Source of the DNA: Escherichia phage a20 | DNA length: 64,000 nucleotides | Strand: one strand, 5' to 3' | Sequence record: OQ067374.1 | Shown: positions 1 through 64,000 of the stretch, one piece after another | Layout of the letters: each line of letters opens with the position of its first letter | Numbering within the stretch: position 1 is the stretch's first letter | Notes under the pieces: model-generated | Seen by the model: only the letters and a program-made list of their open reading frames with translations | Database searches by the model: none | Told to the model about the DNA's origin: nothing | Translations under genes and position numbers: made by a program

Positions 1-2317
<2,317 letters not shown>

Positions 2318-2344
2318 AAATAAAGCAAATTAAGAGGAATTAAA

Positions 2345-4327
2345 ATGTCACTTCTCTCTCCGGGCGTTGAGCTCAAAGAAACTACCGTACAGAGTACTGT
2401 AGTTAATAACTCCACTGGTACTGCTGCCCTGGCTGGAAAATTCCAATGGGGACCTGCATTCCAGATTAAACAAATCACTGATGAAGTTGCATTAGTTGAT
2501 ATGTTTGGTACTCCTAATACGGATACAGCAGATTATTTCATGTCTGCTATGAACTTCCTTCAATATGGTAATGACCTTCGTGTTGTACGCGCAGTTGACC
2601 GTGATACTGCTAAGAACTCATCTCCTGTAGCAGGCAATATTGAATTCACAATCTCTGCTGCTGGTAGTAACTATGCAGTTGGTGATAAAATTATCGTTAA
2701 GTATTTGACCGAAACTGTTGAAGCAGATGGTTATGTCACTTCAGTTGATGTCGATGGTAAAATTCTTAGCATTTATATCCCAACCGGTAAAATTATTGCT
2801 CGTGCAAAAGAAATTAATGAATATCCGGCATTGGGTTCTAACTGGACCGCCGAAGTTGCCAGTTCTTCTTCTGGACTCTCTGGCGTTATTACAATTGGTT
2901 CTATCGTAACCGATTCGGGTATTCTGTTAACTGAAGTTGAAACTTCTGAAGAAGCTATTACTTCTCTAACTTTCCAAGAATCTATTAAAAAATATGGTGT
3001 CCCAGGCGTAGTTGCTCTTTATCCTGGTGAACTTGGCGACCAGCTCGAAATTGAAATCGTATCTAAAGCAGACTATGACAAAGGTGCTTCAGCCCAGTTA
3101 AAAATTTATCCTGATGGTGGTACTCGCGCATCTACTGCTAAAGCAATCTTTGGGTATGGCCCACAAACTGATGACCAATATGCAATTATCGTTCGTCGTA
3201 ACGATGCTGTAGTCCAGAGTGTAGTTCTTTCTACTAAACGCGGTGAACGCGATATTTATGGTAGTAATATCTTTATTGATGATTTCTTTGCTAAAGGCGC
3301 AAGCAATTATATTTTCGCTACTGCACAAGGTTGGCCAAAAGGTTTCTCTGGCGTAATCAAACTGGGCGGTGGCTTATCATCTAATGAAACGGTTGACGCT
3401 GGTGATTTAATGGAAGCTTGGGATTTGTTTGCTGACCGCGAATCTGTTAATGCGCAGTTGTTTATTGCTGGTTCTTGTGCAGGTGAATCTTTAGAAGTTG
3501 CTTCTACAGTTCAGAAACATGTTGTAGCAATTGGTGATTCTCGCCAAGATTGCTTGGTTCTTTGCTCACCGCCACGTGCAACTATAGTCGGTATTCCTGT
3601 TAATCGTGCAGTTGATAATCTGGTTGATTGGCGTACTGCGTCAGGAACTTACACTGATAATAACTTTAATGTAAGTTCTACTTATGCTGCTATTGACGGT
3701 AACTATAAATATCAATATGATAAATATAATGATGTGAATCGTTGGGTTCCATTAGCTGCTGATATTGCCGGTCTTTGTGCTCGCACAGACAATATTTCTC
3801 AGCCTTGGATGTCTCCTGCCGGTTATAACCGTGGACAAATTCTTAACGTTATTAAGCTTGCAATTGAAACTCGTCAACCACAGCGTGATCGTTTGTATCA
3901 GGAAGCTATTAACCCTGTTACTGGTACCGGTGGTGATGGGTATGTTCTGTACGGCGATAAAACTGCCACTTCTGTTCCTTCACCATTTGACCGTATTAAC
4001 GTTCGTCGTTTGTTCAATATGGTTAAAACGAACATTGGTTCAGCATCTAAATATCGTCTGTTTGAATTGAACAACGCATTTACCCGTTCTTCTTTCCGTA
4101 CAGAGACTTCTCAATATCTACAGGGTATTAAAGCTCTTGGTGGTGTATATAACTTTAAAGTTGTTTGTGATACTACCAATAACACTCCAGCAGTTATCGA
4201 CCGTAATGAATTTGTAGCTACTTTCTACTTACAACCTGCCCGCTCGATAAATTATATTACGTTGAACTTTGTAGCAACAGCAACTGGTGCCGATTTCGAC
4301 GAACTGATTGGTGCTGTAGGTGGTTAA
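2345..4327 (+). CDS. 18: contractile tail sheath protein gp18
   Basis: 660 aa (T4 gp18 is about 659); begins MSLLSPGVELKETTV; late promoter TATAAATA upstream. Confidence 0.96.
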   Translation: MSLLSPGVELKETTVQSTVVNNSTGTAALAGKFQWGPAFQIKQITDEVALVDMFGTPNTDTADYFMSAMNFLQYGNDLRVVRAVDRDTAKNSSPVAGNIEFTISAAGSNYAVGDKIIVKYLTETVEADGYVTSVDVDGKILSIYIPTGKIIARAKEINEYPALGSNWTAEVASSSSGLSGVITIGSIVTDSGILLTEVETSEEAITSLTFQESIKKYGVPGVVALYPGELGDQLEIEIVSKADYDKGASAQLKIYPDGGTRASTAKAIFGYGPQTDDQYAIIVRRNDAVVQSVVLSTKRGERDIYGSNIFIDDFFAKGASNYIFATAQGWPKGFSGVIKLGGGLSSNETVDAGDLMEAWDLFADRESVNAQLFIAGSCAGESLEVASTVQKHVVAIGDSRQDCLVLCSPPRATIVGIPVNRAVDNLVDWRTASGTYTDNNFNVSSTYAAIDGNYKYQYDKYNDVNRWVPLAADIAGLCARTDNISQPWMSPAGYNRGQILNVIKLAIETRQPQRDRLYQEAINPVTGTGGDGYVLYGDKTATSVPSPFDRINVRRLFNMVKTNIGSASKYRLFELNNAFTRSSFRTETSQYLQGIKALGGVYNFKVVCDTTNNTPAVIDRNEFVATFYLQPARSINYITLNFVATATGADFDELIGAVGG

Positions 4328-4359
4328 TAAGACGCCTGATGGGCTATTTCGGTAGCCCA

Positions 4360-4367
4360 TATAAATA
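4360..4367 (+). promoter_or_regulatory. late promoter (TATAAATA) for gene 19
   Basis: Exact TATAAATA upstream of gene 19, just after a hairpin. Confidence 0.65.
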
Positions 4368-4439
4368 TACTATATCGTTTAAAAATTAATTCTATGGGCC
4401 TCCGGTTAATCCTAAGCCCATATTACTACAGAGGCTAAT

Positions 4440-4931
4440 ATGTTTGTAGATGACGTAACTCGCGCCTTCGAATCTGGTGATTTCGCTCGCCCTAACCTGT
4501 TCGAAGTAGAAATCTCTTATCTTGGGCAAAACTTTAGCTTCCAGTGTCGTGCTACGGCTCTTCCTGCTGCGATCGTTGAAAAGGTTCCTGTTTCTTATAT
4601 GAACCGTAAAATTAACGTGGCCGGTGATCGTACATTCGATGATTGGACTATTACAGTAATGAACGATGATGCTCATAGCATTCGTCAGAAATTTGTTGAT
4701 TGGCAAGGTATTGCAGCAGGACAAGGTAATGAAATTACCGGTGGTAAACCTGCTGAATATAAAAAGTCTGCTATCGTTCGTCAATTTGCCCGTGATGCTA
4801 AAACGGTCACTAAAGAAGTTGAAATTGTCGGCTTGTGGCCTACTAACGTTGGCGAAGTATCTCTTGACTGGGACAGCAATAACGAGATTGAAACGTTCGA
4901 AGTAACTCTTGCTCTTGATTGGTGGGAATAA
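4440..4931 (+). CDS. 19: tail tube protein gp19
   Basis: 163 aa, position and size match T4 gp19; preceded by late promoter. Confidence 0.93.
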   Translation: MFVDDVTRAFESGDFARPNLFEVEISYLGQNFSFQCRATALPAAIVEKVPVSYMNRKINVAGDRTFDDWTITVMNDDAHSIRQKFVDWQGIAAGQGNEITGGKPAEYKKSAIVRQFARDAKTVTKEVEIVGLWPTNVGEVSLDWDSNNEIETFEVTLALDWWE

Positions 4932-4979
4932 TCCGGTTGGGGAGAAATCCCCAGCTTCCCGTGATGACGGAGAAGTCCA

Positions 4980-4987
4980 TATAAATA
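4980..4987 (+). promoter_or_regulatory. late promoter (TATAAATA) for gene 20
   Basis: Exact TATAAATA about 29 nt upstream of the gene 20 ATG. Confidence 0.7.
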
Positions 4988-5015
4988 TAACTATAATTCC
5001 CATTCGGAGAATACA

Positions 5016-6587
5016 ATGAAATTTAATATCTTAAGTTTGTTTGCTCCATGGGCAAAAATGGACGAACGTGATTACAAAGACCAAGAAAAAGAAAATTTAG
5101 AATCTATCACCTCACCAAAATTGGACGACGGCGCTAAAGAATACGAAGTATCTGAAAATGAAGCACAGCAAACATATAATGCTATGTTTCAGAGAATGTT
5201 CGGTAGTCAAGAACCAGGGCTCAAATCAACCCGTGAATTAATCGATACGTATCGAAATTTGATGACGAACTATGAAGTGGATAACGCGGTCTCTGAAATA
5301 GTTTCCGATGCTATCGTATATGAAGATGATACAGAAGTCGTTTCTATAAATTTAGACAACACAAAATTTAGTCCAAATATCAAATCAATGATGTTGGATG
5401 AATTTAACGAAGTGTTGAATCATTTATCTTTCCAACGTAAAGGTTCAGATCATTTTAGACGTTGGTATGTGGATTCTCGAATTTTCTTCCATAAAATTAT
5501 TGACCCTAAACGCCCTAAAGAAGGTATTAAAGAGCTTCGTCGTTTAGACCCACGTCAAGTTCAATATGTCCGTGAAGTTATTACAACTACTGAAGCTGGT
5601 GTTAAAATAGTCAAGGGTTATAAAGAATATTTCATTTATGACACATCACACGAATCTTATGCTTGTGATGGTCGCATATATGAAGCGGGCACAAAAATAA
5701 AAATCCCTAAAGCCGCGATTGTTTACGCCCATTCTGGTTTAGTTGATTGTTGTGGTAAAAATATCATCGGTTATTTGCATCGGGCTATTAAGCCAGCGAA
5801 CCAATTAAAACTTCTTGAAGATGCTGTCGTAATTTATCGTATTACTCGTGCTCCCGATCGTCGTGTATGGTACGTTGATACAGGTAATATGCCTTCAAGA
5901 AAAGCAGCAGAACATATGCAACATGTTATGAATACGATGAAAAACCGTATTGCATATGATGCTACTACAGGCAAGATTAAAAACCAGCAGCATATTATGT
6001 CGATGACCGAAGATTATTGGTTACAACGACGTGATGGTAAAGCAGTAACAGAAGTTGACACATTACCGGGTGCAGATAATACCGGAAATATGGAAGATGT
6101 ACGTTGGTTCCGTAATGCGCTTTATATGGCTTTACGTATTCCTATTACCCGTATTCCAAGTGACCAAGGTGGTATACAGTTTGATGCTGGTACTTCTATT
6201 ACACGAGATGAATTGTCATTTGGTAAATTTATTCGTGAGCTGCAACATAAATTTGAAGAGATATTCCTAGACCCGCTTAAAACTAATTTAATTCTTAAAG
6301 GAATTATTACAGAAGATGAGTGGAATGTTGAAATAAATAATATTAAGATAAAATTTCATCGGGATAGTTATTTCTCGGAATTAAAGGATGCTGAGATTCT
6401 GGAGCGTCGCATTAATATGCTTCAGATGGCCGAACCATTTATTGGTAAATATATTTCTCACAGAACAGCTATGAAAGATATTCTTCAGATGTCTGACGAG
6501 GAAATTGAACAAGAGGCTAAGCAAATTGAAGAAGAGTCGAAAGAGGCTCGTTTCCAAGACCCCGACCAAGAACAAGAGGATTTTTAA
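5016..6587 (+). CDS. 20: portal vertex protein gp20
   Basis: 523 aa, synteny after gene 19 and size match T4 gp20; late promoter upstream. Confidence 0.95.
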
Positions 6588-6823
6588 TGGACGATTTAAT
6601 TCAAGCTATTAAATCAAACGACCTCGTTGCTACTCGAAAGTTTTTTGAAAGTGCAATGGCAGAAAAAACGGTTCGTTTGATTGAAGCACGCAAAGCAGAA
6701 ATCGCTTCTCAATTTTTGATTGAAGGCGAAGAACCTGAAGAAGAAAAGAAAGCTAAAGCTTCGGAAGACGACGCTGATGAAGGCGATGACGACGAAGACG
6801 AAGATGATGAGGACGATGAATAA
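6587..6823 (+). CDS. 67: prohead core protein gp67
   Basis: 78 aa with acidic D/E-rich C-terminus; start overlaps gene 20 stop (TAATG). Confidence 0.85.
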
Positions 6824-7248
6824 TGTATCTTATCCCTGAATCTTATGAATTGGTACTCGAAAATGTCGAAGCACTTATTCCTGAAGCACAGGGCCGAATC
6901 GATGCATTGTCTTCTGCTCTCGATATTGACGATATAAATACTATTATCGAGAACATGCTTGAAACTGAAACGGATTTAGCTGTTGCAATGGCTTCCATTA
7001 TTAATGAAGAACAGTTAAATGAGTTTATCGTTAAACATGTTTCTTCTCGTGGTGAAGTCACCCGCACTAAAGACCGTAAAACTCGTGAACGTAATGCGTT
7101 CCAAACCACTGGTCTTTCTAAAGCAAAACGTAGACAAATCGCTCGTAAGGTCGTTAAAGCTAAAAAAGCTAACCCTTCAGGCCAAGTTAAAGGCTTGCGT
7201 AAGCGTAAAAAGGCTCTTAAACGTCGTAAAGCATTAGGATTAAGCTAA
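6823..7248 (+). CDS. 68: prohead core protein gp68
   Basis: 141 aa with basic C-terminus; synteny between 67 and 21. Confidence 0.82.
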
Positions 7249-7889
7249 TGAATAAACCCGAGTTACTTATTGAAACTTGGGGTCAACCCGGTGAGATTAT
7301 TGATGGTGTTCCAATGTTGGAATCTCATGATGGAAAAGATTCTGGCTTAAAACCAGGGCTTTATATAGAAGGTATTTTTCTTCAGGCAGAGGTTGTTAAC
7401 CGAAATAAACGTTTATATCCTAAACGCGTTTTGGAAAAAGCAGTAAGTGACTATATTAAAGAACAAGTCGCAACCAAACAAGCCCTTGGAGAATTAAACC
7501 ATCCACCTCGCGCAAATGTTGACCCTATGCAAGCCGCTATCATTATTGAAGATATGTGGTGGAAAGGAAACGATGTATATGGACGCGCTAGAATTATTGA
7601 AGGCGACCATGGTCCCGGTGATAAATTAGCTGCTAATATACGAGCTGGTTGGATTCCAGGTGTTTCCTCTCGTGGTCTTGGTTCTTTAACCGACACCAAT
7701 AAAGGGTACCGTATCGTGAACGAAGGATTTAAATTAACCGTCGGCGTAGATGCCGTATGGGGACCTTCTGCTCCAGATGCTTGGGTTACTCCTAAACAAA
7801 TATCAGAATCAGAAAATTCGGTGGAAATCACCAAAAACAGTGCTGATGAAGCATTTAAAGCTCTCGCAGAGAGTTTAAAAGCATTATAA
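7248..7889 (+). CDS. 21: prohead core protease gp21
   Basis: 213 aa (T4 gp21 is 212); synteny. Confidence 0.93.
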   Translation: MNKPELLIETWGQPGEIIDGVPMLESHDGKDSGLKPGLYIEGIFLQAEVVNRNKRLYPKRVLEKAVSDYIKEQVATKQALGELNHPPRANVDPMQAAIIIEDMWWKGNDVYGRARIIEGDHGPGDKLAANIRAGWIPGVSSRGLGSLTDTNKGYRIVNEGFKLTVGVDAVWGPSAPDAWVTPKQISESENSVEITKNSADEAFKALAESLKAL

Positions 7890-7892
7890 ATA
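7885..7892 (+). promoter_or_regulatory. late promoter (TATAAATA) for gene 22
   Basis: Exact TATAAATA about 31 nt upstream of the gene 22 ATG. Confidence 0.7.
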
Positions 7893-7922
7893 ATAATGTA
7901 ATCTAAACCACAGGACACTAAA

Positions 7923-8735
7923 ATGATCAAAGAACAACTTTTGAAAGAAGCTCAGAATATCGAGACTTCAGTTGCTCTTAATAGTGTTTTCGAATCAGTA
8001 GAACTGTCTCCGGACGTTAAAGCTAATTTCAGCACTGTATTCGAAGCCACCGTTAAGCAGGAAGCAGTCAAACTAGCTGAATCTCATATCAAAGCTATCG
8101 CCGAAAAAGCCGAAGAAGAAGTTGAAAAGGCTAAAGAAGATGCTGAAGAGAAAGCTGATAAAAAATTGGCTGAACAAGCTTCTAAATTCCTAGACCATCT
8201 TGCAAAAGAATGGCTCACAGAAAACCAAATCGCAGTTGATAAAGGCATTAAAGCTGATTTGTTCGAATCCATGCTTGGTGGTCTGAAAGAACTGTTTGTT
8301 GAACATAACGTTGTTGTTCCAGAAGAATCTGTAGATGTTGTAGCAGAAATGGAAGAAGAGCTGGCCGAACATAAAGAAGAAACCGCTCGTTTGTTCGAAG
8401 AAGTTACCAAACGTGATGCATATATCAATTACGTTCAGCGTGAAACCGCTATTAATGAAAGCGTAAAAGACTTGACTGAATCTCAGAAAGAAAAAGTTAT
8501 TGGCCTGGTTGAAGGTATGGATTATTCTGACGCATTTGGTACTAAGTTAACTGCTATTGTAGAAATGGTTAAAGGTTCTACTAAAGAAGAAGCCGCTATT
8601 ACCGAAAGTATAAATACAGTTGACAATGACGCTGCCGGTCTTAATTTTGTTGCCGAAGCAGTTGACACTACCACAACTCAGGTAGAACAGAATTCTAATG
8701 TAAGTTTATATGCGAAAGTCGCATCTCGTTTCTAA
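7923..8735 (+). CDS. 22: prohead core scaffold protein gp22
   Basis: 270 aa, acidic coiled-coil-like; late promoter upstream; carries the gene 23 late promoter near its 3' end. Confidence 0.92.
   Translation: MIKEQLLKEAQNIETSVALNSVFESVELSPDVKANFSTVFEATVKQEAVKLAESHIKAIAEKAEEEVEKAKEDAEEKADKKLAEQASKFLDHLAKEWLTENQIAVDKGIKADLFESMLGGLKELFVEHNVVVPEESVDVVAEMEEELAEHKEETARLFEEVTKRDAYINYVQRETAINESVKDLTESQKEKVIGLVEGMDYSDAFGTKLTAIVEMVKGSTKEEAAITESINTVDNDAAGLNFVAEAVDTTTTQVEQNSNVSLYAKVASRF
8609..8616 (+). promoter_or_regulatory. late promoter (TATAAATA) for gene 23, inside gene 22 coding sequence
   Basis: Exact TATAAATA about 140 nt upstream of the gene 23 ATG. Confidence 0.6.
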
Positions 8736-8752
8736 TTTAAAGGTTAACACAA

Positions 8753-10321
8753 ATGACTACTATCAAAACTAAAGCTCAGCTCGTAGACAAATGGAAAGAA
8801 CTGCTGGAAGGTGAAGGCCTGCCGGAAATCGCTAATAGCAAGCAGGCTATTATCGCTAAAATCTTCGAAAACCAGGAAAAAGATTTCGAAGTATCCCCTG
8901 AATATAAAGACGAGAAAATCGCTCAGGCATTTGGTTCTTTCTTGACCGAAGCTGAAATTGGTGGTGACCATGGTTATAATGCTCAGAACATCGCAGCAGG
9001 TCAAACCTCTGGTGCAGTAACCCAAATTGGGCCGGCAGTTATGGGTATGGTTCGTCGTGCTATTCCTAATCTGATTGCTTTTGATATTTGTGGTGTTCAG
9101 CCTATGAACAGCCCGACCGGTCAGGTATTTGCTCTCCGTGCAGTATATGGTAAAGACCCTATCGCTGCTGGCGCTAAAGAAGCTTTCCATCCGATGTATG
9201 CCCCAGACGCGATGTTCTCTGGTCAGGGTGCTGCTAAGAAATTCCCAGCTCTGGCTGCTAGCACACAAACCACAGTAGGTGATATCTATACTCACTTCTT
9301 CCAGGAAACTGGTACTGTATATCTGCAAGCTTCTGTTCAAGTAACAATCGATGCCGGTGCGACTGATGCTGATAAATTAGATGCCGAAGTTAAGAAACAA
9401 ATGGAAGCTGGTGCACTGGTAGAAATCGCTGAAGGTATGGCTACTTCTATCGCTGAACTCCAGGAAGGTTTCAACGGTTCTACCGATAACCCATGGAATG
9501 AAATGGGCTTCCGTATCGATAAACAAGTTATCGAAGCTAAATCTCGCCAGCTGAAAGCTGCTTACTCTATCGAATTAGCACAAGACCTCCGTGCAGTACA
9601 CGGTATGGATGCTGATGCTGAACTGAGCGGTATTCTGGCTACAGAAATTATGCTAGAAATCAACCGTGAAGTTGTTGATTGGATTAACTACTCAGCACAG
9701 GTCGGTAAATCTGGTATGACCCTGACTCCGGGTTCTAAAGCTGGTGTATTTGACTTCCAGGACCCGATTGATATCCGTGGTGCTCGTTGGGCCGGTGAAA
9801 GCTTTAAATCTCTGTTGTTCCAGATTGATAAAGAAGCAGTTGAAATTGCTCGTCAAACCGGTCGTGGTGAAGGTAACTTCATTATCGCTTCCCGTAACGT
9901 AGTTAACGTACTGGCTTCAGTTGATACTGGTATTTCTTACGCTGCACAGGGTCTGGCTTCTGGTTTTAATACCGACACTACTAAGTCTGTATTTGCCGGT
10001 GTACTTGGTGGTAAATACCGCGTATACATCGACCAGTATGCTAAACAGGATTACTTCACCGTTGGTTACAAAGGCGCTAACGAAATGGATGCAGGTATTT
10101 ACTATGCTCCTTACGTTGCACTTACCCCACTGCGTGGTTCCGATCCTAAGAACTTCCAGCCGGTAATGGGCTTTAAAACTCGTTACGGTATCGGTGTTAA
10201 CCCGTTTGCTGAAAGTTCCCTGCAGGCTCCAGGTGCTCGCATCCAGTCCGGTATGCCGTCTATCCTGAACAGCCTTGGTAAGAACGCTTACTTTAGACGC
10301 GTCTACGTTAAAGGAATTTAA
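8753..10321 (+). CDS. 23: major capsid protein gp23
   Basis: 522 aa (T4 gp23 is 521); begins MTTIKTKAQLVDKWKELLEGEGLPEIANSKQ; highly expression-biased codon usage; followed by strong terminator. Confidence 0.98.
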   Translation: MTTIKTKAQLVDKWKELLEGEGLPEIANSKQAIIAKIFENQEKDFEVSPEYKDEKIAQAFGSFLTEAEIGGDHGYNAQNIAAGQTSGAVTQIGPAVMGMVRRAIPNLIAFDICGVQPMNSPTGQVFALRAVYGKDPIAAGAKEAFHPMYAPDAMFSGQGAAKKFPALAASTQTTVGDIYTHFFQETGTVYLQASVQVTIDAGATDADKLDAEVKKQMEAGALVEIAEGMATSIAELQEGFNGSTDNPWNEMGFRIDKQVIEAKSRQLKAAYSIELAQDLRAVHGMDADAELSGILATEIMLEINREVVDWINYSAQVGKSGMTLTPGSKAGVFDFQDPIDIRGARWAGESFKSLLFQIDKEAVEIARQTGRGEGNFIIASRNVVNVLASVDTGISYAAQGLASGFNTDTTKSVFAGVLGGKYRVYIDQYAKQDYFTVGYKGANEMDAGIYYAPYVALTPLRGSDPKNFQPVMGFKTRYGIGVNPFAESSLQAPGARIQSGMPSILNSLGKNAYFRRVYVKGI

Positions 10322-10350
10322 TGCTTTAACGTTAAAATACATAACCTTAT

Positions 10351-10380
10351 GGGAGACTTCGGTCTCCCATTTTTGGTTTT
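10351..10380 (+). terminator. intrinsic terminator after gene 23 (GGGAGAC-UUCG-GUCUCCC hairpin plus U-tract)
   Basis: Perfect 7-bp GC-rich stem with UUCG tetraloop, followed by TTTTTGGTTTT. Confidence 0.85.
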
Positions 10381-10648
10381 ATTTCTGTGCAATTTCGATG
10401 TAAGTTTTCAAAATATTTTGCCAATTAGGCATACCTTCTTGGACATATGCCGGAGAACCGTCTTTGTTTTTGAATGATGCAAGTTTATCAGTGGCCCAAT
10501 AACCTTTAGCTCGAGCTTCAGAATCAACTTTCATCCATACTTTGTTGAAGGCATTACCATTAACTTTTGCACCATATTTTTCTACTAACTTAACTGCTTC
10601 AGCTTCCAGAACTTTTAAAGTATCTCGTAAGAAACGTGCTTTAGTCAT
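10379..10648 (-). CDS. hypothetical 89-aa early protein (orphan, antisense between genes 23 and 24)
   Basis: ORF with Shine-Dalgarno GAGGAG 8 nt upstream of ATG and an early-type promoter (GTTTAC, 18 nt, TACTAT) just upstream on minus strand; no family recognised. Confidence 0.55.
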   Translation of the reverse strand: MTKARFLRDTLKVLEAEAVKLVEKYGAKVNGNAFNKVWMKVDSEARAKGYWATDKLASFKNKDGSPAYVQEGMPNWQNILKTYIEIAQK

Positions 10649-10669
10649 TTTGTTTACTCCTCTGTAGTT

Positions 10670-10708
10670 GATAAGTCTATAGTATCACGTACCAAATACG
10701 TTGTAAAC
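10670..10708 (-). promoter_or_regulatory. early-type promoter (GTTTAC -35, TACTAT -10) for the 89-aa orphan gene
   Basis: Minus-strand GTTTAC, 18 nt, TACTAT, then SD and ATG. Confidence 0.55.
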
Positions 10709-10714
10709 AATCTT

Positions 10715-10722
10715 TATAAATA
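10715..10722 (+). promoter_or_regulatory. late promoter (TATAAATA) for gene 24
   Basis: Exact TATAAATA about 28 nt upstream of the gene 24 ATG; back-to-back with a minus-strand early promoter. Confidence 0.7.
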
Positions 10723-10749
10723 ATCTATATCACATAAGGAAAAAATGCA

Positions 10750-12030
10750 ATGAGTAAAATCCAAAAATTATTGCGTGAATCTACAACGTCTACTAGCAAC
10801 TCAATTGGTCGCCCAAATCTCGTTGCTTTGACTCGCGCTACGACTAAATTAATATATTCTGACATTGTAGCAACACAAAGAACTAATCAACCTGTTGCTG
10901 CTTTTTATGGTATCAAATATCTTAACCCAGACAATGAATTTACATTTAAAACTGGTGCTACTTATGCTGGCGAAGTTGGATATGTAGACCGAGAAAAAAT
11001 TACTGAGCTCACAGAAGAATCAAAAGTCACACTAAATAAAGGCGATTTTTTCAAATATAATAATATCGTCTATAAAGTGTTAGAAGATGCACCATTTGCA
11101 GATATTCAAGAAAGTGATCTAGAATTAGCTCTTCAGATTGCGGTCGTTCATTTGAAGGTACGGTTATTTTCAGATGCAGCGGTAACAAGCAAATTTGAAA
11201 GCTCTGGTAGCGAAATTTCTGATGCAAGATTCCAGATTAATAAATGGCAAACTTCAGTCAAATCTCGTAAACTTAAAACTGGCCTCACGGTTGAATTAGC
11301 GCAAGATTTGGAAGCGAATGGATTTGATGCCCCTAACTTCTTAGAAGATTTGCTTGCTACTGAAATGGCTGATGAAATTAATAAAGATATTCTTCAGTCT
11401 TTAATTACTGTATCGAAACGGTATAAAGTTACTGGAATTACTGACACTGGATTTATTGACTTGAGCTATGCATCCGCTCCAGAAGCAGGTCGTTCATTAT
11501 ATCGAATGGTGTGTGAAATGGTATCACACATTCAAAAAGAGACAACTTATACTGCAACGTTTTGTGTAGCCTCAGCTCGTGCAGCTGCTATTCTTGCTGC
11601 TTCTGGTTGGTTAAAACATAAGCCAGAAGATGACAAGTATCTTTCACAAAATGCTTATGGATTCTTGGCAAATGGATTACCTCTTTACTGCGATACCAAC
11701 AGTCCGTTAGATTATGTTGTTGTGGGTGTTGTAGAAAATATCGGCGAAAAAGAAATTGTAGGGTCCATCTTTTATGCTCCATACACTGAAGGAGTAGATT
11801 TAGATGACCCGGAACATGTCGGTGCTTTTAAAGTTGTAGTTGATCCAGAAAGCTTGCAACCGTCTATTGGATTATTGGTTAGATATGCTTTATCAGCAAA
11901 TCCTTACACAGTAGCAAAAGACGAAAAAGAAGCGAGAATAATTGATGGTGGGGACATGGATAAAATGGCAGGACGTTCAGACTTGTCTGTTTTACTCGGT
12001 GTTAAATTGCCTAAAATTATTATAGATTAA
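10750..12030 (+). CDS. 24: capsid vertex protein gp24
   Basis: 426 aa (T4 gp24 is 427); gp23 paralog; late promoter at 10715-10722. Confidence 0.95.
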   Translation: MSKIQKLLRESTTSTSNSIGRPNLVALTRATTKLIYSDIVATQRTNQPVAAFYGIKYLNPDNEFTFKTGATYAGEVGYVDREKITELTEESKVTLNKGDFFKYNNIVYKVLEDAPFADIQESDLELALQIAVVHLKVRLFSDAAVTSKFESSGSEISDARFQINKWQTSVKSRKLKTGLTVELAQDLEANGFDAPNFLEDLLATEMADEINKDILQSLITVSKRYKVTGITDTGFIDLSYASAPEAGRSLYRMVCEMVSHIQKETTYTATFCVASARAAAILAASGWLKHKPEDDKYLSQNAYGFLANGLPLYCDTNSPLDYVVVGVVENIGEKEIVGSIFYAPYTEGVDLDDPEHVGAFKVVVDPESLQPSIGLLVRYALSANPYTVAKDEKEARIIDGGDMDKMAGRSDLSVLLGVKLPKIIID

Positions 12031-12040
12031 TAAAAAAAAA

Positions 12041-12066
12041 GGGACCGTAAGGTCCCTTTTTTTCGT
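12041..12066. terminator. bidirectional terminator between gene 24 (+) and rnlB (-)
   Basis: Hairpin GGGACC-GTAA-GGTCCC flanked by an A9 run upstream and a T7 run downstream. Confidence 0.8.
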
Positions 12067-13064
12067 TATGATACTAATTCAATCCATGCAGGACGCAGAA
12101 CATCTTGCACCATTCGGACTAATTCTTTCTTAACAAGATTCGGATTATCGGATGATGTTAATACAATACCTTCACGAGAAGTTTCTTCCAGAATATCTTG
12201 AACAGTCAATCCCATCACTTTGCCAAAATCTTTTGGCGTTACAGTCCCAATCTTAGAAATCACATTATTAACACGGTTTAATGTAACATAACAAGCTAGA
12301 ACATCAAGCAAGTTTTTGTCAATTTCGGTTAATGGAACCTGAGTTTTAATAGGCTTATCAGACTTTTTCTTTTCACTGAATTTAGAGTTCTTGCACTTAA
12401 TAGCTACACGAGTACCGTTTGGCAGCCATTTAGGGAAACAAGGCTTCAGAACATAACCTTCTGCCGTATTATCGCCAATAACATTAGCATCAAATACACA
12501 ATTATTTGCTTCTACAAGGTCTTCTGACGCAGTAGCATTATAAGCGGCTAAGACAGAATCAAGGTCGTTTGGAATCATGATAAGAGCATCAAATGTGCCA
12601 CGTCCAAGCATTGGTGCCATTTTAAAACCGAATTCATTACAGAAATCTTGCATTTCGTAATCGGTCAAATACGTATTATCACCACTTTCTGTATTGATAA
12701 GGATATCGAACACATAAAAATCTTTTTCACCGTAGTCAACACCTTTCTGGATTCCACCACCAGCGAATTCACCAAATACTTGATATGATACGGCTCGAGC
12801 TGTGTACATGAATTCCTGAACGGCTTTAATAGCTTTATCATACTTCTTGAGTACGATTTCATAACCATAAAAATCTTCTGCTGGAAGAATAGGGCCTGTG
12901 CGCTTGGCGCATGTGACGTTGTCACGTTCAATTATTAACGAGAAGTTAGTCCCATGGATTTTCTCACGTGCTACCCAAACACCAGTAGTCAAACCATTAG
13001 TGTAGAGTTTTTCAATAAACTTAGAGTTGTAGTGGTTTTCAAGACTGCTGTATTTCTTAAACAT
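12066..13064 (-). CDS. rnlB: RNA ligase 2 (RnlB)
   Basis: 332 aa; N-terminus [12 protein letters not shown] and nucleotidyltransferase KIHGTN lysine motif match T4 Rnl2. Confidence 0.95.
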
Positions 13065-13183
13065 AAATCACCATTATAAATAATAATATCAAAATAATTA
13101 GCAGAGACTCTGTCTCTGTCCGGATGTTTAATTTGAATGGATAGAACCTAGATTCATTATACCATCAAAAAATGTAAAGCATA

Positions 13184-13435
13184 CTAGAACTTGATTTCTA
13201 TCCAGTGCCCATCACGCTGGTCGTGATTAATTTTATACTGAAAGCCATTATCACGTAACCACTGCCCGATTTGCTCGGTGATAGTTAAATCATTCTTTGA
13301 CGGATAGTATGTAAATTGTGTCTGGCCTTTGTCAGCGGCTTTCTCTGCCATCACAGAGAAGTTAGTAATAAAATCACTCAACAAATTGGCTTTAGTGGCC
13401 AGAGCCCTTTCTCTTAATTCCTGTGCAAAACTCAT
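13184..13435 (-). CDS. hypothetical protein (24.2-like)
   Basis: 83-aa ORF downstream of rnlB; T4 has small 24.2/24.3 genes here. Confidence 0.55.
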   Translation of the reverse strand: MSFAQELRERALATKANLLSDFITNFSVMAEKAADKGQTQFTYYPSKNDLTITEQIGQWLRDNGFQYKINHDQRDGHWIEIKF

Positions 13436-13632
13436 TTCTTCACCTTTTTATTAATCAGACGTTTACGGTATACAACCTTTTCTTTTGCTTTAAACTTTGA
13501 CCGAGCTGTCTCGGCTTTAGTCCATAGTAATCCAACTTCTTTAGGTTGTAAACCGATTTTTTGAGCAATTTCTACGAATGAAAATCCCGCCTCATGTAAT
13601 GTATAAACTTCAACTTCAGCTCTCATAATCAA
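13432..13632 (-). CDS. hypothetical small basic protein with helix-turn-helix-like segment (24.3-like)
   Basis: 66 aa; segment FSFVEIAQKIGLQPKEVGLLW resembles an HTH; basic C-terminus. Confidence 0.5.
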   Translation of the reverse strand: MIMRAEVEVYTLHEAGFSFVEIAQKIGLQPKEVGLLWTKAETARSKFKAKEKVVYRKRLINKKVKK

Positions 13633-13707
13633 TCCCGTATTATTTGGTTTGTGCCATTATATACATCAATCTCAAGTTTGGTTTTGTATGCTTTAAAAAC
13701 GAAGAAA

Positions 13708-13721
13708 GGGGCCGAAGCCCC
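13708..13721 (-). terminator. terminator hairpin after hoc
   Basis: Minus-strand GGGGC-UUCG-GCCCC followed by UUUCUUCGUUUUU. Confidence 0.65.
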
Positions 13722-13727
13722 TTACGA

Positions 13728-15143
13728 TTATGGATATGTATAGATGATACCAGTTTCCAAAGCAGTTTTATGGATGATGTATCCATTACGTGATTCTTGA
13801 ACATCAACTTCTGGATAGTCTTTCATCATCTTCTGAAGAGTGTAACGATGCAGGTAGTATTTACTATCTGGATCGTCAATTTTCCAATCTTTACCTTCTT
13901 CAGTCATTTTTTGGATTTCATCCATAACCCACCATCCGCACCAGATGTAAGCTGAAGTACGATGTGGAAGAGGATGAACATAAGGTAATTCACCTTCTGG
14001 TTCAATTGGAGTCCGTTCAGCAATAACAACTTCAGCGGTTGAACTAATTGTCTTTGAAGTATAATTATCTTTAGTTAATACTGCTTCAACTTTAATTGTA
14101 TGAGTACCCGCTGAGGAGGTATCAATACTATAAGTATTAGTAGAATTACTTTCTGCTACGTTGTCTTTCTTCCAAGAATACACAATATTAGTATCACCAG
14201 GAGCACCAGTAACAGATGCTGTTAAAGTTGCAGTTCCACCAACAGTAGTATTAACTGATGGCGGAGATAAAGAAATGGTGGCACTATTAAATGTCGCATT
14301 ATTAGTTACTACTGTTGCTTCTGCTGAAATTTCTTTTGTAACATAATTTGTTGCAGAAACAGATGCGGTGCATTTAAGAGTTTTACTTCCGACTTCGGTC
14401 GGAGTGAATTTATACGTAGCAGAAGTTGCATCCGGAATATTACTGTCATCCATTGACCATTGGAATGTTATAGTAGCACCTGAAGGTGCACTAGAGACAT
14501 TTGCAGTTAAAGTAATAGGAACACCAAAGACTGTAGTCGGAGACTCGGGTGTAATTTTTTAGCGTCGAAGAATTAGCCTTTTTATTTACAGTCAAAGAAA
14601 CCGCTGATGATTCTACTGTTTTATCAACGTAATCAGTTGCAGTCACTGTGACAGAGCAAGTTATAGACTTAGTTCCTTCAGTTGTTGGTGTATATTCAAA
14701 GGTTGATTGCTTTTGACCGTCAACAGCGACCCCGTCAACTTTCCATGTATAATCAATAGCAGCACCAGTAGGTTGATTGCTTACATTAGCAGTGAATGTT
14801 GTTGCTGTTCCAATTTCTACTGCCGCAGGAGAAGCCGGAGTAACAGTGATAGTGGAATTATTTTCTTTCTTATTAACAGTGATAGTTGTTGATGCTTCAG
14901 CTATTTCCGGATCTCCTGCGGAAAGTGTATTAGTTGCAACCACTTTAATTTTTTTGTTCCTGCTGGAGAAGCAAGAGTATAATCCATTGTAGCAGCCGTA
15001 GAGCCCTGTGTTATATCATCTACAGTCCAGACGTATGTAATAGTACCGTCTGGAGTTTGACCACTGGGAGTAGCAGTAAACTGCTTAGTCTCATCTATAA
15101 CTCCAGTAGATGTTTTAGGAGTTATATCAACTGTAAAAGCCAT
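13728..15143 (-). pseudogene. hoc: hoc (capsid decoration protein, Ig-like domains) interrupted by two homopolymer frameshifts
   Basis: Three consecutive minus-strand ORFs (15143-14901, 14943-14491, 14453-13728) together align with T4 Hoc, including the C-terminal capsid-binding segment EGELPYVHPLPHR...IIYTYP; frames switch at an A7 run (plus 14949-14955) and an A6 run (plus 14555-14560). Confidence 0.8.
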
Positions 15144-15152
15144 AAGTTATCC

Positions 15153-15821
15153 TTATTTTAATGTTACGAAAGAAGAATTACGAGTTTCACGAATTAGAAC
15201 TGATCCATCGCGATTAATATAATAAATTAAGCTAAATAATGTTTGGTGAGCAGAAGCGTGCACAAAACTGGTTGGGCGAGATTTCCAATCTGGGGTTTCG
15301 GCTATCCATTGATAAATCCACCAAGGAACAGTAACATAACCTGGGGCTTTGCCTAATTTAATGAGTGTAGGACTAAAATTTTCAGGCAGAACAAATTCTA
15401 CTTCTTTATTTACCTCTGTCTCAGGCTCTTTTTCAGATTCAACAACCTGAGTAATTGCTTCTTCGAATTTATCATGGTCGAATTCTTTTTCTTGTTCGAC
15501 AACTTCTAATACTTCAACTTGTTCTGTTGGAGAATCAAACAACAGAATAGCTTCTTCTTTAACTTCTTCGTTGGTGAAATTAACACCGTCCACATCATCT
15601 GCGGCAGTAATTAAATCGGTGATAGATAATCCATCGGTTTCAGGTAATGGTTCATCAGCCAGTGCGTTAAGAGCTTCTTCGATATCAATAACAATATTAT
15701 CGAATGATTTTGTTTTCTTAACACTAATGCCAAATTGTTTCGCATATTCGAACAGTTTAGCTTTGGCTTCCTTTTTATCAGAAAGAGCACGTAACTCTTC
15801 AATATAGTCTTTATCGATCAT
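15153..15821 (-). CDS. inh: Inh, inhibitor of prohead protease
   Basis: 222 aa, acidic; position between hoc and uvsW as in T4. Confidence 0.7.
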   Translation of the reverse strand: MIDKDYIEELRALSDKKEAKAKLFEYAKQFGISVKKTKSFDNIVIDIEEALNALADEPLPETDGLSITDLITAADDVDGVNFTNEEVKEEAILLFDSPTEQVEVLEVVEQEKEFDHDKFEEAITQVVESEKEPETEVNKEVEFVLPENFSPTLIKLGKAPGYVTVPWWIYQWIAETPDWKSRPTSFVHASAHQTLFSLIYYINRDGSVLIRETRNSSFVTLK

Positions 15822-15834
15822 GGTATTTCCTCAT

Positions 15835-15842
15835 TATAAATA
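15835..15842 (+). promoter_or_regulatory. late promoter (TATAAATA) for uvsW
   Basis: Exact TATAAATA about 30 nt upstream of the uvsW ATG. Confidence 0.65.
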
Positions 15843-15871
15843 TAACTATATTTATTACATGGTAATTTGAC

Positions 15872-17386
15872 ATGACTGACATTAAAGTACATTTTTATGA
15901 TTTTAGTCACGTGCGCATTGAATGCGACGAAAGTACGTTTTACGAACTTCGTGACTTTTTTAGCTTTGAAGCCGATGGGTACAAATTCAACCCGCGTTAC
16001 AAATATGGGAACTGGGATGGTAGAATTCGACTTTTAGATTACAATCGTTTGTTACCATATGGACTTGTAGGACAAATAAAAAAGTTCTGTAACAATATGA
16101 GTTATTCTGTATGGATTGACCCTAAAATCTTTGAGACCGAAGACCTTACCAGAGAAGATTTTGACGCATGGCTTTCTAAACAAGAAATTTATTCGGGCAA
16201 CGCCAAAATCGAACCACATTGGTATCAAAAAGATGCAGTATATGAAGGACTAGTTAATCGTCGTCGAATTTTAAACCTTCCGACATCAGCAGGTAAATCA
16301 CTAATCCAAGCACTTTTAGCTCGGTATTATCTAGAGAACTATGAAGGTAAAATTCTCATTATTGTCCCTACAACAGCATTGACAACCCAGATGGCTAATG
16401 ATTTTGTTGATTATCGCTTGTTTAGTCATTCGATGATTAAGAAAATTGGCGGTGGTGCTGATAAAGCAGACAAATCTAAAAACGACGCTCCAATTATTGT
16501 TGGCACATGGCAAACGGTAGTTAAGCAGCCTAAAGAATGGTTCTCTCAGTTCGGTATGATGATGAACGATGAATGCCACTTAGCAACAGGCAAAAGTATT
16601 TCTTCAATCATCGCAGGATTAAATAATTGTATGTTTAAATTCGGTTTATCTGGCTCATTAAGAGACGGAAAAGCCAATGTAATGCAGTACGTAGGTATGT
16701 TCGGCGAAATCTTCCGTCCTGTTAGCACGTCTAAATTAATGGAAGATGGACAGGTAACTGAGCTTAAGATTAATAGTATTTTCCTTCGTTATCCGGACGA
16801 ATTCACCGTTAAATTAAAAGGTAAAACATACCAAGAAGAAGTTAAAATTATTACCGGACTAAAACGTCGTACAAAGTGGATTGCTCAACTTTCAGTCAAA
16901 TTGGCTAAGAAAGACGAGAACGCCTTTGTAATGTTTAAACACGTTACACACGGTAAAGAAATATTTGAAGCTATTAAAGAGCTTGGATACGAAAAAGTTT
17001 ATTACGTATCAGGTGAAGTTGATACCGAAACACGTAACGCGCTTAAAGTCATGGCAGAAAATGGTAAAGGCATTATTATTGTCGCATCATATGGAGTATT
17101 CTCTACTGGTATTTCAGTCAAGAATCTTCATCATGTTATTTTTGCCCATGGTGTTAAATCAAAAATTATCGTACTTCAAACCGTAGGTCGTGTGCTTCGT
17201 AAGCATGGTTCTAAAGCTGTTGCTACAGTTTGGGATCTCATAGATGACGCAGGTGTAAAACCTAAATCATTAAATACTAAAAAGAAGTATACTCATCTTA
17301 ATTACTTGTTAAAACACGGTATTGATCGTATCCAACGTTACGCTGATGAGAAATTTAACTATGTAATGAAAACAATTAATTTATAA
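15872..17386 (+). CDS. uvsW: UvsW RNA-DNA and DNA helicase
   Basis: 504 aa; SF2 helicase motifs (PTSAGKS Walker A, DECH box); begins MTDIKVHFYDFSHV; late promoter upstream. Confidence 0.95.
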   Translation: MTDIKVHFYDFSHVRIECDESTFYELRDFFSFEADGYKFNPRYKYGNWDGRIRLLDYNRLLPYGLVGQIKKFCNNMSYSVWIDPKIFETEDLTREDFDAWLSKQEIYSGNAKIEPHWYQKDAVYEGLVNRRRILNLPTSAGKSLIQALLARYYLENYEGKILIIVPTTALTTQMANDFVDYRLFSHSMIKKIGGGADKADKSKNDAPIIVGTWQTVVKQPKEWFSQFGMMMNDECHLATGKSISSIIAGLNNCMFKFGLSGSLRDGKANVMQYVGMFGEIFRPVSTSKLMEDGQVTELKINSIFLRYPDEFTVKLKGKTYQEEVKIITGLKRRTKWIAQLSVKLAKKDENAFVMFKHVTHGKEIFEAIKELGYEKVYYVSGEVDTETRNALKVMAENGKGIIIVASYGVFSTGISVKNLHHVIFAHGVKSKIIVLQTVGRVLRKHGSKAVATVWDLIDDAGVKPKSLNTKKKYTHLNYLLKHGIDRIQRYADEKFNYVMKTINL

Positions 17387-17411
17387 GGGCTTCGGCCCTT
17401 AGGAGATAAAA

Positions 17412-17645
17412 ATGGTACTTGAATTTAAACAATTTTTATACGAAGCATCTATTGACGAATTCATGGGTAAAATTGCTAGTTGTCATACCTTAGAAGGGCT
17501 TGAAGAATTGGAAGCTTATTATAAGAAACGTATAAAAGAAACGGAATTAAAAGATACAGATGATATTTCTGTCAGGGATGCCTTAGCAGGTAAGCGTGCC
17601 GAACTTGAAGGCGACGATGATGAGGATGAGGAAGAAGACTTCTAA
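17412..17645 (+). CDS. uvsW.1: UvsW.1 small acidic protein
   Basis: 77 aa immediately after uvsW; acidic C-terminal tail. Confidence 0.8.
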   Translation: MVLEFKQFLYEASIDEFMGKIASCHTLEGLEELEAYYKKRIKETELKDTDDISVRDALAGKRAELEGDDDEDEEEDF

Positions 17646-17702
17646 TTAAAAAAAGGCCCAACCTTTTTGGAAGGGCCAAAACCATAGGCAAAAAAGGTAA
17701 CA

Positions 17703-17870
17703 CTATAGTAAAAGTTGGGTTTCGTTCAATTGCTCTTCTGAACTTTCTGAAACCGGTAATTGTTGGACATAATTATAACAAGGACCAGGATGTGCTGGAC
17801 CTTTGTCTGTTTCAACAACCAATGCAGAATCGATTGGAGTTTTACAGACAACACAAATCTTATCTGACAT
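17703..17870 (-). CDS. small Cys-containing protein (uvsY.-2-like)
   Basis: 55-aa ORF MSDKICVVCKTP... read from the minus strand; below the ORF-track length cutoff; position matches T4 uvsY.-2. Confidence 0.45.
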   Translation of the reverse strand: MSDKICVVCKTPIDSALVVETDKGPAHPGPCYNYVQQLPVSESSEEQLNETQLLL

Positions 17871-17902
17871 GATTGCCTCCTAAGTTGAAATTACATATCT
17901 AT

Positions 17903-18127
17903 TTATACAACTCTCATATGCATATCAATGCCCATATCTTTAGAATAAAAATATTCATCAAGATATCCGGCAAATTTTCCTTTAATATAAAGGACGTCTT
18001 CGCCACAAGGGTGGTCTGCCAGGATACGAATATCCTGACGACGTAGACGATACTTTTCCATTAAGAATTTAATTTCAGTTTCAAATTCTTCATCATTATT
18101 AAAGGCATCTTCAATTGAATAACGCAT
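17903..18127 (-). CDS. hypothetical protein (uvsY.-1-like)
   Basis: 74-aa ORF directly downstream of uvsY. Confidence 0.65.
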   Translation of the reverse strand: MRYSIEDAFNNDEEFETEIKFLMEKYRLRRQDIRILADHPCGEDVLYIKGKFAGYLDEYFYSKDMGIDMHMRVV

Positions 18128-18540
18128 TATTGCCCCGCTTCAAATTCTCGCATATCCTGGATATGTTTAAGTGCAAAACTACGAGACTTAACTGCGTCAA
18201 GTGCACCACTACAGAACTCAAGTAAAATTCCCCAGTATTGTAAAGTAGTCTCTATTTTAAGCACATCTTTATCTGCAGCCAGGACAGTTTTCATTTCAGA
18301 TTTCTCATATCGGTCCATACTGAATTCATCACCGTCACCTCGTCCCGAGTAGTAGTCTAATCTTGCTTTTAGAGCAGTTTTCTTCTGAGTCTCTATACGC
18401 AACATTTCTTTACGAATAAATGAGTGCTTACGTAGCCATTTGCTGTATAACTTAACATTATTCGCTGTCTCATATTGCAACTTTGTCGTATCAATAGCTA
18501 AGTCTGCGTCTAACTCTTCCTGTAAATCTTCCAGCTTCAT
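18127..18540 (-). CDS. uvsY: UvsY recombination mediator
   Basis: 137 aa from the internal Met (MKLEDLQEELDADL...), matching T4 UvsY; the track ORF is N-terminally over-extended. Confidence 0.9.
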   Translation of the reverse strand: MKLEDLQEELDADLAIDTTKLQYETANNVKLYSKWLRKHSFIRKEMLRIETQKKTALKARLDYYSGRGDGDEFSMDRYEKSEMKTVLAADKDVLKIETTLQYWGILLEFCSGALDAVKSRSFALKHIQDMREFEAGQ

Positions 18541-18620
18541 AATATTCTCTCTTTTAACTAATAATCTCCCGGCTGTATCGGAAGGACCTAAAACCATTAT
18601 ACATAGGTTGCCTTGAAGCA

Positions 18621-19019
18621 TTACACTCTATTGCTTGATGCTAACTGAAGTTTGATTTGTTCGATATCATCAGGGTTATCTACGACCGAAAATCTAATCT
18701 CTACTATAACCGTATAGTCATCATATACTGGCGTTACACTTACAGAAAGTTTGTCGATGCGCGGCTCATAGTTACGGACGGCTGCCTGGATATTACGCTC
18801 AATCGTATCGGCTGTAAGCGGTGTCATGTTCTCGAAAAGTTCATCAACCAAATCGCATCCAAATTCAGGGTCGAAGGGGCGTGAGCCTTTTCTAGTTGTC
18901 ACTATGCCAAGAAGACTATTTTTAATAGAACGAAGTCCTACAGAACGAGCAACGTCCTTGTTCCAATCCATGCGCATTTCTGGGTCGATATCTGAATAAA
19001 GTTTATTGATATTAGACAT
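18621..19019 (-). CDS. 25: baseplate wedge protein gp25
   Basis: 132 aa, same length as T4 gp25; synteny with 26/51. Confidence 0.92.
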   Translation of the reverse strand: MSNINKLYSDIDPEMRMDWNKDVARSVGLRSIKNSLLGIVTTRKGSRPFDPEFGCDLVDELFENMTPLTADTIERNIQAAVRNYEPRIDKLSVSVTPVYDDYTVIVEIRFSVVDNPDDIEQIKLQLASSNRV

Positions 19020-19645
19020 TATAGTAACTCAAAGAATTCTTTGAGGCCTCGTATTGTGTGAACGTGTGACGCCCCGCATTTGGGACATTTAATAGGGGTT
19101 GCCAGATAAATTGATGGCGATACCAAAAGATTTTTAATATTGATCATGTCATCTTCTGTTATAAGGCCGTAAAGGTCGTTTATTTCTGCTTCAGTTAAAT
19201 CTTCAACAGGGATGGACTCTCCATTGACAAAAACGGCCTCAATACATGAAGCAATCATTAATGCGATATTTTTATCGTCAAATAATTTAGGTTGACGGAA
19301 CTTAATTTTAATACCACTAAACGAATACCAGGGATCGGCCTGTTCATCTAATTGAGTGTGCAATAAATTCATATAGACTTGAAATGAATGCCCACAGGAA
19401 CAATTCCAGGTGTGTTCTTGATTCACTTCACCTAATGAATGTGCCCACAGATTTACCAACAATAGCTCGGCTTCTTGTTTAGTCAAGTTTTTAGCGTTAG
19501 AGCAATTAGTGATAATATTGTTCACTGCTGATTCAATAGTACCGGTAGCCCGCGCACCTATGAGTCCTAAATATTCTTTTAAAGTAAAGGCTCTACAATT
19601 CACTTCTTTATCGCCTAAACGTACGGTAAACGTATATTTGTACAT
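19019..19645 (-). CDS. 26: baseplate hub protein gp26
   Basis: 208 aa, same length as T4 gp26; divergent from gene 51. Confidence 0.9.
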   Translation of the reverse strand: MYKYTFTVRLGDKEVNCRAFTLKEYLGLIGARATGTIESAVNNIITNCSNAKNLTKQEAELLLVNLWAHSLGEVNQEHTWNCSCGHSFQVYMNLLHTQLDEQADPWYSFSGIKIKFRQPKLFDDKNIALMIASCIEAVFVNGESIPVEDLTEAEINDLYGLITEDDMINIKNLLVSPSIYLATPIKCPKCGASHVHTIRGLKEFFELL

Positions 19646-19663
19646 GTTAACTCCTTTATTGTG

Positions 19664-19675
19664 TATTTATAAATA
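19664..19675. promoter_or_regulatory. overlapping divergent late promoters (TATTTATAAATA) for gene 51 (+) and genes 26/25 (-)
   Basis: The 12-nt palindrome-like TATTTATAAATA contains TATAAATA on both strands between divergent genes 26 and 51. Confidence 0.65.
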
Positions 19676-19692
19676 ATAGAAAAGGAGTAATT

Positions 19693-20445
19693 ATGGCTAA
19701 TATAATTCGTTGTAAATTACCGGATGGTGTTCATCGTTTTAAGCCGTTCACTGTGGCGGATTATAGAGACTTTTTACTAGTTAGAAATGATATCGAACAT
19801 CGTTCGCCGCAAGAACAAAAAGAAATAATTGCCGATCTGATTGATGATTATTTTGGCGAGTACCCTAAAACATGGCAACCATTTATATTCCTGCAAGTTT
19901 TTGCAGGCTCTATAGGCAAAACAAAAGTTCCCGTTATTTTCACTTGCCCTAAATGCTCTAAAGAAAAAACTGCACCATTTGAGATATATCAAAAAGAACT
20001 AGTCGAACCTGAACTTGATGTTGCTGGTATAAAAATACGTTTTTCTTTCCCTGAAAAGTTTTATGACAACAAGGCATTAATGATAAGTGAAAACATAAAA
20101 GAAATATACTATAATGATGAATGGTACCCATGGAATGATTTGACTGAAGAGAACCAAATCCAAGTAATAGAAGCAATAGACATCGACTCACTCGAGAAGG
20201 TTATTGCTTCTATGAACCCTATTAATTTGACCCTTAGATTAGGCTGTTGTGAACGTCATGTTAAAACATATACTGATATCTTAGAGGTTTTTAAATTGTT
20301 AGTTAACCCTGATGAGATTTTTACATTCTATCAGATAAACCATTCACTGGTAAAGAGTCAATACACATTGGATTCTATTATGCAAATGATTCCTGTTGAA
20401 CGTGGTATTGCTTTAACATTAGTAGAAAAGGACCATAAAAAATGA
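19693..20445 (+). CDS. 51: baseplate hub assembly catalyst gp51
   Basis: 250 aa; synteny 26 / 51-27-28-29. Confidence 0.9.
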
Positions 20446-21614
20446 AAGTATTCCAACGTCCAGGATATCCTAACTTAAGCGTTAAATTATACCAAGATTA
20501 TTCGGCTTGGCAAGAAAATAGATACGTTGAACTCGCGGCAACAATAACAACTTTAACCATGCGAGATTCGCTATATGGAAGAAATGAAGGGATTCTTCAA
20601 TTTTATGACACTAAAAACATCCACACTAAAATGGATGGTAGACAGATAGTCCAAATCTCTGTTTCAAATTCAAACACACCTCTCCAAGTTAGAACTCGAA
20701 TTTACGGATGTAGACATTATTCTGTGTCTGTGGACTCAAAAGGTGACAATATTATTGCAATTGAGCTTGGAACAATACATTCTATAGAGAACCTTAAATT
20801 TGGGAGACCATTCTTCCCGGACGCAGGCGAATCTATACGTGAAATGTTAGGTGTCATATACAAAGACCGTGCGTTAATTACTCCACCAATAAACACTATT
20901 AATGCTTATGTTCCTGATATCCCTTGGACAAGCACATTTGATGATTATTTGGCATATGTCAGAGAATTAGGACTTGCTACAGCGAGTGATAAGTTCGTAT
21001 TCGTATGGCAAGATATTTTAGGCGTAAACATGATTGACTACGATACTCTTATTGGTCAGGAAGGCATTAAGATGGTTGTAGGTGAGCCAAATACTGTAGG
21101 TCAGTATATTCAAGAGCTTGAGTATCCATTAGTATGGGATTTCACCTGGATGACTAAAGCCAACCAATTTACAAGAGACCCTATTAAAAACGCCACAATA
21201 TTCGCCCATTCATTTTTAGATACATCTATTCCGGTTATTGTTACAGGCGATGGTGATAATGCTATTGTTGTGTCAAGATCCGGTGGATATTCCGAAATGA
21301 CCTATCGTAATGGATTTGAAGAAGCAAGTCGTCTTCAGACAATGGCTCAATATGACGGATATGCTAAATGCACTACTACAGGTAATTTTAACATAACGCC
21401 TGCTACTAAAATTATATTTGTTGACCAAAAGAACCAATTCAAATCCGAATTTTACGTGGATGAAGTTATTCATGAGTTATCAAATAACAACTCACAAACT
21501 CATCTGTACATGTTTACCAACTCAATGGTGTTAGAACCTGTTAACCCAGTTAAGGTTAAAAATGAACTTAAATCTGATTCTACCTCTAAAGAAAATAATT
21601 CTACCACAGTCTAA
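20442..21614 (+). CDS. 27: baseplate hub protein gp27
   Basis: 390 aa (T4 gp27 is 391). Confidence 0.93.
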
Positions 21615-22095
21615 TAAAAAGGTAATGATTCCTAAATTAGGGCTCAAACATTATAATCTTTTAAAGGACGTTAAAGGTCCTGATGAAAACATGAAAATCT
21701 TAGCTGATTCTATTTGTAAAAATATGAGTCCCGCAGATTTTGATTTTGCATGTCTACACATATTGGAATTTAATAACAAACTTAAGTCTGAAGTTGAAAA
21801 AGATGGATTCACTTATAAACTAGATGACGTCTATGTATGCCAACGAACAGAATTCCAATTTCAAGGTAATACTTTTTATTTTAGACCCCCAGGCAAATTT
21901 GAGCAATTCGCTACAATCAGTGAAATGCTATCAAATTGCTTAATAAAAGTTAATGACGAAGAGAAAGAAATTTCTTTCCTTGAGATGCCTGCTTTTGTAA
22001 TCAAATGGGCAGAAGACCTTTCGACAACTATTGCTATTCCAGGCCCTAATGGCCCTATTAAGGGTATAGCAGAAATTATTGGATTGCTTGAATGA
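21562..22095 (+). CDS. 28: baseplate hub distal protein gp28
   Basis: 177 aa; overlaps gene 27 3' end, so the true start may be the internal Met MIPKLGL. Confidence 0.82.
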
Positions 22096-23864
22096 AACCT
22101 GAAGAAATGAAATCCATGCGTAGAAATAAGGTCATTGCCGATAATAAACCACAAAAAGTAGCTGCAACAGCAGCTACCGATTCATTAGAAGCATTGAATG
22201 ACATTTCATCAAAACTAGACGATGTCCAAGCCGCGTCTGAACTCACATCACAAAGTGTAGAAGATAAAGGCAATGGAATTATTGAATCAATTGGAGACTT
22301 AAAGAATTCGACAGATAATACTGCTGAAGGCACAGAGCTTATCGCAGAAGTTATTGAAAAACAAACTGAAGTCACTAAAAGTATAAACGAAGTTTCTAGT
22401 GCAATAAGCTCTAAGTTAGACCGATTAGCTACATTATTAGAGCAAAAATTACAAACATCTACCGCTATTCAAAATACAGGAGGCACCTCTCTTGAAGTAA
22501 TTGAGAACGCAATACCTGTTAAAGTGGTTGAGAATGAAACTTCTGATGAGTTGTTTAAAGCATTCCCTACACCTGAAAAGATTGATAATAAGCCAGACGA
22601 AGATTTCTTCCCGGCTCCGGTTCAAGAAAGTGCTAATTCTACTTCCGATTCTAAAGGTGGAATTAGCTTTAAATTGAGCGATAAAATTGCAATGCTCACC
22701 AAAACAGTTCAAACCGGGTTTAATAAATCAATATCAATTTCAGACAGAATTGCTGGAATGCTTTTCAAATACACTATAACGGCTGCTATTGAAGCAGCAA
22801 AAATGGCCGCACTTATTCTTGGTATTGTTATCGGTATTGATTTATTGATAGTCCATTTCAAATATTGGACAGACAAGTTCACTTCTGCCTGGGATTTATT
22901 TGATGAAAACTTTACTAAATTCTCCGATGAAGCTAAAGAGTGGGGTAAATTCTTAAGTGATATATTCACTTCTATTGACTCTATAAAACAATTGTGGGAA
23001 GCTGGAGACTGGGGTGGTTTAACCGTTGCTATTGTCAAAGGTGTAGGAACAGCATTAATGAACTTAGGTGAACTAATTCAATTAGGAATGGCTAAACTCT
23101 CCGCGTCTATATTGCGTGCTATAGGTTTTGGTGATACCGCGGACGAAATAGAAGGACGTGCTTTGGAAGGATTCCAAGAAACTACTGGGAACAAATTAAA
23201 GAAAGAAGACCAAGAGAAAGTCGCTAAATATCAAATGAAGCGTGACGACGGGGAATTAGGAACCGTTTCTAAAGGTCTTGATATGTTACAACGCGGCAAA
23301 ACATTCGTTACTAACTGGGTTCGTGGTAATGACAATAAAGAAGAGTTTAGTACAAGCGATGAGCGTGCTGCGGAATCGGCAAAATTAAAAGAGTTACCTG
23401 AAGAGGAGCGTAAAGAGGCATATATAAAAGCTAATGAAACTCGTGCGGCACTGGTTAGATTTGAGGATTATATCGATAAAATCGATATGACTAATCCGGA
23501 AAATGCTAAAAACGTTGAGAAGTCTTATGCCGATTTAAGTAAACTTATTAAAGACCCTGAACTTAATAAAACTCCTGTTGTTAAAAAGGAATTAGATGCT
23601 AGATTTGAAAAGCTAAATAATAAAATGGCTGAAGCCAAAAAGGCTCAGACAACAGTTAAGCCTGAATCTTCGTCTAAATCTCCGGAAGCAAAACAAGTTC
23701 AGTCAATAGAGAAAGGACGTGCTTCTGAATCTAAACAACAGCAACCGGTAGCGGCGATTAGTAACACAAATAATGTCGTCAAAAAGAATACCGTAGTCCA
23801 GAATATGACCCCTGTAACAAGTACAACGGCTCCTGGAATTTTCCATGCCACCGGTGTTAATTAA
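22092..23864 (+). CDS. 29: baseplate hub / tail length determinator gp29
   Basis: 590 aa, same length as T4 gp29. Confidence 0.93.
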   Translation: MKPEEMKSMRRNKVIADNKPQKVAATAATDSLEALNDISSKLDDVQAASELTSQSVEDKGNGIIESIGDLKNSTDNTAEGTELIAEVIEKQTEVTKSINEVSSAISSKLDRLATLLEQKLQTSTAIQNTGGTSLEVIENAIPVKVVENETSDELFKAFPTPEKIDNKPDEDFFPAPVQESANSTSDSKGGISFKLSDKIAMLTKTVQTGFNKSISISDRIAGMLFKYTITAAIEAAKMAALILGIVIGIDLLIVHFKYWTDKFTSAWDLFDENFTKFSDEAKEWGKFLSDIFTSIDSIKQLWEAGDWGGLTVAIVKGVGTALMNLGELIQLGMAKLSASILRAIGFGDTADEIEGRALEGFQETTGNKLKKEDQEKVAKYQMKRDDGELGTVSKGLDMLQRGKTFVTNWVRGNDNKEEFSTSDERAAESAKLKELPEEERKEAYIKANETRAALVRFEDYIDKIDMTNPENAKNVEKSYADLSKLIKDPELNKTPVVKKELDARFEKLNNKMAEAKKAQTTVKPESSSKSPEAKQVQSIEKGRASESKQQQPVAAISNTNNVVKKNTVVQNMTPVTSTTAPGIFHATGVN

Positions 23865-23872
23865 GGATTATT

Positions 23873-24982
23873 ATGATTAGTGTAAAAGAAATAGTAGTAG
23901 ATGCAAAGGATTTAAATAAAGCAATCCCAGTCTCAGAAAGTGCTGGGCAAAGCACTAAAACCGAAACAACTACTAAAACTTATGTTGCTCAATTTCCTAC
24001 AGGAAGAGCAGCCGGAAATGACTCCACAGGAGACTTCCAGGTAACAGACCTTTATAAGAATGGATTATTATTTACCGCGTACAATATGTCTGCACGCGAT
24101 TCAGGATCCCTCAGGAATTTACGTCCGGCATACGCCGGGACTTCATCTAATGGTATCATATCAGATTTAACTGATAATGTGAAAGATGCGGTGACTAAAT
24201 TCTCAAACGGATTGCTTCCTGCCGGAGCTAATAAATCTACTATAAATAAAACTCCTGTTGCCAATATCCTTTTGCCACGTTCCAAATCTGACGTTGATAC
24301 AACTTCACATCGTTTTAATGATATCGGTGATAGCCTTATTACTAAAGGTGGAGGTACTGCTACGGGTGTTTTAAGTAACATTGCTTCTACTGCAGTTTTT
24401 GGTGCATTAGATTCTATTACTCAAGGGCTTATGGCTGATAATAACGAACAGATTTATACGACTTCTCGTAGTATGTATGGCGGTGCTGAGAACCGTACTA
24501 AAGTCTTTACATGGGATTTAACTCCACGTTCAACTGAAGACCTTATGGCTATTATAAACATTTACCAGTATTTTAACTATTTCTCATATGGTGAGACCGG
24601 TAAATCACAGTACGCCCAAGAGATTAAAAGTTATTTAGACGAATGGTACCGTTCAACGTTTATTGAGCCTATGACGCCAGATGATGCAGTAAAAAATAAG
24701 ACATTGTTTGAAAAGATTACTGCGTCATTAACAAATGTATTAGTTGTAAGCAACCCTACAATTTGGATGGTTAAAAACTTTGGTTATACGTCTAAATTTG
24801 ATGGATTAACTGACGTATTTGGTCCATGCCAAATTCAAAGCGTACGTTTTGATAAAACTCCAAATGGACAATTTAATGGTCTTGCTGTTGCTCCTAACTT
24901 ACCATCAACATTTACGTTAGAGATAACAATGCGAGAAATTATTACATTAAACCGTTCTTCACTTTATGCGGGGACTTTCTAA
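23873..24982 (+). CDS. 48: baseplate tail tube cap gp48
   Basis: 369 aa; synteny. Confidence 0.92.
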   Translation: MISVKEIVVDAKDLNKAIPVSESAGQSTKTETTTKTYVAQFPTGRAAGNDSTGDFQVTDLYKNGLLFTAYNMSARDSGSLRNLRPAYAGTSSNGIISDLTDNVKDAVTKFSNGLLPAGANKSTINKTPVANILLPRSKSDVDTTSHRFNDIGDSLITKGGGTATGVLSNIASTAVFGALDSITQGLMADNNEQIYTTSRSMYGGAENRTKVFTWDLTPRSTEDLMAIINIYQYFNYFSYGETGKSQYAQEIKSYLDEWYRSTFIEPMTPDDAVKNKTLFEKITASLTNVLVVSNPTIWMVKNFGYTSKFDGLTDVFGPCQIQSVRFDKTPNGQFNGLAVAPNLPSTFTLEITMREIITLNRSSLYAGTF

Positions 24983-25944
24983 TGTACTCTTTAGAAGAAT
25001 TTAATAACCAAGCTATAAATGCAGATTTCCAACGAAACAATATGTTTAGTTGTGTATTTGCTACTACACCATCAACCAAATCGTCTTCACTAATTTCGTC
25101 AATTGGTAGTTTTGCTTATAATAACTTAGGGTTGGATTCAGATTGGCTAGGATTGTCTCAAGGTGATATCAATCAGGGCGTAACAACCCTGATTACAGCA
25201 GGAACACAGAAATTAATTCGAAAATCAGGTATAAGTAAATATCTGATTGGAGCAATGAGTCAACGTACGGTACAAAGCTTGTTAGGTGAGTTCACGGTAG
25301 GAGCTTATCTGATAGACTTCTTCAATATGGCATATAATAATACAGGTTTAATGATTTATTCTGTAAAAATGCCTGAGAACCGATTATCGTATGAAACGGA
25401 TTTCAACTATAACTCCCCGAACATCCGAATTACCGGTCGTGAAATGGACCCGTTAGTAATAAGCTTTAGAATGGATTCCGAAGCATCTAACTTTAGAGCA
25501 ATGCAAGACTGGGTAAACTCAGTCCAAGACCCTGTAACAGGTCTTCGTGCTTTACCACAAGACGTCGAAGCAGATATTCAGGTTAATTTACATGCACGAA
25601 ATGGTTTACCACATACCGCTGTCATGTTCACCGGATGTATTCCTGTTAGTGTCTCTTCTCCTGAGTTAACATATGATGGTGATAATCAGATAACAGTTTT
25701 TGATGTAACATTTGCTTATCGCGTTATGCAATCAGGTGCTGTAAATAGACAGGCTGCTTTAGAATGGTTGGAATCAGGACTTATTAGTAGTGTTTCAGGA
25801 ATGTTTGGAAATAATCAGAATGATTCTGGACTAGGAAGTGCAGTATCAAGACTTTCTAGATTAGGTGGGACTGCTGGTGGTGTGTCTAATATAAACACAT
25901 TAACAGGTGTGGTGAATTCTGCATCAAGAGTTTTAGGACTATAA
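24982..25944 (+). CDS. 54: baseplate tail tube initiator gp54
   Basis: 320 aa, same length as T4 gp54; followed by terminator hairpin. Confidence 0.92.
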   Translation: MYSLEEFNNQAINADFQRNNMFSCVFATTPSTKSSSLISSIGSFAYNNLGLDSDWLGLSQGDINQGVTTLITAGTQKLIRKSGISKYLIGAMSQRTVQSLLGEFTVGAYLIDFFNMAYNNTGLMIYSVKMPENRLSYETDFNYNSPNIRITGREMDPLVISFRMDSEASNFRAMQDWVNSVQDPVTGLRALPQDVEADIQVNLHARNGLPHTAVMFTGCIPVSVSSPELTYDGDNQITVFDVTFAYRVMQSGAVNRQAALEWLESGLISSVSGMFGNNQNDSGLGSAVSRLSRLGGTAGGVSNINTLTGVVNSASRVLGL

Positions 25945-25950
25945 GAAAAA

Positions 25951-25975
25951 GGGAGACGTTGTCTCCCTTTAGGGG
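25951..25975 (+). terminator. terminator after gene 54
   Basis: Hairpin GGGAGAC-GTT-GTCTCCC followed by a T-rich tract. Confidence 0.75.
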
Positions 25976-25976
25976 T

Positions 25977-26267
25977 TTATTTACGGAATGAAAGGAATGC
26001 TGGTGCTCGGAATGGAGTATCATCTTTAGAGTATTTAACTAATACGACCATTGGTACCTCTGTTTCTAAATGACCTGTCACTACACCGATAAAAATTTGA
26101 TCAGTGTGCTCAGGGTCACGAAAGTTTTTAAGAGGTTCCATAGCAATATGGAATGCACCTGGGAATACTCGATTCAATTCGTCAATCACAGCTTCGTTAA
26201 AAGCATCATCCGCTGGGATAGCATCTTCAACTACTAGTTCTTGACCATTAAAGCGAAGCATAGATTT
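25977..26267 (-). CDS. hypothetical early protein (alt.-1-like)
   Basis: 97 aa from internal Met MKSMLRFNGQ with SD GAGGA; early promoter at 26300-26329. Confidence 0.55.
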   Translation of the reverse strand, partial: KSMLRFNGQELVVEDAIPADDAFNEAVIDELNRVFPGAFHIAMEPLKNFRDPEHTDQIFIGVVTGHLETEVPMVVLVKYSKDDTPFRAPAFLSFRK

Positions 26268-26299
26268 CATAACGTTTTCCTCATGTTGTTGATGGGATG

Positions 26300-26329
26300 A
26301 TAGTATCACACATCCATGTGTTTGTAAAC
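26300..26329 (-). promoter_or_regulatory. early-type promoter inside the alt 3' end, for the downstream alt.-1-like gene
   Basis: Minus-strand GTTTAC, 18 nt, TACTAT. Confidence 0.5.
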
Positions 26330-28416
26330 TATCCTTGGACAAATTTAAACGGAACTGATTCTAAATCCATTAAAGATGCTAACAATTTCAATCCTTTAGG
26401 AGCACTAGTTTTTTCTACAAATGAAGAGAATGATACCGGCTCATCCGATTCAATTTCACCCGTCATAGCAACCACCTCGCCTGTTTCCATAAGAACATCA
26501 CCATCGTAAATGACAGCTTCGTCCAACTGGTCCGAGGACATGACTTCAGCTTGAATAAATTTAAGGTTGGATTCTAAACCTGCACCAGTGTCAGATGACG
26601 CATCTGTAATTTTATTTATCTGCAAGAGAATGCCTCTAGGCAAAATAATTTCTTGCTCATTAGGGTGATTACTCAACTGTCCTGGATAAATCACGTTAAC
26701 TTTATGGGCGCCATCAATAGCCCATCCAACGTTAACACGGATTTGTTCTGGCGCATGCATAGCTGTTCTTACTTGACTAGGAGAAATAGTAACACCTTCG
26801 TCATTATTGTCAATGTTAAGCTCTTTGCGAACTTCTTCAGGAGCAAGTCCAAGGGCAACGTTCTCTTTAAACCCACCGAAAATAATAGGAGCTAGTGAAG
26901 TGGAAACATAGTTTCTGAAGTAGAATACCTTATTTTTAACCATTGCTTCGTAAATAGGCATTCTGATAGACTGAGCTCTATATAACGTTAGTCCTTCAGG
27001 TAAACGGTCTCCATTTAAAAACGCCGAATCAAGACCATCAATAGCGCGTTTAACTTCATCTTCATCTGCAACATCGTAAAAATCTGGTTTATAACGACCT
27101 AACAACATATTATTGATATCGGTATACGCAGAAGAGGCATATTCACGAATAGCTCGTTTTTCAGCAACAGAGTATTGTTTAGGGTCCCGATTCATTGTTA
27201 TATTAAAGGTGCCTCTAGCCGATTCTCGTGCATAAGTATACATCACATTAGACAAGAATGCTGATTTACGTTGTTTCCAAGTTTTTTCAGATACTTCAGC
27301 TAAAACATCGTCGGCCAGTTGGAAATTATCACGTCTAAAATCTTCAAACCATTCGTCTTTAATAGAGTCCGCAATTTCGTTTGCAGCTTCAACAAAAGCA
27401 GCTAATGCTTTAACAGATGTTGTTTTTTCAGTTTTAATTTTCTTAGCAAACTTTTCTAAAGTTGGCTTAATAACACTACCATAAGAAACTTCATCAGCAA
27501 ATCTAAAGGATTCATCAATACGATTATAAATCTTATTTTCGATATCAGCAACTAAAGTGCCTTTTGCTGTGGATGATGCTTGGGCTAGTACGATTTCATA
27601 TGCTTCAGGAAGTAATTCGGCTGTAGCCGGGCCACTAACTTCTTTAGCAGAATTTTCGTATTTCTGGAATAACTCACCTTCTTGGCGGTCAGCTTCTAAA
27701 GATTGGCTTGCGGCAATAGCACGACGAGAAATTTTAGTACGAGCAATAACAGGCTTATCTTTACGTTTTTCTTCTACAGCAGCAATAGAACCAGCGATAG
27801 CCGTTTCTTTGGTGACTTTTTCGCCGGTCTTTTTACTCACATAAACTTCGCCAACATCAGAATCTACTTTCGTGTACAACTCTGTGTTAATGTTAGGGAT
27901 GCCTTTAATATCTTCAATGTTGGCATTTTTACGAACCATCATCACATAGGTGTGTTTACCTGTGAATTGATACATTGCCGACAATACTTTAAAACGACCA
28001 CCGGTTTTAGTAGAAACTAAACGAGCAAGAAGAGTTTGAAGCTGTTGTCCACGTCCTTTCAATTTCTTGGTAGGGAATCGGAACAGAACTGCATCCATAC
28101 GAAGAGCTTTAACTTGTTCATATACTGTATTGAAAATGGTGTTGATTGCATCAATAGGAGCAGGACCAAGGCCATTTTTCAATTCAGCGAGATTACCCTT
28201 TTCAGACAGACTCATAATAACAACATGAGCGTATTTGTCGCCAAGTTTAACTTGTTTTACAGCGTCGCCTTCGGAAAGGTAAGAGAATAAACGAACTACA
28301 ATATTTGTATCGATATCACCAATTTTCCAGACTTGTGGAACTTTAGCTTTAGGGTTCAAATTGACGACAGGAAGACTGCCTTCAGATTCAAACACTTCAT
28401 TTAATTGTTCAGACAT
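26329..28416 (-). CDS. alt: Alt, virion-packaged ADP-ribosyltransferase
   Basis: 695 aa; C-terminal segments LPRGILLQINKITDAS and ending FKFVQG match T4 Alt. Confidence 0.93.
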   Translation of the reverse strand: MSEQLNEVFESEGSLPVVNLNPKAKVPQVWKIGDIDTNIVVRLFSYLSEGDAVKQVKLGDKYAHVVIMSLSEKGNLAELKNGLGPAPIDAINTIFNTVYEQVKALRMDAVLFRFPTKKLKGRGQQLQTLLARLVSTKTGGRFKVLSAMYQFTGKHTYVMMVRKNANIEDIKGIPNINTELYTKVDSDVGEVYVSKKTGEKVTKETAIAGSIAAVEEKRKDKPVIARTKISRRAIAASQSLEADRQEGELFQKYENSAKEVSGPATAELLPEAYEIVLAQASSTAKGTLVADIENKIYNRIDESFRFADEVSYGSVIKPTLEKFAKKIKTEKTTSVKALAAFVEAANEIADSIKDEWFEDFRRDNFQLADDVLAEVSEKTWKQRKSAFLSNVMYTYARESARGTFNITMNRDPKQYSVAEKRAIREYASSAYTDINNMLLGRYKPDFYDVADEDEVKRAIDGLDSAFLNGDRLPEGLTLYRAQSIRMPIYEAMVKNKVFYFRNYVSTSLAPIIFGGFKENVALGLAPEEVRKELNIDNNDEGVTISPSQVRTAMHAPEQIRVNVGWAIDGAHKVNVIYPGQLSNHPNEQEIILPRGILLQINKITDASSDTGAGLESNLKFIQAEVMSSDQLDEAVIYDGDVLMETGEVVAMTGEIESDEPVSFSSFVEKTSAPKGLKLLASLMDLESVPFKFVQG

Positions 28417-28471
28417 AGTGTTTTCCTTTTAGTAATAATTTATATTTATGCCAAAAAGAGCCCGAAGGCTC

Positions 28472-28660
28472 TTAATCCACAATCGGAAGCAAAGTACGAT
28501 AAACTTCAAAATTAGAGCCTTTTTCGTACTTATCGAAATTGTCCATAAAAATATGATAGGAATCGTTATTAGGAAAATCTAATATAATCTGAGAGCAAGA
28601 GGTGGAAACATCTCCACCGTCTTTATTAGCGACAACTACTGTTTCTAAATAAGCTTTCAT
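28472..28660 (-). CDS. hypothetical small protein
   Basis: 62 aa from MKAYLETVVV; its ATG overlaps the ligase stop (TAATG). Confidence 0.45.
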   Translation of the reverse strand: MKAYLETVVVANKDGGDVSTSCSQIILDFPNNDSYHIFMDNFDKYEKGSNFEVYRTLLPIVD

Positions 28661-30153
28661 TATAAACCTGTCTGGGACCACGGTCCAAATACGTCTTCAA
28701 ACGAATCCGCTTCTGTTTTATCAAAACGGAACCCTTTAATAATTGGGAGGAAAATACCTACAGTGCCTTCACGTCCTTTAGAATGAACCCAACCATTGCA
28801 TTCACAATCAGCAATACGTCCAATCAATTTACCTTCACGAGCTTCGGTCATTAATCGTTCACGGTCCAAATCATGTCGCTCATCTAAAGGAATAAGAACC
28901 TTTACACCATCAACTGTTTTATGAGTTGTATCTTTAAACCCTGAACCACAATCGGTTGTAATACGACGACAACGTGATACGAGTTCGACACCACCTAATT
29001 TGTTAGGGTCTTTAGAGTGTTCATAGTATCCTACAACTTCTAAAGCGATATCAATAACTTCTTTAAATTTAATTAGGTTCTTAGAACGTTTGTTTTCCCA
29101 ATATGAATCACGGTTTTTAAGGATAATACCTTCAAGACCTTGGTCAACATATTTTTTATAAACCACTTTAGCTTCGTCAAGATTACGAACTAACTGATTT
29201 TCAATTGGCTCAATTCGTTTAAAGCCTTCAGCCATATTTTCAAGAGCAGCAAAACGAACATCGTATTTCTGACCTTTAATTTTGCCATCAGAATAGACTT
29301 CATCTAAAGGAACATAGTCCCAGGCTTGAAGAACCATACCTTCAGCTTCTTTAGGAGAAATAGTCCCTTGAAGAGATTTATTTGCTAAACCGTTTGAAGT
29401 GCTACGGTCCGCAACTTGTACTTCTTCGGATTCTTCATTATCACCAAATAAGAACGACAGGTCATTTCCTGAGCTCACAGCCTTTTTAATATCAAATGAA
29501 TGGTAAACTAATTCACCGTCGATTAAAACCCCATTAGGGTGTCTTTCACGAGCTTCTTTAGTCATTTCCATTAGTTCATCCGCTAATAGAGTAAGACCAT
29601 GATATTCGTTGCCGGCACGAGAAAAGAATTGAACACCATCATCGCGAACTTCAGCGAAACAACGAGCACCATCTGCTTTTAATTGGGCAAATGCGGGCCA
29701 TTTAATATTTTTAGTAATCAATTTCTCATCATATGCAGATGCTAACATCTGTGGTTGCAATTGAATAAGTCCAGGCCACACCTTATTCGCGATAGACACT
29801 GAAGCACCTACTTCAAGGTCGCGCATCATTACACGACGAAGGACTTCTACATCATCAGGTTTACCGTCAGCGATATAACCCATGAGCTCTTTAATTGCAG
29901 CATTACCAGTGAGTTTACGAGTGGCTAATGTGAACTCAATAAAATCCAACATGTCATCTAATTCAAGAAGACCATACGCTTGAGACCTTTCACCTGGTCC
30001 TGGCCATTTCTTAATATAATACTGGATACCACGTGCATATGTTAAACGATACACACGTTCAAGTAATTTGTTGTCCTTATTTTTCTTAAGGATTTCCTGT
30101 TTTGTTTTAGTAGAACCGATCGCAGCTATTTGGTTTAAAATATCTAAAATCAT
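28660..30153 (-). CDS. 30: ATP-dependent DNA ligase gp30
   Basis: 497 aa; begins MILDILNQIAAIGSTKTKQEIL; KADGAR adenylation motif. Confidence 0.97.
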   Translation of the reverse strand: MILDILNQIAAIGSTKTKQEILKKNKDNKLLERVYRLTYARGIQYYIKKWPGPGERSQAYGLLELDDMLDFIEFTLATRKLTGNAAIKELMGYIADGKPDDVEVLRRVMMRDLEVGASVSIANKVWPGLIQLQPQMLASAYDEKLITKNIKWPAFAQLKADGARCFAEVRDDGVQFFSRAGNEYHGLTLLADELMEMTKEARERHPNGVLIDGELVYHSFDIKKAVSSGNDLSFLFGDNEESEEVQVADRSTSNGLANKSLQGTISPKEAEGMVLQAWDYVPLDEVYSDGKIKGQKYDVRFAALENMAEGFKRIEPIENQLVRNLDEAKVVYKKYVDQGLEGIILKNRDSYWENKRSKNLIKFKEVIDIALEVVGYYEHSKDPNKLGGVELVSRCRRITTDCGSGFKDTTHKTVDGVKVLIPLDERHDLDRERLMTEAREGKLIGRIADCECNGWVHSKGREGTVGIFLPIIKGFRFDKTEADSFEDVFGPWSQTGL

Positions 30154-30419
30154 TTGATGTCCTCGATTTTGGTTACGGTTCTATTATAAGCCACTTCATC
30201 TAGAAGCGATTTCAGCGTTTTCTGATAAGTTGTAATCCATTTACCGAGTCCTTCAACATAGTATTCTGAAATGTAGATGAACCCTTGTTCAACACACTCT
30301 TTAAATATTTCTGCGTCTTTTACTGAACGAAACAATGGCCAGTCTCGAAAGAACATGTTAACGTGACCGTAGTCACGTGTGGTATTTTTGCCATCTGTAA
30401 TATCATGAACTACAAACAT
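30150..30419 (-). CDS. hypothetical protein (30.1-like)
   Basis: 89-aa ORF downstream of ligase. Confidence 0.6.
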   Translation of the reverse strand: MFVVHDITDGKNTTRDYGHVNMFFRDWPLFRSVKDAEIFKECVEQGFIYISEYYVEGLGKWITTYQKTLKSLLDEVAYNRTVTKIEDIK

Positions 30420-30428
30420 AATTAACCC

Positions 30429-31253
30429 TTAACAATTTATAGACCAAGTCCATTTAGACGAATCTAAAGGAAAGTTTTGAATCGTCCACCACGGCTGCAT
30501 ATCAGTTGGTCCTGGGGTTCGCCAGGTATATGGAGTACGTGTTGTCGAGGGGCCACCAATTTGATTAGGCCATGCACCTGGACTTGTTGCACCAGATTCT
30601 TTAAGCAAATCCGCCAATCGTTTTAAAAGGTCTTCACGATCTGAATCTGAATTATTCTTAGGCAGAACCAAACGAGATTCAATATCATCCCACGTGTGTA
30701 CACGTTGTGCAGTACGAGGAATGGCATCACGTTCACCACGAGCCAACCAATAAATCGGTACATTAAGAATTTCTGCCGCATGGTCACAATGATGAGCTAA
30801 ATCGTCAACGTAACAAATTACGTTATATTTTGTTTTAGCTAGTTCGAATAATTGTTCCTTTGAAGAATCATGACCACACATCATTACTTCAGAGAAAGCG
30901 CCTGGGAACAAAGCATTCAAATTAAATTGTCTATTCAATCGAGCATCAATTGAATCACCTAGCGCCGTCACGGCTACAAAATTATAGTCTTCTTTTAGTT
31001 TATTGATAACTCGAAGAGCATCAGAATAAGGCGCTAAGTAACGAATAAAATCAGAGCTATTATATTTTTCTATTAATTGTTTACCAAGGTTATCGTCGGT
31101 ATTGAACAGTTTACCAGGAGAAATAAATTTTTCGTCCTGAATCATTTTTAAAATATGTTCTAATGGAAGGTTATATTTTTGGGCAAAATAAGGAAGTCCA
31201 GATTGCCAGCTTAAACATACACCATCAATATCAGTCAAAATAGTAGGCTTCAT
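30429..31253 (-). CDS. HAD-like hydrolase (30.2-like)
   Basis: 274 aa; N-terminal ILTDIDGV resembles HAD motif I (DxDG). Confidence 0.65.
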   Translation of the reverse strand: MKPTILTDIDGVCLSWQSGLPYFAQKYNLPLEHILKMIQDEKFISPGKLFNTDDNLGKQLIEKYNSSDFIRYLAPYSDALRVINKLKEDYNFVAVTALGDSIDARLNRQFNLNALFPGAFSEVMMCGHDSSKEQLFELAKTKYNVICYVDDLAHHCDHAAEILNVPIYWLARGERDAIPRTAQRVHTWDDIESRLVLPKNNSDSDREDLLKRLADLLKESGATSPGAWPNQIGGPSTTRTPYTWRTPGPTDMQPWWTIQNFPLDSSKWTWSINC

Positions 31254-31717
31254 AAAGAGTCTCTTAATAGGTTTAACACGTCAATAAATTCATCTTCAGT
31301 TAGTATTGTATCATCTTTTGTTAGGTGGCTGGCCATGCTGTGCTTCAAAATTTTTCCTTTAGAGGCTTGTAAGGCATCACGAAACCCCTTGTTTTGGATC
31401 GCGGCTTCAAAATATGCATTTGTGTATAATTCTTTCCACGCTTCGGAGTATCTTGAAAATGGAACTCCTAACCAGAAGAGAGTCCCACGGTCTTGAGCTC
31501 TTGCATAAGACCTTCCAGCTTGCTGTGCAGCCAATCCAGACAACCCAAATATACGTCTTTGTTGTTCAACATTTTTCACCTTACATCCTTGGAGAAATCC
31601 TTCAAGACCTCCGAATTGAATACCATCCATAACAAAAGGCCATTGAGCAAAGTTACTTAATGCACATGACGGCCACTTGAAATTACTTCTTATTTCTAAT
31701 TCAGACATCTTTAACAC
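31250..31717 (-). CDS. NADAR/YbiA-family protein (30.3-like)
   Basis: 155 aa; LSNFAQWP motif comparable to FSNFAAWP of E. coli YbiA. Confidence 0.65.
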   Translation of the reverse strand: MLKMSELEIRSNFKWPSCALSNFAQWPFVMDGIQFGGLEGFLQGCKVKNVEQQRRIFGLSGLAAQQAGRSYARAQDRGTLFWLGVPFSRYSEAWKELYTNAYFEAAIQNKGFRDALQASKGKILKHSMASHLTKDDTILTEDEFIDVLNLLRDSL

Positions 31718-31913
31718 TTATAATTTCAACATCAGCCCAATGACCGTAACTAGGCAGACGGTCTTCAATGGATAAACCACCGTCATTTTTAAGCATTTTA
31801 ATTGTCTTGATATAAGGTTCATCCTGTGGATGAATAGGCGAGCAGTCAGTCACACGATAAGTAACTTCGATCATTTCTGTACCAAACAATTTCTGGATTA
31901 ATTTATTCAACAT
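31701..31913 (-). CDS. hypothetical protein
   Basis: 70-aa ORF in early cluster. Confidence 0.5.
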   Translation of the reverse strand: MLNKLIQKLFGTEMIEVTYRVTDCSPIHPQDEPYIKTIKMLKNDGGLSIEDRLPSYGHWADVEIISVKDV

Positions 31914-32100
31914 GTTTCAACCCTTTAATAGGAGATAACTCTTTACCCATACGTATGTCAGAAGTCCCATCAACCCATTGAACAGCATACGCTTCATTGA
32001 TAATTCCAGCGGCGGTTTTAAATTCATGGAGAACTTTAAAAATCATCCCAGGGATTCCAACACCTTTTAATTGGACTGTTTGTGCTATTAAAAATTTCAT
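31903..32100 (-). CDS. hypothetical protein
   Basis: 65-aa ORF in early cluster. Confidence 0.5.
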   Translation of the reverse strand: MKFLIAQTVQLKGVGIPGMIFKVLHEFKTAAGIINEAYAVQWVDGTSDIRMGKELSPIKGLKHVE

Positions 32101-32154
32101 ATTTTTCCACTTACTAAAGAAATCATTATACTCTAATCCGTCCTTGGATGTACA

Positions 32155-32769
32155 CTACTTAATGAAATTAATTTCTACCGGATGAACAACAGGTTGAGCA
32201 GTGATATATTGAGTAATTGCTTTCATGACTAGAGCTTCAGAACCAGGATTTTTCTCAACGAATTCACGTGCTTGGTTATGAGCTTCAAGTTCACTTAGTA
32301 AACCACTTCGTTGGCATCCACGGTCTTGAGTACCCTGTTCAGATAAAAAGACGACGATGTATTTTTCATCGTCGTAGGGCTTAGCCAGTTGAGCAAATGT
32401 TCCTTTACTTCCAAAAGGAGAGTTATGTCGCCACATCACGCCGTGAGGAGTTTCAACCTTCGTATATTCGTGCGGTCCATTTTTCTTAGTTTCTTGATGT
32501 GGAACTTCATAGACCTTAGGGTTAGGACATTCAATAAAATGCTCATCTAAATCGGTCGAGAATATTAAAGTAAAACAATTACTGAATTTACCAACACCGG
32601 CCTGATAAATTTTACCTTCAGAAGTTCTAATTTCACAAACTGAGCCGGCATCAGTAACTTCTAAAACTTCAAAAGGCTCAATAAGGTCATATGAGAACAT
32701 GTTTTTAAGGCGTGGAGTAATATCCCCATTTTTAAAATTCATTTTATAAAAAGTATTAACTTTAAACAT
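32155..32769 (-). CDS. hypothetical protein, 204 aa
   Basis: Start taken at MFKVNTFYK with SD GAGGA; a UUCG hairpin sits immediately 5' of the SD. Confidence 0.6.
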   Translation of the reverse strand: MFKVNTFYKMNFKNGDITPRLKNMFSYDLIEPFEVLEVTDAGSVCEIRTSEGKIYQAGVGKFSNCFTLIFSTDLDEHFIECPNPKVYEVPHQETKKNGPHEYTKVETPHGVMWRHNSPFGSKGTFAQLAKPYDDEKYIVVFLSEQGTQDRGCQRSGLLSELEAHNQAREFVEKNPGSEALVMKAITQYITAQPVVHPVEINFIK

Positions 32770-32780
32770 AATTTCCTCAG

Positions 32781-32796
32781 TGGGAGCCGAAGCTCC
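32781..32796 (-). promoter_or_regulatory. UUCG-tetraloop hairpin at the 5' end of the 204-aa gene (RNA stability or processing element)
   Basis: Minus-strand GGGAGC-UUCG-GCUCCC immediately 5' of SD GAGGA and ATG; no U-tract. Confidence 0.45.
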
Positions 32797-32804
32797 CAAT
32801 TAAT

Positions 32805-33170
32805 TTAGATATCAAATTCGTTAAGAACTACATCAAAGATTGCTTCGAGATGTTCAGGTTTAGCTCGGTTACTCAGGATATGACGAATCCAAGTTTTAAC
32901 CAGAAGTTTACGATTAACACCATTCCAGCAAGGATGAGTACCTAAATCACGCTGACGGAAATCATCATCTAATGCAATTTTAAAATTTGAACCTTCCATC
33001 GTGATTGAAACCGTGATACCGTTTTCAAATCGCATATAAACGTAATTAGGAGTCATGCACTGTTCGATTTCACAAACTGTACCGTTTTCGTGTTTCCATA
33101 AGCAAATAACTTCAGAAGAACCAGCGATACCGTTAGAAACATATTTACGTTCGAAGTTGATGTAGTTCAT
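32805..33170 (-). CDS. hypothetical protein (30.7-like)
   Basis: 121 aa; early promoter at 33212-33240. Confidence 0.6.
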   Translation of the reverse strand: MNYINFERKYVSNGIAGSSEVICLWKHENGTVCEIEQCMTPNYVYMRFENGITVSITMEGSNFKIALDDDFRQRDLGTHPCWNGVNRKLLVKTWIRHILSNRAKPEHLEAIFDVVLNEFDI

Positions 33171-33211
33171 TTTATTCTCCAGATGTTTAAGTTGTTTGTT
33201 GGTACAGGTCT

Positions 33212-33240
33212 ATAATAACATAACCTGTACCAAAGTAAAC
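33212..33240 (-). promoter_or_regulatory. early-type promoter for the 30.7-like gene
   Basis: Minus-strand GTTTAC, 17 nt, TATTAT. Confidence 0.5.
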
Positions 33241-33244
33241 TGTT

Positions 33245-33613
33245 TTATGCAACTTTAATCCAATTGTCTAAATTTAAAACACCTTTGGCTTTCATTTTTT
33301 CTATCAGGTTATCTGCTGTAATGCGTCCATTTTGATACCATGTAACATCTTCAGAGTAACCAGTTTCTTCGTCAACATATGTTTCTGAACGAATTTTACC
33401 GGTAATAATAGTTTTTAATTCGTATGTGTCACCTGTGAAAAAGTTTGCTAACACAATTTTCCAAGAGAAATCATCAGAAGGACCTTCAGGGGTCATACAA
33501 CCTACGAACTCAAATTGCTCTTTGTATAACATCCACTGGAATTCTTTAATTTCGATAGCTTTATAACCATCGTGGTCTTTACATTTGATGTATGAGTTCA
33601 GATTGATTTTCAT
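33245..33613 (-). CDS. hypothetical protein (30.8-like)
   Basis: 122 aa; early promoter at 33656-33684. Confidence 0.6.
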   Translation of the reverse strand: MKINLNSYIKCKDHDGYKAIEIKEFQWMLYKEQFEFVGCMTPEGPSDDFSWKIVLANFFTGDTYELKTIITGKIRSETYVDEETGYSEDVTWYQNGRITADNLIEKMKAKGVLNLDNWIKVA

Positions 33614-33655
33614 TTTGTTCTCCAGGTTGTTTTATTGATTAGATGGTACAAGTCT

Positions 33656-33684
33656 ATAGTAACACATCCTACAGGAGAGTAAAC
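33656..33684 (-). promoter_or_regulatory. early-type promoter for the 30.8-like gene
   Basis: Minus-strand GTTTAC, 17 nt, TACTAT. Confidence 0.5.
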
Positions 33685-33720
33685 ATCTTTTTAAACTTTT
33701 TCTGCCCTAAACGCACAAAA

Positions 33721-33738
33721 GGGAGACCGAAGTCTCCC
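33721..33738 (-). terminator. terminator after the 30.9-like gene
   Basis: Minus-strand GGGAGAC-UUCG-GUCUCCC followed by UUUUG. Confidence 0.7.
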
Positions 33739-33743
33739 TAAAA

Positions 33744-33923
33744 TTATGCAATAACCTTTCCAAAACGAGAAGCATCATCTCGAAGAACTGCACGTGCTCT
33801 GCGCATGATCTTCTCAACTGTTTGATTAATACGAGAGTTCGACCCACGCTTGTATCCAGCGCGTTTAGAGGTACCATCAACTTTCTTTTCAACTGCTTTC
33901 TTTGCTTTAGCTTGTTTTGCCAT
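33744..33923 (-). CDS. small basic protein (30.9-like)
   Basis: 59-aa ORF MAKQAKAKKAVEKK... not in the ORF track; SD AAGAGA; followed on the minus strand by a GGGAGAC-UUCG-GUCUCCC hairpin plus U-tract. Confidence 0.5.
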   Translation of the reverse strand: MAKQAKAKKAVEKKVDGTSKRAGYKRGSNSRINQTVEKIMRRARAVLRDDASRFGKVIA

Positions 33924-34217
33924 TATAAATTCTCTTTAAATGAAAATGCAGGACTTATTGACATTGCCTGCGCAAGCCCTCAAGGGGAACATAGGTTTTG
34001 GATATTTAACGACAGGATAACCATAAACCCGTCATCATACCAACCACGACTTAGACAGATAACCTTTTTCTGACGCGTGATAGTACAAAATACATTCAAG
34101 AGGTACACCGTAAAACTGCCGGGGTCTTAAAACTATAATGATTCGCAAATCATTAATCAGACAGTTCGACGGCTCCTCGATTTTCTAGCCGCACTAAGGT
34201 AGCGAATCACCTAAAAC

Positions 34218-34466
34218 TTATTTAAGGGTAATAACAAAATGACGTACTGCTTTACGAGCTGCAGAAGCCAAAGGCTTAGCATATTTCAGTTCATCTTTTG
34301 CTTCCAGTTCAGAGGCCAAAGCTGCCTGTACCGGGTTCAGATGTTTGAAATATCGCAGGATTTCAAGAGCTTCGGCTTCAACATCAATAGATGCGCCATA
34401 GTTTTCGTGGCCGTTATTCCATGCGTTTCGTTGCAGTTCAAGAGCGTGTTGTAATTGTTTAATCAT
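34218..34466 (-). CDS. rIII: rIII lysis-inhibition accessory protein
   Basis: 82 aa; position upstream of gene 31 as in T4. Confidence 0.8.
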   Translation of the reverse strand: MIKQLQHALELQRNAWNNGHENYGASIDVEAEALEILRYFKHLNPVQAALASELEAKDELKYAKPLASAARKAVRHFVITLK

Positions 34467-34590
34467 TTTAAATTCTCAATTCGAGATAATATTTAGTAGC
34501 CACGTTCGTCTGAATTTCACTTCCTTTCGACAAGTCTCTCAGTTGTAGGCTACCGCTTAGAAGAGTGTTCTCTTCATATAGTTATTTATA

Positions 34591-34923
34591 TCACTTATAA
34601 AGACACGGAATAGCTTTATAGTGGCATGTTACGAATTTCTGTTTAATTTCTTTAGGTTGTTTAAGTCCCAAAGCCACAAATGGATGTGGAACATTTCGAA
34701 TTTGTCCAACTGGTAGTGGAGTCAAATCACCGACTTCAACAAAACCTTTAGGAACATCAGGACCTACAGAATGAACTACACATAGTTCAGGAACTTCACC
34801 TTGAACACGTTTACCAATCACAAGTCCTGATTCGGTAACTTCTTCATCACCTGCTTGAGCGGGTTCAGAAACCAGAATGACATATTCACCAACGGCACGA
34901 ATTGGGAGTTGTACTTCAGACAT
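34591..34923 (-). CDS. 31: gp31 co-chaperonin (GroES-like) for capsid folding
   Basis: 110 aa; synteny rIII-31-cd. Confidence 0.92.
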
Positions 34924-34980
34924 CTTATTTCCTTGTTGTTTAACGATAGATTAATAATACCATACTATTCGTAAAGCATA

Positions 34981-35289
34981 TTACATAAGAAGCAAACGTT
35001 CTACCGGAGTACCATCAACCGAAATTACTTTATCAAGGCGGAAAGAACGCCACTGACCTAACTCGGTATCGAATGCTCGAACTGATTCACGAGGTTCAGA
35101 ACGAACTTCTGTTGATGGGTTACTATTTTCATATTTGACTTCAAGTTCATCGCGGGAGGCAAACATCGTACGAACATCACCGTTAGCCTTTTCAAACACA
35201 ACACAATGAACGCCTACAGACAGAATAGTTTTAATACGTTCACGAAGAACCATAGTTTCTTGTTCAGTTAAAATCATATTATTCACCAC
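34981..35289 (-). CDS. hypothetical protein (31.1-like)
   Basis: 102-aa ORF between 31 and cd. Confidence 0.6.
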   Translation of the reverse strand: MVNNMILTEQETMVLRERIKTILSVGVHCVVFEKANGDVRTMFASRDELEVKYENSNPSTEVRSEPRESVRAFDTELGQWRSFRLDKVISVDGTPVERLLLM

Positions 35290-35860
35290 AAAAGTTTCGA
35301 ATTTGTTCCCAATTCAGAGAACGAAGATTATTACGAGAGTACTGAATTACTTCAATACCGGCTTGTTTTAGAATGTCTGCCCAATTTTCAGGAGATCGGT
35401 CATATAATTCTGCATATACAACCTTTTTAATACCTGACTGTGTAATAGCTTTAGTGCAATCAGGGCACGGAGAAAGCGTAGTATATAACGTAGCACCTTC
35501 AATAGAATTACCTTTACGAGCTGCAAACAAAATTGCATTCAATTCCGCATGGATTTCGTTATTAGCAGACCATGCACTATGAGCGGCCCGATGTTCTTTA
35601 GCCAAAACAAAATTATCCACCCGTCCAAATGCTGTAGTGCCTTCTTTATGCCCAGCAACGATGACCGGGCTTGGTTTATTCTTCAACCAACCGTTTTCGG
35701 ATGCATGTTCGCAACAGTTTGTACCACCTGAAGGAGAGCCATTATAACCTGTAGAAATAATGCGCCCATCTTTTTCAATGACGGCACCAACTTTCCATGA
35801 ACAACATTTTGATTCTTGAGAAATCAGATATGCAATCTGAAGGTATGTGCTAGCTTTCAT
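35279..35860 (-). CDS. cd: dCMP deaminase
   Basis: 193 aa; zinc-binding HAELNAI and PCPDC motifs. Confidence 0.95.
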   Translation of the reverse strand: MKASTYLQIAYLISQESKCCSWKVGAVIEKDGRIISTGYNGSPSGGTNCCEHASENGWLKNKPSPVIVAGHKEGTTAFGRVDNFVLAKEHRAAHSAWSANNEIHAELNAILFAARKGNSIEGATLYTTLSPCPDCTKAITQSGIKKVVYAELYDRSPENWADILKQAGIEVIQYSRNNLRSLNWEQIRNFCGE

Positions 35861-36852
35861 TATTGAACCTTATTAATATGAGTTAACAGCTCTTTAGTTT
35901 GTTCCCAACTGATGCACGCATCGGTAACGGAAACGCCATAGGACATATTATCAGAAATTTTTTGATTTCCTTCATGTAGGAATGATTCTATCATAATTCC
36001 TTTGACCAAATCATTAGCTGCTAAATTTTTACCAATACCAATTTGATTGCTATAATGCCCAGCAGCGTTTGCATGGCTACAGTCAACCATTACATAATGA
36101 TTCAGACCTACTGCACTTGCTTTGTTAGAAGCTTCTTGAATATCAGAAGAATGATAGTTCGGGCCGTTGGTCCCGCCACGCAATACGATATGCGTATTCT
36201 GATTACCTTCAGCTTCAACAATGCCTACAGTACCATCGACGTCCATACCCATATACCGATGAGGCCAGGCGGCACTATACATCGCGTCTGTAGCTACTTT
36301 AATAGAACCATTGGTTGCGTTCTTGAAGCCTACGCACATCGGTAGACCTGAAGCAATTTCACGATGTGTCTGACTTTCAGTCGTACGGGCGCCAATAGCA
36401 ACCCATGAGAAAATACCAGAAAGATACTTAATCGTGAATGGGTCTAATACTTCAGTTGCTAATGGAAGTCCCATACGTAGAAGTTTACGACACAATGTTC
36501 GTGCAACTATAAGACCGTGGTTCATATCAAAACTTCCGTCAAGATATGGATCATTTACAAGACCTTTCCAACCTACGGTAGTTCGAGGCTTTTCAAAATA
36601 AACGCGCATCACTAACAGAACATTAGGAAGACGAGTTTGAAGTTCAGCCAAACGTTTGCCGTATTCAACAGCAGCAATAGGGTCATGAATTGAACAAGGA
36701 CCTACAACAATAAGTTTGCGTGGGTCTTCACCGTTCATAATCGAATTAACTTGTTCGCGATGAGAAGCCACTTGTGATGCGTAAGCTTCCGACAAAGGAA
36801 TAATCTCAGCCAGTTCTTTTGGAGAAATAAGTTTTCCGACGACAGGTAACAT
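35860..36852 (-). CDS. 3-deoxy-D-arabino-heptulosonate-7-phosphate (DAHP) synthase, class I alpha (AroG-like)
   Basis: 330 aa; near-identical blocks to E. coli AroG as remembered (VVGPCSIHDP, MRVYFEKPRTTVGWKGL, GARTTESQ, ILRGG, VESFLHEGNQ, SVTDACI); ATG overlaps cd stop. Confidence 0.93.
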   Translation of the reverse strand: MLPVVGKLISPKELAEIIPLSEAYASQVASHREQVNSIMNGEDPRKLIVVGPCSIHDPIAAVEYGKRLAELQTRLPNVLLVMRVYFEKPRTTVGWKGLVNDPYLDGSFDMNHGLIVARTLCRKLLRMGLPLATEVLDPFTIKYLSGIFSWVAIGARTTESQTHREIASGLPMCVGFKNATNGSIKVATDAMYSAAWPHRYMGMDVDGTVGIVEAEGNQNTHIVLRGGTNGPNYHSSDIQEASNKASAVGLNHYVMVDCSHANAAGHYSNQIGIGKNLAANDLVKGIMIESFLHEGNQKISDNMSYGVSVTDACISWEQTKELLTHINKVQ

Positions 36853-36972
36853 AACAATCCTTAGGAGATATAAACAGATTCTGATTCAACAATACCTTTA
36901 ACCGGATTAGACAGGCTAAGTTGGTAGTGCTCAGATTTATGACCATTCTCGATAGTAATTAGATAGCTCTCA

Positions 36973-37209
36973 TTATAGTGTTCCATATACTCGAGTTGCT
37001 TCAACTAAACCGTCACTGCCTAATTTAAGGCTAGTAATCTGGTCACCATCTTTAGGATTAACGATTATGAGAAAAGAACGTGGAGATTCTTGAATAACTC
37101 GTAATGTTGCATCCTGGAAACGTTCAGACACTTTATTGATGAGTGCTTGAGCAAATTCTTTTACTTTAATCTGAAATTCGTGTACTGTAATTGGGTTTTC
37201 ACTTAGCAT
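36973..37209 (-). CDS. hypothetical protein
   Basis: 78-aa ORF; early promoter at 37249-37268. Confidence 0.5.
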   Translation of the reverse strand: MLSENPITVHEFQIKVKEFAQALINKVSERFQDATLRVIQESPRSFLIIVNPKDGDQITSLKLGSDGLVEATRVYGTL

Positions 37210-37248
37210 TTCGATTTCCTCATTGTGTTGGTAGAGTCATAGTATCAC

Positions 37249-37268
37249 AACTCTACCATGTTGTAAAC
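37249..37268 (-). promoter_or_regulatory. early-type promoter for the small-ORF cluster upstream of the DAHP synthase gene
   Basis: Minus-strand GTTTAC -35 and TACTAT -10 flanking the ORF start at 37209. Confidence 0.45.
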
Positions 37269-37270
37269 CA

Positions 37271-37606
37271 TTAAATTGCTTTGCATTCAATTTTTTGTGT
37301 ACCGAAATTGATATCACATTGGATAACTAAATCGCCGTCAAGATCAAATACCACGATGACGTGTGCAGACCCAGGGAGAAGAGTAATAGCAATAGAATCT
37401 ACTTGGTCTGGGAGCAAAGCATTGAGTACATGAGTTACTTGAGCATGAACTCTGAGTTCGGCTGCATTATCAAGCACTTCAAACATATTATTAGCAATAA
37501 TCTGACTGAAGACTACCTTTACAATTTCAGAATAAGTTGGGAACATAATTACCTCAGTGTACAGTGTGCACTTTAACTCGAACAACAAATCGCTCGGTTG
37601 GTTCAC
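37271..37606 (-). CDS. hypothetical protein
   Basis: 111-aa ORF (possibly shorter from an internal Met). Confidence 0.5.
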   Translation of the reverse strand: MNQPSDLLFELKCTLYTEVIMFPTYSEIVKVVFSQIIANNMFEVLDNAAELRVHAQVTHVLNALLPDQVDSIAITLLPGSAHVIVVFDLDGDLVIQCDINFGTQKIECKAI

Positions 37607-37778
37607 CTACAGGAACAAACTCTACATGATATTCACCTTTGTAACGAGTATTCAGATCATTACGAATTCCTGCGAGTTTGTTGATTAATGTAGGACTCAT
37701 ATTAAGTCCCACTAGTTTACGAAGCATTTTGTATGCTTCATCTTCGATTTCATGATGTTTATCATACATAGTTTTCAT
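37554..37778 (-). CDS. hypothetical protein
   Basis: 74-aa ORF. Confidence 0.5.
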   Translation of the reverse strand: MKTMYDKHHEIEDEAYKMLRKLVGLNMSPTLINKLAGIRNDLNTRYKGEYHVEFVPVGEPTERFVVRVKVHTVH

Positions 37779-37949
37779 TTAACCATTCAATTGCTTGGTC
37801 AACACTATCGAAAATAGCACCATCCAAACGTTCTTCATGCTCATAGTCCAGCACATCAATACCGAACTGTCCATTTACTAAAGGCCAGGCTACAAACAAA
37901 TATTCTTTATGCTGTTCGATGGCCTCAATCACTTCATATAATCGTTTCA

Positions 37950-37950
<1 letters not shown>
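37762..37950 (-). CDS. hypothetical protein
   Basis: 62-aa ORF directly downstream of pseT. Confidence 0.5.
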
Positions 37951-39036
<1,086 letters not shown>

Positions 39037-39037
<1 letters not shown>

Positions 39038-39336
39038 TATTTTATTCCTAAGAAAGTTTCAAGAATACGAATGTTATGCTCGCGCCGGTCTTTATTAATT
39101 TCAGCAACGTTTTTATTAATTGACGTACTTCTAACGTTTGAAGAAATAAATTTAATCATATGACTTTTGAGTTGTTGCAAATCCAACCCTTTTTCTTTAG
39201 CAGCTTTACGAAGAGCTTTACCTGCTTCATCTAGTGCCTTTGCTGCATCTTTGTCATAATTGACAAGTGACATTCCACGGCAGATATCAATATACTCATC
39301 CGACCGTTTGATGTAATTCTCTAGTAATGTTTTCAT
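39037..39336 (-). CDS. hypothetical protein
   Basis: 99-aa ORF. Confidence 0.5.
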
Positions 39337-39393
39337 TTAGATTTCCTCAATTATCCATGGGAGCATTATACTCTGCTCCCGAGAGTTTGTAAA

Positions 39394-39618
39394 CTATTTT
39401 ACTAAAGATTCGATATACTCATGAAGAGCTTTAGTCGCTACTGCCCACTTGTTCTGATATTCATTTTTCAGATTAGCACGAGACTGAACTAACAAGCGGT
39501 CGTTAGTCGGGGGCAAAGATTCTAATCGTTGAATCTGACGGCCGTAAATCATAGCCGCCATTTCAGAGTCATAGATAAGTCCTTTAAGGTATTCATGCTG
39601 TTCTTTAGTCATTGGCAT
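39394..39618 (-). CDS. hypothetical protein (pseT.1-like)
   Basis: 74-aa ORF. Confidence 0.5.
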   Translation of the reverse strand: MPMTKEQHEYLKGLIYDSEMAAMIYGRQIQRLESLPPTNDRLLVQSRANLKNEYQNKWAVATKALHEYIESLVK

Positions 39619-39899
39619 TTTTCCTCTTTTAAACCACTACGATAATAACATAACATAGTCTTCTGGTCATGTACATATCTTTTTACGTCGTTTAACCAGA
39701 TACGAAATTCTTGAGAGTCTTCAAATGGCATTCCAACCCACGGATTACCATCAATAACCTTTACTTGCCATTTCTGGTTATATTCAACAATAGATTCAGG
39801 CCACGGCGGATGTAAAGTTTCTTTAGGGCTTAAGGGCACATCCTGAGTACATCCAACTAGGAGACCAATAGATAATACAGCCACAGTTAATTTAATCAT
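39609..39899 (-). CDS. outer-membrane spanin (o-spanin lipoprotein, pseT.2-like)
   Basis: 96 aa; signal peptide plus lipobox LLVGC; partners with upstream i-spanin. Confidence 0.7.
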   Translation of the reverse strand: MIKLTVAVLSIGLLVGCTQDVPLSPKETLHPPWPESIVEYNQKWQVKVIDGNPWVGMPFEDSQEFRIWLNDVKRYVHDQKTMLCYYRSGLKEEKCQ

Positions 39900-40252
39900 T
39901 CTGAGAGCTTCCTGAGGTCTTCTGCAAAGGAATCGAAGGACCTGTTGATTTGTTTTTCGACCAATCCTGGCTTACTTGCCACCACGTTCTTCTTCTTCGA
40001 ATCCTTACGGAGCTTTTCATTTTCGGCCTTAAGTTGGTCAACTAAAACACGGTTCTTATAAGTCATTTCTTCGATTGACTGATATTGAACCTTGAAGTCG
40101 TCTAATACTTTAGCATTGTTTTTAGCGGTCTCTTTGACAGAAGCTAATTCAGTATTCAACGAATCAACTTTGTTGTTTAAGACAACTATTGTTACCGTAG
40201 AAACTAGAGCAAAAGCTGCTACTATAACATAAATCGGATTTACTTTAAGCAT
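39896..40252 (-). CDS. inner-membrane spanin (i-spanin, pseT.3-like)
   Basis: 118 aa; N-terminal transmembrane helix IYVIVAAFALVSTVTIVVL then coiled-coil; 4-nt overlap with o-spanin. Confidence 0.7.
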   Translation of the reverse strand: MLKVNPIYVIVAAFALVSTVTIVVLNNKVDSLNTELASVKETAKNNAKVLDDFKVQYQSIEEMTYKNRVLVDQLKAENEKLRKDSKKKNVVASKPGLVEKQINRSFDSFAEDLRKLSE

Positions 40253-40740
40253 GTTTTAATAATCTCAATGATTTCATCTCGGGATAATCCATTGATAAGA
40301 ACGGTTTTCAAACCATCACACTGGATTTTGTACGATTCAAACAATACACACAACTCTTCTGCTGTATGATATGGGCTTGAGATTCCGAGACGGTTGAATT
40401 TGTCGGTAAGAGGGTCGCAAATAATATAGAATTTGATACCTGCGATATGTACGTTTGGTTGACTAATATTAATGAACACATTAGCGTCATATTTAGTCAA
40501 ATTGTTTTGAAGAAATTCTACCATAGCATTAACTGCTTCTGGCATCGCTTCGCGTTTCTCTTCAGCGTATCGGGTTGAATACTCTTTTTGTTTTACTTTC
40601 TTTTTAAGATTTTTGGCCAGTGTAACACGTAGGTCAGTAAGATAACCAACTGGACGTCCTTTCTTAAAGACCCGGATTCCGTCAGTTGTGTCTCCAAAAG
40701 CGTTTACGACCATATCGTTAGTAATCAATTGCATATTCAT
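40240..40740 (-). CDS. alc: Alc-like protein (transcription terminator on cytosine-containing DNA)
   Basis: 166 aa from MNMQLITND with SD GAGGAG; position between spanins and rnlA as in T4. Confidence 0.6.
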   Translation of the reverse strand: MNMQLITNDMVVNAFGDTTDGIRVFKKGRPVGYLTDLRVTLAKNLKKKVKQKEYSTRYAEEKREAMPEAVNAMVEFLQNNLTKYDANVFINISQPNVHIAGIKFYIICDPLTDKFNRLGISSPYHTAEELCVLFESYKIQCDGLKTVLINGLSRDEIIEIIKTCLK

Positions 40741-40769
40741 AATTTTCTCCTCGTGTTGTTGATAAACCC

Positions 40770-40799
40770 ATAGTATCACCATCCTTGGTGTTTGTAAAC
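40770..40799 (-). promoter_or_regulatory. early-type promoter for alc
   Basis: Minus-strand GTTTAC, 18 nt, TACTAT upstream of the alc SD and ATG. Confidence 0.5.
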
Positions 40800-40801
40800 C
40801 G

Positions 40802-41935
<1,134 letters not shown>

Positions 41936-41982
41936 TCAGTTAGTTTTTTTTAAATTGTACCACAATCCTTGTGGTATGTAAA

Positions 41983-42393
41983 CTACTTTTTCTTATGTTG
42001 GATATTCCAAGGCGGGTTGAACTTTTTGATAAAAAGTGGTTCTTCAAGGTCCATTGTTGCGATGGTCATTGAACCAAGTTCGTTGGTGACTGAAAGGTCA
42101 AAACATTGGCGGGCCCAGAATTCAACCTTTTTGCCTTGCATTAAGGCATCCAAAATCATAAGTGATTTTCTTGAATCTGAAGTCTGGTCTTTTCGATTTA
42201 TGGCTGTTCGATAATAGTTAATGCGTTTCTTTAAATTCTTGGTTTTACCAATATACACAAGTTCGTCATCTATAGCAATAGCGTATATGACATTTTTCTT
42301 ATTAGGGACATCAACTGTTTTAATTGTTGCATCTTCTAATAGCTCCAATTCTGTATATTTAATAAAGGAATATTCGGCGGCAATATCTTTCAT
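41983..42393 (-). CDS. denA: endonuclease II (DenA)
   Basis: 136 aa, same length as T4 DenA; VIYAIAIDDELVYIGKTKNL. Confidence 0.93.
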   Translation of the reverse strand: MKDIAAEYSFIKYTELELLEDATIKTVDVPNKKNVIYAIAIDDELVYIGKTKNLKKRINYYRTAINRKDQTSDSRKSLMILDALMQGKKVEFWARQCFDLSVTNELGSMTIATMDLEEPLFIKKFNPPWNIQHKKK

Positions 42394-42401
42394 AATAAAG
42401 T

Positions 42402-42415
42402 GGGACCGAAGTCCC
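42402..42415 (-). promoter_or_regulatory. UUCG-tetraloop hairpin between nrdB and denA
   Basis: Minus-strand GGGAC-UUCG-GUCCC between the nrdB stop and denA ATG; no U-tract. Confidence 0.4.
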
Positions 42416-42419
42416 GTCC

Positions 42420-42922
42420 TTAGAAATATTTTTTGTATGAATTGATTACATTTTGGTCTACATCATTATCAATTTGTGCGACAAGATAAGAACTGATTTC
42501 AACTTCCTGAGGAGCGGCTTGAACTAAATCAGAGTTCAGATATTCACGAATCCAAGGATACGGATGCTTGGTCGGAGCATCAGTGATTGGGCATGGCAAA
42601 CCACACTGTTTCATACGAGACACAGTCAAGTAATCAACAAAAGCACACATACTCTGCGTATTGATACCTGGACATGTACCGTCTTTAAAGAGGTGTGCAG
42701 CCCATTCCTTCTCTTGACTATTTACTTCCATAAAAATGTCAACTGCTTCTTGTTCACATTCTTTAGCAATTTGAACCCACTCATCACCATCAGTACCAGA
42801 TTGAAGTTGACGGATAATGTACTGAGTACCCTTGAGGTGGAGTTGTTCGTCACGAGCAATGAACTTCATAATCTTTGCATTACCTTCCATAATTTCCATA
42901 TTTTTATGGAAGTTAAAGGTAC
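42420..42922 (-). CDS. nrdB: ribonucleotide reductase small subunit NrdB, exon 2
   Basis: Reading frame aligns with R2 C-terminal half (NMEIMEGNAKI..IARDEQLHLKGTQ; E. coli LMEGNAKII..IARDEALHLTGTQ); 3' splice site placed after intron-terminal G at 42923 (inferred). Confidence 0.85.
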
Positions 42923-44012
42923 CGTATGTTCGATTGAGCTCGCTAATTCTCAACCCGTTCTCTTATGAACTGCTGCATGTTACCATGCAGTCCAGACTAT
43001 ATCACAATCCCGGAGGGATTCTCCCCATTTCGAGTCGCTTGACCCTACGTCCGAAGACTAGTCGTTGAACCTTGTTTTGCAATTGTCGCCGTGCCATCGT
43101 TTATATGTTGATGGTGATAAATCTTTCTTATCACAATATGGACAATTCAATTGAATTCTATTTGGATTTAATTTACATCTGTCATTATGTTTTAGATAAA
43201 ATCCAGGACCTTTACCAATGTGACCACAAAAATCACATGTGATTTCTTTTTGTGCAGGATGGGTCCCGTTCTTAACCATTTCTAATGTTTTTGCTGATGT
43301 TCTTTTCTTATGGTCTTCTGATAAGAAATGATGTGAACCGTCATTTACCCGTTTTGATTGAGTTTCTGACTGCATTTTACCACCGCAAAATACATGAGTA
43401 CCTTCTTTTATAGCTGCAATATTGCGTTCTTTAACTTTTGCAATATGCTCAGCTTGTTGAAAATTATGTATACCTAATGCAACTCTATTTAAATTAGATT
43501 TACGCTGTATTTCACCATCTAAAAGATGAAATGTACCATTTTCTATCTTAGATTTAATAGAGGCAATATTTTTAGCTCGTACTTCAGGGATATTAAAAAT
43601 CTGGATTTCTCTAGATTTTGCGGCTTTAGAAGCTAATTCAGAAATTTCTTCAGGAGAATATTTCATTCTAAGCTTTATAGCATGACAAGCCTGGTAATCT
43701 TTTTGAGCTAAATGTATATCATAATGTTCCTGTATAGAAAGGCACATCAAATTATCTAAATCATTATTTTCACGGTTACCGTCTTTATGATGGATTTCGT
43801 ATGTTCTTCCATCAGAATCTTTAGGTATAGGTCCGTTAGCATCTATCCAAATTTTTCTATAGTTCAATTGTGCATCCTCTTAAAAGTATAATCATATTTA
43901 TATTATACTAATTAAAGGTGCAAGCAAAACCTTGGCTGCTAGTTTTCCTATAAAGGACTTTCCAGCAATTAAAGGAGTTTTCGATAAACGTTACCGTTTA
44001 AAGGCGCATTTT
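42923..44012 (-). mobile_element. group I intron in nrdB (about 1090 nt) carrying an I-TevIII-like HNH homing endonuclease ORF
   Basis: nrdB reading frame is interrupted by in-frame TAA right after ...EAIRFYVSFA and resumes about 1.1 kb downstream; intron 3' region has GTTCAACGACTAGTC and TAGGGTCAAGCGACTCGAAA elements paralleling the td intron; boundaries inferred. Confidence 0.8.
43058..43867 (-). CDS. intron-encoded HNH homing endonuclease (I-TevIII-like, full length)
   Basis: 269 aa; HNH motif EIHHKDGNRENNDLDNLM; Cys-rich C-terminal zinc-finger-like region; apparent TTG start 7 nt after SD AAGAGGA. Confidence 0.85.
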   Translation of the reverse strand: MNYRKIWIDANGPIPKDSDGRTYEIHHKDGNRENNDLDNLMCLSIQEHYDIHLAQKDYQACHAIKLRMKYSPEEISELASKAAKSREIQIFNIPEVRAKNIASIKSKIENGTFHLLDGEIQRKSNLNRVALGIHNFQQAEHIAKVKERNIAAIKEGTHVFCGGKMQSETQSKRVNDGSHHFLSEDHKKRTSAKTLEMVKNGTHPAQKEITCDFCGHIGKGPGFYLKHNDRCKLNPNRIQLNCPYCDKKDLSPSTYKRWHGDNCKTRFND

Positions 44013-44688
44013 ACGCAAAAGATACATAAAAACGAATAGCTTCTAAGGCATTAATAACGTGCAAACAGAGGTAAAGAGATTTCATTAAAGCACGTTTAGC
44101 TTCGGCTTCTTGTTTAATAGCTCGGTTTAAACGAAAGTCGGCATCAGGAGATTCTTTAGCTAATTCTACAAATTCTTTAGCATTTTCCCAATAACGAGTT
44201 TTAACCAGAACATCATCGTAATAGCGACCAATAGATTCAGCTCGTTTCATGATTGCTTCGTCTAATACAATCTCATCAAATACCTTAGATGGGTCCGTAT
44301 AAAGATTTCGCATAATATGAGTATACGAACGAGAGTGAATAGTTTCACTGAATGTCCATGTTGCAACCCACGTATCTAATGAAGGGTCGGAAATCAGTGC
44401 CATAAGTACCGCAGATGGGGCCCTGCCTTGGATAGAATCTAATAATGATTGATACTTAAGATTGTTTGTAAAGATGTCCTGTTGGAACTGAGGAAGCTTA
44501 TTGAACTGCGCAGAGTCCAACATCAAGTTTACCTCTTCTGGGCGCCAGAAAAACGACAATTGCTTTTCAATAAGTTCTTCAAAAACTTTATGTCGCTGAA
44601 TATCATAACGTGCGAGGCCAAGACCAGAACCAAAGAACATTGGTTCATTCAAAACATCGACTTGTTGTGTGTTAAAAACTGTACTCAT
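44013..44688 (-). CDS. nrdB: ribonucleotide reductase small subunit NrdB, exon 1
   Basis: N-terminal half of R2 (FSETIHSRSYTHI, EAIRFYVSFA) as in E. coli and T4 NrdB. Confidence 0.9.
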
Positions 44689-44743
44689 TATATTTTCTCA
44701 CTTAGTTATTAACTCATCCATGAGTAAATTATAATCAAAAGTC

Positions 44744-47008
44744 TTAAAGCTTACAAGCAGAACAATCTTCAGCTTTAGGTGTTTCTAATTCATAGTCATC
44801 TGTACCTGACCCATCACGAGTGTTATGATAGTAGAGGTTTTTTCCGCCAAAGTACCAGAAGTAAAGCAGATCGTCAAGCATTACTGACATTGGCACTTTA
44901 CCTTTCTCAAATACTGCAGGGTCATAGTAAGTATTAGCAGAAGCAGATTGGCACACCCATTTCAACATGATAGCAACTTGGGTCAAATAAGGTTTATTAC
45001 CTTTCTTAGCAAGTTTCCACGCATAATCGTAAAGACTCATGTTATGTTCGATATTAGGAACAACCTGACGGAAGTTGCCTTCTTTAGATTCTTTAATACT
45101 TACTGGACCACGTGGGGGCTCAATCCCGTTTGTAGAGTTTGATACTTGACTGCTTGACTCACAAGGCATGAGTGCAGACAACGTTGAGTTACGAATTCCA
45201 TGTTCTTTGAGTTCAGCTCGAAGTTCTTCCCAGTCACATACGTAGTTCGGGGCTGCGATTTGGTCAATCTTTTTATTGTACCAGTCGATAGGTAATTCGC
45301 CTCTAGACCATTTAGTGTCTGAATAATACTCGCAACATCCTTTTTCTTTGGCGAGTTTGATTGATGCTTTGATAAGGCCATATTGCAATCTCTCAAACAA
45401 TTCATGAGTCAAATCGTTAGCGTCTTCATATGAAGCAAAGTTAGAAGCTAACCATGCAGCATAGTTCGTAACACCAACACCAAGATTACGACGCTTTTTA
45501 GCTTTTAAAGCTTCTGGAACCGGATAATCCTGATAGTCTAACAGGTTATCAAGTGCACGTACTTGTACTTCAGCAAGTTCATTAATTTTATCTTGGTCTT
45601 GCCAATCAAATTTATCCAATACAAAAGCAGATAATGTGCATAAACCAATTTCAGCATCAGGACCATTCACATCATTAGTTGGAATAGCGATTTCACAACA
45701 TAAGTTACTCTGACGAATTGGAGCTTTTTCACGAATAAACGGAGTGTAGTTATTCGTGTTATCAACAAACTGTGGATAAATTCGAGCAGTACCAGAACGT
45801 TCAGTCATGAACAATTCAAAGAGTTCTAGTGCTTTGATTCTTTTCTTTCTGATTGTTGGGTCTTTTTCAGCTTTCTCATAAAGCTCACGGAATTTATCTT
45901 GATCTTCAAAGAATGAGTAATATAGTTCGCCTGACATTTCGTGAGGGCTAAATAAAGTAATATAATCATTTTTACCAAGGCGTTCCATCATAAGGTCATT
46001 AATCTGAATTCCGTAGTCCATATGTCGAATACGGTTTTCATCCACGCCTTTGTTATTTTTCAGAACTAATAGGTTCTCTACTTCTAAGTGCCACATCGGA
46101 TAATACGCTGTAGCAGCACCACCACGAATACCACCTTGAGAACAAGATTTTACTGCAGTTTGGAAATGTTTCCAGAATGGAATAACACCCGTATGTCGAA
46201 CTTCACCCATACCGATCTTAGAACCTTCTGCACGAAGCATACCAACGTTGATACCAATACCAGCTCGTTTAGAAATATATTCAATAATTGATGCTGAAGT
46301 TTTGTTAATAGATTTTAACGAATCACCGGCTTCAATAACTACACAACTAGAGAACTGGCGAGTCGGAGTACGAGCACCTGCCATAATTGGAGTAGGCAAT
46401 GAAACTTGATGAGTAGAAACGGCGTCATAAAAACGAATAATATGTTTCAAACGGTCATGAGTTTCGTCTTGGTGTAAGGCCATGCCAATAGCCATGATAG
46501 CAAACTGTGGAGTTTCATAAATCTTCCCGGTTGTTTTATCTTTAACTAGATATTTTTCTTTAAGCTGCATAGCACCAGCATAAGTCAGGTCAAAGTCTCG
46601 TTCATGTTTAATCTGTGAATCGAGATAAATGATTTCTTCTGCTGAATATTGAGACAACAGCTCAGGGTCATATTTGCCTTCATTAACACAATAAGAAATA
46701 TGGTCGATAAAAGCAGGCGGTTCAAACTGCCCATATACATCTTTACGAAGTGCAAACATTAGCCCTTTGGCGGCGACATACTGATAATCAGGTTCTTCGA
46801 CAGAAATCGAGTTAGCTGCAACTTTAATACAAATCTTCTGGATATCTTTGGTGCTCATCCCATCGACAAGATGGGTCTTAATTTCTTCGTACAATTCATA
46901 TGGGTCAATTTGTGTTCCTTCACATTGCCAAGTTAAGACTTGAATAATTTTCTGTGCATCAAAATTTTGGGATACACCTGAATTTTTCACTACTTTAAAA
47001 TTATACAT
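44744..47008 (-). CDS. nrdA: ribonucleotide reductase large subunit NrdA
   Basis: 754 aa, same length as T4 NrdA; class Ia RNR with conserved catalytic NLCxE segment. Confidence 0.96.
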   Translation of the reverse strand: MYNFKVVKNSGVSQNFDAQKIIQVLTWQCEGTQIDPYELYEEIKTHLVDGMSTKDIQKICIKVAANSISVEEPDYQYVAAKGLMFALRKDVYGQFEPPAFIDHISYCVNEGKYDPELLSQYSAEEIIYLDSQIKHERDFDLTYAGAMQLKEKYLVKDKTTGKIYETPQFAIMAIGMALHQDETHDRLKHIIRFYDAVSTHQVSLPTPIMAGARTPTRQFSSCVVIEAGDSLKSINKTSASIIEYISKRAGIGINVGMLRAEGSKIGMGEVRHTGVIPFWKHFQTAVKSCSQGGIRGGAATAYYPMWHLEVENLLVLKNNKGVDENRIRHMDYGIQINDLMMERLGKNDYITLFSPHEMSGELYYSFFEDQDKFRELYEKAEKDPTIRKKRIKALELFELFMTERSGTARIYPQFVDNTNNYTPFIREKAPIRQSNLCCEIAIPTNDVNGPDAEIGLCTLSAFVLDKFDWQDQDKINELAEVQVRALDNLLDYQDYPVPEALKAKKRRNLGVGVTNYAAWLASNFASYEDANDLTHELFERLQYGLIKASIKLAKEKGCCEYYSDTKWSRGELPIDWYNKKIDQIAAPNYVCDWEELRAELKEHGIRNSTLSALMPCESSSQVSNSTNGIEPPRGPVSIKESKEGNFRQVVPNIEHNMSLYDYAWKLAKKGNKPYLTQVAIMLKWVCQSASANTYYDPAVFEKGKVPMSVMLDDLLYFWYFGGKNLYYHNTRDGSGTDDYELETPKAEDCSACKL

Positions 47009-47648
47009 AATAATTCCATGTTGGATAATTTGATGATTTTAGACGGCGTCTAACCGTTTGGGTGCTCATAGATAAAATTATTGACGCTTCATTTAATGTA
47101 TCATATATTACGTCGTTTATAATTACTTTCTTTGCAAATGGATTCTTAGCTCCTATCATAGCATTAGAAATAGCTTGCTTAGTTGATTCTTTTAATGGGA
47201 CTCCTTTAGAAATTTTTGATTTAATTTTTATATTGTATTGTCCACGTTTTTTACCTAATAAAGAATTTCGTATCTTTTCTTTAGTCTCTTCAGATTTAAC
47301 ATGTCCTAGTTTGGAACGAGATATTTTATCTTTTGTTTTTTGGTCTAATTTTCGCCCTTTAAGCAAATCAACCATTTTTGCTCTAGTCCATCCAAATTCT
47401 TTATTATTTCTAGAACTCATTAAATTAACCGCGGTTGCTAAACCTAAATTGTTCGGATATATTTTTAATAAAAGAAGATGAGCCAAATAATGTTCTGAAT
47501 ATGTTAATTTAACTAGATTGTATGACTCATTGGTGCCACCTAAACATTTTGGGATTATATGATGCCATTCACCATCTATATCTTCAAAATTTCTTTCTTT
47601 ATTTACCAAGTTTTTATATATTTTTAAATAATCCATAGTATAATCCAC
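47001..47648 (-). CDS. free-standing HNH homing endonuclease
   Basis: 215 aa; HNH core GEWHHIIPKCLGGTNESYNLVKLTYSEHYLAH; C-terminal SxxxKxKI repeats and HTH-like tail; stop overlaps nrdA start (ATGTATAA). Confidence 0.85.
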   Translation of the reverse strand: MDYTMDYLKIYKNLVNKERNFEDIDGEWHHIIPKCLGGTNESYNLVKLTYSEHYLAHLLLLKIYPNNLGLATAVNLMSSRNNKEFGWTRAKMVDLLKGRKLDQKTKDKISRSKLGHVKSEETKEKIRNSLLGKKRGQYNIKIKSKISKGVPLKESTKQAISNAMIGAKNPFAKKVIINDVIYDTLNEASIILSMSTQTVRRRLKSSNYPTWNYYV

Positions 47649-47711
47649 TTTGTAGTATCAACGGGATAGTATTTATCCCGTTAATTTATTATACACTTTT
47701 AAACTGAAGCG

Positions 47712-47966
47712 TTAATTATCCTCAGCAATAATTTCTTTATATTCTTTAGGAGTCAAGACTGTGATATTGAAATAAACCAACGGTTCTTTTTCTATACCGA
47801 ATCCACCACAGAATTCACGATATTCATAAATTCGTTCATGTGAATAACAAATGAATCGTTCACCTTTAACTGTGATTTCACTATTCGGTGAAGGGATATC
47901 TAGTTCGGTAGGATTTTTCATTTCAAAAATTGTGGTGCCATATGAATTAATAAAACGTAAAATCAT
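47712..47966 (-). CDS. hypothetical protein (nrdA.1-like)
   Basis: 84-aa ORF; its ATG directly follows the td stop (TAAATG). Confidence 0.5.
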   Translation of the reverse strand: MILRFINSYGTTIFEMKNPTELDIPSPNSEITVKGERFICYSHERIYEYREFCGGFGIEKEPLVYFNITVLTPKEYKEIIAEDN

Positions 47967-48278
47967 TTATACCGCCATTTTAGCTTTGATAGTTGGATGA
48001 GATTCATAATTTTTAAGAACGAAATCAGAATGTGTCATCGTTCCAGTAACCCAGTCCATTTGGATTTTTGTAGGCCAATTCTCAAAATTACTAGGCCAAT
48101 TAATTTCAAGAGAACACAACTCTTTAGGTTCACGACGAAGAACTTCTTTGCATTGTTCTACATGATTGCTGTAGATATGCGTGTTGCCGCCTGAGAACAC
48201 TAAATCACCTGGGATAAGGTTACACATCTTCGCTACAATATGCGTCAAGGCAGCGTACGAGGCAATGTTGAACGGTAG
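47967..48278 (-). CDS. td: thymidylate synthase, exon 2
   Basis: Encodes LPFNIASYAALTHIVAKMCNL...KAKMAV, the TS C-terminus; 3' splice junction ...CTGAACATAATG|CTACCG matches the T4 td intron. Confidence 0.92.
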   Translation of the reverse strand, partial: LPFNIASYAALTHIVAKMCNLIPGDLVFSGGNTHIYSNHVEQCKEVLRREPKELCSLEINWPSNFENWPTKIQMDWVTGTMTHSDFVLKNYESHPTIKAKMAV

Positions 48279-49294
48279 CATTATGTTCAGATAAGGTCGT
48301 TAATCTTATCCCGGAATTATATCCAGCTGCATGTCACCATGCAGAGCAGACTATATCTCCAACTTGTTAAAGCAAGTTGTCTATCGTTTCGAGTCACTTG
48401 ACCCTACTCCCTAAAGGGATAGTCGTTAGGCATTTATGTAGAACCAATTCCACTTATCAGATTTTACACGGTAAGTAACTAATCCTGATGAAATTTCAAA
48501 ATGTCTAGCCGCATCGGCTGCACATTCAAAAATAATCCCATCGCATGAAATCTTTTTGATGTTAGCTGGCTTTTTGCCTTTCATCTTTTCAGATAGTTTA
48601 GTTTTAGTTTTTTCTGAATGTTTGTGATTAAAGAACGGGTTATTTTCACCTGAACGTTTTCGGCACTTTCCACAAGTATCGGCCGAAGATGGTATGCGAA
48701 CACCGCATTTACAAAACTTGTGGTTTTCTGGATTCCATCGGCCATTTTTACTTCCGTGTTTACCATAAAGAGCTTTCCGACCATCAGGACCAAGCTTAAG
48801 CATCTTAGCTTTAACAGTTTCAGCTCGTTTCTTAGCAATTTCTTCTTTTAATGGATGATTTGAAAGCACATCACCAAAAGACGCATCAGCAATATTATAT
48901 CCATTAATTTTAGAATTTAGCTCTTTAATCCAAAAATTTTCTCGTTCAATAATCAAATCTTTCTCATATGGAATTTCTTCCAGTACAGAGCATTCAAAAA
49001 CATTACCATGTTTATTAAAAGACCTTTGAAATTTTATAGAAGAGTGAACACCGTTTTCAAGGTCTTTAAAATGTCTCTTCCATCTTTTCTCAAAATCTTT
49101 AGCACTTCCAACATACACTTTACCGTTTAAAGTGTTTTTAATCTGATAAATTCCGCTTTTCATAAACACCTCTTTTTATATAGAAGTATTTATTAAAGGG
49201 TAGTCCTACAATTTAGCACGGGATTGTCTACTAGAGAGGTCCCCCGTTTAGATAGATTACAAGTATAAGTCACCTTATACCTAGGCCTAAATTA
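48279..49294 (-). mobile_element. group I intron in td (1016 nt) carrying I-TevI
   Basis: 5' exon ends ...TTAGGT; intron begins TAATTTAGGCCTAGGTATAAGGTGACTTATACTTGTAATC and ends ...AACGACCTTATCTGAACATAATG, as in the T4 td intron; length 1016 nt. Confidence 0.92.
48426..49163 (-). CDS. intron-encoded GIY-YIG homing endonuclease I-TevI
   Basis: 245 aa from MKSGIYQIKNTLNGKVYVGSAKDFEKRW (GIY-YIG motif); Cys4 zinc finger and C-terminal DNA-binding domain. Confidence 0.95.
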   Translation of the reverse strand: MKSGIYQIKNTLNGKVYVGSAKDFEKRWKRHFKDLENGVHSSIKFQRSFNKHGNVFECSVLEEIPYEKDLIIERENFWIKELNSKINGYNIADASFGDVLSNHPLKEEIAKKRAETVKAKMLKLGPDGRKALYGKHGSKNGRWNPENHKFCKCGVRIPSSADTCGKCRKRSGENNPFFNHKHSEKTKTKLSEKMKGKKPANIKKISCDGIIFECAADAARHFEISSGLVTYRVKSDKWNWFYINA

Positions 49295-50666
<1,372 letters not shown>

Positions 50667-50675
50667 TGTATTTTC

Positions 50676-50933
50676 TCAAACAGACTTTTTCACAATTTTC
50701 CAATCAGCTTTAAATTGGTCGACATCCGAGTGATAAATCCAGAATCCGGATGATATACCATCTTCGTAGAGTGGACATCCATCACATTCTTCGTTCCAAC
50801 CCATTTCACGTAAAGCTTCTTCGGCTTGTTCAAGGAGTTCAACATCTTTACCAACGATGTTGAAGTACCATTTACCTCTAACTTCAGAATCTTTGATACT
50901 CTGGCGTTGCAATCTCATTTTATTCTCCTTCAC
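50676..50933 (-). CDS. hypothetical protein (frd.2-like)
   Basis: 85-aa ORF. Confidence 0.5.
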   Translation of the reverse strand: MKENKMRLQRQSIKDSEVRGKWYFNIVGKDVELLEQAEEALREMGWNEECDGCPLYEDGISSGFWIYHSDVDQFKADWKIVKKSV

Positions 50934-50979
50934 TTTTATTTGATAGGGCTACTATAACATAACCCTATCTGATTGTACA

Positions 50980-51372
50980 CTACTTTTTAAAAGTTTTTTG
51001 CAAAAGATTGATGATTTCGTCGACGTTGGTTTCATCTACGATACAATGGATTTTTGTTACACCTAAAGCTATACCTTCGTTAGTAGTTTGAGACTTTACT
51101 AAATCTACCTCAGTAAAGTATTTGAACTCGTCAGGATAAATCTCAAAATAAGTTTCAATTTCACCACCGGCAGAACATACAGTACCGTCTTCCATAGTTA
51201 CACTTACTACGTTTGACGTATCGCTATCATAATCAGGTTCCATTCCGTTTACAACAAAACTAGGCCCGTGGAGTTCAATCAATTTTAACATCTTAGCGTT
51301 ATTGTGTGGTGCTTCTTGAACAAAGTCGTCTTTAAATAAAGGGTTAATGATATAAGATTTTCCGATTTCCAT
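50980..51372 (-). CDS. hypothetical protein (frd.3-like)
   Basis: 130-aa ORF; early promoter at 51402-51430. Confidence 0.55.
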   Translation of the reverse strand: MEIGKSYIINPLFKDDFVQEAPHNNAKMLKLIELHGPSFVVNGMEPDYDSDTSNVVSVTMEDGTVCSAGGEIETYFEIYPDEFKYFTEVDLVKSQTTNEGIALGVTKIHCIVDETNVDEIINLLQKTFKK

Positions 51373-51401
51373 TTTGATTTCCTCATGTTGTTGATAGGTC
51401 T

Positions 51402-51430
51402 ATACTAACACATCCAGGGAAGAAGTAAAC
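51402..51430 (-). promoter_or_regulatory. early-type promoter for the frd.3-like gene
   Basis: Minus-strand GTTTAC, 17 nt, TAGTAT. Confidence 0.45.
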
Positions 51431-51461
51431 AACTTTTTCGGCAATTTACAGATACTCAAAA

Positions 51462-51479
51462 GGGAGACCGAAGTCTCCC
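51462..51479 (-). terminator. terminator after gene 32
   Basis: Minus-strand GGGAGAC-UUCG-GUCUCCC followed by UUUUG, directly downstream of the gene 32 stop. Confidence 0.75.
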
Positions 51480-51485
51480 AATTTA

Positions 51486-52388
51486 TTATAGACCAGCTAA
51501 CAGGTCATCGAGGTCGCCATCATCAGAGGATGAGGTAGAGCTCATGAAGTCATCTTCAGTTTTTGCAGAACTAAAGGCTTCCATGTCTTTATCAAAATCG
51601 TCAAGGTCAGAAGCAACTTTATCTGCAACAGAAGCTGCTGCGGCTGCTGCACCACCAAGAGCGGCAGTACCAAGAACCTTAGCGAAAGATTCATTTAATT
51701 TTTCAAAGGATTTGAACTGGTCTTTAGCCGTCAAAGTAGTAAGGTCTACCATCTGGTCATATAGTTCTTTCTGGAATGCTTCGTCATTAATACGAGGAAT
51801 TTCAGATTGACCCAAGAATTTAGATTCGTCATAGTTGCTAAAACCTGAAACCTGCTTAGCTTTCAGAACGAAGTTAGCACCTTCAAACGGACAAGTAACA
51901 TCAACTGGAGTTTCACCCATTTCAGTATCAACAGCAATCATTGCATTGATTTTGTCCCAAATCTTTTTACCGAAACGATATTTAAATACTTTACCTTCGT
52001 TATCTGGAGCTTGAGGGTCTTTAACAACCAGAATATTAGCCCAATAAGAAGTTTTACGTTTCAGTTGAGAATATTCATTTTTATTGGTATTGTACAGGTC
52101 GTTTTTACTAATGTACTGACATACAGGACAAGAGTCGTAATCACCGTGTGTAGAAGAGCAATTTTCAATATACCATTTACCATTTTTCTTGAACCCGTGG
52201 TTAACAAGAATTGCAAATGGTAGTGCATCATCAGTTTTTGCTGGCAAGAAACGAATTACCGCTTGACCATTACCTGATGCATCTAGCTTCAGCTTCCATT
52301 CGCCTTTATCTTCTGAAGAGAAACCTTTGTTACCGTTCAGTTTAGCCATTTGAGCAGCGAGGTCAGCAGTAGATTTACGTTTAAACAT
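51486..52388 (-). CDS. 32: single-stranded DNA-binding protein gp32
   Basis: 300 aa; begins [23 protein letters not shown]; zinc-binding Cys/His cluster; acidic C-terminus. Confidence 0.97.
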
Positions 52389-52505
52389 TATATTTACCTT
52401 TTATTTAGATTATTTAATTTATTTACAGTTGGTTGCTACGACACTTATACCTCGTAGCTGGTATGATTTATTTATAAAGTAATTTTAACACACAAGAAAT
52501 AAAGC

Positions 52506-53159
52506 TTAATACTTACATGATTTGATTGTTTCTATGAACAATTTCTTAGCAGCATTTCCATCGATTTGAAGTATTTTTCGATATGCCTTTAATTTGGTAG
52601 AATAATTTTGCCAAACTAAGTTATCGGTGAGTTCGTCGTGCTTATCTATAATATTCAAAAACGAGTCCAACAATAAGAAAGTTTCAAATGAAATTATATT
52701 GCTTTGTAGCAATTTAAATATGTAGCTCGACTGAACGTTGTTATTATAATCAAATATCTCTTGAAGCGCACTAACTTCAACTTTCTTACTGAAATAGTAG
52801 ATGTTACGTACGTCTTCAGCAAACGACTCTTTAGCTTGTTTGAGACGTCCAATATATTCCCTATAGAAAACTAATGCATCAGCGTCCGATATCTCACCAA
52901 TCCATGCGTCTTGGTTAGCAACTAAGTTGCTTATGAATATCAAGGTGAGTTCCTTCAATTTATATTTCTCTGCTAGTTTTTCAAAGAAATATTTATCTCG
53001 GCGTTTTTGATACGCATTATCCGAAACACGCATGCACCAGTTATATTTGATTACATCATACCGACCACCAAAGTGGTTTTTGCACATCAAGTATAGTTTA
53101 TATACTGATTTACCGTTAATATAACGTTCTCCGTCAGGAGGCATGCGTATTTTAATCAT
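52506..53159 (-). CDS. 59: helicase loader gp59
   Basis: 217 aa, same length as T4 gp59. Confidence 0.95.
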   Translation of the reverse strand: MIKIRMPPDGERYINGKSVYKLYLMCKNHFGGRYDVIKYNWCMRVSDNAYQKRRDKYFFEKLAEKYKLKELTLIFISNLVANQDAWIGEISDADALVFYREYIGRLKQAKESFAEDVRNIYYFSKKVEVSALQEIFDYNNNVQSSYIFKLLQSNIISFETFLLLDSFLNIIDKHDELTDNLVWQNYSTKLKAYRKILQIDGNAAKKLFIETIKSCKY

Positions 53160-53494
53160 AATAAGAAATCTAACGTATTAGTTTTTTCACCACGAGCAAC
53201 TGATGGGCGAAGCATGTTTTCGTCAATTGCTTCGCTTGTAATTTTTTCAACAATTCCTGTAGGAATAAATTTAGCAAATTGTGTTTCTGGAATAGAATTT
53301 TCTTCCAAGAAAGCAGTTGTTGCTTCTAAATAAGACATACCAAATTGTTCAACCATAGATTCGATAATGAATCCGTTTTCTTGGCGGTCAAGCAATTTAG
53401 CGATATCATCTTTATCGTGTTTTACTGCTAATTCTTGTTCAGACAAACCGGCCTCATCAACCGGTTTAATATCACTTAGTGAAAACTGTGTCAT
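53156..53494 (-). CDS. 33: late transcription co-activator gp33
   Basis: 112 aa, same length as T4 gp33; synteny 59-33-dsbA-rnh. Confidence 0.85.
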   Translation of the reverse strand: MTQFSLSDIKPVDEAGLSEQELAVKHDKDDIAKLLDRQENGFIIESMVEQFGMSYLEATTAFLEENSIPETQFAKFIPTGIVEKITSEAIDENMLRPSVARGEKTNTLDFLL

Positions 53495-53759
53495 AAAGCT
53501 CGACTACCTCTTCGTTTTCAGCTTCAAATTGGTCACGAGCGTCTTTATGATAAAGAGCTAACAAACGATTAAACATTTTTCCATCAACGCCAAGCTCTTC
53601 TTTAGCACGAGTACGAATGTCTTTAATCAGTTCATTATAACCAGAAATTTTAAGTTTGTTATCGGAAGCTTCCTTGACTAGTTTAGCCAGTTCTTCACCA
53701 TGCACATCTTGATTAAATTCAACTGCTTCTTTCTTAGCCATGTTTACCTCAGAATTCAT
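53472..53759 (-). CDS. dsbA: double-stranded DNA-binding protein DsbA
   Basis: 95-aa ORF between rnh and 33. Confidence 0.7.
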   Translation of the reverse strand: MNSEVNMAKKEAVEFNQDVHGEELAKLVKEASDNKLKISGYNELIKDIRTRAKEELGVDGKMFNRLLALYHKDARDQFEAENEEVVELYDTVFTK

Positions 53760-54666
53760 TAATTACACTTGTTAATTTAGAAAGACCAGATTTTACAAAG
53801 TATGAATAAATCTTGCCTTTAGGTTGTGGTTTATATGAGTTATAATACTCTATAATGGTTGAAGCAATATTATCAGGGATATAATCAAAATCAATGAGAA
53901 CCAAATTTTCTTGATACCGTTTATATTCTTCAGCACTTAATAATACTTCAGCTTGAGAACGGTCGTTAGCAATTGCTTCAATAATTGATGTTTTCATGCT
54001 TGGAGTTCGTTCACCATCAACTCTGGTAAACCAGAAGTCGCCACGAACTCGAACCGATGCGACACCATCCTTACGGTCACCTTTAAGAATTTTAGTCATG
54101 CAATCAATTTCAGCAGAACCGTTCTTAATTTTAACCCATTTTTTCTGTGGTGGCGACCACTGTTTAACGTTAGGATATTTGTGTAATTGTGTAAAGTCAC
54201 CATCTGATGCAACAATACATACCTTATGACCAGCTAATGACAAATATTTAGTTAATACACCGATATGGTCATCCGCTTCATACTTGTCAATATCCATTAC
54301 AACGTATGGCATGTATTTCTTAATCTCATCAACAACTTGATGGAGTGCAGTAAAATATCCTTCCCAATCCCACTTTGAAGCTTCACGATCGGTTTTGCGA
54401 TTTTTCTTGTAATAGTAAGCAAAGTCACGACGCCAATAACCTGAAGTAGCATTATCCATACACAATACAAATTTTGTATAGCCTTGCTTACGGAACATCA
54501 CTACGTTTTTACGAATTGAATTCAAGATTACATGTCGAACCATTGGAACAGTAATTTTATCACCGTCTTCAAAGTTGTTTAATGCGGCTGCCAACGCAAT
54601 GTTACTAAAGTCGGCAAGTGCAATACCTTCTTTGTAATCTTCATCCAACATCATTTCTAAATCCAT
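53749..54666 (-). CDS. rnh: RNase H (5'-3' exonuclease / flap endonuclease)
   Basis: 305 aa, same length as T4 RNase H; early promoter upstream. Confidence 0.92.
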   Translation of the reverse strand: MDLEMMLDEDYKEGIALADFSNIALAAALNNFEDGDKITVPMVRHVILNSIRKNVVMFRKQGYTKFVLCMDNATSGYWRRDFAYYYKKNRKTDREASKWDWEGYFTALHQVVDEIKKYMPYVVMDIDKYEADDHIGVLTKYLSLAGHKVCIVASDGDFTQLHKYPNVKQWSPPQKKWVKIKNGSAEIDCMTKILKGDRKDGVASVRVRGDFWFTRVDGERTPSMKTSIIEAIANDRSQAEVLLSAEEYKRYQENLVLIDFDYIPDNIASTIIEYYNSYKPQPKGKIYSYFVKSGLSKLTSVINEF

Positions 54667-54698
54667 ATGAACCTCTTGTTCAGTTAGTCAACTTGTCT

Positions 54699-54728
54699 AT
54701 AGTAACACACTCATTTGAAAGCGTAAAC
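54699..54728 (-). promoter_or_regulatory. early-type promoter for rnh
   Basis: Minus-strand GTTTAC, 18 nt, TACTAT; the -35 lies 4 nt from the plus-strand late promoter of gene 34. Confidence 0.5.
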
Positions 54729-54731
54729 TGG

Positions 54732-54739
54732 TATAAATA
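54732..54739 (+). promoter_or_regulatory. late promoter (TATAAATA) for gene 34
   Basis: Exact TATAAATA about 31 nt upstream of the gene 34 ATG. Confidence 0.7.
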
Positions 54740-54769
54740 AGTATTATTGAAACAATAAAGGAAAAACGA

Positions 54770-57700
54770 ATGGCCGACATCAAACGTAAGTTCAGAGCCG
54801 AAGACGGTCTGGACGCCGGTGGCGACAAGATTGTTAACGTAGCATTAGCCGACCGTACAGTAGGTACTGATGGCGTAAACGTTGACTTCCTGGTACAAGA
54901 AAACACCGTTCAAGTATATGATTCTACGCGTGGATATAACAAAGGATTTGTTGTTCTTTATGACAACCGTTTATATCAAGCAATAAATGATATCGTGTCT
55001 CCTTCCGGGGCATTTAACCTTTTACAATGGCGTGCAGTTCGTACTGATGCACAATGGATAACTGTCGCTTCTGGGACTTATCAACTTTCTTCAGGTGAAT
55101 CGATTTCGGTTAACACTGGTGCCGGCAATGATATGGTTTTCACGTTGCCAAATGCGCCGGTTGATGGTGACACTATTGTTTTGGCTGATATTGGTGGAAG
55201 AACCGGGACAGTTAAAGTACAGATTAACGCGTCTGTGCAGAGTATTTTAAACTTTAGAGGCGAACAAGTTCGTACAGTTTTAATGACGCGTCCGCGTTCA
55301 CAACTAGTGTTTGTGTTTAGTAATCGTTTGTGGCAGATGTATATTACCGATTATGGTAAAGAATCAATCACTGTTACACCTGCGACACCATATCAAGCAC
55401 AAGCAAATGATTTTATCGTTCGTCGTTTTACTAGTGCAGCACCAATCAACATTACACTTCCACGTAATGCTAACAATGGTGATATAATCAGCCTAGTCGA
55501 TTTAGATAAATTAAACCCACTGTATCATACGATTATTAAAACATTTGATGATACAACGTCTATTGGCGAAGTCGGGACTCATATCGTCGAAGGTAGAACT
55601 TCTTCTGACGCGTTTTTTGTTTTTGATGCTGCAAGTAGTTTATGGCGTATATGGGAAGGCGACCAGAAATCGCGTCTTCGTATTATCCGTGCGGATTCAA
55701 ATATTCGCCCAAATGAAGAAGTTCTTATTTTTGGTACAAATAACGCTACAGCAGAAACTATTAACCTTACGCTTCCTACAGGAATTTTGACCGGTGATAC
55801 TGTTAAAATTTCAATGAACTACATGCGTAAAGGCCAAACAGTAAAAATTAAAGCTGCCGAAGGTGATACAATTGCTTCTTCTGTTGCATTACTTCAGTTC
55901 CCTAAACGTTCTGAATATCCACCTGATGCTCAATGGGTCTCTGTTACTGAACTAGAATTCAATGGCACTACTTCATATGTTCCTGTATTAGAATTAGCGT
56001 ATATCGAAGACACCGTTGCTGGTACAAGTTATTGGGTTGTTCAACAAAACGTCCCAACTGTAGAACGTGTCGATGCTGGAACTGATGCTACACGAGCTCG
56101 TTTAGGTGTTATTGCTCTTGCTACTCAAGCGCAAGCAAATGTTGATTTTGAAAATTCTCCGGCTAAAGAAGTTGCTATTACTCCTGAAACGTTGGCAAAT
56201 CGTACAGCAACTGAAGCTCGACGTGGTATCGCTAAAATTGCTACAACAGCACAAGTTAACCAGAATTCCACAGCAGCATTTGTGGACGATACTATTGTTA
56301 CGCCTAAAAAACTAAATGAGCGTACAGCAACTGAAACTCGTCGCGGACTTGCTGAAATTGCTACTCAGGTTGAAACCGATGCTGGTCTTGATGACACAAC
56401 GATTATTACACCTAAGAAATTGCAGGCACGTCAGGGTTCTGAAACACTATCTGGTATAGTTAAATATGTATCAACTACTTCTGCTACTCCTGCTGAAACT
56501 CGTGGGGCTGCAGGCACTAACGTTTATAATAAAACCGTAAATAATTTAACTATTTCTCCTAAAGCCCTTGACCAATATAAAGCAACTTATGCTCAACAAG
56601 GTGCAGTAATTTTAGCTGTTGATAGTGAAGTAATTGCCGGACAATCTCAAGCAGGTTATTCTCACGCTGTAGTAACTCCTGAAACACTACATAAGAAAAC
56701 TTCTACTGATGGACGTATTGGTTTAATTGAAATTGCTACGCAAGCAGAAACTAATGCTGGGACTGATTATACACGTGCAGTAACGCCTAAGACGTTAAAT
56801 GATAGGAGAGCGACGGAAGGATTATCCGGCATAGCCGAACTTGCTACGCAAGTCGAATTTGATACTGGAACTGACGATACTCGTATCTCAACTCCACTGA
56901 AAATTAAAACTCATTTTGATTCTTCTGACCGTACCAGTGTTAATTCTGATTCCGGACTTATTGAAGAAGGAACCTTGTGGAACCATTATACTCTTGATAT
57001 TTCTAAAGCAAATGAAACACAACGTGGTACACTTCGCGTAGCGACTCAGGCAGAATCTAATGCAGGAACTTTAGATGATGTTCTTATTACTCCTAAAAAG
57101 CTTTTAGGGACTAAGTCCACTGAAACGTCTGAAGGTGTAATTAAGGTTGCTACTCGGGCTGAAACTGTAACAGGAACTTCTGCTAATACTGCTGTATCGC
57201 CTAAGAATTTAAAATGGATTGTCCAGAATGAACCAACATGGGCTGCTACTACGGCAATTCGTGGATTCGTTAAAACTTCATCCGGTTCTATTACATTCGT
57301 TGGTAATGATACAGTTGGTTCTACCCAAGATTTAGAACTGTATGAAAAAAATAGCTATGCGGTATCACCATATGAATTAAATCGCGTATTAGCAAATTAT
57401 TTGCCATTGAAAGCTAAAGCCGTAGATAGTAATTTATTAGATGGACTAGATTCATCTCAGTTCATTCGTAGGGATATTGCACAGACGGTTAATGGTTCAC
57501 TAACCTTAACGAAACAAACTAATCTGAGTGCCCCTCTTGTATCATCTAGTACTGCTACGTTTGGTGGGTCAGTTTCGGCAAATAGTACATTAACTATTTC
57601 TAACTCCGGAACAGCTACTCGTCTGATTTTTGAGAAAGGACCTCAAACTGGAACTAACCCAGCACAGACGATGACTATCAGAGTTTGGGGAAATGAATTT

Positions 57701-58645
57701 GGCGGTGGTTCAGATACAACACGTTCTACTGTATTTGAAGTTGGCGATGAAACATCTAATCACTTTTATTCTCAACGTAATAAAGCTGGGAATATAACGT
57801 TTAGCATTAATGGTACTGTGATGCCAATAAATGTTAACGCTTCAGGCACGTTAAATGCGAATGGCGTTGCAACATTTGGTCGTTCAGTTACAGCCAATGG
57901 TGAATTCATTAGCAAGTCTGCAAATGCTTTCAGAGCAATTAGTGGTGATTACGGATTCTTTATTCGTAATGATGGCGGCAGCACATATTTTATGCTTACT
58001 GCATCTGGTGATCAGACCGGCGGATTTAATGGATTACGTCCATTATCAATTAATAATCAATCCGGTCAAGTAACGATTGGTGAAGGCTTAATCATTGCCA
58101 AAGGTGCTACTATAAATTCAGATGGTTTGACTGTTAACTCGAGAATTCGTTCTCAGGGCACTAAAACATCTGATTTATACACCCGCGCACCAACATCTGA
58201 TACAGTAGGATTCTGGTCAATCGATATTAACGATTCAGCCACTTATAACCAGTTCCCAGGTTATTTTAAAATGGTTGAAAAAACTAATGAAGTGACTGGG
58301 CTTCCATACTTAGAACGTGGCGAAGAAGTTAAATCTCCTGGTACATTGACTCAGTTTGGTAACACACTTGATTCGCTTTACCAAGATTGGATTACTTATC
58401 CAACAACTCCAGAAGCACGTACAACCCGTTGGACACGTACATGGCAGAAAACTAAAAATTCTTGGTCAAGTTTTGTTCAGGTATTTGATGGTGGAAACCC
58501 TCCTCAACCTTCTGATATTGGTGCTTTACCTTCTGATAATGCAACAATCGGAAACTTGACAATAAGGGATTTCTTAAGGATTGGTAATGTCCGCATTATT
58601 CCGGACCCTGTGAATAAATCTGTTAAATTCGAGTGGATTGAATAA
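54770..58645 (+). CDS. 34: long tail fiber proximal subunit gp34
   Basis: 1291 aa (T4 gp34 is 1289); late promoter at 54732-54739. Confidence 0.95.
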   Translation: MADIKRKFRAEDGLDAGGDKIVNVALADRTVGTDGVNVDFLVQENTVQVYDSTRGYNKGFVVLYDNRLYQAINDIVSPSGAFNLLQWRAVRTDAQWITVASGTYQLSSGESISVNTGAGNDMVFTLPNAPVDGDTIVLADIGGRTGTVKVQINASVQSILNFRGEQVRTVLMTRPRSQLVFVFSNRLWQMYITDYGKESITVTPATPYQAQANDFIVRRFTSAAPINITLPRNANNGDIISLVDLDKLNPLYHTIIKTFDDTTSIGEVGTHIVEGRTSSDAFFVFDAASSLWRIWEGDQKSRLRIIRADSNIRPNEEVLIFGTNNATAETINLTLPTGILTGDTVKISMNYMRKGQTVKIKAAEGDTIASSVALLQFPKRSEYPPDAQWVSVTELEFNGTTSYVPVLELAYIEDTVAGTSYWVVQQNVPTVERVDAGTDATRARLGVIALATQAQANVDFENSPAKEVAITPETLANRTATEARRGIAKIATTAQVNQNSTAAFVDDTIVTPKKLNERTATETRRGLAEIATQVETDAGLDDTTIITPKKLQARQGSETLSGIVKYVSTTSATPAETRGAAGTNVYNKTVNNLTISPKALDQYKATYAQQGAVILAVDSEVIAGQSQAGYSHAVVTPETLHKKTSTDGRIGLIEIATQAETNAGTDYTRAVTPKTLNDRRATEGLSGIAELATQVEFDTGTDDTRISTPLKIKTHFDSSDRTSVNSDSGLIEEGTLWNHYTLDISKANETQRGTLRVATQAESNAGTLDDVLITPKKLLGTKSTETSEGVIKVATRAETVTGTSANTAVSPKNLKWIVQNEPTWAATTAIRGFVKTSSGSITFVGNDTVGSTQDLELYEKNSYAVSPYELNRVLANYLPLKAKAVDSNLLDGLDSSQFIRRDIAQTVNGSLTLTKQTNLSAPLVSSSTATFGGSVSANSTLTISNSGTATRLIFEKGPQTGTNPAQTMTIRVWGNEFGGGSDTTRSTVFEVGDETSNHFYSQRNKAGNITFSINGTVMPINVNASGTLNANGVATFGRSVTANGEFISKSANAFRAISGDYGFFIRNDGGSTYFMLTASGDQTGGFNGLRPLSINNQSGQVTIGEGLIIAKGATINSDGLTVNSRIRSQGTKTSDLYTRAPTSDTVGFWSIDINDSATYNQFPGYFKMVEKTNEVTGLPYLERGEEVKSPGTLTQFGNTLDSLYQDWITYPTTPEARTTRWTRTWQKTKNSWSSFVQVFDGGNPPQPSDIGALPSDNATIGNLTIRDFLRIGNVRIIPDPVNKSVKFEWIE

Positions 58646-58653
58646 GAGGTATT

Positions 58654-59781
58654 ATGGAAAAATTTATGGCTAAGTTTGGACAAGGATACGTCCAAACGCC
58701 ATTTTTATCGGAAAGCAATTCAGTACGATTTAAATTAAGCATAGCGGGCTCTTGCCCGCTATCAACATCTCCTGCTTATATTAAGTTTCAAGATAATCCA
58801 CTTGGGTCTCAGGTTTTTTCCGTTGGATTAAACGTTCGTGTAATAAATCCTACAACAGGTGCAGTAGTTGAATCTAAGACATATAATTTCTCTACTGAAA
58901 ACGACGCCACGTCAAGTGCATTTGTTACTTTCATGGACACATATGCTTCAAATTTTATATTTGCTCTTGTTACCAACGCTAAAACAAACTTTCCACCTGA
59001 AGTTCTTGCATGGTTTACTAAAGCTGGGAGTTCTGCTATTCCATTAGCTCAACAAGTTTTAAATATAGTGGACATTTCTTATTCTGCATTTTATATTTCT
59101 GGTAAGAATGCTATAGCACTAGAACATATTAAGTATAGTAATAAGAAAACTTCAACCGACTATAGTACACCACTTGATGTTGTGTACGACACGATCGATG
59201 ATATTGGTGCTACCGGCTTCCCTAGTCGTACGTACGAATCGACAGACACATTTTTATCTGCTGTTGGAGGTACTAATAATGAAATTAAAAGGATGCCTAC
59301 AACGTCCATTATTACACCTCTCGCTGGGTATAAATTGAAGCCTGGAGATTTCCTTTATATGAAATTCCAACTAATGGCCGATGCTGATTTGTTAGCACAA
59401 GGGACGACACGACTTTCTATTCGTTTCTTTAAATCTCCTTCTACTTCACCTATTTCATTTAAGGATACAAACTTTGATGGGGTTGCAGGTGAATGGAAGA
59501 TATATGAAGACTACATAGAAATTCCTGCTGATGCCGACGGGTTCACGATTTATTGTTATCGTACAGCTCCAGTCGGGCAAGGTGGATTAAGAAACGTTAT
59601 ATTCACTGAAGTATCATGTAATGGAAGCGTTTCAAAACCTGCTGAGTTTGGTATAAATGGTATTCGTGTAAATTATGTTTCAGAGTCTTTAAGTGCCCCA
59701 GACATAATGACATTACCTACTCAATCTTCAACTGATACTGGTAAGGTATTTGGACAAGAATTTAAAGAAGCATCAGAATAA
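58654..59781 (+). CDS. 35: long tail fiber hinge connector gp35
   Basis: 375 aa; synteny; followed by terminator. Confidence 0.9.
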   Translation: MEKFMAKFGQGYVQTPFLSESNSVRFKLSIAGSCPLSTSPAYIKFQDNPLGSQVFSVGLNVRVINPTTGAVVESKTYNFSTENDATSSAFVTFMDTYASNFIFALVTNAKTNFPPEVLAWFTKAGSSAIPLAQQVLNIVDISYSAFYISGKNAIALEHIKYSNKKTSTDYSTPLDVVYDTIDDIGATGFPSRTYESTDTFLSAVGGTNNEIKRMPTTSIITPLAGYKLKPGDFLYMKFQLMADADLLAQGTTRLSIRFFKSPSTSPISFKDTNFDGVAGEWKIYEDYIEIPADADGFTIYCYRTAPVGQGGLRNVIFTEVSCNGSVSKPAEFGINGIRVNYVSESLSAPDIMTLPTQSSTDTGKVFGQEFKEASE

Positions 59782-59786
59782 ATTTA

Positions 59787-59810
59787 GGGAGACTTCGGTC
59801 TCCCATTTTT
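59787..59810 (+). terminator. terminator after gene 35
   Basis: GGGAGAC-UUCG-GUCUCCC hairpin followed by ATTTTT. Confidence 0.8.
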
Positions 59811-59811
59811 G

Positions 59812-59819
59812 TATAAATA
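59812..59819 (+). promoter_or_regulatory. late promoter (TATAAATA) for gene 36
   Basis: Exact TATAAATA about 25 nt upstream of the gene 36 ATG, right after the gene 35 terminator. Confidence 0.7.
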
Positions 59820-59843
59820 TGGTATACATATAAGGAGACAACT

Positions 59844-60509
59844 ATGGCCGATTTAAAAGCTGGTAGTACAACTGGCGGTGCCGTTATATGGCATCAAGGT
59901 AATTTCCCTTTAATGCCAGCAGGTGATGACGTCCTGTATAAAACGTTTAAACTCTATTCAGAATATAATAAACCACAAGCGGCTGATAACGATTTCGTTT
60001 CTAAAGCAAATGGTGGTACGTATGCCGCTCGAGTAACATTTAATAATGGTGTGCAAATACCATATGCTATAAACAATACAAACCAAAGCGGTATTTTTCC
60101 TGGTAACGGTGATGCAGCTACTTTTGTTACAGCAAATATTGACATCGTTTCGTGGTATGGTATTGGTTTTAAATCATCACAAGGATCCGCCGGGAGAACT
60201 GTAGTAATCAATACACGTAATGGTGATATTAATACAAAAGGCGTTGTGTCGGCAGCTGGTCAAGTAAGAAGCGATATGACTGCTCCGGTTGCAGCAAATG
60301 ATCTCACAAGAAAAGATTATGTTGATGGACGAATAAATATTGTTACGGATAACGCAAATTCCCGTGTATTGCGTAAAGGCGATACCATGACTGGTACTTT
60401 AACAGCACCAAACTTTTTCTCACAGAATCCGGCGTCTGAGGCTAATCATGTTCCTCGTTTCGACCAGATTGTAATTAAAGATTCTGTTCAAGATTTCGGC
60501 TATTATTAA
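59844..60509 (+). CDS. 36: long tail fiber distal connector gp36
   Basis: 221 aa, same length as T4 gp36; late promoter at 59812-59819. Confidence 0.9.
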
Positions 60510-60517
60510 GAGGACTT

Positions 60518-63500
60518 ATGGCTACATTAAAACAGATACAATTTAAAAGAAGCAAAGTAGCAGGAGTTAATCCTACTGCAGCACAATTAGCCGAAGGCGA
60601 ATTAGCGATAAACTTAAAAGATCGAACTCTTTTTACTAAAGATGACCTCGGTAATATTATTAGCCTAGGCTTTGCTAAGGGCGGGGATATTAACGGTAAT
60701 GTAACTCAAAATGGCGATTATTTACAAAACGGTACATATAATCTTAATGGAAACCAGTTTGTTTATGCAGGAAAATATATTGAATTTTTACCTAAAATAG
60801 CTGGTAATGGCGCTTGGGCAAATCAACACCTAAATAAAGCCCCTATCTTTACAGATTTGAGTTCAACTACCTCAGTATCAGAATATCATCCTCTGATTAA
60901 GCAACGTTATAAAGACGGTACTTTTTCTGCCGGTACATTAGTAAACGAAGGTAGTTTTAAATTCCATTATATTGATGAAACCGGGACTTCAAAATATTGG
61001 ACTTTTAATCGAAATGGTAATTTCATCGTAGATTCCGGTAGTATTGAAGTTCGTACCGGTAATATTTCTGCTTCAGGCAATATAAACTCTGCTAATGGTA
61101 TTATCACCGGTCCTGAAATTGTTACTAAAAATATTAATTTTAGTACAAAAAGATTTGTAGCTAATGCTAACATTGGATATGATTGGGTTTCTTTACCTAC
61201 TTGGGTTTATAACCCACCGGCTGATGGTTCTGATAATACTACTAACGGTTTAAACTATTTGCGTAAATTGCGTGCATCAAGTGCATCAAGTATTTTCCAT
61301 GAAATTGCCGATTGCCGAAAAGGTAAGCCACAAGAAATTTCTTGGTGGACAGGTGTAGGCCCGGAATCTTTCCAATGGGCGTTTGATACCTCCGGTCGTA
61401 TTACTGCAGGTAAATCGATTTCGGTAGGTCTTCCTGATAATGGTACAAATGGACGTTATCCTTTAGATTCTGCGATTTCTATAGGTATTGCAATTGGTGA
61501 TAACGACACCGGTATTAAATGGGTCCGCGACGGTGTTATTGATTTCATGGCTAACGGTATTTCATCCGCTACCATTTTGAATAAAGGTATTAACAGCACT
61601 AAGAAATTGATGGTCGGTTATAGCCGCGATTCTGGTACTACTTGGGATTACCCAAATAACAACCAAGCAATGTTTACTGCGCGTACCGATGTTGATGGTA
61701 ATAATAATGGTGATGGTCAAACTCATATCGGTTATAGCAGTAATTCTAAAATGTATCACTATTTCCGTGGCACGGGTCGTATGTCCATTAGTATGGGTGA
61801 TGGGCTTCTTGTTGAGCCTGGCATTTTAGATATTAAAACCGGTTCAAATTCGTTAAATTTGCGTGCTGATGGTACCATCGCTTCTGTTCAAACATTAAAA
61901 CTTAATAATGGATTATATTTTAATGGTGATGGAACTAATGCTTCTCTAGTTTTTAAAGCAGCTTCAGGTATTGATGGCACTAAGCAAATTTTGTGGGAAG
62001 GCGGTACTCGTGCTGGTCAGAATAAAAGCTATGTAACTGTTAAAGCATGGGGTAATTCATTTAACGCATCTGGCGATCGTAATCGTGAAACGGTTTTTGA
62101 AGTATCAGATGGGCAAGGATATTATTTTTATTCACAGCGTGTGGCTCCAAGTGGCTCTGAAACTACTGGGCCTGTTGTAACCCAGTTCAATGGACAAGTT
62201 AATGCTAGAGGAAGTATTATTACTGACGGAAGTTTTAAAGTTAATGGATTAAGCACTTTAGTCGGTAATGTTACCATGTCTAATGGTTTGTTTGTCCAAG
62301 GTGGTTCTTCTATTACTGGACAAGTTAAAATTGGCGGAACGGCAGATGCATTAAGAATTTGGAATGCCGAATACGGTGCTATTTTCCGACGTTCTGAAGA
62401 TAAGCTTTATATTATTCCAACTCCGCAGAATGCCGGTGAATCAGGTGGTATTTCTAATTTACGTCCGTTCTATATTACATTAAGTGATGGTCAAGTTTCT
62501 ATGGACCATGTAGTAGATATAGGCGGCGGTAGATTTAAAGTAGATACAACCGGTACTACGGCTGGACAACGCATAACAGTAAATATGGCGTCAGATGCTA
62601 TTAGAATAAATGCCCCAACACAAGAATCTTCTAACTTCATCCAAGGACGTAAAGCGGATGTTCCGAAATGGTATTTAGGTATTGGCGATGGCGGTAACGT
62701 CGTTCGTATGCACAGTTACACCTACTCCCATGGTATTGCATTAAACTCTGATACGGTTGATATAGCTAAACCTCTTAGAATAGGTTCAGCTCAATTAGGT
62801 ACTGATGGTAATATCACCGGTGGTTCTGGCAACTTTGCTAACTTGAATACCACAATAAATAACCTTAAGACGGATATTGTGTCGAGTTATCCAATTGGTG
62901 CTCCGATTCCTTGGCCTACTGATACACCTCCTGATGGTTATGCCATAATGGAAGGTCAAACATTTGATGTTGGCTTGTATCCTAAGTTAGCTGCGGTGTA
63001 TCCTTCCGGCGCTCTGCCTGATATGCGTGGTCAAACTATCAAGGGTAAACCATCTGGGCGCGCTGTATTAAGTACAGAAGCAGACGGTGTTAAGTCACAT
63101 AGCCATAGTGCAAGTGCATCAAGCACAGATTTGGGTACTAAGACCACTTCTAGTTTTGATTACGGTACTAAAACATCTTCAAGCTTTGATTATGGTACTA
63201 AGACCAGCAATACCACTGGTAACCATAACCATACAGTGAGTGGTAATACTGGTTCTGCTGGTGCACACCAACATGCGCGTTCAGGCCCTCAGGTACAAGG
63301 CGGCATACCCACTAGCGTATTCTATGATGGATACAATAGTGCGGGTCCAAACGGCAACGCTAAATTCACTGCAACCGTGAGCGGTGCTACTGCATCGTCG
63401 AATATGGCCAAAACTTCTTCAGACGGTGCCCACACCCATAGTTGGTCAGGAACTACTAGCGCTACGGGTAACCATGCTCATACTGTGGGTATTGGTGCTC

Positions 63501-63643
63501 ATACCCATTCGGTAGGTATTGGTGCTCATACGCATACTGTTGCAATTGGTTCCCATGGACATACAATAACTGTAAATGCCACAGGAAATACAGAAAACAC
63601 AGTTAAAAACGTTGCTTTTAACTATATCGTTCGTTTAGCATAA
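60518..63643 (+). CDS. 37: long tail fiber distal subunit gp37 (receptor-binding tip)
   Basis: 1041 aa; C-terminal His-box (HxH) repeats and terminal NYIVRLA as in T4-type gp37. Confidence 0.95.
63134..63223 (+). repeat. imperfect 30-bp tandem repeat (about 3 copies) in gene 37, encoding GTKT(T/S)SSFDY units
   Basis: GGTACTAAGACCACTTCTAGTTTTGATTAC / GGTACTAAAACATCTTCAAGCTTTGATTAT / GGTACTAAGACCAGCAATACCACTGGTAAC. Confidence 0.8.
63488..63565 (+). repeat. 27-bp tandem His-box repeats in gene 37 (GIGAHTHSV / GIGAHTHTV / AIGSHGHT)
   Basis: GGTATTGGTGCTCATACCCATTCGGTA repeated with few substitutions; encodes HxH motifs. Confidence 0.8.
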
Positions 63644-63649
63644 GGAGAA

Positions 63650-63668
63650 GGGACTTCTGTCCCTTTTT
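63650..63668 (+). terminator. terminator-like hairpin after gene 37
   Basis: GGGAC-TTCT-GTCCC followed by TTTTT. Confidence 0.6.
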
Positions 63669-63672
63669 ATAA

Positions 63673-64000
63673 TATGAAACTCTATCACTATTATTTTGAC
63701 ACTAAAGAATTTTACAAAGAAGAAAATTATAAACCATTAAAAGGCGTAGGATTTCCGGCTCATTCGACACCAAAAAAACCTTTAGACCCTAAAGAAGGCT
63801 ATGCTGTTGTATTTGATGAACGCGAACAAGAATGGGTATATATTGAAGACCATCGTGGAAAAACAGTATGGACTTATGATAAGCAAAAAATTGTTATTGA
63901 CACTCCAGGTGCTCTTCAAAATGTTACTACAGAAGAACCTGGTGAATTTGACATTTGGACCGACGACGGGTGGAAGGAAGATGAAGCATATAAACGCGTA
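63673..64000 (+). CDS. 38: gp38 tail-fiber assembly chaperone (3'-truncated by window end)
   Basis: Begins MKLYHYYFDTKEFYKEENYKP, matching T4 gp38 N-terminus; runs off the window. Confidence 0.85.

Follow-up and report, generated by a model that had tools for sequence, protein, structure and literature searches.

In phage T4, the junction between genes 23 and 24 is occupied by segD, which encodes a 223-aa free-standing homing endonuclease of the GIY-YIG type. T4 SegD reportedly does not home, a result attributed to Sokolov et al. 2018. In T4 time-course omics the gene was classed as 'early RNA, middle protein' and the SegD protein was detected (PMC9697503 supplement), and a 2010 review stated that no segD-specific promoter could be found (PMC2988022). 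For the same junction in RB69, Nolan et al. (2006) predicted an early promoter on the minus strand (Pe:109605, with a score of 29.9 in their early-promoter HMM), together with a late promoter (Pl:109573) and a terminator (PMC1524935, supplementary files).

The junction analysed here lies in a 64-kb stretch of DNA (the window, meaning the whole stretch that was analysed) from a Mosigvirus, a T4-like coliphage. It resembles the T4 segD locus in slot, orientation, flanking late promoter and terminator hairpin, with a homologous sigma-70-type promoter upstream, but the gene that it carries encodes an unrelated protein of 89 aa without GIY-YIG. Moreover, in 38 genomes a segD-like gene is found downstream of a homologue of the 89-aa ORF, not in its place. 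The closest counterparts are JS98 orf173, VR7ORF190c and the pair RB69ORF188c and 189c, which belong with the window gene to the same protein family (PHROG 6003) and share its slot, strand and promoter-hairpin frame, although the Dhakavirus and Gaprivervirus alleles are only distantly similar to that of the window (30-38% identity) and the RB69 ORF is broken by indels.

Phage 'morons' are likewise self-contained units between two conserved genes, missing in close relatives (in the present case RB27) and with relatives in unrelated phages. Classical morons, however, belong to temperate phages and are expressed from the prophage, whereas the 89-aa unit is found in strictly virulent phages and has a T4-type early promoter. 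Alc is a small early host-directed protein of T-even phages; both Alc and Emp/Gp94 (of phage AV110) share with the 89-aa protein the size class, putative early expression, a location in a variable region and a fold without known relatives, but neither has any sequence or structural similarity to it.

Annotations of more than 200 phage genomes already list the 89-aa gene as hypothetical, and the promoter prediction was published in 2006, so that gene and regulatory frame are on record and the gene is not itself new. What is added here is a four-state picture of the 23/24 junction and a link to the mobility of segD. In kind, the gene belongs with other small early accessory genes, likewise uncharacterised, at variable junctions of T-even phages. 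The reading that we favour, and which we regard as evenly poised between right and wrong, is that it is a genuine non-essential accessory gene whose early product binds a host target, the host-target step being one that we infer.

The gene and its regulatory frame

Positions 10300-10760 of the window are at least 99% identical to 83 deposited phage genomes. Phage AV118 matches the window coordinate for coordinate, and the annotation of the ORFs of genes 23 and 24 was taken from the identical AV118 region. Gene 23, encoding the major capsid protein (8753-10321, plus strand), forms the left edge of the slot, and gene 24, encoding the capsid vertex protein (10750-12030, plus strand), forms its right edge. 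The 428-nt spacer between them holds a single substantial ORF, that of the 89-aa protein, on the minus strand (10379-10648). This ORF begins with ATG, has no in-frame start further upstream and is preceded by the Shine-Dalgarno sequence GAGGAG (10658-10663, minus strand), 8 nt 5' of the ATG, with a GGAG-type motif at the same place in homologous loci. It is a real protein-coding gene under selection, as indicated by dN/dS values of 0.08-0.16 and by homologues in the same slot at the low identities given above; the match to PHROG 6003 and the AlphaFold2 model, both described below, also bear on the assignment.

Upstream of the gene lies a T4-type early promoter, of the class read with the host sigma-70 factor (10679-10708, minus strand). 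It consists of a GTTTAC(A) −35 element (GTTTAC at 10708-10703), an 18-nt spacer and a TACTAT −10 element at 10684-10679 that is extended by TG at 10687-10686; the promoter scan scored the same site as TTTACA-17-TACTAT with TG. The site agrees with the T4 early consensus in its GTTTAC −35, its TAnnnT −10, its A/T-rich upstream region and its location on the early-transcribed strand, which in T4-like genomes corresponds to the minus strand of the window.

The 64-kb window contains 14 sites of the form GTTTAC-N16-18-TAnnnT, where shuffled sequences lead one to expect 2.98 ± 1.71; 13 of the 14 lie on the minus strand, and several end in the same GTGATACTAT. Furthermore, the junction was aligned for five loci with proteins of no more than 30-70% identity. 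The late promoter, a GT(T/G)TACA −35 and a TAnTAT −10 were kept in every locus and the TG before the −10 in four of the five, and the AAAATGA start context and the hairpin were also kept, while the coding part had strongly diverged. Given this enrichment, and the retention of the −35 and −10 elements in five diverged loci, the early promoter is more than a chance match. The early promoter predicted for RB69 (Pe:109605) is the orthologous site. No MotA-box middle promoter was seen by eye upstream of the 89-aa ORF. The remaining minus-strand sites of this form, one at 13524-13553 and eleven others, provide a map of candidate early promoters for the 64-kb window, and many of the minus-strand sites share a G(T/A)TACTAT −10 region with TG.

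The gene 24 late promoter, TATAAATA (10715-10722, plus strand), is invariant in all aligned loci and orthologous to Pl:109573 of RB69. It and the early promoter are arranged back-to-back; 6 bp separate it from the −35 element, and it overlaps the upstream A/T-rich region of the early promoter. A first-pass annotation of this DNA had described an 89-aa minus-strand ORF in the 23/24 spacer, served by an early-type promoter and a GAGGAG Shine-Dalgarno sequence, with the early promoter back-to-back with the late promoter of gene 24, and each of these elements is present where it had been placed.

The hairpin ATGGGAGAC-TTCG-GTCTCCCAT (10349-10370, both strands) begins 8 nt past the stop codon of the 89-aa ORF. 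It has nine pairs and, on the plus strand, a cUUCGg loop. The folding energies are −19.0 (plus) and −17.8 (minus) kcal/mol, with z-scores of −5.5 and −5.9, respectively, and the stems of VR7 and T4 show compensatory changes. The terminator scan called the hairpin on the plus strand only; there, followed by a U-tract, it is the terminator of gene 23. Read on the minus strand, where no U-tract follows, the structure forms the 3' end of the 89-aa gene. Since a strong hairpin lacks a U-tract on that strand, termination may be partial, and antisense read-through from the 89-aa gene into gene 23, as proposed in the first-pass annotation, would be possible judging from the sequence. Exact matches of 18-25 nt to the gene 23 terminator hairpin sequence (TGGGAGACTTCGGTCTCCCATTTTT) are found at 59787-59811 (plus), 51462-51480 (minus) and 33721-33738 (minus). 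These three further copies in the window are presumably reused terminators, and the repeats explain the second match to the query in many phage records.

The protein family and its predicted fold

The PHROG 6003 HMM covers the whole of the 89-aa protein, residues 1-89 aligning with profile positions 1-90 of 90 (E 2.1e-45, 153.6 bits). With tblastn the gene was found in 240 phage records, about 120 of them near-identical (Mosigvirus) and 120 below 60% identity, and more than 60 deposited Mosigvirus genomes encode a protein with 100% identity to it. Diverged homologues at 30-38% identity, namely JS98 orf173 (Dhakavirus), VR7ORF190c (Gaprivervirus) and their relatives, lie antisense between genes 23 and 24, as do copies of 61-71% identity on metagenomic T4-like contigs. 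A PHROG 6003 gene occupies this antisense slot in VR7, JS98 and 04086 and in the loci L007, L008, L009 and L020, and a search of IMG/VR returned only the known Dhakavirus and Gaprivervirus types.

Purifying selection is evident in the pairs with unsaturated synonymous sites, the only ones for which dN/dS is quoted: the ratio is 0.14 for JS98/04086, 0.16 for the window and L007, and 0.08 for VR7/JS98. For the window and L009, a pair with saturated synonymous sites, pN is 0.21 against a pS of 0.80.

In the inspected records the gene is annotated as 'hypothetical protein' throughout, except for one 'Phage protein' and two evident mis-annotations. The latter are the automatic names 'NADPH-dependent curcumin reductase CurA' (P0006, JGI) and 'glycosyl hydrolase family 25' (phage EAWsc9, PQ341120.1, 9994-10254), and Pfam and NCBIfam scans of these two family members gave no support for either CurA or GH25.

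A HMMER search of 1.84 billion representative proteins gave nine matches, among which P0021 and P0022 are genuine new distant members. P0023 and P0024, large Big_2 or filamin-type repeat proteins, were rejected as repeat-summed false positives, and P0020 as a chimeric contig end. A final profile search with the widened alignment yielded no further members and no domain fusions, and no bacterial or archaeal relatives were found in 185,579 genomes. A 95-aa dsbA-like ORF elsewhere in the window (53472-53759, minus strand), between rnh-like and gene 33-like genes, was considered as a paralogue and rejected, with a weak HMM match and an hhalign probability of 4%. The first-pass annotation had called the gene an orphan, which it is not: besides the family match and the roughly 240 phage records, there are homologues at the same position in Dhakavirus and Gaprivervirus and more distant ones in two unrelated phage backbones. 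The same annotation had recognised no family and no GIY-YIG or HNH motif, and had judged the protein likely helical. The homology searches are in keeping with the former in that PHROG 6003 is itself uncharacterised, no characterised family was found, and Pfam and NCBIfam gave no match above threshold; the predicted structure, described below, agrees with the latter.

P0021 is encoded on a 35-kb contig, in a block of small genes that all lie on the same strand; the only database matches of this contig are short stretches of Erwinia, Salmonella and other enterobacterial phages. P0022 is encoded just after GpJ-type tail genes on a contig without a close database relative. Both are preceded by a sigma-70-like promoter match, such matches being no commoner than in shuffled sequence, and are closely followed by a hairpin. 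Because these distant homologues sit in non-T4 backbones, the protein appears not to be tied to T4 capsid assembly. A capsid-related factor, acting as an assembly chaperone or as a packaged internal protein, might be suggested by the position of the gene inside the head gene cluster and by a faint match to a PHROG annotated 'internal virion protein' (phrog_8765), but the E-value of that match, 0.09, is not significant. Moreover, the gene lies on the opposite strand with an early and not a late promoter, most Tequatroviruses have the same capsid genes but lack it, and its homologues in non-T4 backbones have no 23/24 capsid-gene context. In the alignment, no N-terminal T4 capsid-targeting motif or LxE cleavage motif is conserved across the alleles. 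We consider a capsid role highly improbable.

The window protein has a mass of 10.1 kDa and a pI of 9.6; the pI ranges from 9.3 to 9.7 across the T4-like members, and family members measure 88-93 aa. AlphaFold2, supplied with a 13-sequence alignment, gave a confident model (pLDDT 88.6, pTM 0.76) that is mostly helical, with three helices (residues 3-25, 31-48 and 76-88) and a β-hairpin (56-60/66-70). Residues M1, K3, F6, G31, N32, N35 and Q70 are invariant across all alleles, including the two most distant, and L14, L21, N30, A45 and S57 are nearly so. Together, the conserved residues constitute a predicted hydrophobic core and a polar cluster near the hairpin and the loop that joins helices 1 and 2.

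Sequence searches with the 89-aa protein were uniformly negative for known domains. There was no Pfam match to GIY-YIG even at E up to 10, and none to HNH in Pfam or NCBIfam, the protein containing no histidine or cysteine; the segD regions of PNJ-9 and T4 have no similarity to the 89-aa gene. NCBIfam gave nothing above threshold. The best Pfam match, DUF4859 (17.9 bits, E 0.0029), was rejected, as it falls below the 22.6-bit gathering threshold and is found with two of 13 family members. PADLOC gave no match for the window protein and isolated matches of E 0.002 or weaker for single family members. The best match of the PDB sequence profile search (E 0.031) was a spurious one of 40 residues. 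By eye, no hydrophobic stretch long enough for a membrane span is present, and an EF-hand reading of the NKDGS turn was discarded, as its glycine and acidic residues are wrongly placed for such a motif and the turn is not the same in the Dhaka alleles.

Likewise, the Foldseek search with the model against the PDB returned nothing at E ≤0.001. In BFVD the sole match at E ≤0.001 was an 88-aa uncharacterised protein, 31% identical, which is taken to be a member of the PHROG 6003-type family. The protein is thus predicted, with confidence, to have a fold without a specific structural neighbour. The low-ranking PDB matches include winged-helix domains (ORC2-C, DnaD-N and 3r0a), and no significant structural superposition on winged-helix or HTH domains was obtained. 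These matches, together with the basic character of all T4-like members and the conserved polar residues K3, N30-G31-N32, N35, S57 and Q70, would be consistent with a small nucleic-acid-binding regulator (such as a modulator of the nucleoid or of transcription) that acts on transcripts or DNA of the phage or the host, in place of a host-protein binder. We regard this as the main variant of the host-binder reading, and as rather unlikely.

Occupancy of the junction and the proposed mobility of segD

The first-pass annotation had placed segD at this junction in T4 and had proposed a comparison of the junction across T4-like genomes. In that comparison segD was found in the T4 slot, on the same strand as the 89-aa gene, and four states of occupancy were distinguished. 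In the empty state, that of most Tequatroviruses (e.g. RB27), an 83-bp junction contains the late promoter and the hairpin only. In the second state, represented by the window, about 120 Mosigviruses, JS98 and VR7, the early promoter is followed by the 89-aa ORF and the hairpin. A third group of 38 records, comprising the Mosigviruses PNJ-9, AV109, AV115, F2, JK45 and the LF82 series and the Dhakaviruses IME08 and 04086, has the early promoter, a Dhaka-type ORF, a segD-like GIY-YIG gene 3 nt downstream of it, and the hairpin. Finally, T4 and about 50 relatives have segD alone, between a homologous promoter (TTTACA-17-TATTAT with TG) and a homologous hairpin. These comparisons show that the 23/24 slot behaves as a cassette site, a natural one that would be useful for studying how homing endonucleases drive exchange.

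At the protein level, the segD-like product of PNJ-9 shares 59% identity with T4 SegD. By blastn, PNJ-9 and the window agree at about 96-97% identity along gene 23 as far as the hairpin, and once more along gene 24. From the hairpin to the start of the ORF, a stretch containing segD and the ORF, PNJ-9 has no nucleotide similarity to the window. Inspection by eye showed that PNJ-9 returns to window-type sequence only within the gene 24 5'UTR. Compared with the Dhakavirus 04086, the ORF of PNJ-9 is 96.6% and its promoter/5'UTR segment 97.1% identical; window-type and Dhaka-type alleles are 31% identical to each other. The foreign patch of promoter, ORF and segD in the Mosigvirus backbone of PNJ-9 suggests homing with co-conversion. 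The simplest reading of these sequences would be that homing-type recombination brought a promoter-ORF-segD module into Mosigviruses from a Dhakavirus-like phage, with the neighbouring ORF allele carried along. The ORF and segD-like gene occupy 1858-2787 of the PNJ-9 locus (L023) and 2501-3442 of the 04086 locus (L004), where they form a single transcription unit, and the segD-like ORF of 04086 is absent from the annotation of its record.

It could be argued from this arrangement that the unit acts in cis or is a mere passenger: the antisense unit would insulate or modulate the 23/24 late region, or the ORF would be a segD landing pad and co-converted flank, with a peptide of little function in either case. 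The frame of promoter and hairpin is indeed kept when the cargo differs, as with T4 segD, the ORF allele stands 3 nt upstream of a segD-like gene in the 38 genomes, and the patch swapped in PNJ-9 includes both allele and promoter. Such a role is nevertheless improbable in our judgement. The amino-acid sequence is under strong purifying selection (dN/dS 0.08-0.16), the ORF is present without an endonuclease in about 120 Mosigvirus records and in JS98, VR7 and others, and homologues are found in unrelated phages outside the 23/24 context. Furthermore, RB27-type phages have neither the promoter nor the ORF, implying that the capsid genes do not need the promoter-ORF unit.

The comparison also bears on the expression of segD itself. 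Directly upstream of T4 segD is the site TTTACA-17-TATTAT with an extended −10 TG (NC_000866, 107253-107281, minus strand; 7254-7282 of locus L005), which has 10 of 12 consensus matches and a position homologous to that of the early promoter in the window. From its sequence and position this site may be the segD promoter that was reported missing in the 2010 review (PMC2988022), and is a plausible candidate for it.

Accessory status and proposed role

In RB69 (NC_004928, 109291-109531; 9292-9532 of locus L010), ORFs 188c (41 aa) and 189c (29 aa) together correspond to the 89-aa gene, broken by a +1 and a −1 indel that adjoin a cluster of mismatches. Either the gene is a genuine pseudogene in RB69 or the 2003 record contains sequencing errors. 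The ORF is also split in the mogra record, and the homologue in the 310Ecol104PP record is truncated. Because the slot is empty in most Tequatroviruses, and because the frame is interrupted in these three records, the gene appears to be non-essential and accessory, with the caveat that the interrupted frames could be sequencing errors.

Early expression of the 89-aa gene is probable, judging from its promoter class and, by analogy, from the early segD RNA of the T4 slot. In the mechanism that we propose, the host-type early promoter, the ribosome-binding site, the 89-aa ORF and the hairpin form a self-contained cassette in the exchangeable 23/24 slot. In line with the class of the promoter, unmodified host RNA polymerase would read the GTTTAC/TACTAT elements in the first minutes of infection, so that transcription of the gene would precede that of the late capsid genes on the opposite strand. 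The predicted product is compact, basic and of 10 kDa. It lacks a catalytic motif, its small size does not suggest an enzyme, and it would most likely act by stoichiometric binding to a target. As the family also occurs in unrelated enterobacterial phages, a host component, whether a takeover target or a defence protein, would be a likelier target than the T4 capsid machinery. A small, compact and basic protein that is selected yet dispensable and horizontally exchanged has, by analogy, the profile typical of early binders of host components.

Several observations weigh against the host-binder reading. A pI of 9.6 equally fits nucleic-acid binding, no specific target is indicated, and both the mode of binding and a host target are conjecture; the promoter-like matches of P0021 and P0022 are no commoner than in shuffles; and the split ORF of RB69 could reflect a sequencing error in the 2003 record and not dispensability. 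A role in host takeover or anti-defence, as suggested in the first-pass annotation, fits the context and is likewise conjectural; neither the homology searches nor the structural ones returned anything in its favour.

A more specific proposal, which we put forward tentatively and think doubtful, is that the protein is an early inhibitor with a new fold, directed against a host defence system or an essential factor, and that window-type and Dhaka-type alleles are functionally distinct and are shuffled between Mosigvirus and Dhakavirus by SegD-driven homing with co-conversion. If this were true, the spread of a counter-defence allele from one genus to another would be the work of a homing endonuclease.

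In the literature we found no Mosigvirus transcriptome and no anti-defence or host-takeover result for the 89-aa gene. The one toxicity screen of Mosigvirus early genes that was found, on AV110, chose its candidates by homology to T4 early proteins (bioRxiv 10.64898/2026.09.14.751387). Since the 89-aa gene has no T4 homologue, it falls outside such a selection, and it represents a well-delimited candidate for Mosigvirus host-takeover or anti-defence screens.

Follow-up and report, generated by a model that had tools for sequence, protein, structure and literature searches.

A frameshifted hoc locus in the RB69-like Escherichia phage a20, probably a recent null allele of a dispensable gene

Results

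Organization of the hoc locus

We analysed a stretch of 64,000 nt (hereafter the window) from the RB69-like Escherichia phage a20 (alpha20; OQ067374.1), in which hoc stands within the gene order inh-hoc-24.3-24.2-rnlB, an arrangement shared with RB69 and NRG-P0074 (Table 1). The GenBank record enters three pieces of hoc as separate CDS, and the three minus-strand ORFs of the original prediction were found with the coordinates and sequences described there. ORF2 covers Hoc residues about 68-196, from the remainder of Ig domain 1 through Ig domain 2 into the beginning of domain 3, ends in 21 out-of-frame residues and lacks the capsid-binding domain; the AGGA before its GTG lies 14 nt upstream, a poor spacing. 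ORF3 opens within Ig domain 3 and continues through Ig domain 4 to the capsid-binding domain, which is therefore encoded in a20, but downstream of both frameshifts.

Table 1. Features of the hoc locus and its neighbourhood, in window coordinates
Feature	Coordinates	Strand	Remarks
hoc locus (pseudogene as written)	13728-15143	minus	1416 nt; three ORFs, two frames
Shine-Dalgarno AAGGA of hoc	15150-15154	minus	6 nt from hoc ATG; intact
ORF1	15143-14901	minus	80 aa; WBF82578.1, "hypothetical protein a20_18"; Hoc residues 1-65 (genuine) plus an out-of-frame tail of 15 residues
Site 1: A7 run (plus strand T7)	14949-14955	minus	GGAAC-A7-TTAAAG; encodes KK(I) of motif GTKKIKVV
ORF2	14943-14491	minus	150 aa; WBF82577.1, "Hoc-like head decoration"; opens at internal GTG
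Site 2: A6 run (plus strand T6)	14555-14560	minus	ACGCT-A6-TTACACC
ORF3	14453-13728	minus	241 aa; WBF82576.1, "Hoc-like head decoration"; Hoc residues 231-471
Intrinsic terminator: hairpin AAGGGGCTTCGGCCCCTT plus T-rich tail	13706-13723	minus	just past hoc stop codon; intact
Neighbouring ORF (Inh)	15153-15821		
Neighbouring ORF	13432-13632		
Neighbouring ORF	13184-13435		
Neighbouring ORF (RnlB)	12066-13064		

Restoring A8 at site 1 and A5 at site 2 yields an uninterrupted ORF of 471 aa, equal in length to RB69 hoc. The repaired protein is 95% identical, at 100% coverage, to the cluster holding the Hoc proteins of ESh27 and RB69, and it matches both PHROG 1149 ("Hoc-like head decoration"; E=5e-130) and the T4 Hoc chains in the PDB (5vf3_Z and others; E=3e-147). 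BLASTP self-similarity to the domains of RB69 Hoc identifies four internal repeats, and the Pfam matches (PKD, PKD_3, Ig_3 and I-set) fall at residues 100-174, 203-254 and 290-360. Residues 389-471 are matched by the C-terminal Hoc PHROGs 21694, 14282 and 11091, and residues 289-471 align with T4 Hoc 194-376. Homology and domain matches thus bear out the earlier claim that repair of the 1416-nt locus gives a Hoc of 471 aa that has four Ig-like repeats and ends in the conserved capsid-binding region.

The signals around the gene are intact. Pairing of the hoc start with the anti-Shine-Dalgarno sequence (-6.0 kcal/mol) exceeds that of 75% of the long ORFs in the window, and NRG-P0074 carries a terminator annotation at the place matching the hairpin past the hoc stop codon. 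No exact minus-strand late promoter TATAAATA was found upstream of inh-hoc; a near-match, TAATAAATA, was spotted by eye at about 15852-15860.

Two lesions and what can be translated

The two sites are separated by 394 nt, site 2 being downstream. In the frame entering from the hoc start codon, site 1 reads A_AAA_AAA (aca AAA AAA tta), the first stop follows 48 nt past the run, and about ten stops occur before site 2 is reached. Only the 80-aa product of ORF1 is possible from the hoc start, in agreement with the original prediction that nothing but an N-terminal fragment would be made. That prediction had also called the two frameshifts compensating. This holds for length, since the net change is zero, and does not hold for function: a read-through protein with a scrambled middle, the one product that a net-zero change might have suggested, is ruled out because about ten entry-frame stops separate site 1 from site 2. 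Two indels of 1 nt will in any case be of opposite sign by chance half the time. Hoc is not encoded in one reading frame, and we file the locus as a hoc pseudogene or null allele.

Run lengths at the two sites among relatives

In an alignment of a20 with NRG-P0074, RB69, Pinarejo and PTE-Eco15, the two A runs are the sole indels in hoc, so that the frame changes of opposite sign are located where they had been proposed. Site 1 is A7 in a20, A9 in NRG-P0074 and A8 in the three others; at site 2 all four relatives have A5, against A6 in a20. LNA2, phage a15 and a gut-metagenome phage likewise have A8 at site 1 and A5 at site 2. We then probed a phage collection with short exact-variant queries. 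The site-1 region is present in 27 records, with A8 in 26, A9 in one (NRG-P0074) and A7 in none (0/27); the A8 count comprises 23 exact matches and 3 records of the same span with base substitutions, taken as A8. Among 29 database records for site 2, the A6 form occurs in none (0/29) and the exact A5 form in 12. By these sequence counts, both hoc lesions are private to a20.

The collection does not contain a20 itself, and its best hoc match is 96.5%. The exact products of ORF1, ORF2 and ORF3 are each found on one 168,870-bp record only, that of a20, and no independent assembly matches them; a scan of IMG/VR with the site-1 flanks and a variable run gave no match. Off-frame lengths of site 1 are seen in 2 of 28 genomes, both within the clade of a20 and NRG-P0074, two phages placed with a third, 6phi8, in the same species-level clade (PMC13600099), and this confinement hints at shared history.

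Sequence divergence within hoc

Apart from the indels, 34 substitutions in hoc are private to a20, and all of them lie in the first 95 nt; the remaining 1321 nt have none. The first ~95 nt (15049-15143, minus strand) form a mosaic patch, whose encoded N terminus, MAFTVDITPKTSTGVIDETKQFTATPSGQT, matches the five-Ig-domain T4-like Hoc of P0019 at 28 of 29 residues, rather than RB69 Hoc. The sequence pattern suggests a recombination junction inside Ig domain 1 of a20 hoc. Exchange of hoc also appears to have crossed genera: phage a15 (OQ067373.1), described as T2-like in the source paper (PMC10869271) and filed under Tequatrovirus, carries an intact RB69-type hoc of four domains, about 96% identical in sequence to that of a20.

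The gene is otherwise pristine, as would be expected of a very recent inactivation and of an artefact alike. If hoc has been inactivated, the event should be recent, because the start codon, Shine-Dalgarno sequence and terminator are intact and no private substitution is found beyond nt 95.

Broken hoc alleles in other genomes

With about 99% identity, NRG-P0074 (PQ480333.1) is the nearest relative over the window as a whole. Its hoc also loses the frame at the A run of site 1, and the annotation divides the gene into two CDS (66 aa and 404 aa; 1558-2974 of the extracted locus). The alleles nevertheless differ. NRG-P0074 has gained one base over the usual A8 and keeps A5 at site 2, so that a single -1 slip would restore its hoc, whereas a20, with A7, needs two corrections.

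A further broken allele is found in a Mosigvirus contig of 164.9 kb from a human gut metagenome (ENA ERZ916169, ERR321586, megahit k127_2281), in which hoc (2501-3915 of the extracted locus) is split into ORFs of 211 and 241 aa because, ten nt downstream of site 2, ACACCCG has become ACACCG (C3 to C2). The 211- and 241-aa products are present on 9-11 contigs. This would be a hoc-defective phage in a habitat where Hoc is thought to aid adherence to mucus. Among Tequatrovirus genomes, the near-identical vB_EcoM_FN (MZ170041.1) and vB_EcoM_F1 (MT682712.1) differ at one position in the 1.87-kb hoc locus, namely a change from A7 in F1 to A8 in FN within GGAGTT-A(n)-TTAAATG, which codes for the homologous motif GVKKIKC; hoc of FN consists of two CDS. 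Going by these sequences, small slips have apparently cost deposited T4-like genomes their hoc more than once.

Allele or assembly error

The likeliest alternative to a mutant phage is an error of sequencing, assembly or consensus, the phage truly having A8 and A5, or a mixed stock from which a non-functional combination entered the consensus. To weigh it, we surveyed frame integrity and run lengths across the window. Comparing 211 stop-to-stop ORFs of NRG-P0074 and RB69 with the window by tblastn, we found frame changes among real genes only in hoc and at the endonuclease-bearing inserts of td and nrdB; the other flagged ORFs lie antisense to hoc or beside rIII and are shadow ORFs, not genes. 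Hoc is the sole frameshifted gene in 64 kb. Of 306 homopolymer runs of 5 or more in the window, 276 could be compared with NRG-P0074, and the lengths agree in 273. The exceptions are both hoc sites and the T run at 12057-12063, which lies in an intergenic terminator tail, so that the two hoc sites are the only discrepancies in coding sequence. Most other BLAST gaps against NRG-P0074 are alignment noise within diverged mosaic patches.

General homopolymer noise is therefore unlikely, since 3 of 276 runs differ and hoc alone is frameshifted. Random errors would both fall within the 4 of 306 runs that belong to hoc with a probability of about 2e-4 if all runs are weighted equally, and of about 1e-3 to 1e-2 if they are weighted by length. 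That run lengths change only under relaxed selection suggests real mutation filtered by selection, and not sequencing error, which is blind to function.

The type and place of the lesions are, on the other hand, what an artefact would produce. Both are single-base changes in homopolymer length, the classic error type, and site 1 as A8 is the longest coding homopolymer of the 64-kb window (other runs of 7 or more are intergenic, save an A7 in gene 34 and an unplaced A7 at 63772-63778). Because of this length it is the most slippage-prone coding site, for phage polymerase and sequencer alike. The deviation of NRG-P0074, from a separate project, at the same site may mean that the run is hard to call; and the a20 allele is in no second assembly. 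Site 2, in contrast, is merely a matter of A5 or A6, a length reliably called by short-read platforms, and an Illumina metagenome assembly likewise has a broken hoc, at the C3 run. The source paper reports whole-genome sequencing at >1000x, with SKESA assembly and BWA mapping, for the engineered derivatives, or CAPs (PMC10869271); short-read assembly at such depth speaks against a miscall, although the figure is stated explicitly for these derivatives and not for the wild-type a20 genome.

There remains the coincidence that 1321 nt contain two private indels and not one private point substitution, which would also suit an artefact. In T4, however, A runs are reportedly the dominant hot spots of spontaneous frameshift mutation, a view said to go back to Benzer in 1961, Streisinger et al. 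in 1966 and Pribnow et al. in 1981, and with a spontaneous spectrum of that kind it is not odd to find two hits in runs and no point substitution. Taking both sides together, we regard an artefact as rather unlikely and favour a genuine, recent hoc-null allele that arose by replication slippage in a dispensable gene, to which we assign a probability of about 0.65. The lesions would then be present in the phage, and not only in its assembly.

Could a functional Hoc still be made?

A genuine A7/A6 genotype would not by itself preclude expression. Slippage of the ribosome or of RNA polymerase by -1 at A_AAA_AAA (site 1) and by +1 at CTA_AAA_AAT (site 2) could yield some full-length Hoc: the first site is a canonical X_XXY_YYZ heptamer in phase, at which a -1 shift restores the wild-type GTKKIKVV, and at the second tRNA-Lys could re-pair on AAA in the +1 frame. 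Such expression would nevertheless require two independent shifts of opposite sign on one message, with a yield that is the product of two small numbers. Comparing folding energies with those of shuffled sequences over the 50 and 70 nt downstream, we found no stimulatory RNA structure at either site. The sequence after site 1 folds no better than its shuffles (z = 0.0), and after site 2 there is only a weak hairpin (-9.3 kcal/mol; z = -1.7 and -0.4 for 50 and 70 nt). An AGGA does precede site 1, but at 2 nt instead of the 10-14 nt that stimulate -1 shifting, and site 2 has neither a stop nor a rare codon to drive a +1 shift. Nor is the out-of-frame arrangement conserved, as the counts of A8 at site 1 (26/27) and A6 at site 2 (0/29) attest. 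We give programmed recoding hardly any credence.

A second possibility is that ORF3 is translated from its own ATG and decorates the capsid in the manner of the short Hoc of Muldoon and PG7. The whole capsid-binding domain is in frame with this ATG, the Hoc of some other phages is naturally short, having one or two Ig domains (PMC10385173), and a 241-aa ORF is also what is left in the gut-metagenome allele. The ATG, however, has no Shine-Dalgarno sequence, and its anti-Shine-Dalgarno pairing (-0.9 kcal/mol) is just that of the median random ATG in the window; it is 38 nt past the stop of ORF2, itself poorly initiated, and it falls in the middle of an Ig domain. We tried ORF3 as an independently translated mini-Hoc and, for want of a Shine-Dalgarno sequence, judge it very improbable.

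Finally, slippage might make an on/off switch of the A8 run in RB69-type hoc and of the homologous A7 run in some hoc genes of T4 type. If so, a population would contain both Hoc-decorated and bare virions, hedging adherence to mucus or host surfaces against free diffusion or evasion of antibodies, and plaque purification would have captured the "off" state in a20 (A7), NRG-P0074 (A9) and FN (A8, where F1 has A7). In NRG-P0074, hoc could even be partly expressed if RNA polymerase slips on A9. Lengths of A7, A8 and A9 are indeed seen at site 1, yet only 2 of 28 genomes deviate, and for a20 itself the second lesion, which locks hoc off, argues against phase variation. We consider a switch of this kind highly unlikely.

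Mobile elements and terminators elsewhere in the window

The space separating gene 24 from rnlB contains, at 12032-12063, a GGGACC...GGTCCC hairpin with an A9 run on one side and a T7 run on the other, which probably terminates transcription in both directions. Each of the two runs varies in length across a20, NRG-P0074 and RB69, as natural drift at an unconstrained site.

Two genes are interrupted by about 1 kb each, nrdB (~42920-44014) with an endonuclease-like ORF at 43058-43867 and td (~48278-49295) with one at 48426-49169. The corresponding ORFs of NRG-P0074 are annotated as "intron-like DNA endonuclease" and "homing endonuclease", and RB69 has neither insert. An Rfam scan of 12000-50500 at the gathering threshold gave no match, and therefore provides neither a known RNA element at hoc nor support for group I introns in td and nrdB. 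Homing endonuclease genes stand in the uvsW-inh and gene 23-gene 24 intervals of NRG-P0074 but not in those of a20 (window 15822-15871 and 10382-10657); RB69 lacks one at least between uvsW and inh. The homing endonucleases flanking the head-gene cluster are thus presence/absence polymorphisms.

Discussion

The three explanations that the original prediction had left open can now be ranked, with a null allele most likely, an artefact less likely and slippage-dependent expression very unlikely. For the null allele we propose the following course, in which both the order of the two hits and a capsid free of Hoc are our reconstruction. The T4-type polymerase would have slipped in two A runs of hoc during replication, removing one base from A8 to give A7 at site 1 and adding one base to A5 to give A6 at site 2; that slippage was the mechanism in a20 is suggested by the sequence of the runs. 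The first hit would have been tolerated because hoc is dispensable for plaque formation, and it could have been fixed in nature or by the series of single-plaque bottlenecks that isolating a phage involves; the second, falling in an already dead gene, would have been neutral. The intact hoc start would then yield only the 80-aa fragment, and the virion is predicted to lack Hoc on its capsid.

Hoc is the most immunogenic capsid protein of T4-type phages and a proposed mediator of adherence to mucus. The state of the gene in a20 is of some practical interest. Its genome is one of four deposited with Gencay et al. (2023, Nat Biotechnol), and alpha20.4, one of four engineered phages that make up the clinical-stage cocktail SNIPR001, descends from wild-type a20 (PMC10869271). 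[quoted passage not shown] One component lineage of the cocktail is probably without Hoc, and such a component could differ from its partners in gut retention, aggregation and the induction of antibodies. For annotators, the three GenBank CDS are a reminder that they are fragments of a single hoc pseudogene. The loss of a dispensable decoration gene through slippage in A runs is a known kind of event and biologically routine, and the main value of the observation is practical.

With E. coli dnaX, whose -1 frameshifting takes place at A_AAA_AAG, site 1 of a20 shares an A heptamer in phase, A_AAA_AAA; unlike dnaX, it has no downstream stem-loop and no properly spaced upstream element resembling a Shine-Dalgarno sequence, its off-frame arrangement is not conserved, and full-length expression would call for another shift, of the opposite sign. 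Classical hoc-defective mutants are said to have been described by Ishii and Yanagida in 1977. Hoc is nonessential, and the spontaneous hoc mutation C496T (ochre) of T4 HAP1 leaves a capsid without Hoc (PMC10580926, PMC10385173). The lesion of HAP1 (T4 delta-Hoc) is a substitution, whereas a20 has two homopolymer frameshifts in an RB69-type hoc of four Ig domains; and the Hoc-less capsid is established for HAP1, whereas for a20 it is predicted from the sequence. A further parallel is with the A-run hot spots of T4 rII and lysozyme explained by Streisinger slippage, at which, as in a20, single bases are gained or lost within a run of A, with the difference that slippage in a20 is deduced from the runs themselves.

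Follow-up and report, generated by a model that had tools for sequence, protein, structure and literature searches.

The window analysed here, the whole 64,000-nucleotide stretch of Escherichia phage a20 (sequence record OQ067374.1), contains on its minus strand an uninterrupted open reading frame (ORF) of 330 amino acids that starts with ATG and runs from 36852 to 35860. On the combined evidence of profiles, structural prediction, and catalytic residues, its product is a type Iα DAHP synthase (DAHPS; EC 2.5.1.54), as the initial annotation had proposed. DAHP synthase catalyzes the flux-controlling, feedback-inhibited entry step of the shikimate pathway, in which PEP and erythrose-4-phosphate are converted to DAHP. 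The gene and its surroundings comprise the following features.

35279..35860, minus strand: cd (dCMP deaminase), whose ATG overlaps the DAHPS stop codon (ORF and annotation of relatives)
35860..36852 (stop codon included), minus strand: gene for the type Iα DAHP synthase of 330 amino acids (ORF, profiles, model, and catalytic residues)
36856..36863, minus strand: Shine-Dalgarno sequence TAAGGA, 5 nt before the DAHPS ATG (read from the sequence)
36861..37004, minus strand: ORF of 47 amino acids (PHROG 15876) directly upstream of DAHPS, also annotated there in the relative JK45
36973..37209, minus strand: cd.2 homologue, which opens the probable early transcription unit (65% identity to T4 Cd.2, E = 1e-34)
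37239..37267, minus strand: probable early promoter in the cd.3-cd.2 gap, consisting of GTTTACA, a 17-nt spacer ending in TG, and TACTAT (promoter scan)
37950..38849, minus strand: pseT (polynucleotide kinase/phosphatase), the upstream boundary of the interval (ORF and annotation of relatives)
49840-50427, minus strand: frd (neighbourhood survey)

The DAHPS gene lies upstream of cd in the direction of transcription, and its TAA stop codon (35862-35860) overlaps the ATG of cd (35860-35858) by a single base, so that the junction reads TAATG. The initial annotation, in which the ATG of DAHPS overlapped the stop codon of cd, had described this junction the wrong way round. By virtue of the overlap, the DAHPS gene appears to be translationally coupled to cd. 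The ribosome-binding site assigned to the DAHPS gene was correctly recognized, and the TAA stop codon of the preceding 47-amino-acid ORF falls within it. This small ORF showed no similarity to T4 Cd.1, and its interpretation as a remnant of T4 cd.1 was rejected. The GC content of the DAHPS gene (41%) was similar to that of its neighbours cd and pseT.

The genes gp31, cd, cd.2, pseT, alc, rnlA, a split nrdB, nrdA, a split td, and frd are encoded on the same strand within approximately 15 kb, in agreement with the folate- and nucleotide-metabolism context (frd, td, nrdA, nrdB, and cd) that had been described for the locus. The promoter block in the cd.3-cd.2 gap aligned at nearly every base to the T4 gap that contains the RefSeq early promoter Pe133295. 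No terminator-like site was found on the minus strand between 34400 and 39400, a range that includes the stretch from this promoter to cd. DAHPS is likely to be co-transcribed early with cd.2 and cd.

Profile and sequence searches yielded highly significant similarity to DAHP synthases, far beyond chance. The protein matched Pfam PF00793 (E = 7.4e-75; 251.8 bits against a cutoff of 25.5), the aroFGH equivalog TIGR00034 of NCBIfam (427.9 bits against 173.2), and NF009395 (455.6 bits against 343), and missed the cutoffs of the AroG equivalog NF006723 (364.7 bits against 568) and of the Trp-sensitive AroH profile NF009396 (385.3 bits against 463). Its match to PHROG 5045 covered the full length, with residues 1-330 aligned to profile positions 8-337 of 341 (E = 1.6e-181). 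The best solved relative was Escherichia coli AroF (PDB ID: 6AGM; E = 9e-105), followed by a Neisseria enzyme and AroG, and the global identities to AroF, AroG, and AroH were 51%, 47%, and 43%, respectively. Being closer to AroF and scoring under the AroG equivalog cutoff, the protein is described only imprecisely by the label "AroG-like". Among the sequence blocks that had been quoted as essentially identical to AroG, MRVYFEKPRTTVGWKGL (residues 82-98) and GARTTESQ (residues 154-161) are exact, whereas the third reads IESFLHEGNQ rather than VESFLHEGNQ; since overall identity to AroG is just 47%, "essentially identical" applies to the catalytic blocks only.

The AlphaFold model (pLDDT 89.7) superimposed on solved DAHP synthases with TM scores of 0.92-0.94. 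The (β/α)8 barrel is present in the model, as are the Iα-specific β6a/β6b hairpin (strands 198-203 and 209-214) and the helices at residues 11-17 and 22-39. According to the alignment, the phage protein is missing the extreme N-terminus, corresponding to approximately 8-10 residues of the β0 region.

All 14 of the catalytic residues checked (in AroG numbering, C61, R92, K97-P98-R99-T100, G163-A164-R165, K186, R234, H268, E302, and D326) were intact in the alignment, and each was invariant in the 25 phage-clade sequences described below. In 98 cellular homologues, which represent only the top matches to the phage query and include many metagenomic proteins, 13 of the 14 were likewise invariant, and T100 was Thr in 95 sequences and Ser in three. 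The metal ligands Cys61, His268, Glu302, and Asp326 of AroG correspond to C53, H260, E289, and D311 of the phage protein. The PEP-binding residues R83, K88, G154-A155-R156, K177, and R225 match AroG R92, K97, G163-A164-R165, K186, and R234. DAHP synthases are homologues of KDO8P synthase, which uses arabinose-5-P, and the erythrose-4-phosphate motif KPRT/S sets the DAHP synthase family apart from it; this motif is present in the phage protein as K88-P89-R90-T91. The ORF product is very probably functional as a DAHP synthase.

The 7-kb neighbourhood was 97-98.5% identical to that of many Mosigvirus-type coliphages, and the DAHPS protein was 99.7% identical to deposited phage proteins. A tblastn search detected the homologue, with a full-length ORF, in 212 phage records, including 139 at ≥95% identity. 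Many of these records, RefSeq entries among them, already bear the names phospho-2-dehydro-3-deoxyheptonate aldolase, DAHP synthetase, AroG, or aroF, which confirms the earlier impression that similar annotations exist in T4 relatives. PHROG 5045 itself is named phospho-2-dehydro-3-deoxyheptonate aldolase and placed in the category "auxiliary metabolic gene", and its phage proteins (e.g., those of HX01, JK45, APCEc01, and Klebsiella KLB31) belong to the same family as the present protein and do not differ from it. The single paper found to discuss a phage DAHPS, a genome paper, treats the gene of Klebsiella phage KLB31 as a hypothetical AMG (PMC11845039). The gene is thus already catalogued and annotated in more than 100 phage genomes, and its presence, being a matter of routine annotation, adds nothing to the catalogue. 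Our search of the literature found no functional, biochemical, or genetic study of any phage DAHP synthase.

The synteny between cd and pseT bore out the statement that T4 lacks the gene: at the DAHPS position, T4 has the small ORF cd.1. In RB69, the type Mosigvirus, cd abuts cd.2 and DAHPS is absent. The absence from both phages indicates that the gene is dispensable under at least some conditions. At ≥95% identity there were 139 records for DAHPS and 151 for the arabinose-5-P isomerase of RB69, a rough comparison from which it appears that the majority of RB69-like genomes in the collection have DAHPS. In all, tblastn with the RB69 isomerase gave 275 records, compared with 212 for DAHPS, and the genera overlap incompletely; an obligatory link between DAHPS and arabinosylated-cytosine DNA modification was rejected on these grounds.

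A search covered 5.8 billion proteins. Matches above approximately 55% identity were T4-like phage proteins or unnamed sequences, several of them on contigs of 60-175 kb, and the named ones came from Edwardsiella, Erwinia, Klebsiella, Escherichia (EcS1), Shigella, and Providencia phages. Cellular homologues began at approximately 52-54% identity and were drawn from many phyla. In a neighbour-joining tree, the 25 phage-type sequences formed one clade (bootstrap 100/100). Synteny was examined in four genera, and the position between pseT and cd was common to Mosigvirus (JK45), Klebsiella phage EI, Proteus PM2 (Bragavirus), and Serratia X20 (Winklervirus); in Klebsiella phage EI, homing-endonuclease genes flank DAHPS. 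Between genera, dN/dS was 0.15-0.23, values that indicate purifying selection and are approximate because dS is near saturation. The monophyly of the clade, the synteny, the dN/dS values, and the GC content together argue that DAHPS has long resided in T4-like genomes under selection. The idea that it was captured recently from E. coli was rejected: the nearest cellular sequences, from a wide range of phyla, are only about 52-54% identical, the phage clade is monophyletic, and the GC content is that of the phage neighbours.

The most informative feature of the phage DAHP synthase, absent from the initial annotation, is its systematically altered allosteric feedback site. Binding of Phe, Tyr, or Trp to the allosteric pocket switches type Iα enzymes off. 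Two subunits contribute to the Phe site, one through its N-terminal extension and its partner through the region of the β6a/β6b hairpin, and residues of the pocket also build the tight-dimer interface (PMC4735112). AroG residues 1-8 were absent in 25 of the 25 clade members, and the missing N-terminal stretch of about 8-10 residues includes AroG D6/D7 and AroF N7/N8. Misassignment of the start codon does not account for this shortening, since the preceding in-frame stop and the ATG of the ORF have no other start codon between them. Speaking against a loss of feedback, the truncation is short, and at the position of AroG I10 a hydrophobic residue was found in about one-third of the clade (Leu in 8/25, including the present protein). 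The inhibitor-pocket residues typical of AroF, AroG, and AroH (P150, Q151, S180, F209, and N-terminal D6/D7 in AroG) do not occur in the phage protein, and the four positions within the pocket were replaced as follows.

AroG P150: Ile in 24/25 of the phage clade, Pro in 90/98 cellular sequences; I141 in the phage protein
AroG Q151: Lys or Arg in 25/25 of the phage clade, Gln in 97/98 cellular sequences; K142 in the phage protein
AroG S180: Pro in 25/25 of the phage clade, Ser in 96/98 cellular sequences; P171 in the phage protein
AroG F209: Tyr in 25/25 of the phage clade, Phe in 96/98 cellular sequences; Y200 in the phage protein

Several of these positions are known from feedback-resistant enzymes. 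In AroG, P150L confers full feedback resistance, S180F and F209A/S also confer resistance, and Q151 and S180 contact the main chain of the inhibitor (PMC9529685). In yeast, ARO4 Q166K is a feedback-resistant allele (PMC5879953). By a constant offset of 15, inferred from alignment ranges, ARO4 Q166 corresponds to AroG Q151, and the allele carries the same Gln-to-Lys change as the phage enzyme. The reviews searched gave no informative data on N-terminal deletions. The pocket substitutions and the loss of the N-terminal residues lead us to consider the enzyme probably blind to Phe, Tyr, and Trp. The Gly at AroG position 211, which we take to be a Tyr-type determinant from the Aro3/Aro4 switch, was retained.

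The altered allosteric-site columns were more conserved in the phage clade than the rest of the protein (entropy 0.47 versus 0.96), and DPFTIKYL, ASGLPM, and the Tyr of the R/S-Y-M/L-G block were almost invariant down to 55% overall identity. Since the hairpin is retained and the pocket is more conserved than its surroundings, the pocket may still serve the dimer interface or another ligand. These data suggest that the altered pocket still does something, whether structural or in binding another ligand, and has not simply been lost.

Based on these data, the reading that we favour, with a probability of roughly 0.6, is that phage a20 encodes a competent type Iα DAHP synthase belonging to an old clade found only in T4-like phages, that the gene is transcribed early, and that feedback control has probably been lost. 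Under this reading, the ORF would encode a catalytically competent, metal-dependent enzyme making DAHP from PEP and erythrose-4-phosphate, its clade would be ancient and restricted to T4-like phages, and the conserved promoter between cd.3 and cd.2 would drive early transcription of the gene along with cd.2 and cd. Inhibition by Phe, Tyr, or Trp, to which AroF, AroG, and AroH are subject, would probably have been lost. Apart from td and frd, no other gene for shikimate, pABA, or folate synthesis is annotated in the early regions of the near-identical relative JK45, which implies that the phage supplies only the gate enzyme and that the host must do the rest. The phage would accordingly bring the gate enzyme alone and leave the remaining shikimate steps to host enzymes. 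The entry to the chorismate pathway could then be held open during infection, after host transcription stops, regardless of aromatic amino-acid pools, and a feedback-blind gate could keep chorismate flowing in aromatic-rich settings such as the gut. The products that benefit may be the aromatic amino acids, or pABA, folate, and quinones, partly along the lines of the initial annotation. At about even odds, we further propose that at least four examined T4-like genera have long kept a naturally deregulated DAHPS, whose pocket was remodelled and then frozen in a form that either ignores aromatic amino acids or responds to an effector specific to infection.

Four other explanations have to be weighed against this reading. 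The enzyme might be an ordinary Tyr-sensitive isozyme of the AroF type that adds regulated DAHPS capacity after host expression is shut off. The proximity to E. coli AroF as the best match among solved structures (51% identity), the Gly at AroG position 211 as in Tyr-type enzymes, the regulatory hairpin in the model, and the annotation of several records as "aroF, Tyr-sensitive" all speak for this view; however, the "Tyr-sensitive" labels represent transfer by similarity, and all 25 clade members have replacements in the pocket and lack the N-terminal residues, with changes at those very pocket positions giving feedback resistance in AroG and Aro4. We regard a conventional Tyr-regulated enzyme as rather unlikely. 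It is decidedly unlikely, in our estimation, that the remodelled pocket binds a different effector, such as a nucleotide or an infection-specific metabolite, through which a phage-relevant signal regulates the enzyme. The conservation of the allosteric columns above the protein average, the near-invariance of the motifs around them, and the location of the gene among the allosterically controlled nucleotide enzymes cd and nrdAB would fit such an effector, although conservation of the pocket may instead reflect the tight-dimer interface (PMC4735112).

Alternatively, DAHPS might act as a sink for erythrose-4-phosphate, PEP, or both, pulling the non-oxidative pentose-phosphate pathway toward pentose phosphates for nucleotides or for arabinose DNA modification, with aromatic products being incidental. 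In keeping with this, the gene is located within the early nucleotide-metabolism block, and arabinose-5-phosphate isomerase, which draws on ribulose-5-P for arabinosylated cytosine (PMC13326640), is also encoded in many of the genera that carry DAHPS, among them Mosigvirus, EcS1, Serratia, Proteus phiP4-3, Shigella vB_SdyM_006, and Klebsiella KLB31 phages. Yet the two genes are also found apart: the isomerase occurs without DAHPS in RB69 and in about 57 Acinetobacter phage records, whereas about 25 Klebsiella phage records have DAHPS and Klebsiella does not rank among the ten most frequent organism names in the isomerase records (at most three records). Moreover, DAHPS does not figure in the pathway given by the arabinosylation literature searched, and the proposal is a purely stoichiometric speculation, which makes it highly improbable. 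Finally, a decaying or neutral passenger gene with no function in the phage would be consistent with the absence of DAHPS from T4 and RB69 and with the homing-endonuclease genes on its flanks in Klebsiella phage EI. Such a passenger is scarcely credible in view of a full-length ORF in 212 records (139 at ≥95% identity), invariant catalytic residues, a dN/dS of 0.15-0.23 across genera, a GC content adjusted to that of the phage neighbours, and the apparent translational coupling to cd.

Returning to the favoured reading of an enzyme probably freed from feedback, we compared it with known systems. E. coli AroF (6AGM), AroG, and AroH share its type Iα family, fold (TM 0.92-0.94), and active-site residues, whereas the phage enzyme is 20-26 residues shorter, lacks the first 8-10 or so N-terminal residues, and carries I141/K142/P171/Y200 in the pocket instead of Pro/Gln/Ser/Phe. 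The phage clade is altered at the same positions as the laboratory feedback-resistant forms AroG P150L, S180F, F209A/S, and the Q151 variants, and ARO4 Q166K. AroG has also been rendered feedback-resistant in the laboratory by N-terminal engineering, and a shortened N-terminus is the natural state of the phage clade. The laboratory forms are single mutations of host enzymes with measured resistance, whereas the phage enzyme combines several changes and its resistance is predicted. PhzC, the type IIB enzyme of the Pseudomonas phenazine cluster, is an extra, unregulated DAH7PS that serves a special demand (PMC6435475). The phage enzyme would resemble PhzC in being an extra copy that probably has no working site for aromatic amino acids and supplies chorismate outside normal feedback. 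PhzC differs in that it is of type II, has lost whole helices, and is encoded together with its downstream pathway; the phage enzyme, in contrast, is of type Iα, keeps the hairpin, and is accompanied by no downstream genes.

What is new in this analysis is the combination of pocket substitutions and N-terminal loss across all 25 members of the phage clade. If the feedback site is broken or rewired, the phage enzyme would plainly exemplify how a virus can bypass host control of metabolism, and would also offer a ready-made natural feedback-resistant enzyme for metabolic engineering. A single gene that most close relatives in the collection share and that RB69 and T4 lack, DAHPS provides a simple experimental handle on the chorismate need of T4-like phages. 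If the enzyme is deregulated, these phages would force carbon into chorismate, or drain erythrose-4-phosphate and PEP, during the early metabolic takeover of the host, which would represent a demand in T-even-type infection that has had no earlier experimental description.

In the alignment of the 25 phage-clade sequences, the remodelled stretches of the allosteric site in the window DAHP synthase, where aromatic amino acids inhibit the cellular type Iα enzymes, comprised residues 137-145, 166-173, and 198-203. Within this clade, DPFTIKYL, ASGLPM, and the invariant Tyr and Gly of the R/S-Y-M/L-G block were more conserved than the protein average. P0111, the nearest non-phage sequence, likewise departed at the remodelled positions, with A/G/P/H.

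The following features were assigned in the gene neighborhood, all on the minus strand:

36861-37004, minus: 47-aa ORF of PHROG 15876 (unknown function), directly upstream of the DAHP synthase gene
42420-42953 and 44011-44688, minus: nrdB in two pieces (region 42420-44688)
43058-43867, minus: HNH endonuclease ORF between the two nrdB pieces
47001-47648, minus: 215-aa ORF between nrdA and td, with a weak I-TevI DNA-binding domain
48426-49169, minus: free-standing I-TevI-like GIY-YIG endonuclease ORF, next after the td ORF
49292-49843, minus: td ORF, covering positions 1-175 of 266 only of the thymidylate-synthase profile

The Shine-Dalgarno sequence of the DAHP synthase gene encloses the stop codon of the 47-aa ORF, which showed no relationship to T4 Cd.1; this ORF is also annotated at the same place in the close relative Shigella phage JK45 (NC_054940). 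The layout of nrdB resembles that of T4 nrdB/I-TevIII, an intron or homing-endonuclease arrangement. The td gene also appears to be split (48426-49843), and that of JK45 is unbroken (861 bp). Between nrdA and td, JK45 carries a single 255-bp hypothetical gene; the 215-aa ORF of the window, whose I-TevI DNA-binding domain scored 24.9 bits, under the cutoff of 27, may be a Seg/Mob-type homing endonuclease. RefSeq classifies JK45 as Tequatrovirus, a label that looks inconsistent with its 97.8% identity to the Mosigvirus-like window and with its gene for arabinose-5-phosphate isomerase, which is typical of RB69-like phages.

Beyond the T4-like clade, distant DAHP-synthase-like matches (35-38% identity) were found in an Aeromonas phage (HJ05; OQ594355) and in human-faecal "Bacteriophage sp." contigs (MT837410 and MT838377), and these genes may represent independent acquisitions. 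Klebsiella phage EI (L008 1481-4548) has annotated homing-endonuclease genes, SegB/Seg-like and MobE, on either side of its DAHP synthase gene; they could aid transfer of this gene between co-infecting phages. RB69 (NC_004928, L006 6743-7503), the Mosigvirus type species, lacks the DAHP synthase gene, with cd abutting cd.2; therefore, this gene is accessory even inside Mosigvirus.

Follow-up and report, generated by a model that had tools for sequence, protein, structure and literature searches.

The intron in the nrdB gene of the T-even phages, which the literature assigns to subgroup IA2, and the homing endonuclease I-TevIII encoded within it have already been described (Eddy & Gold 1991, as cited in PMC2988022; Robbins et al. 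2007, PMC1865063). In phage RB3, I-TevIII cleaves both DNA strands 14/16 bp upstream of the point of intron insertion and produces 2-nt 3′ overhangs. Alanine substitution identified H26, H27, N39 and H48 as residues needed for cleavage, and the C-terminal domain was found to serve in DNA binding and dimerisation, with the zinc-finger cysteines needed for DNA binding (PMC1865063). The nrdB intron of T4, described as self-splicing (PMC2790892), is a 598-nt form from which intron positions 210-700 are missing, so that the H-N-H domain is gone, the frame is shifted and a 97-aa remnant is annotated. A more distant point of reference is the T4 td intron with I-TevI, likewise a phage group I intron. 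It encodes its endonuclease in a peripheral loop and has a late promoter, a hairpin that sequesters the ribosome-binding site (RBS) and a cleavage site upstream of the insertion (PMC2988022). It differs in its host gene, in its ribozyme sequence and in its enzyme, which is of the GIY-YIG and not the H-N-H type.

The nrdB locus of Escherichia phage a20 (OQ067374.1) was analysed in a window of 64,000 nt, the whole stretch of DNA under study. It shares with RB3 the gene, the insertion site, an ORF in L6a, the TTG start, the late promoter and the RBS hairpin, and the catalytic and zinc-finger residues of I-TevIII are identical in the two phages. In contrast, 12 nucleotide differences separate the two introns, 7 of them in the 3′ part of the ribozyme where a20 matches T4; the a20 exons are of the Mosigvirus type (82-87% identical to those of RB3), and mobE is missing upstream of nrdB. 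Compared with T4, the ribozyme is identical save for one nucleotide in the P5 loop, and the splice sites, promoter and hairpin are shared, whereas the a20 ORF is complete. The introns of PD112, SP21535 and DCP80 have the same insertion site and a similar ribozyme core (89-99% identity in two core pieces), but unlike a20 they retain no endonuclease.

The closest record to the a20 nrdB region is that of NRG-P0074 (PQ480333, Mosigvirus), which shares its gene order and likewise lacks mobE. Identity is 100% for the intron and 99.9% for the whole region over 2301 nt, and only two substitutions in exon 2 set the two regions apart. The a20 element is already known: characterisation of the nrdB intron and of I-TevIII dates back to 1991 and 2007, and GenBank contains an identical intron. 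It adds little new biology, and the sole addition made here is the footprint of an apparent homing event in a Mosigvirus background that lacks mobE. The analysis also has value for annotation. In the NRG-P0074 record, nrdB is given in two fragments, an 'intron-like DNA endonuclease' is listed as well and an intron feature is missing, and most deposited genomes give two nrdB fragments and a 'homing endonuclease' with no intron.

The split nrdB gene and its surroundings

The nrdB gene of a20 lies on the minus strand as two exons around a 1090-nt insert (Table 1). The exon-1 ORF (44688..44011) encodes the 225 N-terminal residues of a class Ia ribonucleotide reductase small subunit and ends in ...EAIRFYVSFA, followed by TAA. 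The reading restarts at 42922 with (C)TFNFHKNMEIMEGNAKI, and the C-terminal ORF ends at 42420. Splice reconstruction by removal of 42923..44012 left 1179 nt, which correspond to 392 codons with 0 internal stops and a junction reading ...RFYVSFA-C-TFNFHK. The spliced gene was colinear, nucleotide for nucleotide over 1179 nt, with the nrdB gene of the intronless Mosigvirus SF. The preliminary description had placed an in-frame TAA directly after ...EAIRFYVSFA and the resumption of the frame about 1090 nt further on, and the reconstruction together with the colinearity to SF showed these coordinates to be exact.

The same description had taken the splice sites from protein alignment and the rule of an exon-terminal U and an intron-terminal G. 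Both of these bases were found, the U in a U.G pair in P1, and the boundaries proved unshiftable. The last base of exon 1 is T against a G at the end of the intron, and the first base of the intron is A against a G at the start of exon 2. As the bases differ across both boundaries, no shifted pair of sites yields an identical product, and ambiguity of the splice sites was ruled out on this ground. The junction sequences, TCTTTTGCGT/AAAATGCGCC at the 5′ site and ACG/GTACC at the 3′ site (slashes mark the boundaries), are common to T4, RB3, S16, HY03, PD112, FL31, NRG-P0074 and others. The insertion point is a Cys codon of nrdB (...VSFA-C-TFNF...) and matches that of the T-even nrdB intron lineage. 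Approximately 84 of the 639 phage records that match the spliced nrdB hold at least 80% of the 1090-nt insert, which excludes chance as its origin. In approximately 42 further records, both core halves occur close together, representing shortened or ORF-less forms.

The arrangement of nrdA, nrdB, denA and rnlA follows the T-even gene order. A second split gene, td, lies nearby with an I-TevI-like ORF in its insert, which is presumably the td group I intron. For the free-standing 211-aa ORF at the start of nrdA, the Pfam matches all stayed below threshold (I-TevI DNA-binding domain, 25 bits against a cutoff of 27; NUMOD3), and the search revealed no catalytic domain.

Table 1. Features of the a20 nrdB region and neighbouring genes, in window coordinates.
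Feature	Position	Strand	Description	Basis
td (thymidylate synthase), split	49843..49292 and 48281..47967	minus	about 4 kb from the nrdB intron	
I-TevI-like ORF	49163..48426	minus	245 aa	GIY-YIG 1.4e-16; I-TevI zinc finger 1.8e-17; I-TevI DNA-binding domain 1.9e-31
Free-standing ORF	47001..47636	minus	211 aa; overlaps nrdA start by 8 nt	annotated as homing endonuclease in NRG-P0074
nrdA	47008..44744	minus	flanks nrdB	
nrdB exon 1	44688..44013	minus	676 nt; last base is the U pairing in P1	ORF list, splice reconstruction, alignment to T4/RB3/SF nrdB
Donor-type (Tequatrovirus) tract, exon 1, candidate co-conversion	44013..44182	minus	170 nt	RB3-type informative sites
Group I intron (predicted)	44012..42923	minus	1090 nt; 5′ end AAAAUGCGCC, 3′ end ...CAUACG, terminal G	identity to NRG-P0074/RB3/T4, RF00028 partial matches, pair counts
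5′ ribozyme half (predicted)	43924..44016	minus	P1, P2, P3 5′ strand, P4, P5, P6/P6a 5′ strands	RF00028 1-132; compensatory changes in P2 (3) and P5 (1)
Operator-like copy of the homing site (putative)	43888..43929	minus	intron 84-125; resembles spliced exon junction; overlaps late promoter	
RBS-sequestering hairpin (predicted)	43871..43922	minus	Shine-Dalgarno AGAGG (43879..43875) pairs with UUUCC upstream of late promoter	
T4 late-promoter box TATAAATA	43895..43902	minus	intron 111-118; upstream of endonuclease ORF	read from sequence
I-TevIII homing endonuclease gene (predicted)	43867..43058	minus	269 aa, TTG start; intron 146-955, in P6a loop	Pfam HNH_3, RB3 match, pN/pS, helix positions
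3′ ribozyme half (predicted)	42923..43080	minus	P6a/P6 3′ strands, P7, P7.1, P7.2, P3 3′ strand, P8, P9, P9.1, P9.2, terminal G	RF00028 alignment; compensatory changes in P7.2, P9, P9.2
Donor-type tract, exon 2, candidate co-conversion	42915..42922	minus	8 nt; next recipient-type site 42903	
nrdB exon 2	42922..42420	minus	503 nt including stop codon	ORF list, splice reconstruction, alignment
denA	42393..41983	minus	GIY-YIG; flanks nrdB	
rnlA	41926..40802	minus		

Identity and fold of the ribozyme

The a20 intron was 100% identical to that of NRG-P0074, 99.8% to that of SHFML-26 and 99.0% to that of RB3. Only three differences distinguish it from the T4 intron, namely a 1-nt indel in the P5 loop, the 491-nt ORF deletion of T4 and one substitution within the ORF. 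Judged from these identities and from the covariation described below, the 1090-nt insert is very probably the full-length version of the group I intron known from nrdB of the T-even phages, in which an intact I-TevIII gene occupies the loop of P6a.

The Rfam covariance model RF00028 has a gathering score of 50 bits. At this threshold no match was obtained in the whole window or in the T4 and RB3 introns, and the td intron of the window was not found either. The absence of a gathering-level match was dismissed as evidence against an intron because the model is interrupted by the 810-nt ORF in L6a, and the threshold is passed by orthologues that lack the ORF (PD112, 68.6 bits; DCP80, 74.1 bits), whose core pieces are 96-99% and 89-94% identical to those of a20, respectively. 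The two halves of the a20 intron matched the model separately, the 3′ half with 35.6 bits (E 4.4e-7) and the 5′ half alone with 23.5 bits (E 1.8e-4; model positions 1-132, with a flag for 3′ truncation). Rfam at default thresholds misses the ORF-bearing copies. Two segments near the 3′ end of the intron, GUUCAACGACUA and GAUAUAGUCU, could be aligned with the consensus of the Rfam model. The group I-like conserved elements that the preliminary description had noted in this part were thus recovered by the covariance search that it had suggested.

Helices P1-P9.2 were written onto an alignment of nine ORF-deleted copies of the nrdB intron. The resulting fold comprised 87 pairs in 16 helices, including the P3/P7 pseudoknot, and 99.7% of the 782 pair cells were standard pairs. 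Compensatory double changes were observed in 8 pairs (three in P2, one each in P5, P7.2 and P9, and two in P9.2), whereas the controls, in which the 3′ partners were slid by 1-3 columns in either direction, gave 0 pairs with compensatory changes. This covariation agrees with the earlier assignment of a group I intron at the T4/RB3 site. Helices P3, P4, P6 and P7 were invariant among the nine copies and speak neither for nor against the fold. In P1, the last four exon nucleotides, GCGU, pair with intron positions 6-9 (G6-C9); the U(-1).G6 wobble at the 5′ splice site is invariant in the 9 copies, and the intron-terminal G is present.

In the proposed splicing pathway, the pre-mRNA would fold into the P1-P9.2 ribozyme, and guanosine-initiated self-splicing would join ...GCGU to GUACC..., restoring the 392-aa NrdB. 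The fold and the in-frame 392-aa product are properties of the a20 sequence itself. The self-splicing chemistry we infer from the T4 intron, whose core differs from that of a20 in a single loop nucleotide.

The core from P7 to P9.2 (42923..43063, minus strand) also showed similarity beyond the T-even phages. Stretches of 50-150 nt that are 70-96% identical to it occur in introns of unrelated phages, including those of Staphylococcus, Bacillus, Pectobacterium, Klebsiella, Vibrio, Yersinia and others, and many of them are unannotated.

The I-TevIII gene and its expression signals

The ORF within the intron, which contains EIHHKDGNRENNDLDNLM, matched Pfam HNH_3 (6e-13; 48.7 bits against a cutoff of 24.8). 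Of its 269 residues, 267 were identical to RB3 I-TevIII as translated from KM606994, which identifies it as a full-length orthologue. The two differences are Y23 in place of D, found also in S16, HY03 and FL31, and T265 in place of A, found also in T4 and HY03. All four of the residues H26, H27, N39 and H48 of the N-terminal H-N-H domain are present. Two zinc fingers of the form CX2CX12-13HX3C span residues 211-231 and 242-263, with C211, C214, C242 and C245 in place. A 269-aa HNH protein with a Cys-rich zinc-finger region and an apparent TTG start had been read from the sequence in the preliminary description, which also stated that T4 has a shorter intron with a truncated, inactive I-TevIII and that a full-length form is reported in RB3. 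Every one of these points held, with both zinc fingers located, the start codon found to be shared and the T4 and RB3 introns showing the lengths expected of them.

TTG is a weak start codon. In a20, it stands behind an AAGAGGA Shine-Dalgarno sequence with 7-nt spacing, an arrangement that recurs in RB3, S16, HY03 and FL31, and on this comparison of sequences the start is a conserved feature. The pN/pS ratio of the ORF ranged from 0.04 to 0.16 across lineages, which indicates continuing purifying selection on the predicted protein. At its 3′ end, 23 nt of the ORF (...KTRFND and the stop codon) double as the 3′ strands of P6a and P6, J6/7 and the 5′ strand of P7. The 3′ end of the ORF is kept even in the ORF-less copies because it is shared with these ribozyme strands. 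A sequence search of the PDB with the ORF gave no meaningful match, that is, no solved relative detectable by sequence.

The intron also contains two short ORFs on the plus strand (43072..43242 and 43285..43413), which were treated as noise. In the GenBank record of NRG-P0074, a 31-aa 'hypothetical protein' (3104..3199 of the compared locus, corresponding to window positions 43002..43097, minus strand) shares sequence with the end of I-TevIII and with the P7-P8 core, and this annotation within the ribozyme most likely reflects an error of gene calling.

Loss of the I-TevIII ORF has occurred repeatedly. At least three independent deletions were identified, each between short direct repeats. The T4 deletion, at the repeat GAAGA[A/C]CAT, is out of frame. 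The deletion in AV109 (Mosigvirus), at the repeat AAGAACAT, is in frame and leaves 101 aa without the H-N-H domain, in which the N-terminal 22 residues are fused to the zinc-finger DNA-binding domain. In PD112, SP21535 and DCP80, the repeat is ACAATTG and intron positions 142-926 are lost, removing nearly the entire ORF. Such serial, independent deletions illustrate the cycle of gain and decay of homing endonuclease genes.

A late promoter upstream of I-TevIII is an arrangement described in PMC2988022, and a corresponding box is present in a20 (Table 1). The hairpin that pairs the Shine-Dalgarno sequence has a folding energy of -14.9 kcal/mol (z -3.36), whereas the leader of the late transcript, at -1 kcal/mol, is essentially unstructured. 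The hairpin can form solely on the read-through pre-mRNA and not on a transcript from the late promoter. Its outer stem is conserved in the 9 copies, with one G.U change. In early and middle read-through transcripts, the hairpin would lock the ribosome-binding site of I-TevIII. Late in infection, RNA from the internal TATAAATA promoter would lack the 5′ arm, so that the site would be freed and translation could begin at the TTG. The anatomy of these control elements is present in a20, and the regulatory mechanism is carried over, by analogy, from work on the T4 introns.

The stretch resembling the homing site (intron 84-125) gave a local alignment score of 19 with the spliced site, against 9.1 ± 1.8 for shuffled sequences, and 1 of 500 shuffles reached 19. 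It thus matches the operator at which autorepression has been proposed in the literature (PMC2988022).

The late-promoter stretch (43888..43908, minus strand; alignment columns 119-138) was observed to be an indel hot spot among the intron copies. Insertions of 3-8 nt occur there in S16, DCP80, HY03 and AV109, while the hairpin arms around it stay conserved, and the ORF-less copy of SP21535 has lost the TATAAATA box.

A donor-type tract in a Mosigvirus nrdB gene

Identity between a20 and RB3 was 86.6% in exon 1 and 82.2% in exon 2, against 99.0% in the intron. Against the Tequatrovirus SHFML-26, there were 204 differences in the 1179 exon nucleotides and 2 in the 1090 intron nucleotides. Purifying selection was considered as the source of this contrast and ruled out, since the exon differences outside the tract described below are mainly synonymous and selection cannot, therefore, explain it. 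Codons 1-150 differ from those of RB3 in 57 synonymous and 11 non-synonymous codons, and the 810-nt ORF carries 6 differences (4 synonymous, 2 non-synonymous).

Sites at which the intronless Mosigvirus SF and RB3 differ were scored in a20. The obtained results showed that nrdB is SF-type almost throughout, with the exception of 35 consecutive RB3-type sites at spliced positions 507-684 (178 nt). SF-type sites at 498 and 696 delimit this tract, next to which positions 456-498 form a short mosaic zone, and its boundaries were unchanged when SHFML-26 was used for the comparison. The tract is asymmetric, with about 170 nt on the upstream side of the insertion site and 8-19 nt on the downstream side, and it spans the known I-TevIII cleavage site (PMC1865063) in a gene that is otherwise of the Mosigvirus type. 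The left boundary (498/507) is common to three intron-bearing Mosigvirus genomes, namely NRG-P0074, FL31 and AV109. The transfer must, therefore, be ancestral to the divergence of these genomes, and the boundary is silent on present-day activity.

The mosaic itself was observed directly, and a homing event in the a20 lineage appears to account for it, a mechanism that we infer from the literature on homing with exon co-conversion by the RB3 enzyme, which is 99% identical to that of a20. After the cut, repair from an intron-bearing genome would copy the intron together with flanking exon sequence, and a Tequatrovirus-type intron with a 178-nt patch of donor exon would in this way have entered a Mosigvirus-type nrdB. 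The reading that we favour, with moderate confidence, is that the intron homed from Tequatrovirus into a Mosigvirus nrdB by way of cleavage by I-TevIII rather than with the help of mobE, leaving a short asymmetric tract, and that the a20 intron, which combines a T4-type ribozyme with an intact ORF, may stand closer than that of RB3 to the progenitor of the deleted T4 intron. If so, the clean tract in a Mosigvirus without mobE would offer a natural example of the extent of co-conversion in intron homing between phage genera.

A donor-type patch could in principle also arise by ordinary homologous recombination in a mixed infection, without an I-TevIII cut. The intron would be an immobile passenger if its ribozyme works, its I-TevIII allele is inactive or unexpressed and the exon patch stems from such recombination between co-infecting phages, which we regard as unlikely. 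The a20 ORF is of full length and keeps every residue experimentally defined as essential, its promoter, Shine-Dalgarno sequence and hairpin are intact, and the range of pN/pS values indicates that selection on the protein continues across lineages. The tract, moreover, is centred on the I-TevIII cut site, a placement that is not random. What speaks for a passenger is the frequent decay of the endonuclease among copies of the intron (its ORF was deleted independently at least three times, in T4, AV109 and the PD112/DCP80/SP21535 group), the TTG start and the two substitutions relative to the tested RB3 enzyme, and the occurrence of the same transfer in several Mosigvirus genomes, which makes it not very recent. 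The intact, potentially mobile intron of the preliminary description is, on balance, supported by the donor-type tract and by the signs of purifying selection on the ORF.

Trans homing driven by mobE is a further route, in which nrdB is nicked around nucleotides 122-126 by the free-standing endonuclease and the intron is carried along with the repair tract. MobE is known to mobilise the defective nrdB intron of T4 (PMC2790892), and the likely donor group (RB3, S16, HY03 and SHFML-26) has its gene in the interval separating nrdA from nrdB. In a20, however, mobE is missing and the gap between nrdA and nrdB is 55 nt (44689..44743). Codon 42 of the a20 nrdB gene is the MobE-sensitive AAG, and a small patch of RB3 type lies at spliced positions 126-129, but positions 130-450 are recipient-type, so that no unbroken donor tract leads from the MobE nick to the intron. 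AAG at codon 42, at the MobE nick site, is the state reported for phages without mobE, and in published crosses the progeny that inherited the intron also had donor polymorphisms across 5′ nrdB, together with mobE (PMC2790892). With mobE missing and 5′ nrdB recipient-type, this mechanism was rejected as the main route and is considered very improbable.

An assembly or sequencing artefact, or an nrdB pseudogene with an unspliced insertion, as might be read from the in-frame TAA directly after exon 1 and from the two separate nrdB fragments in many GenBank annotations, has a negligible probability given the identical architecture in 84 independent phage records, the perfect in-frame nrdB that the boundaries yield and a ribozyme core that is that of the T4 intron, self-splicing according to PMC2790892.

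Compared with the intron-bearing flanks (44015..44026 and 42915..42918, minus strand), the intronless Mosigvirus SF allele differs at positions -14, -8, -2, +5 and +8 from the insertion site. All five differences are synonymous, and one of them lies at the I-TevIII cleavage position.
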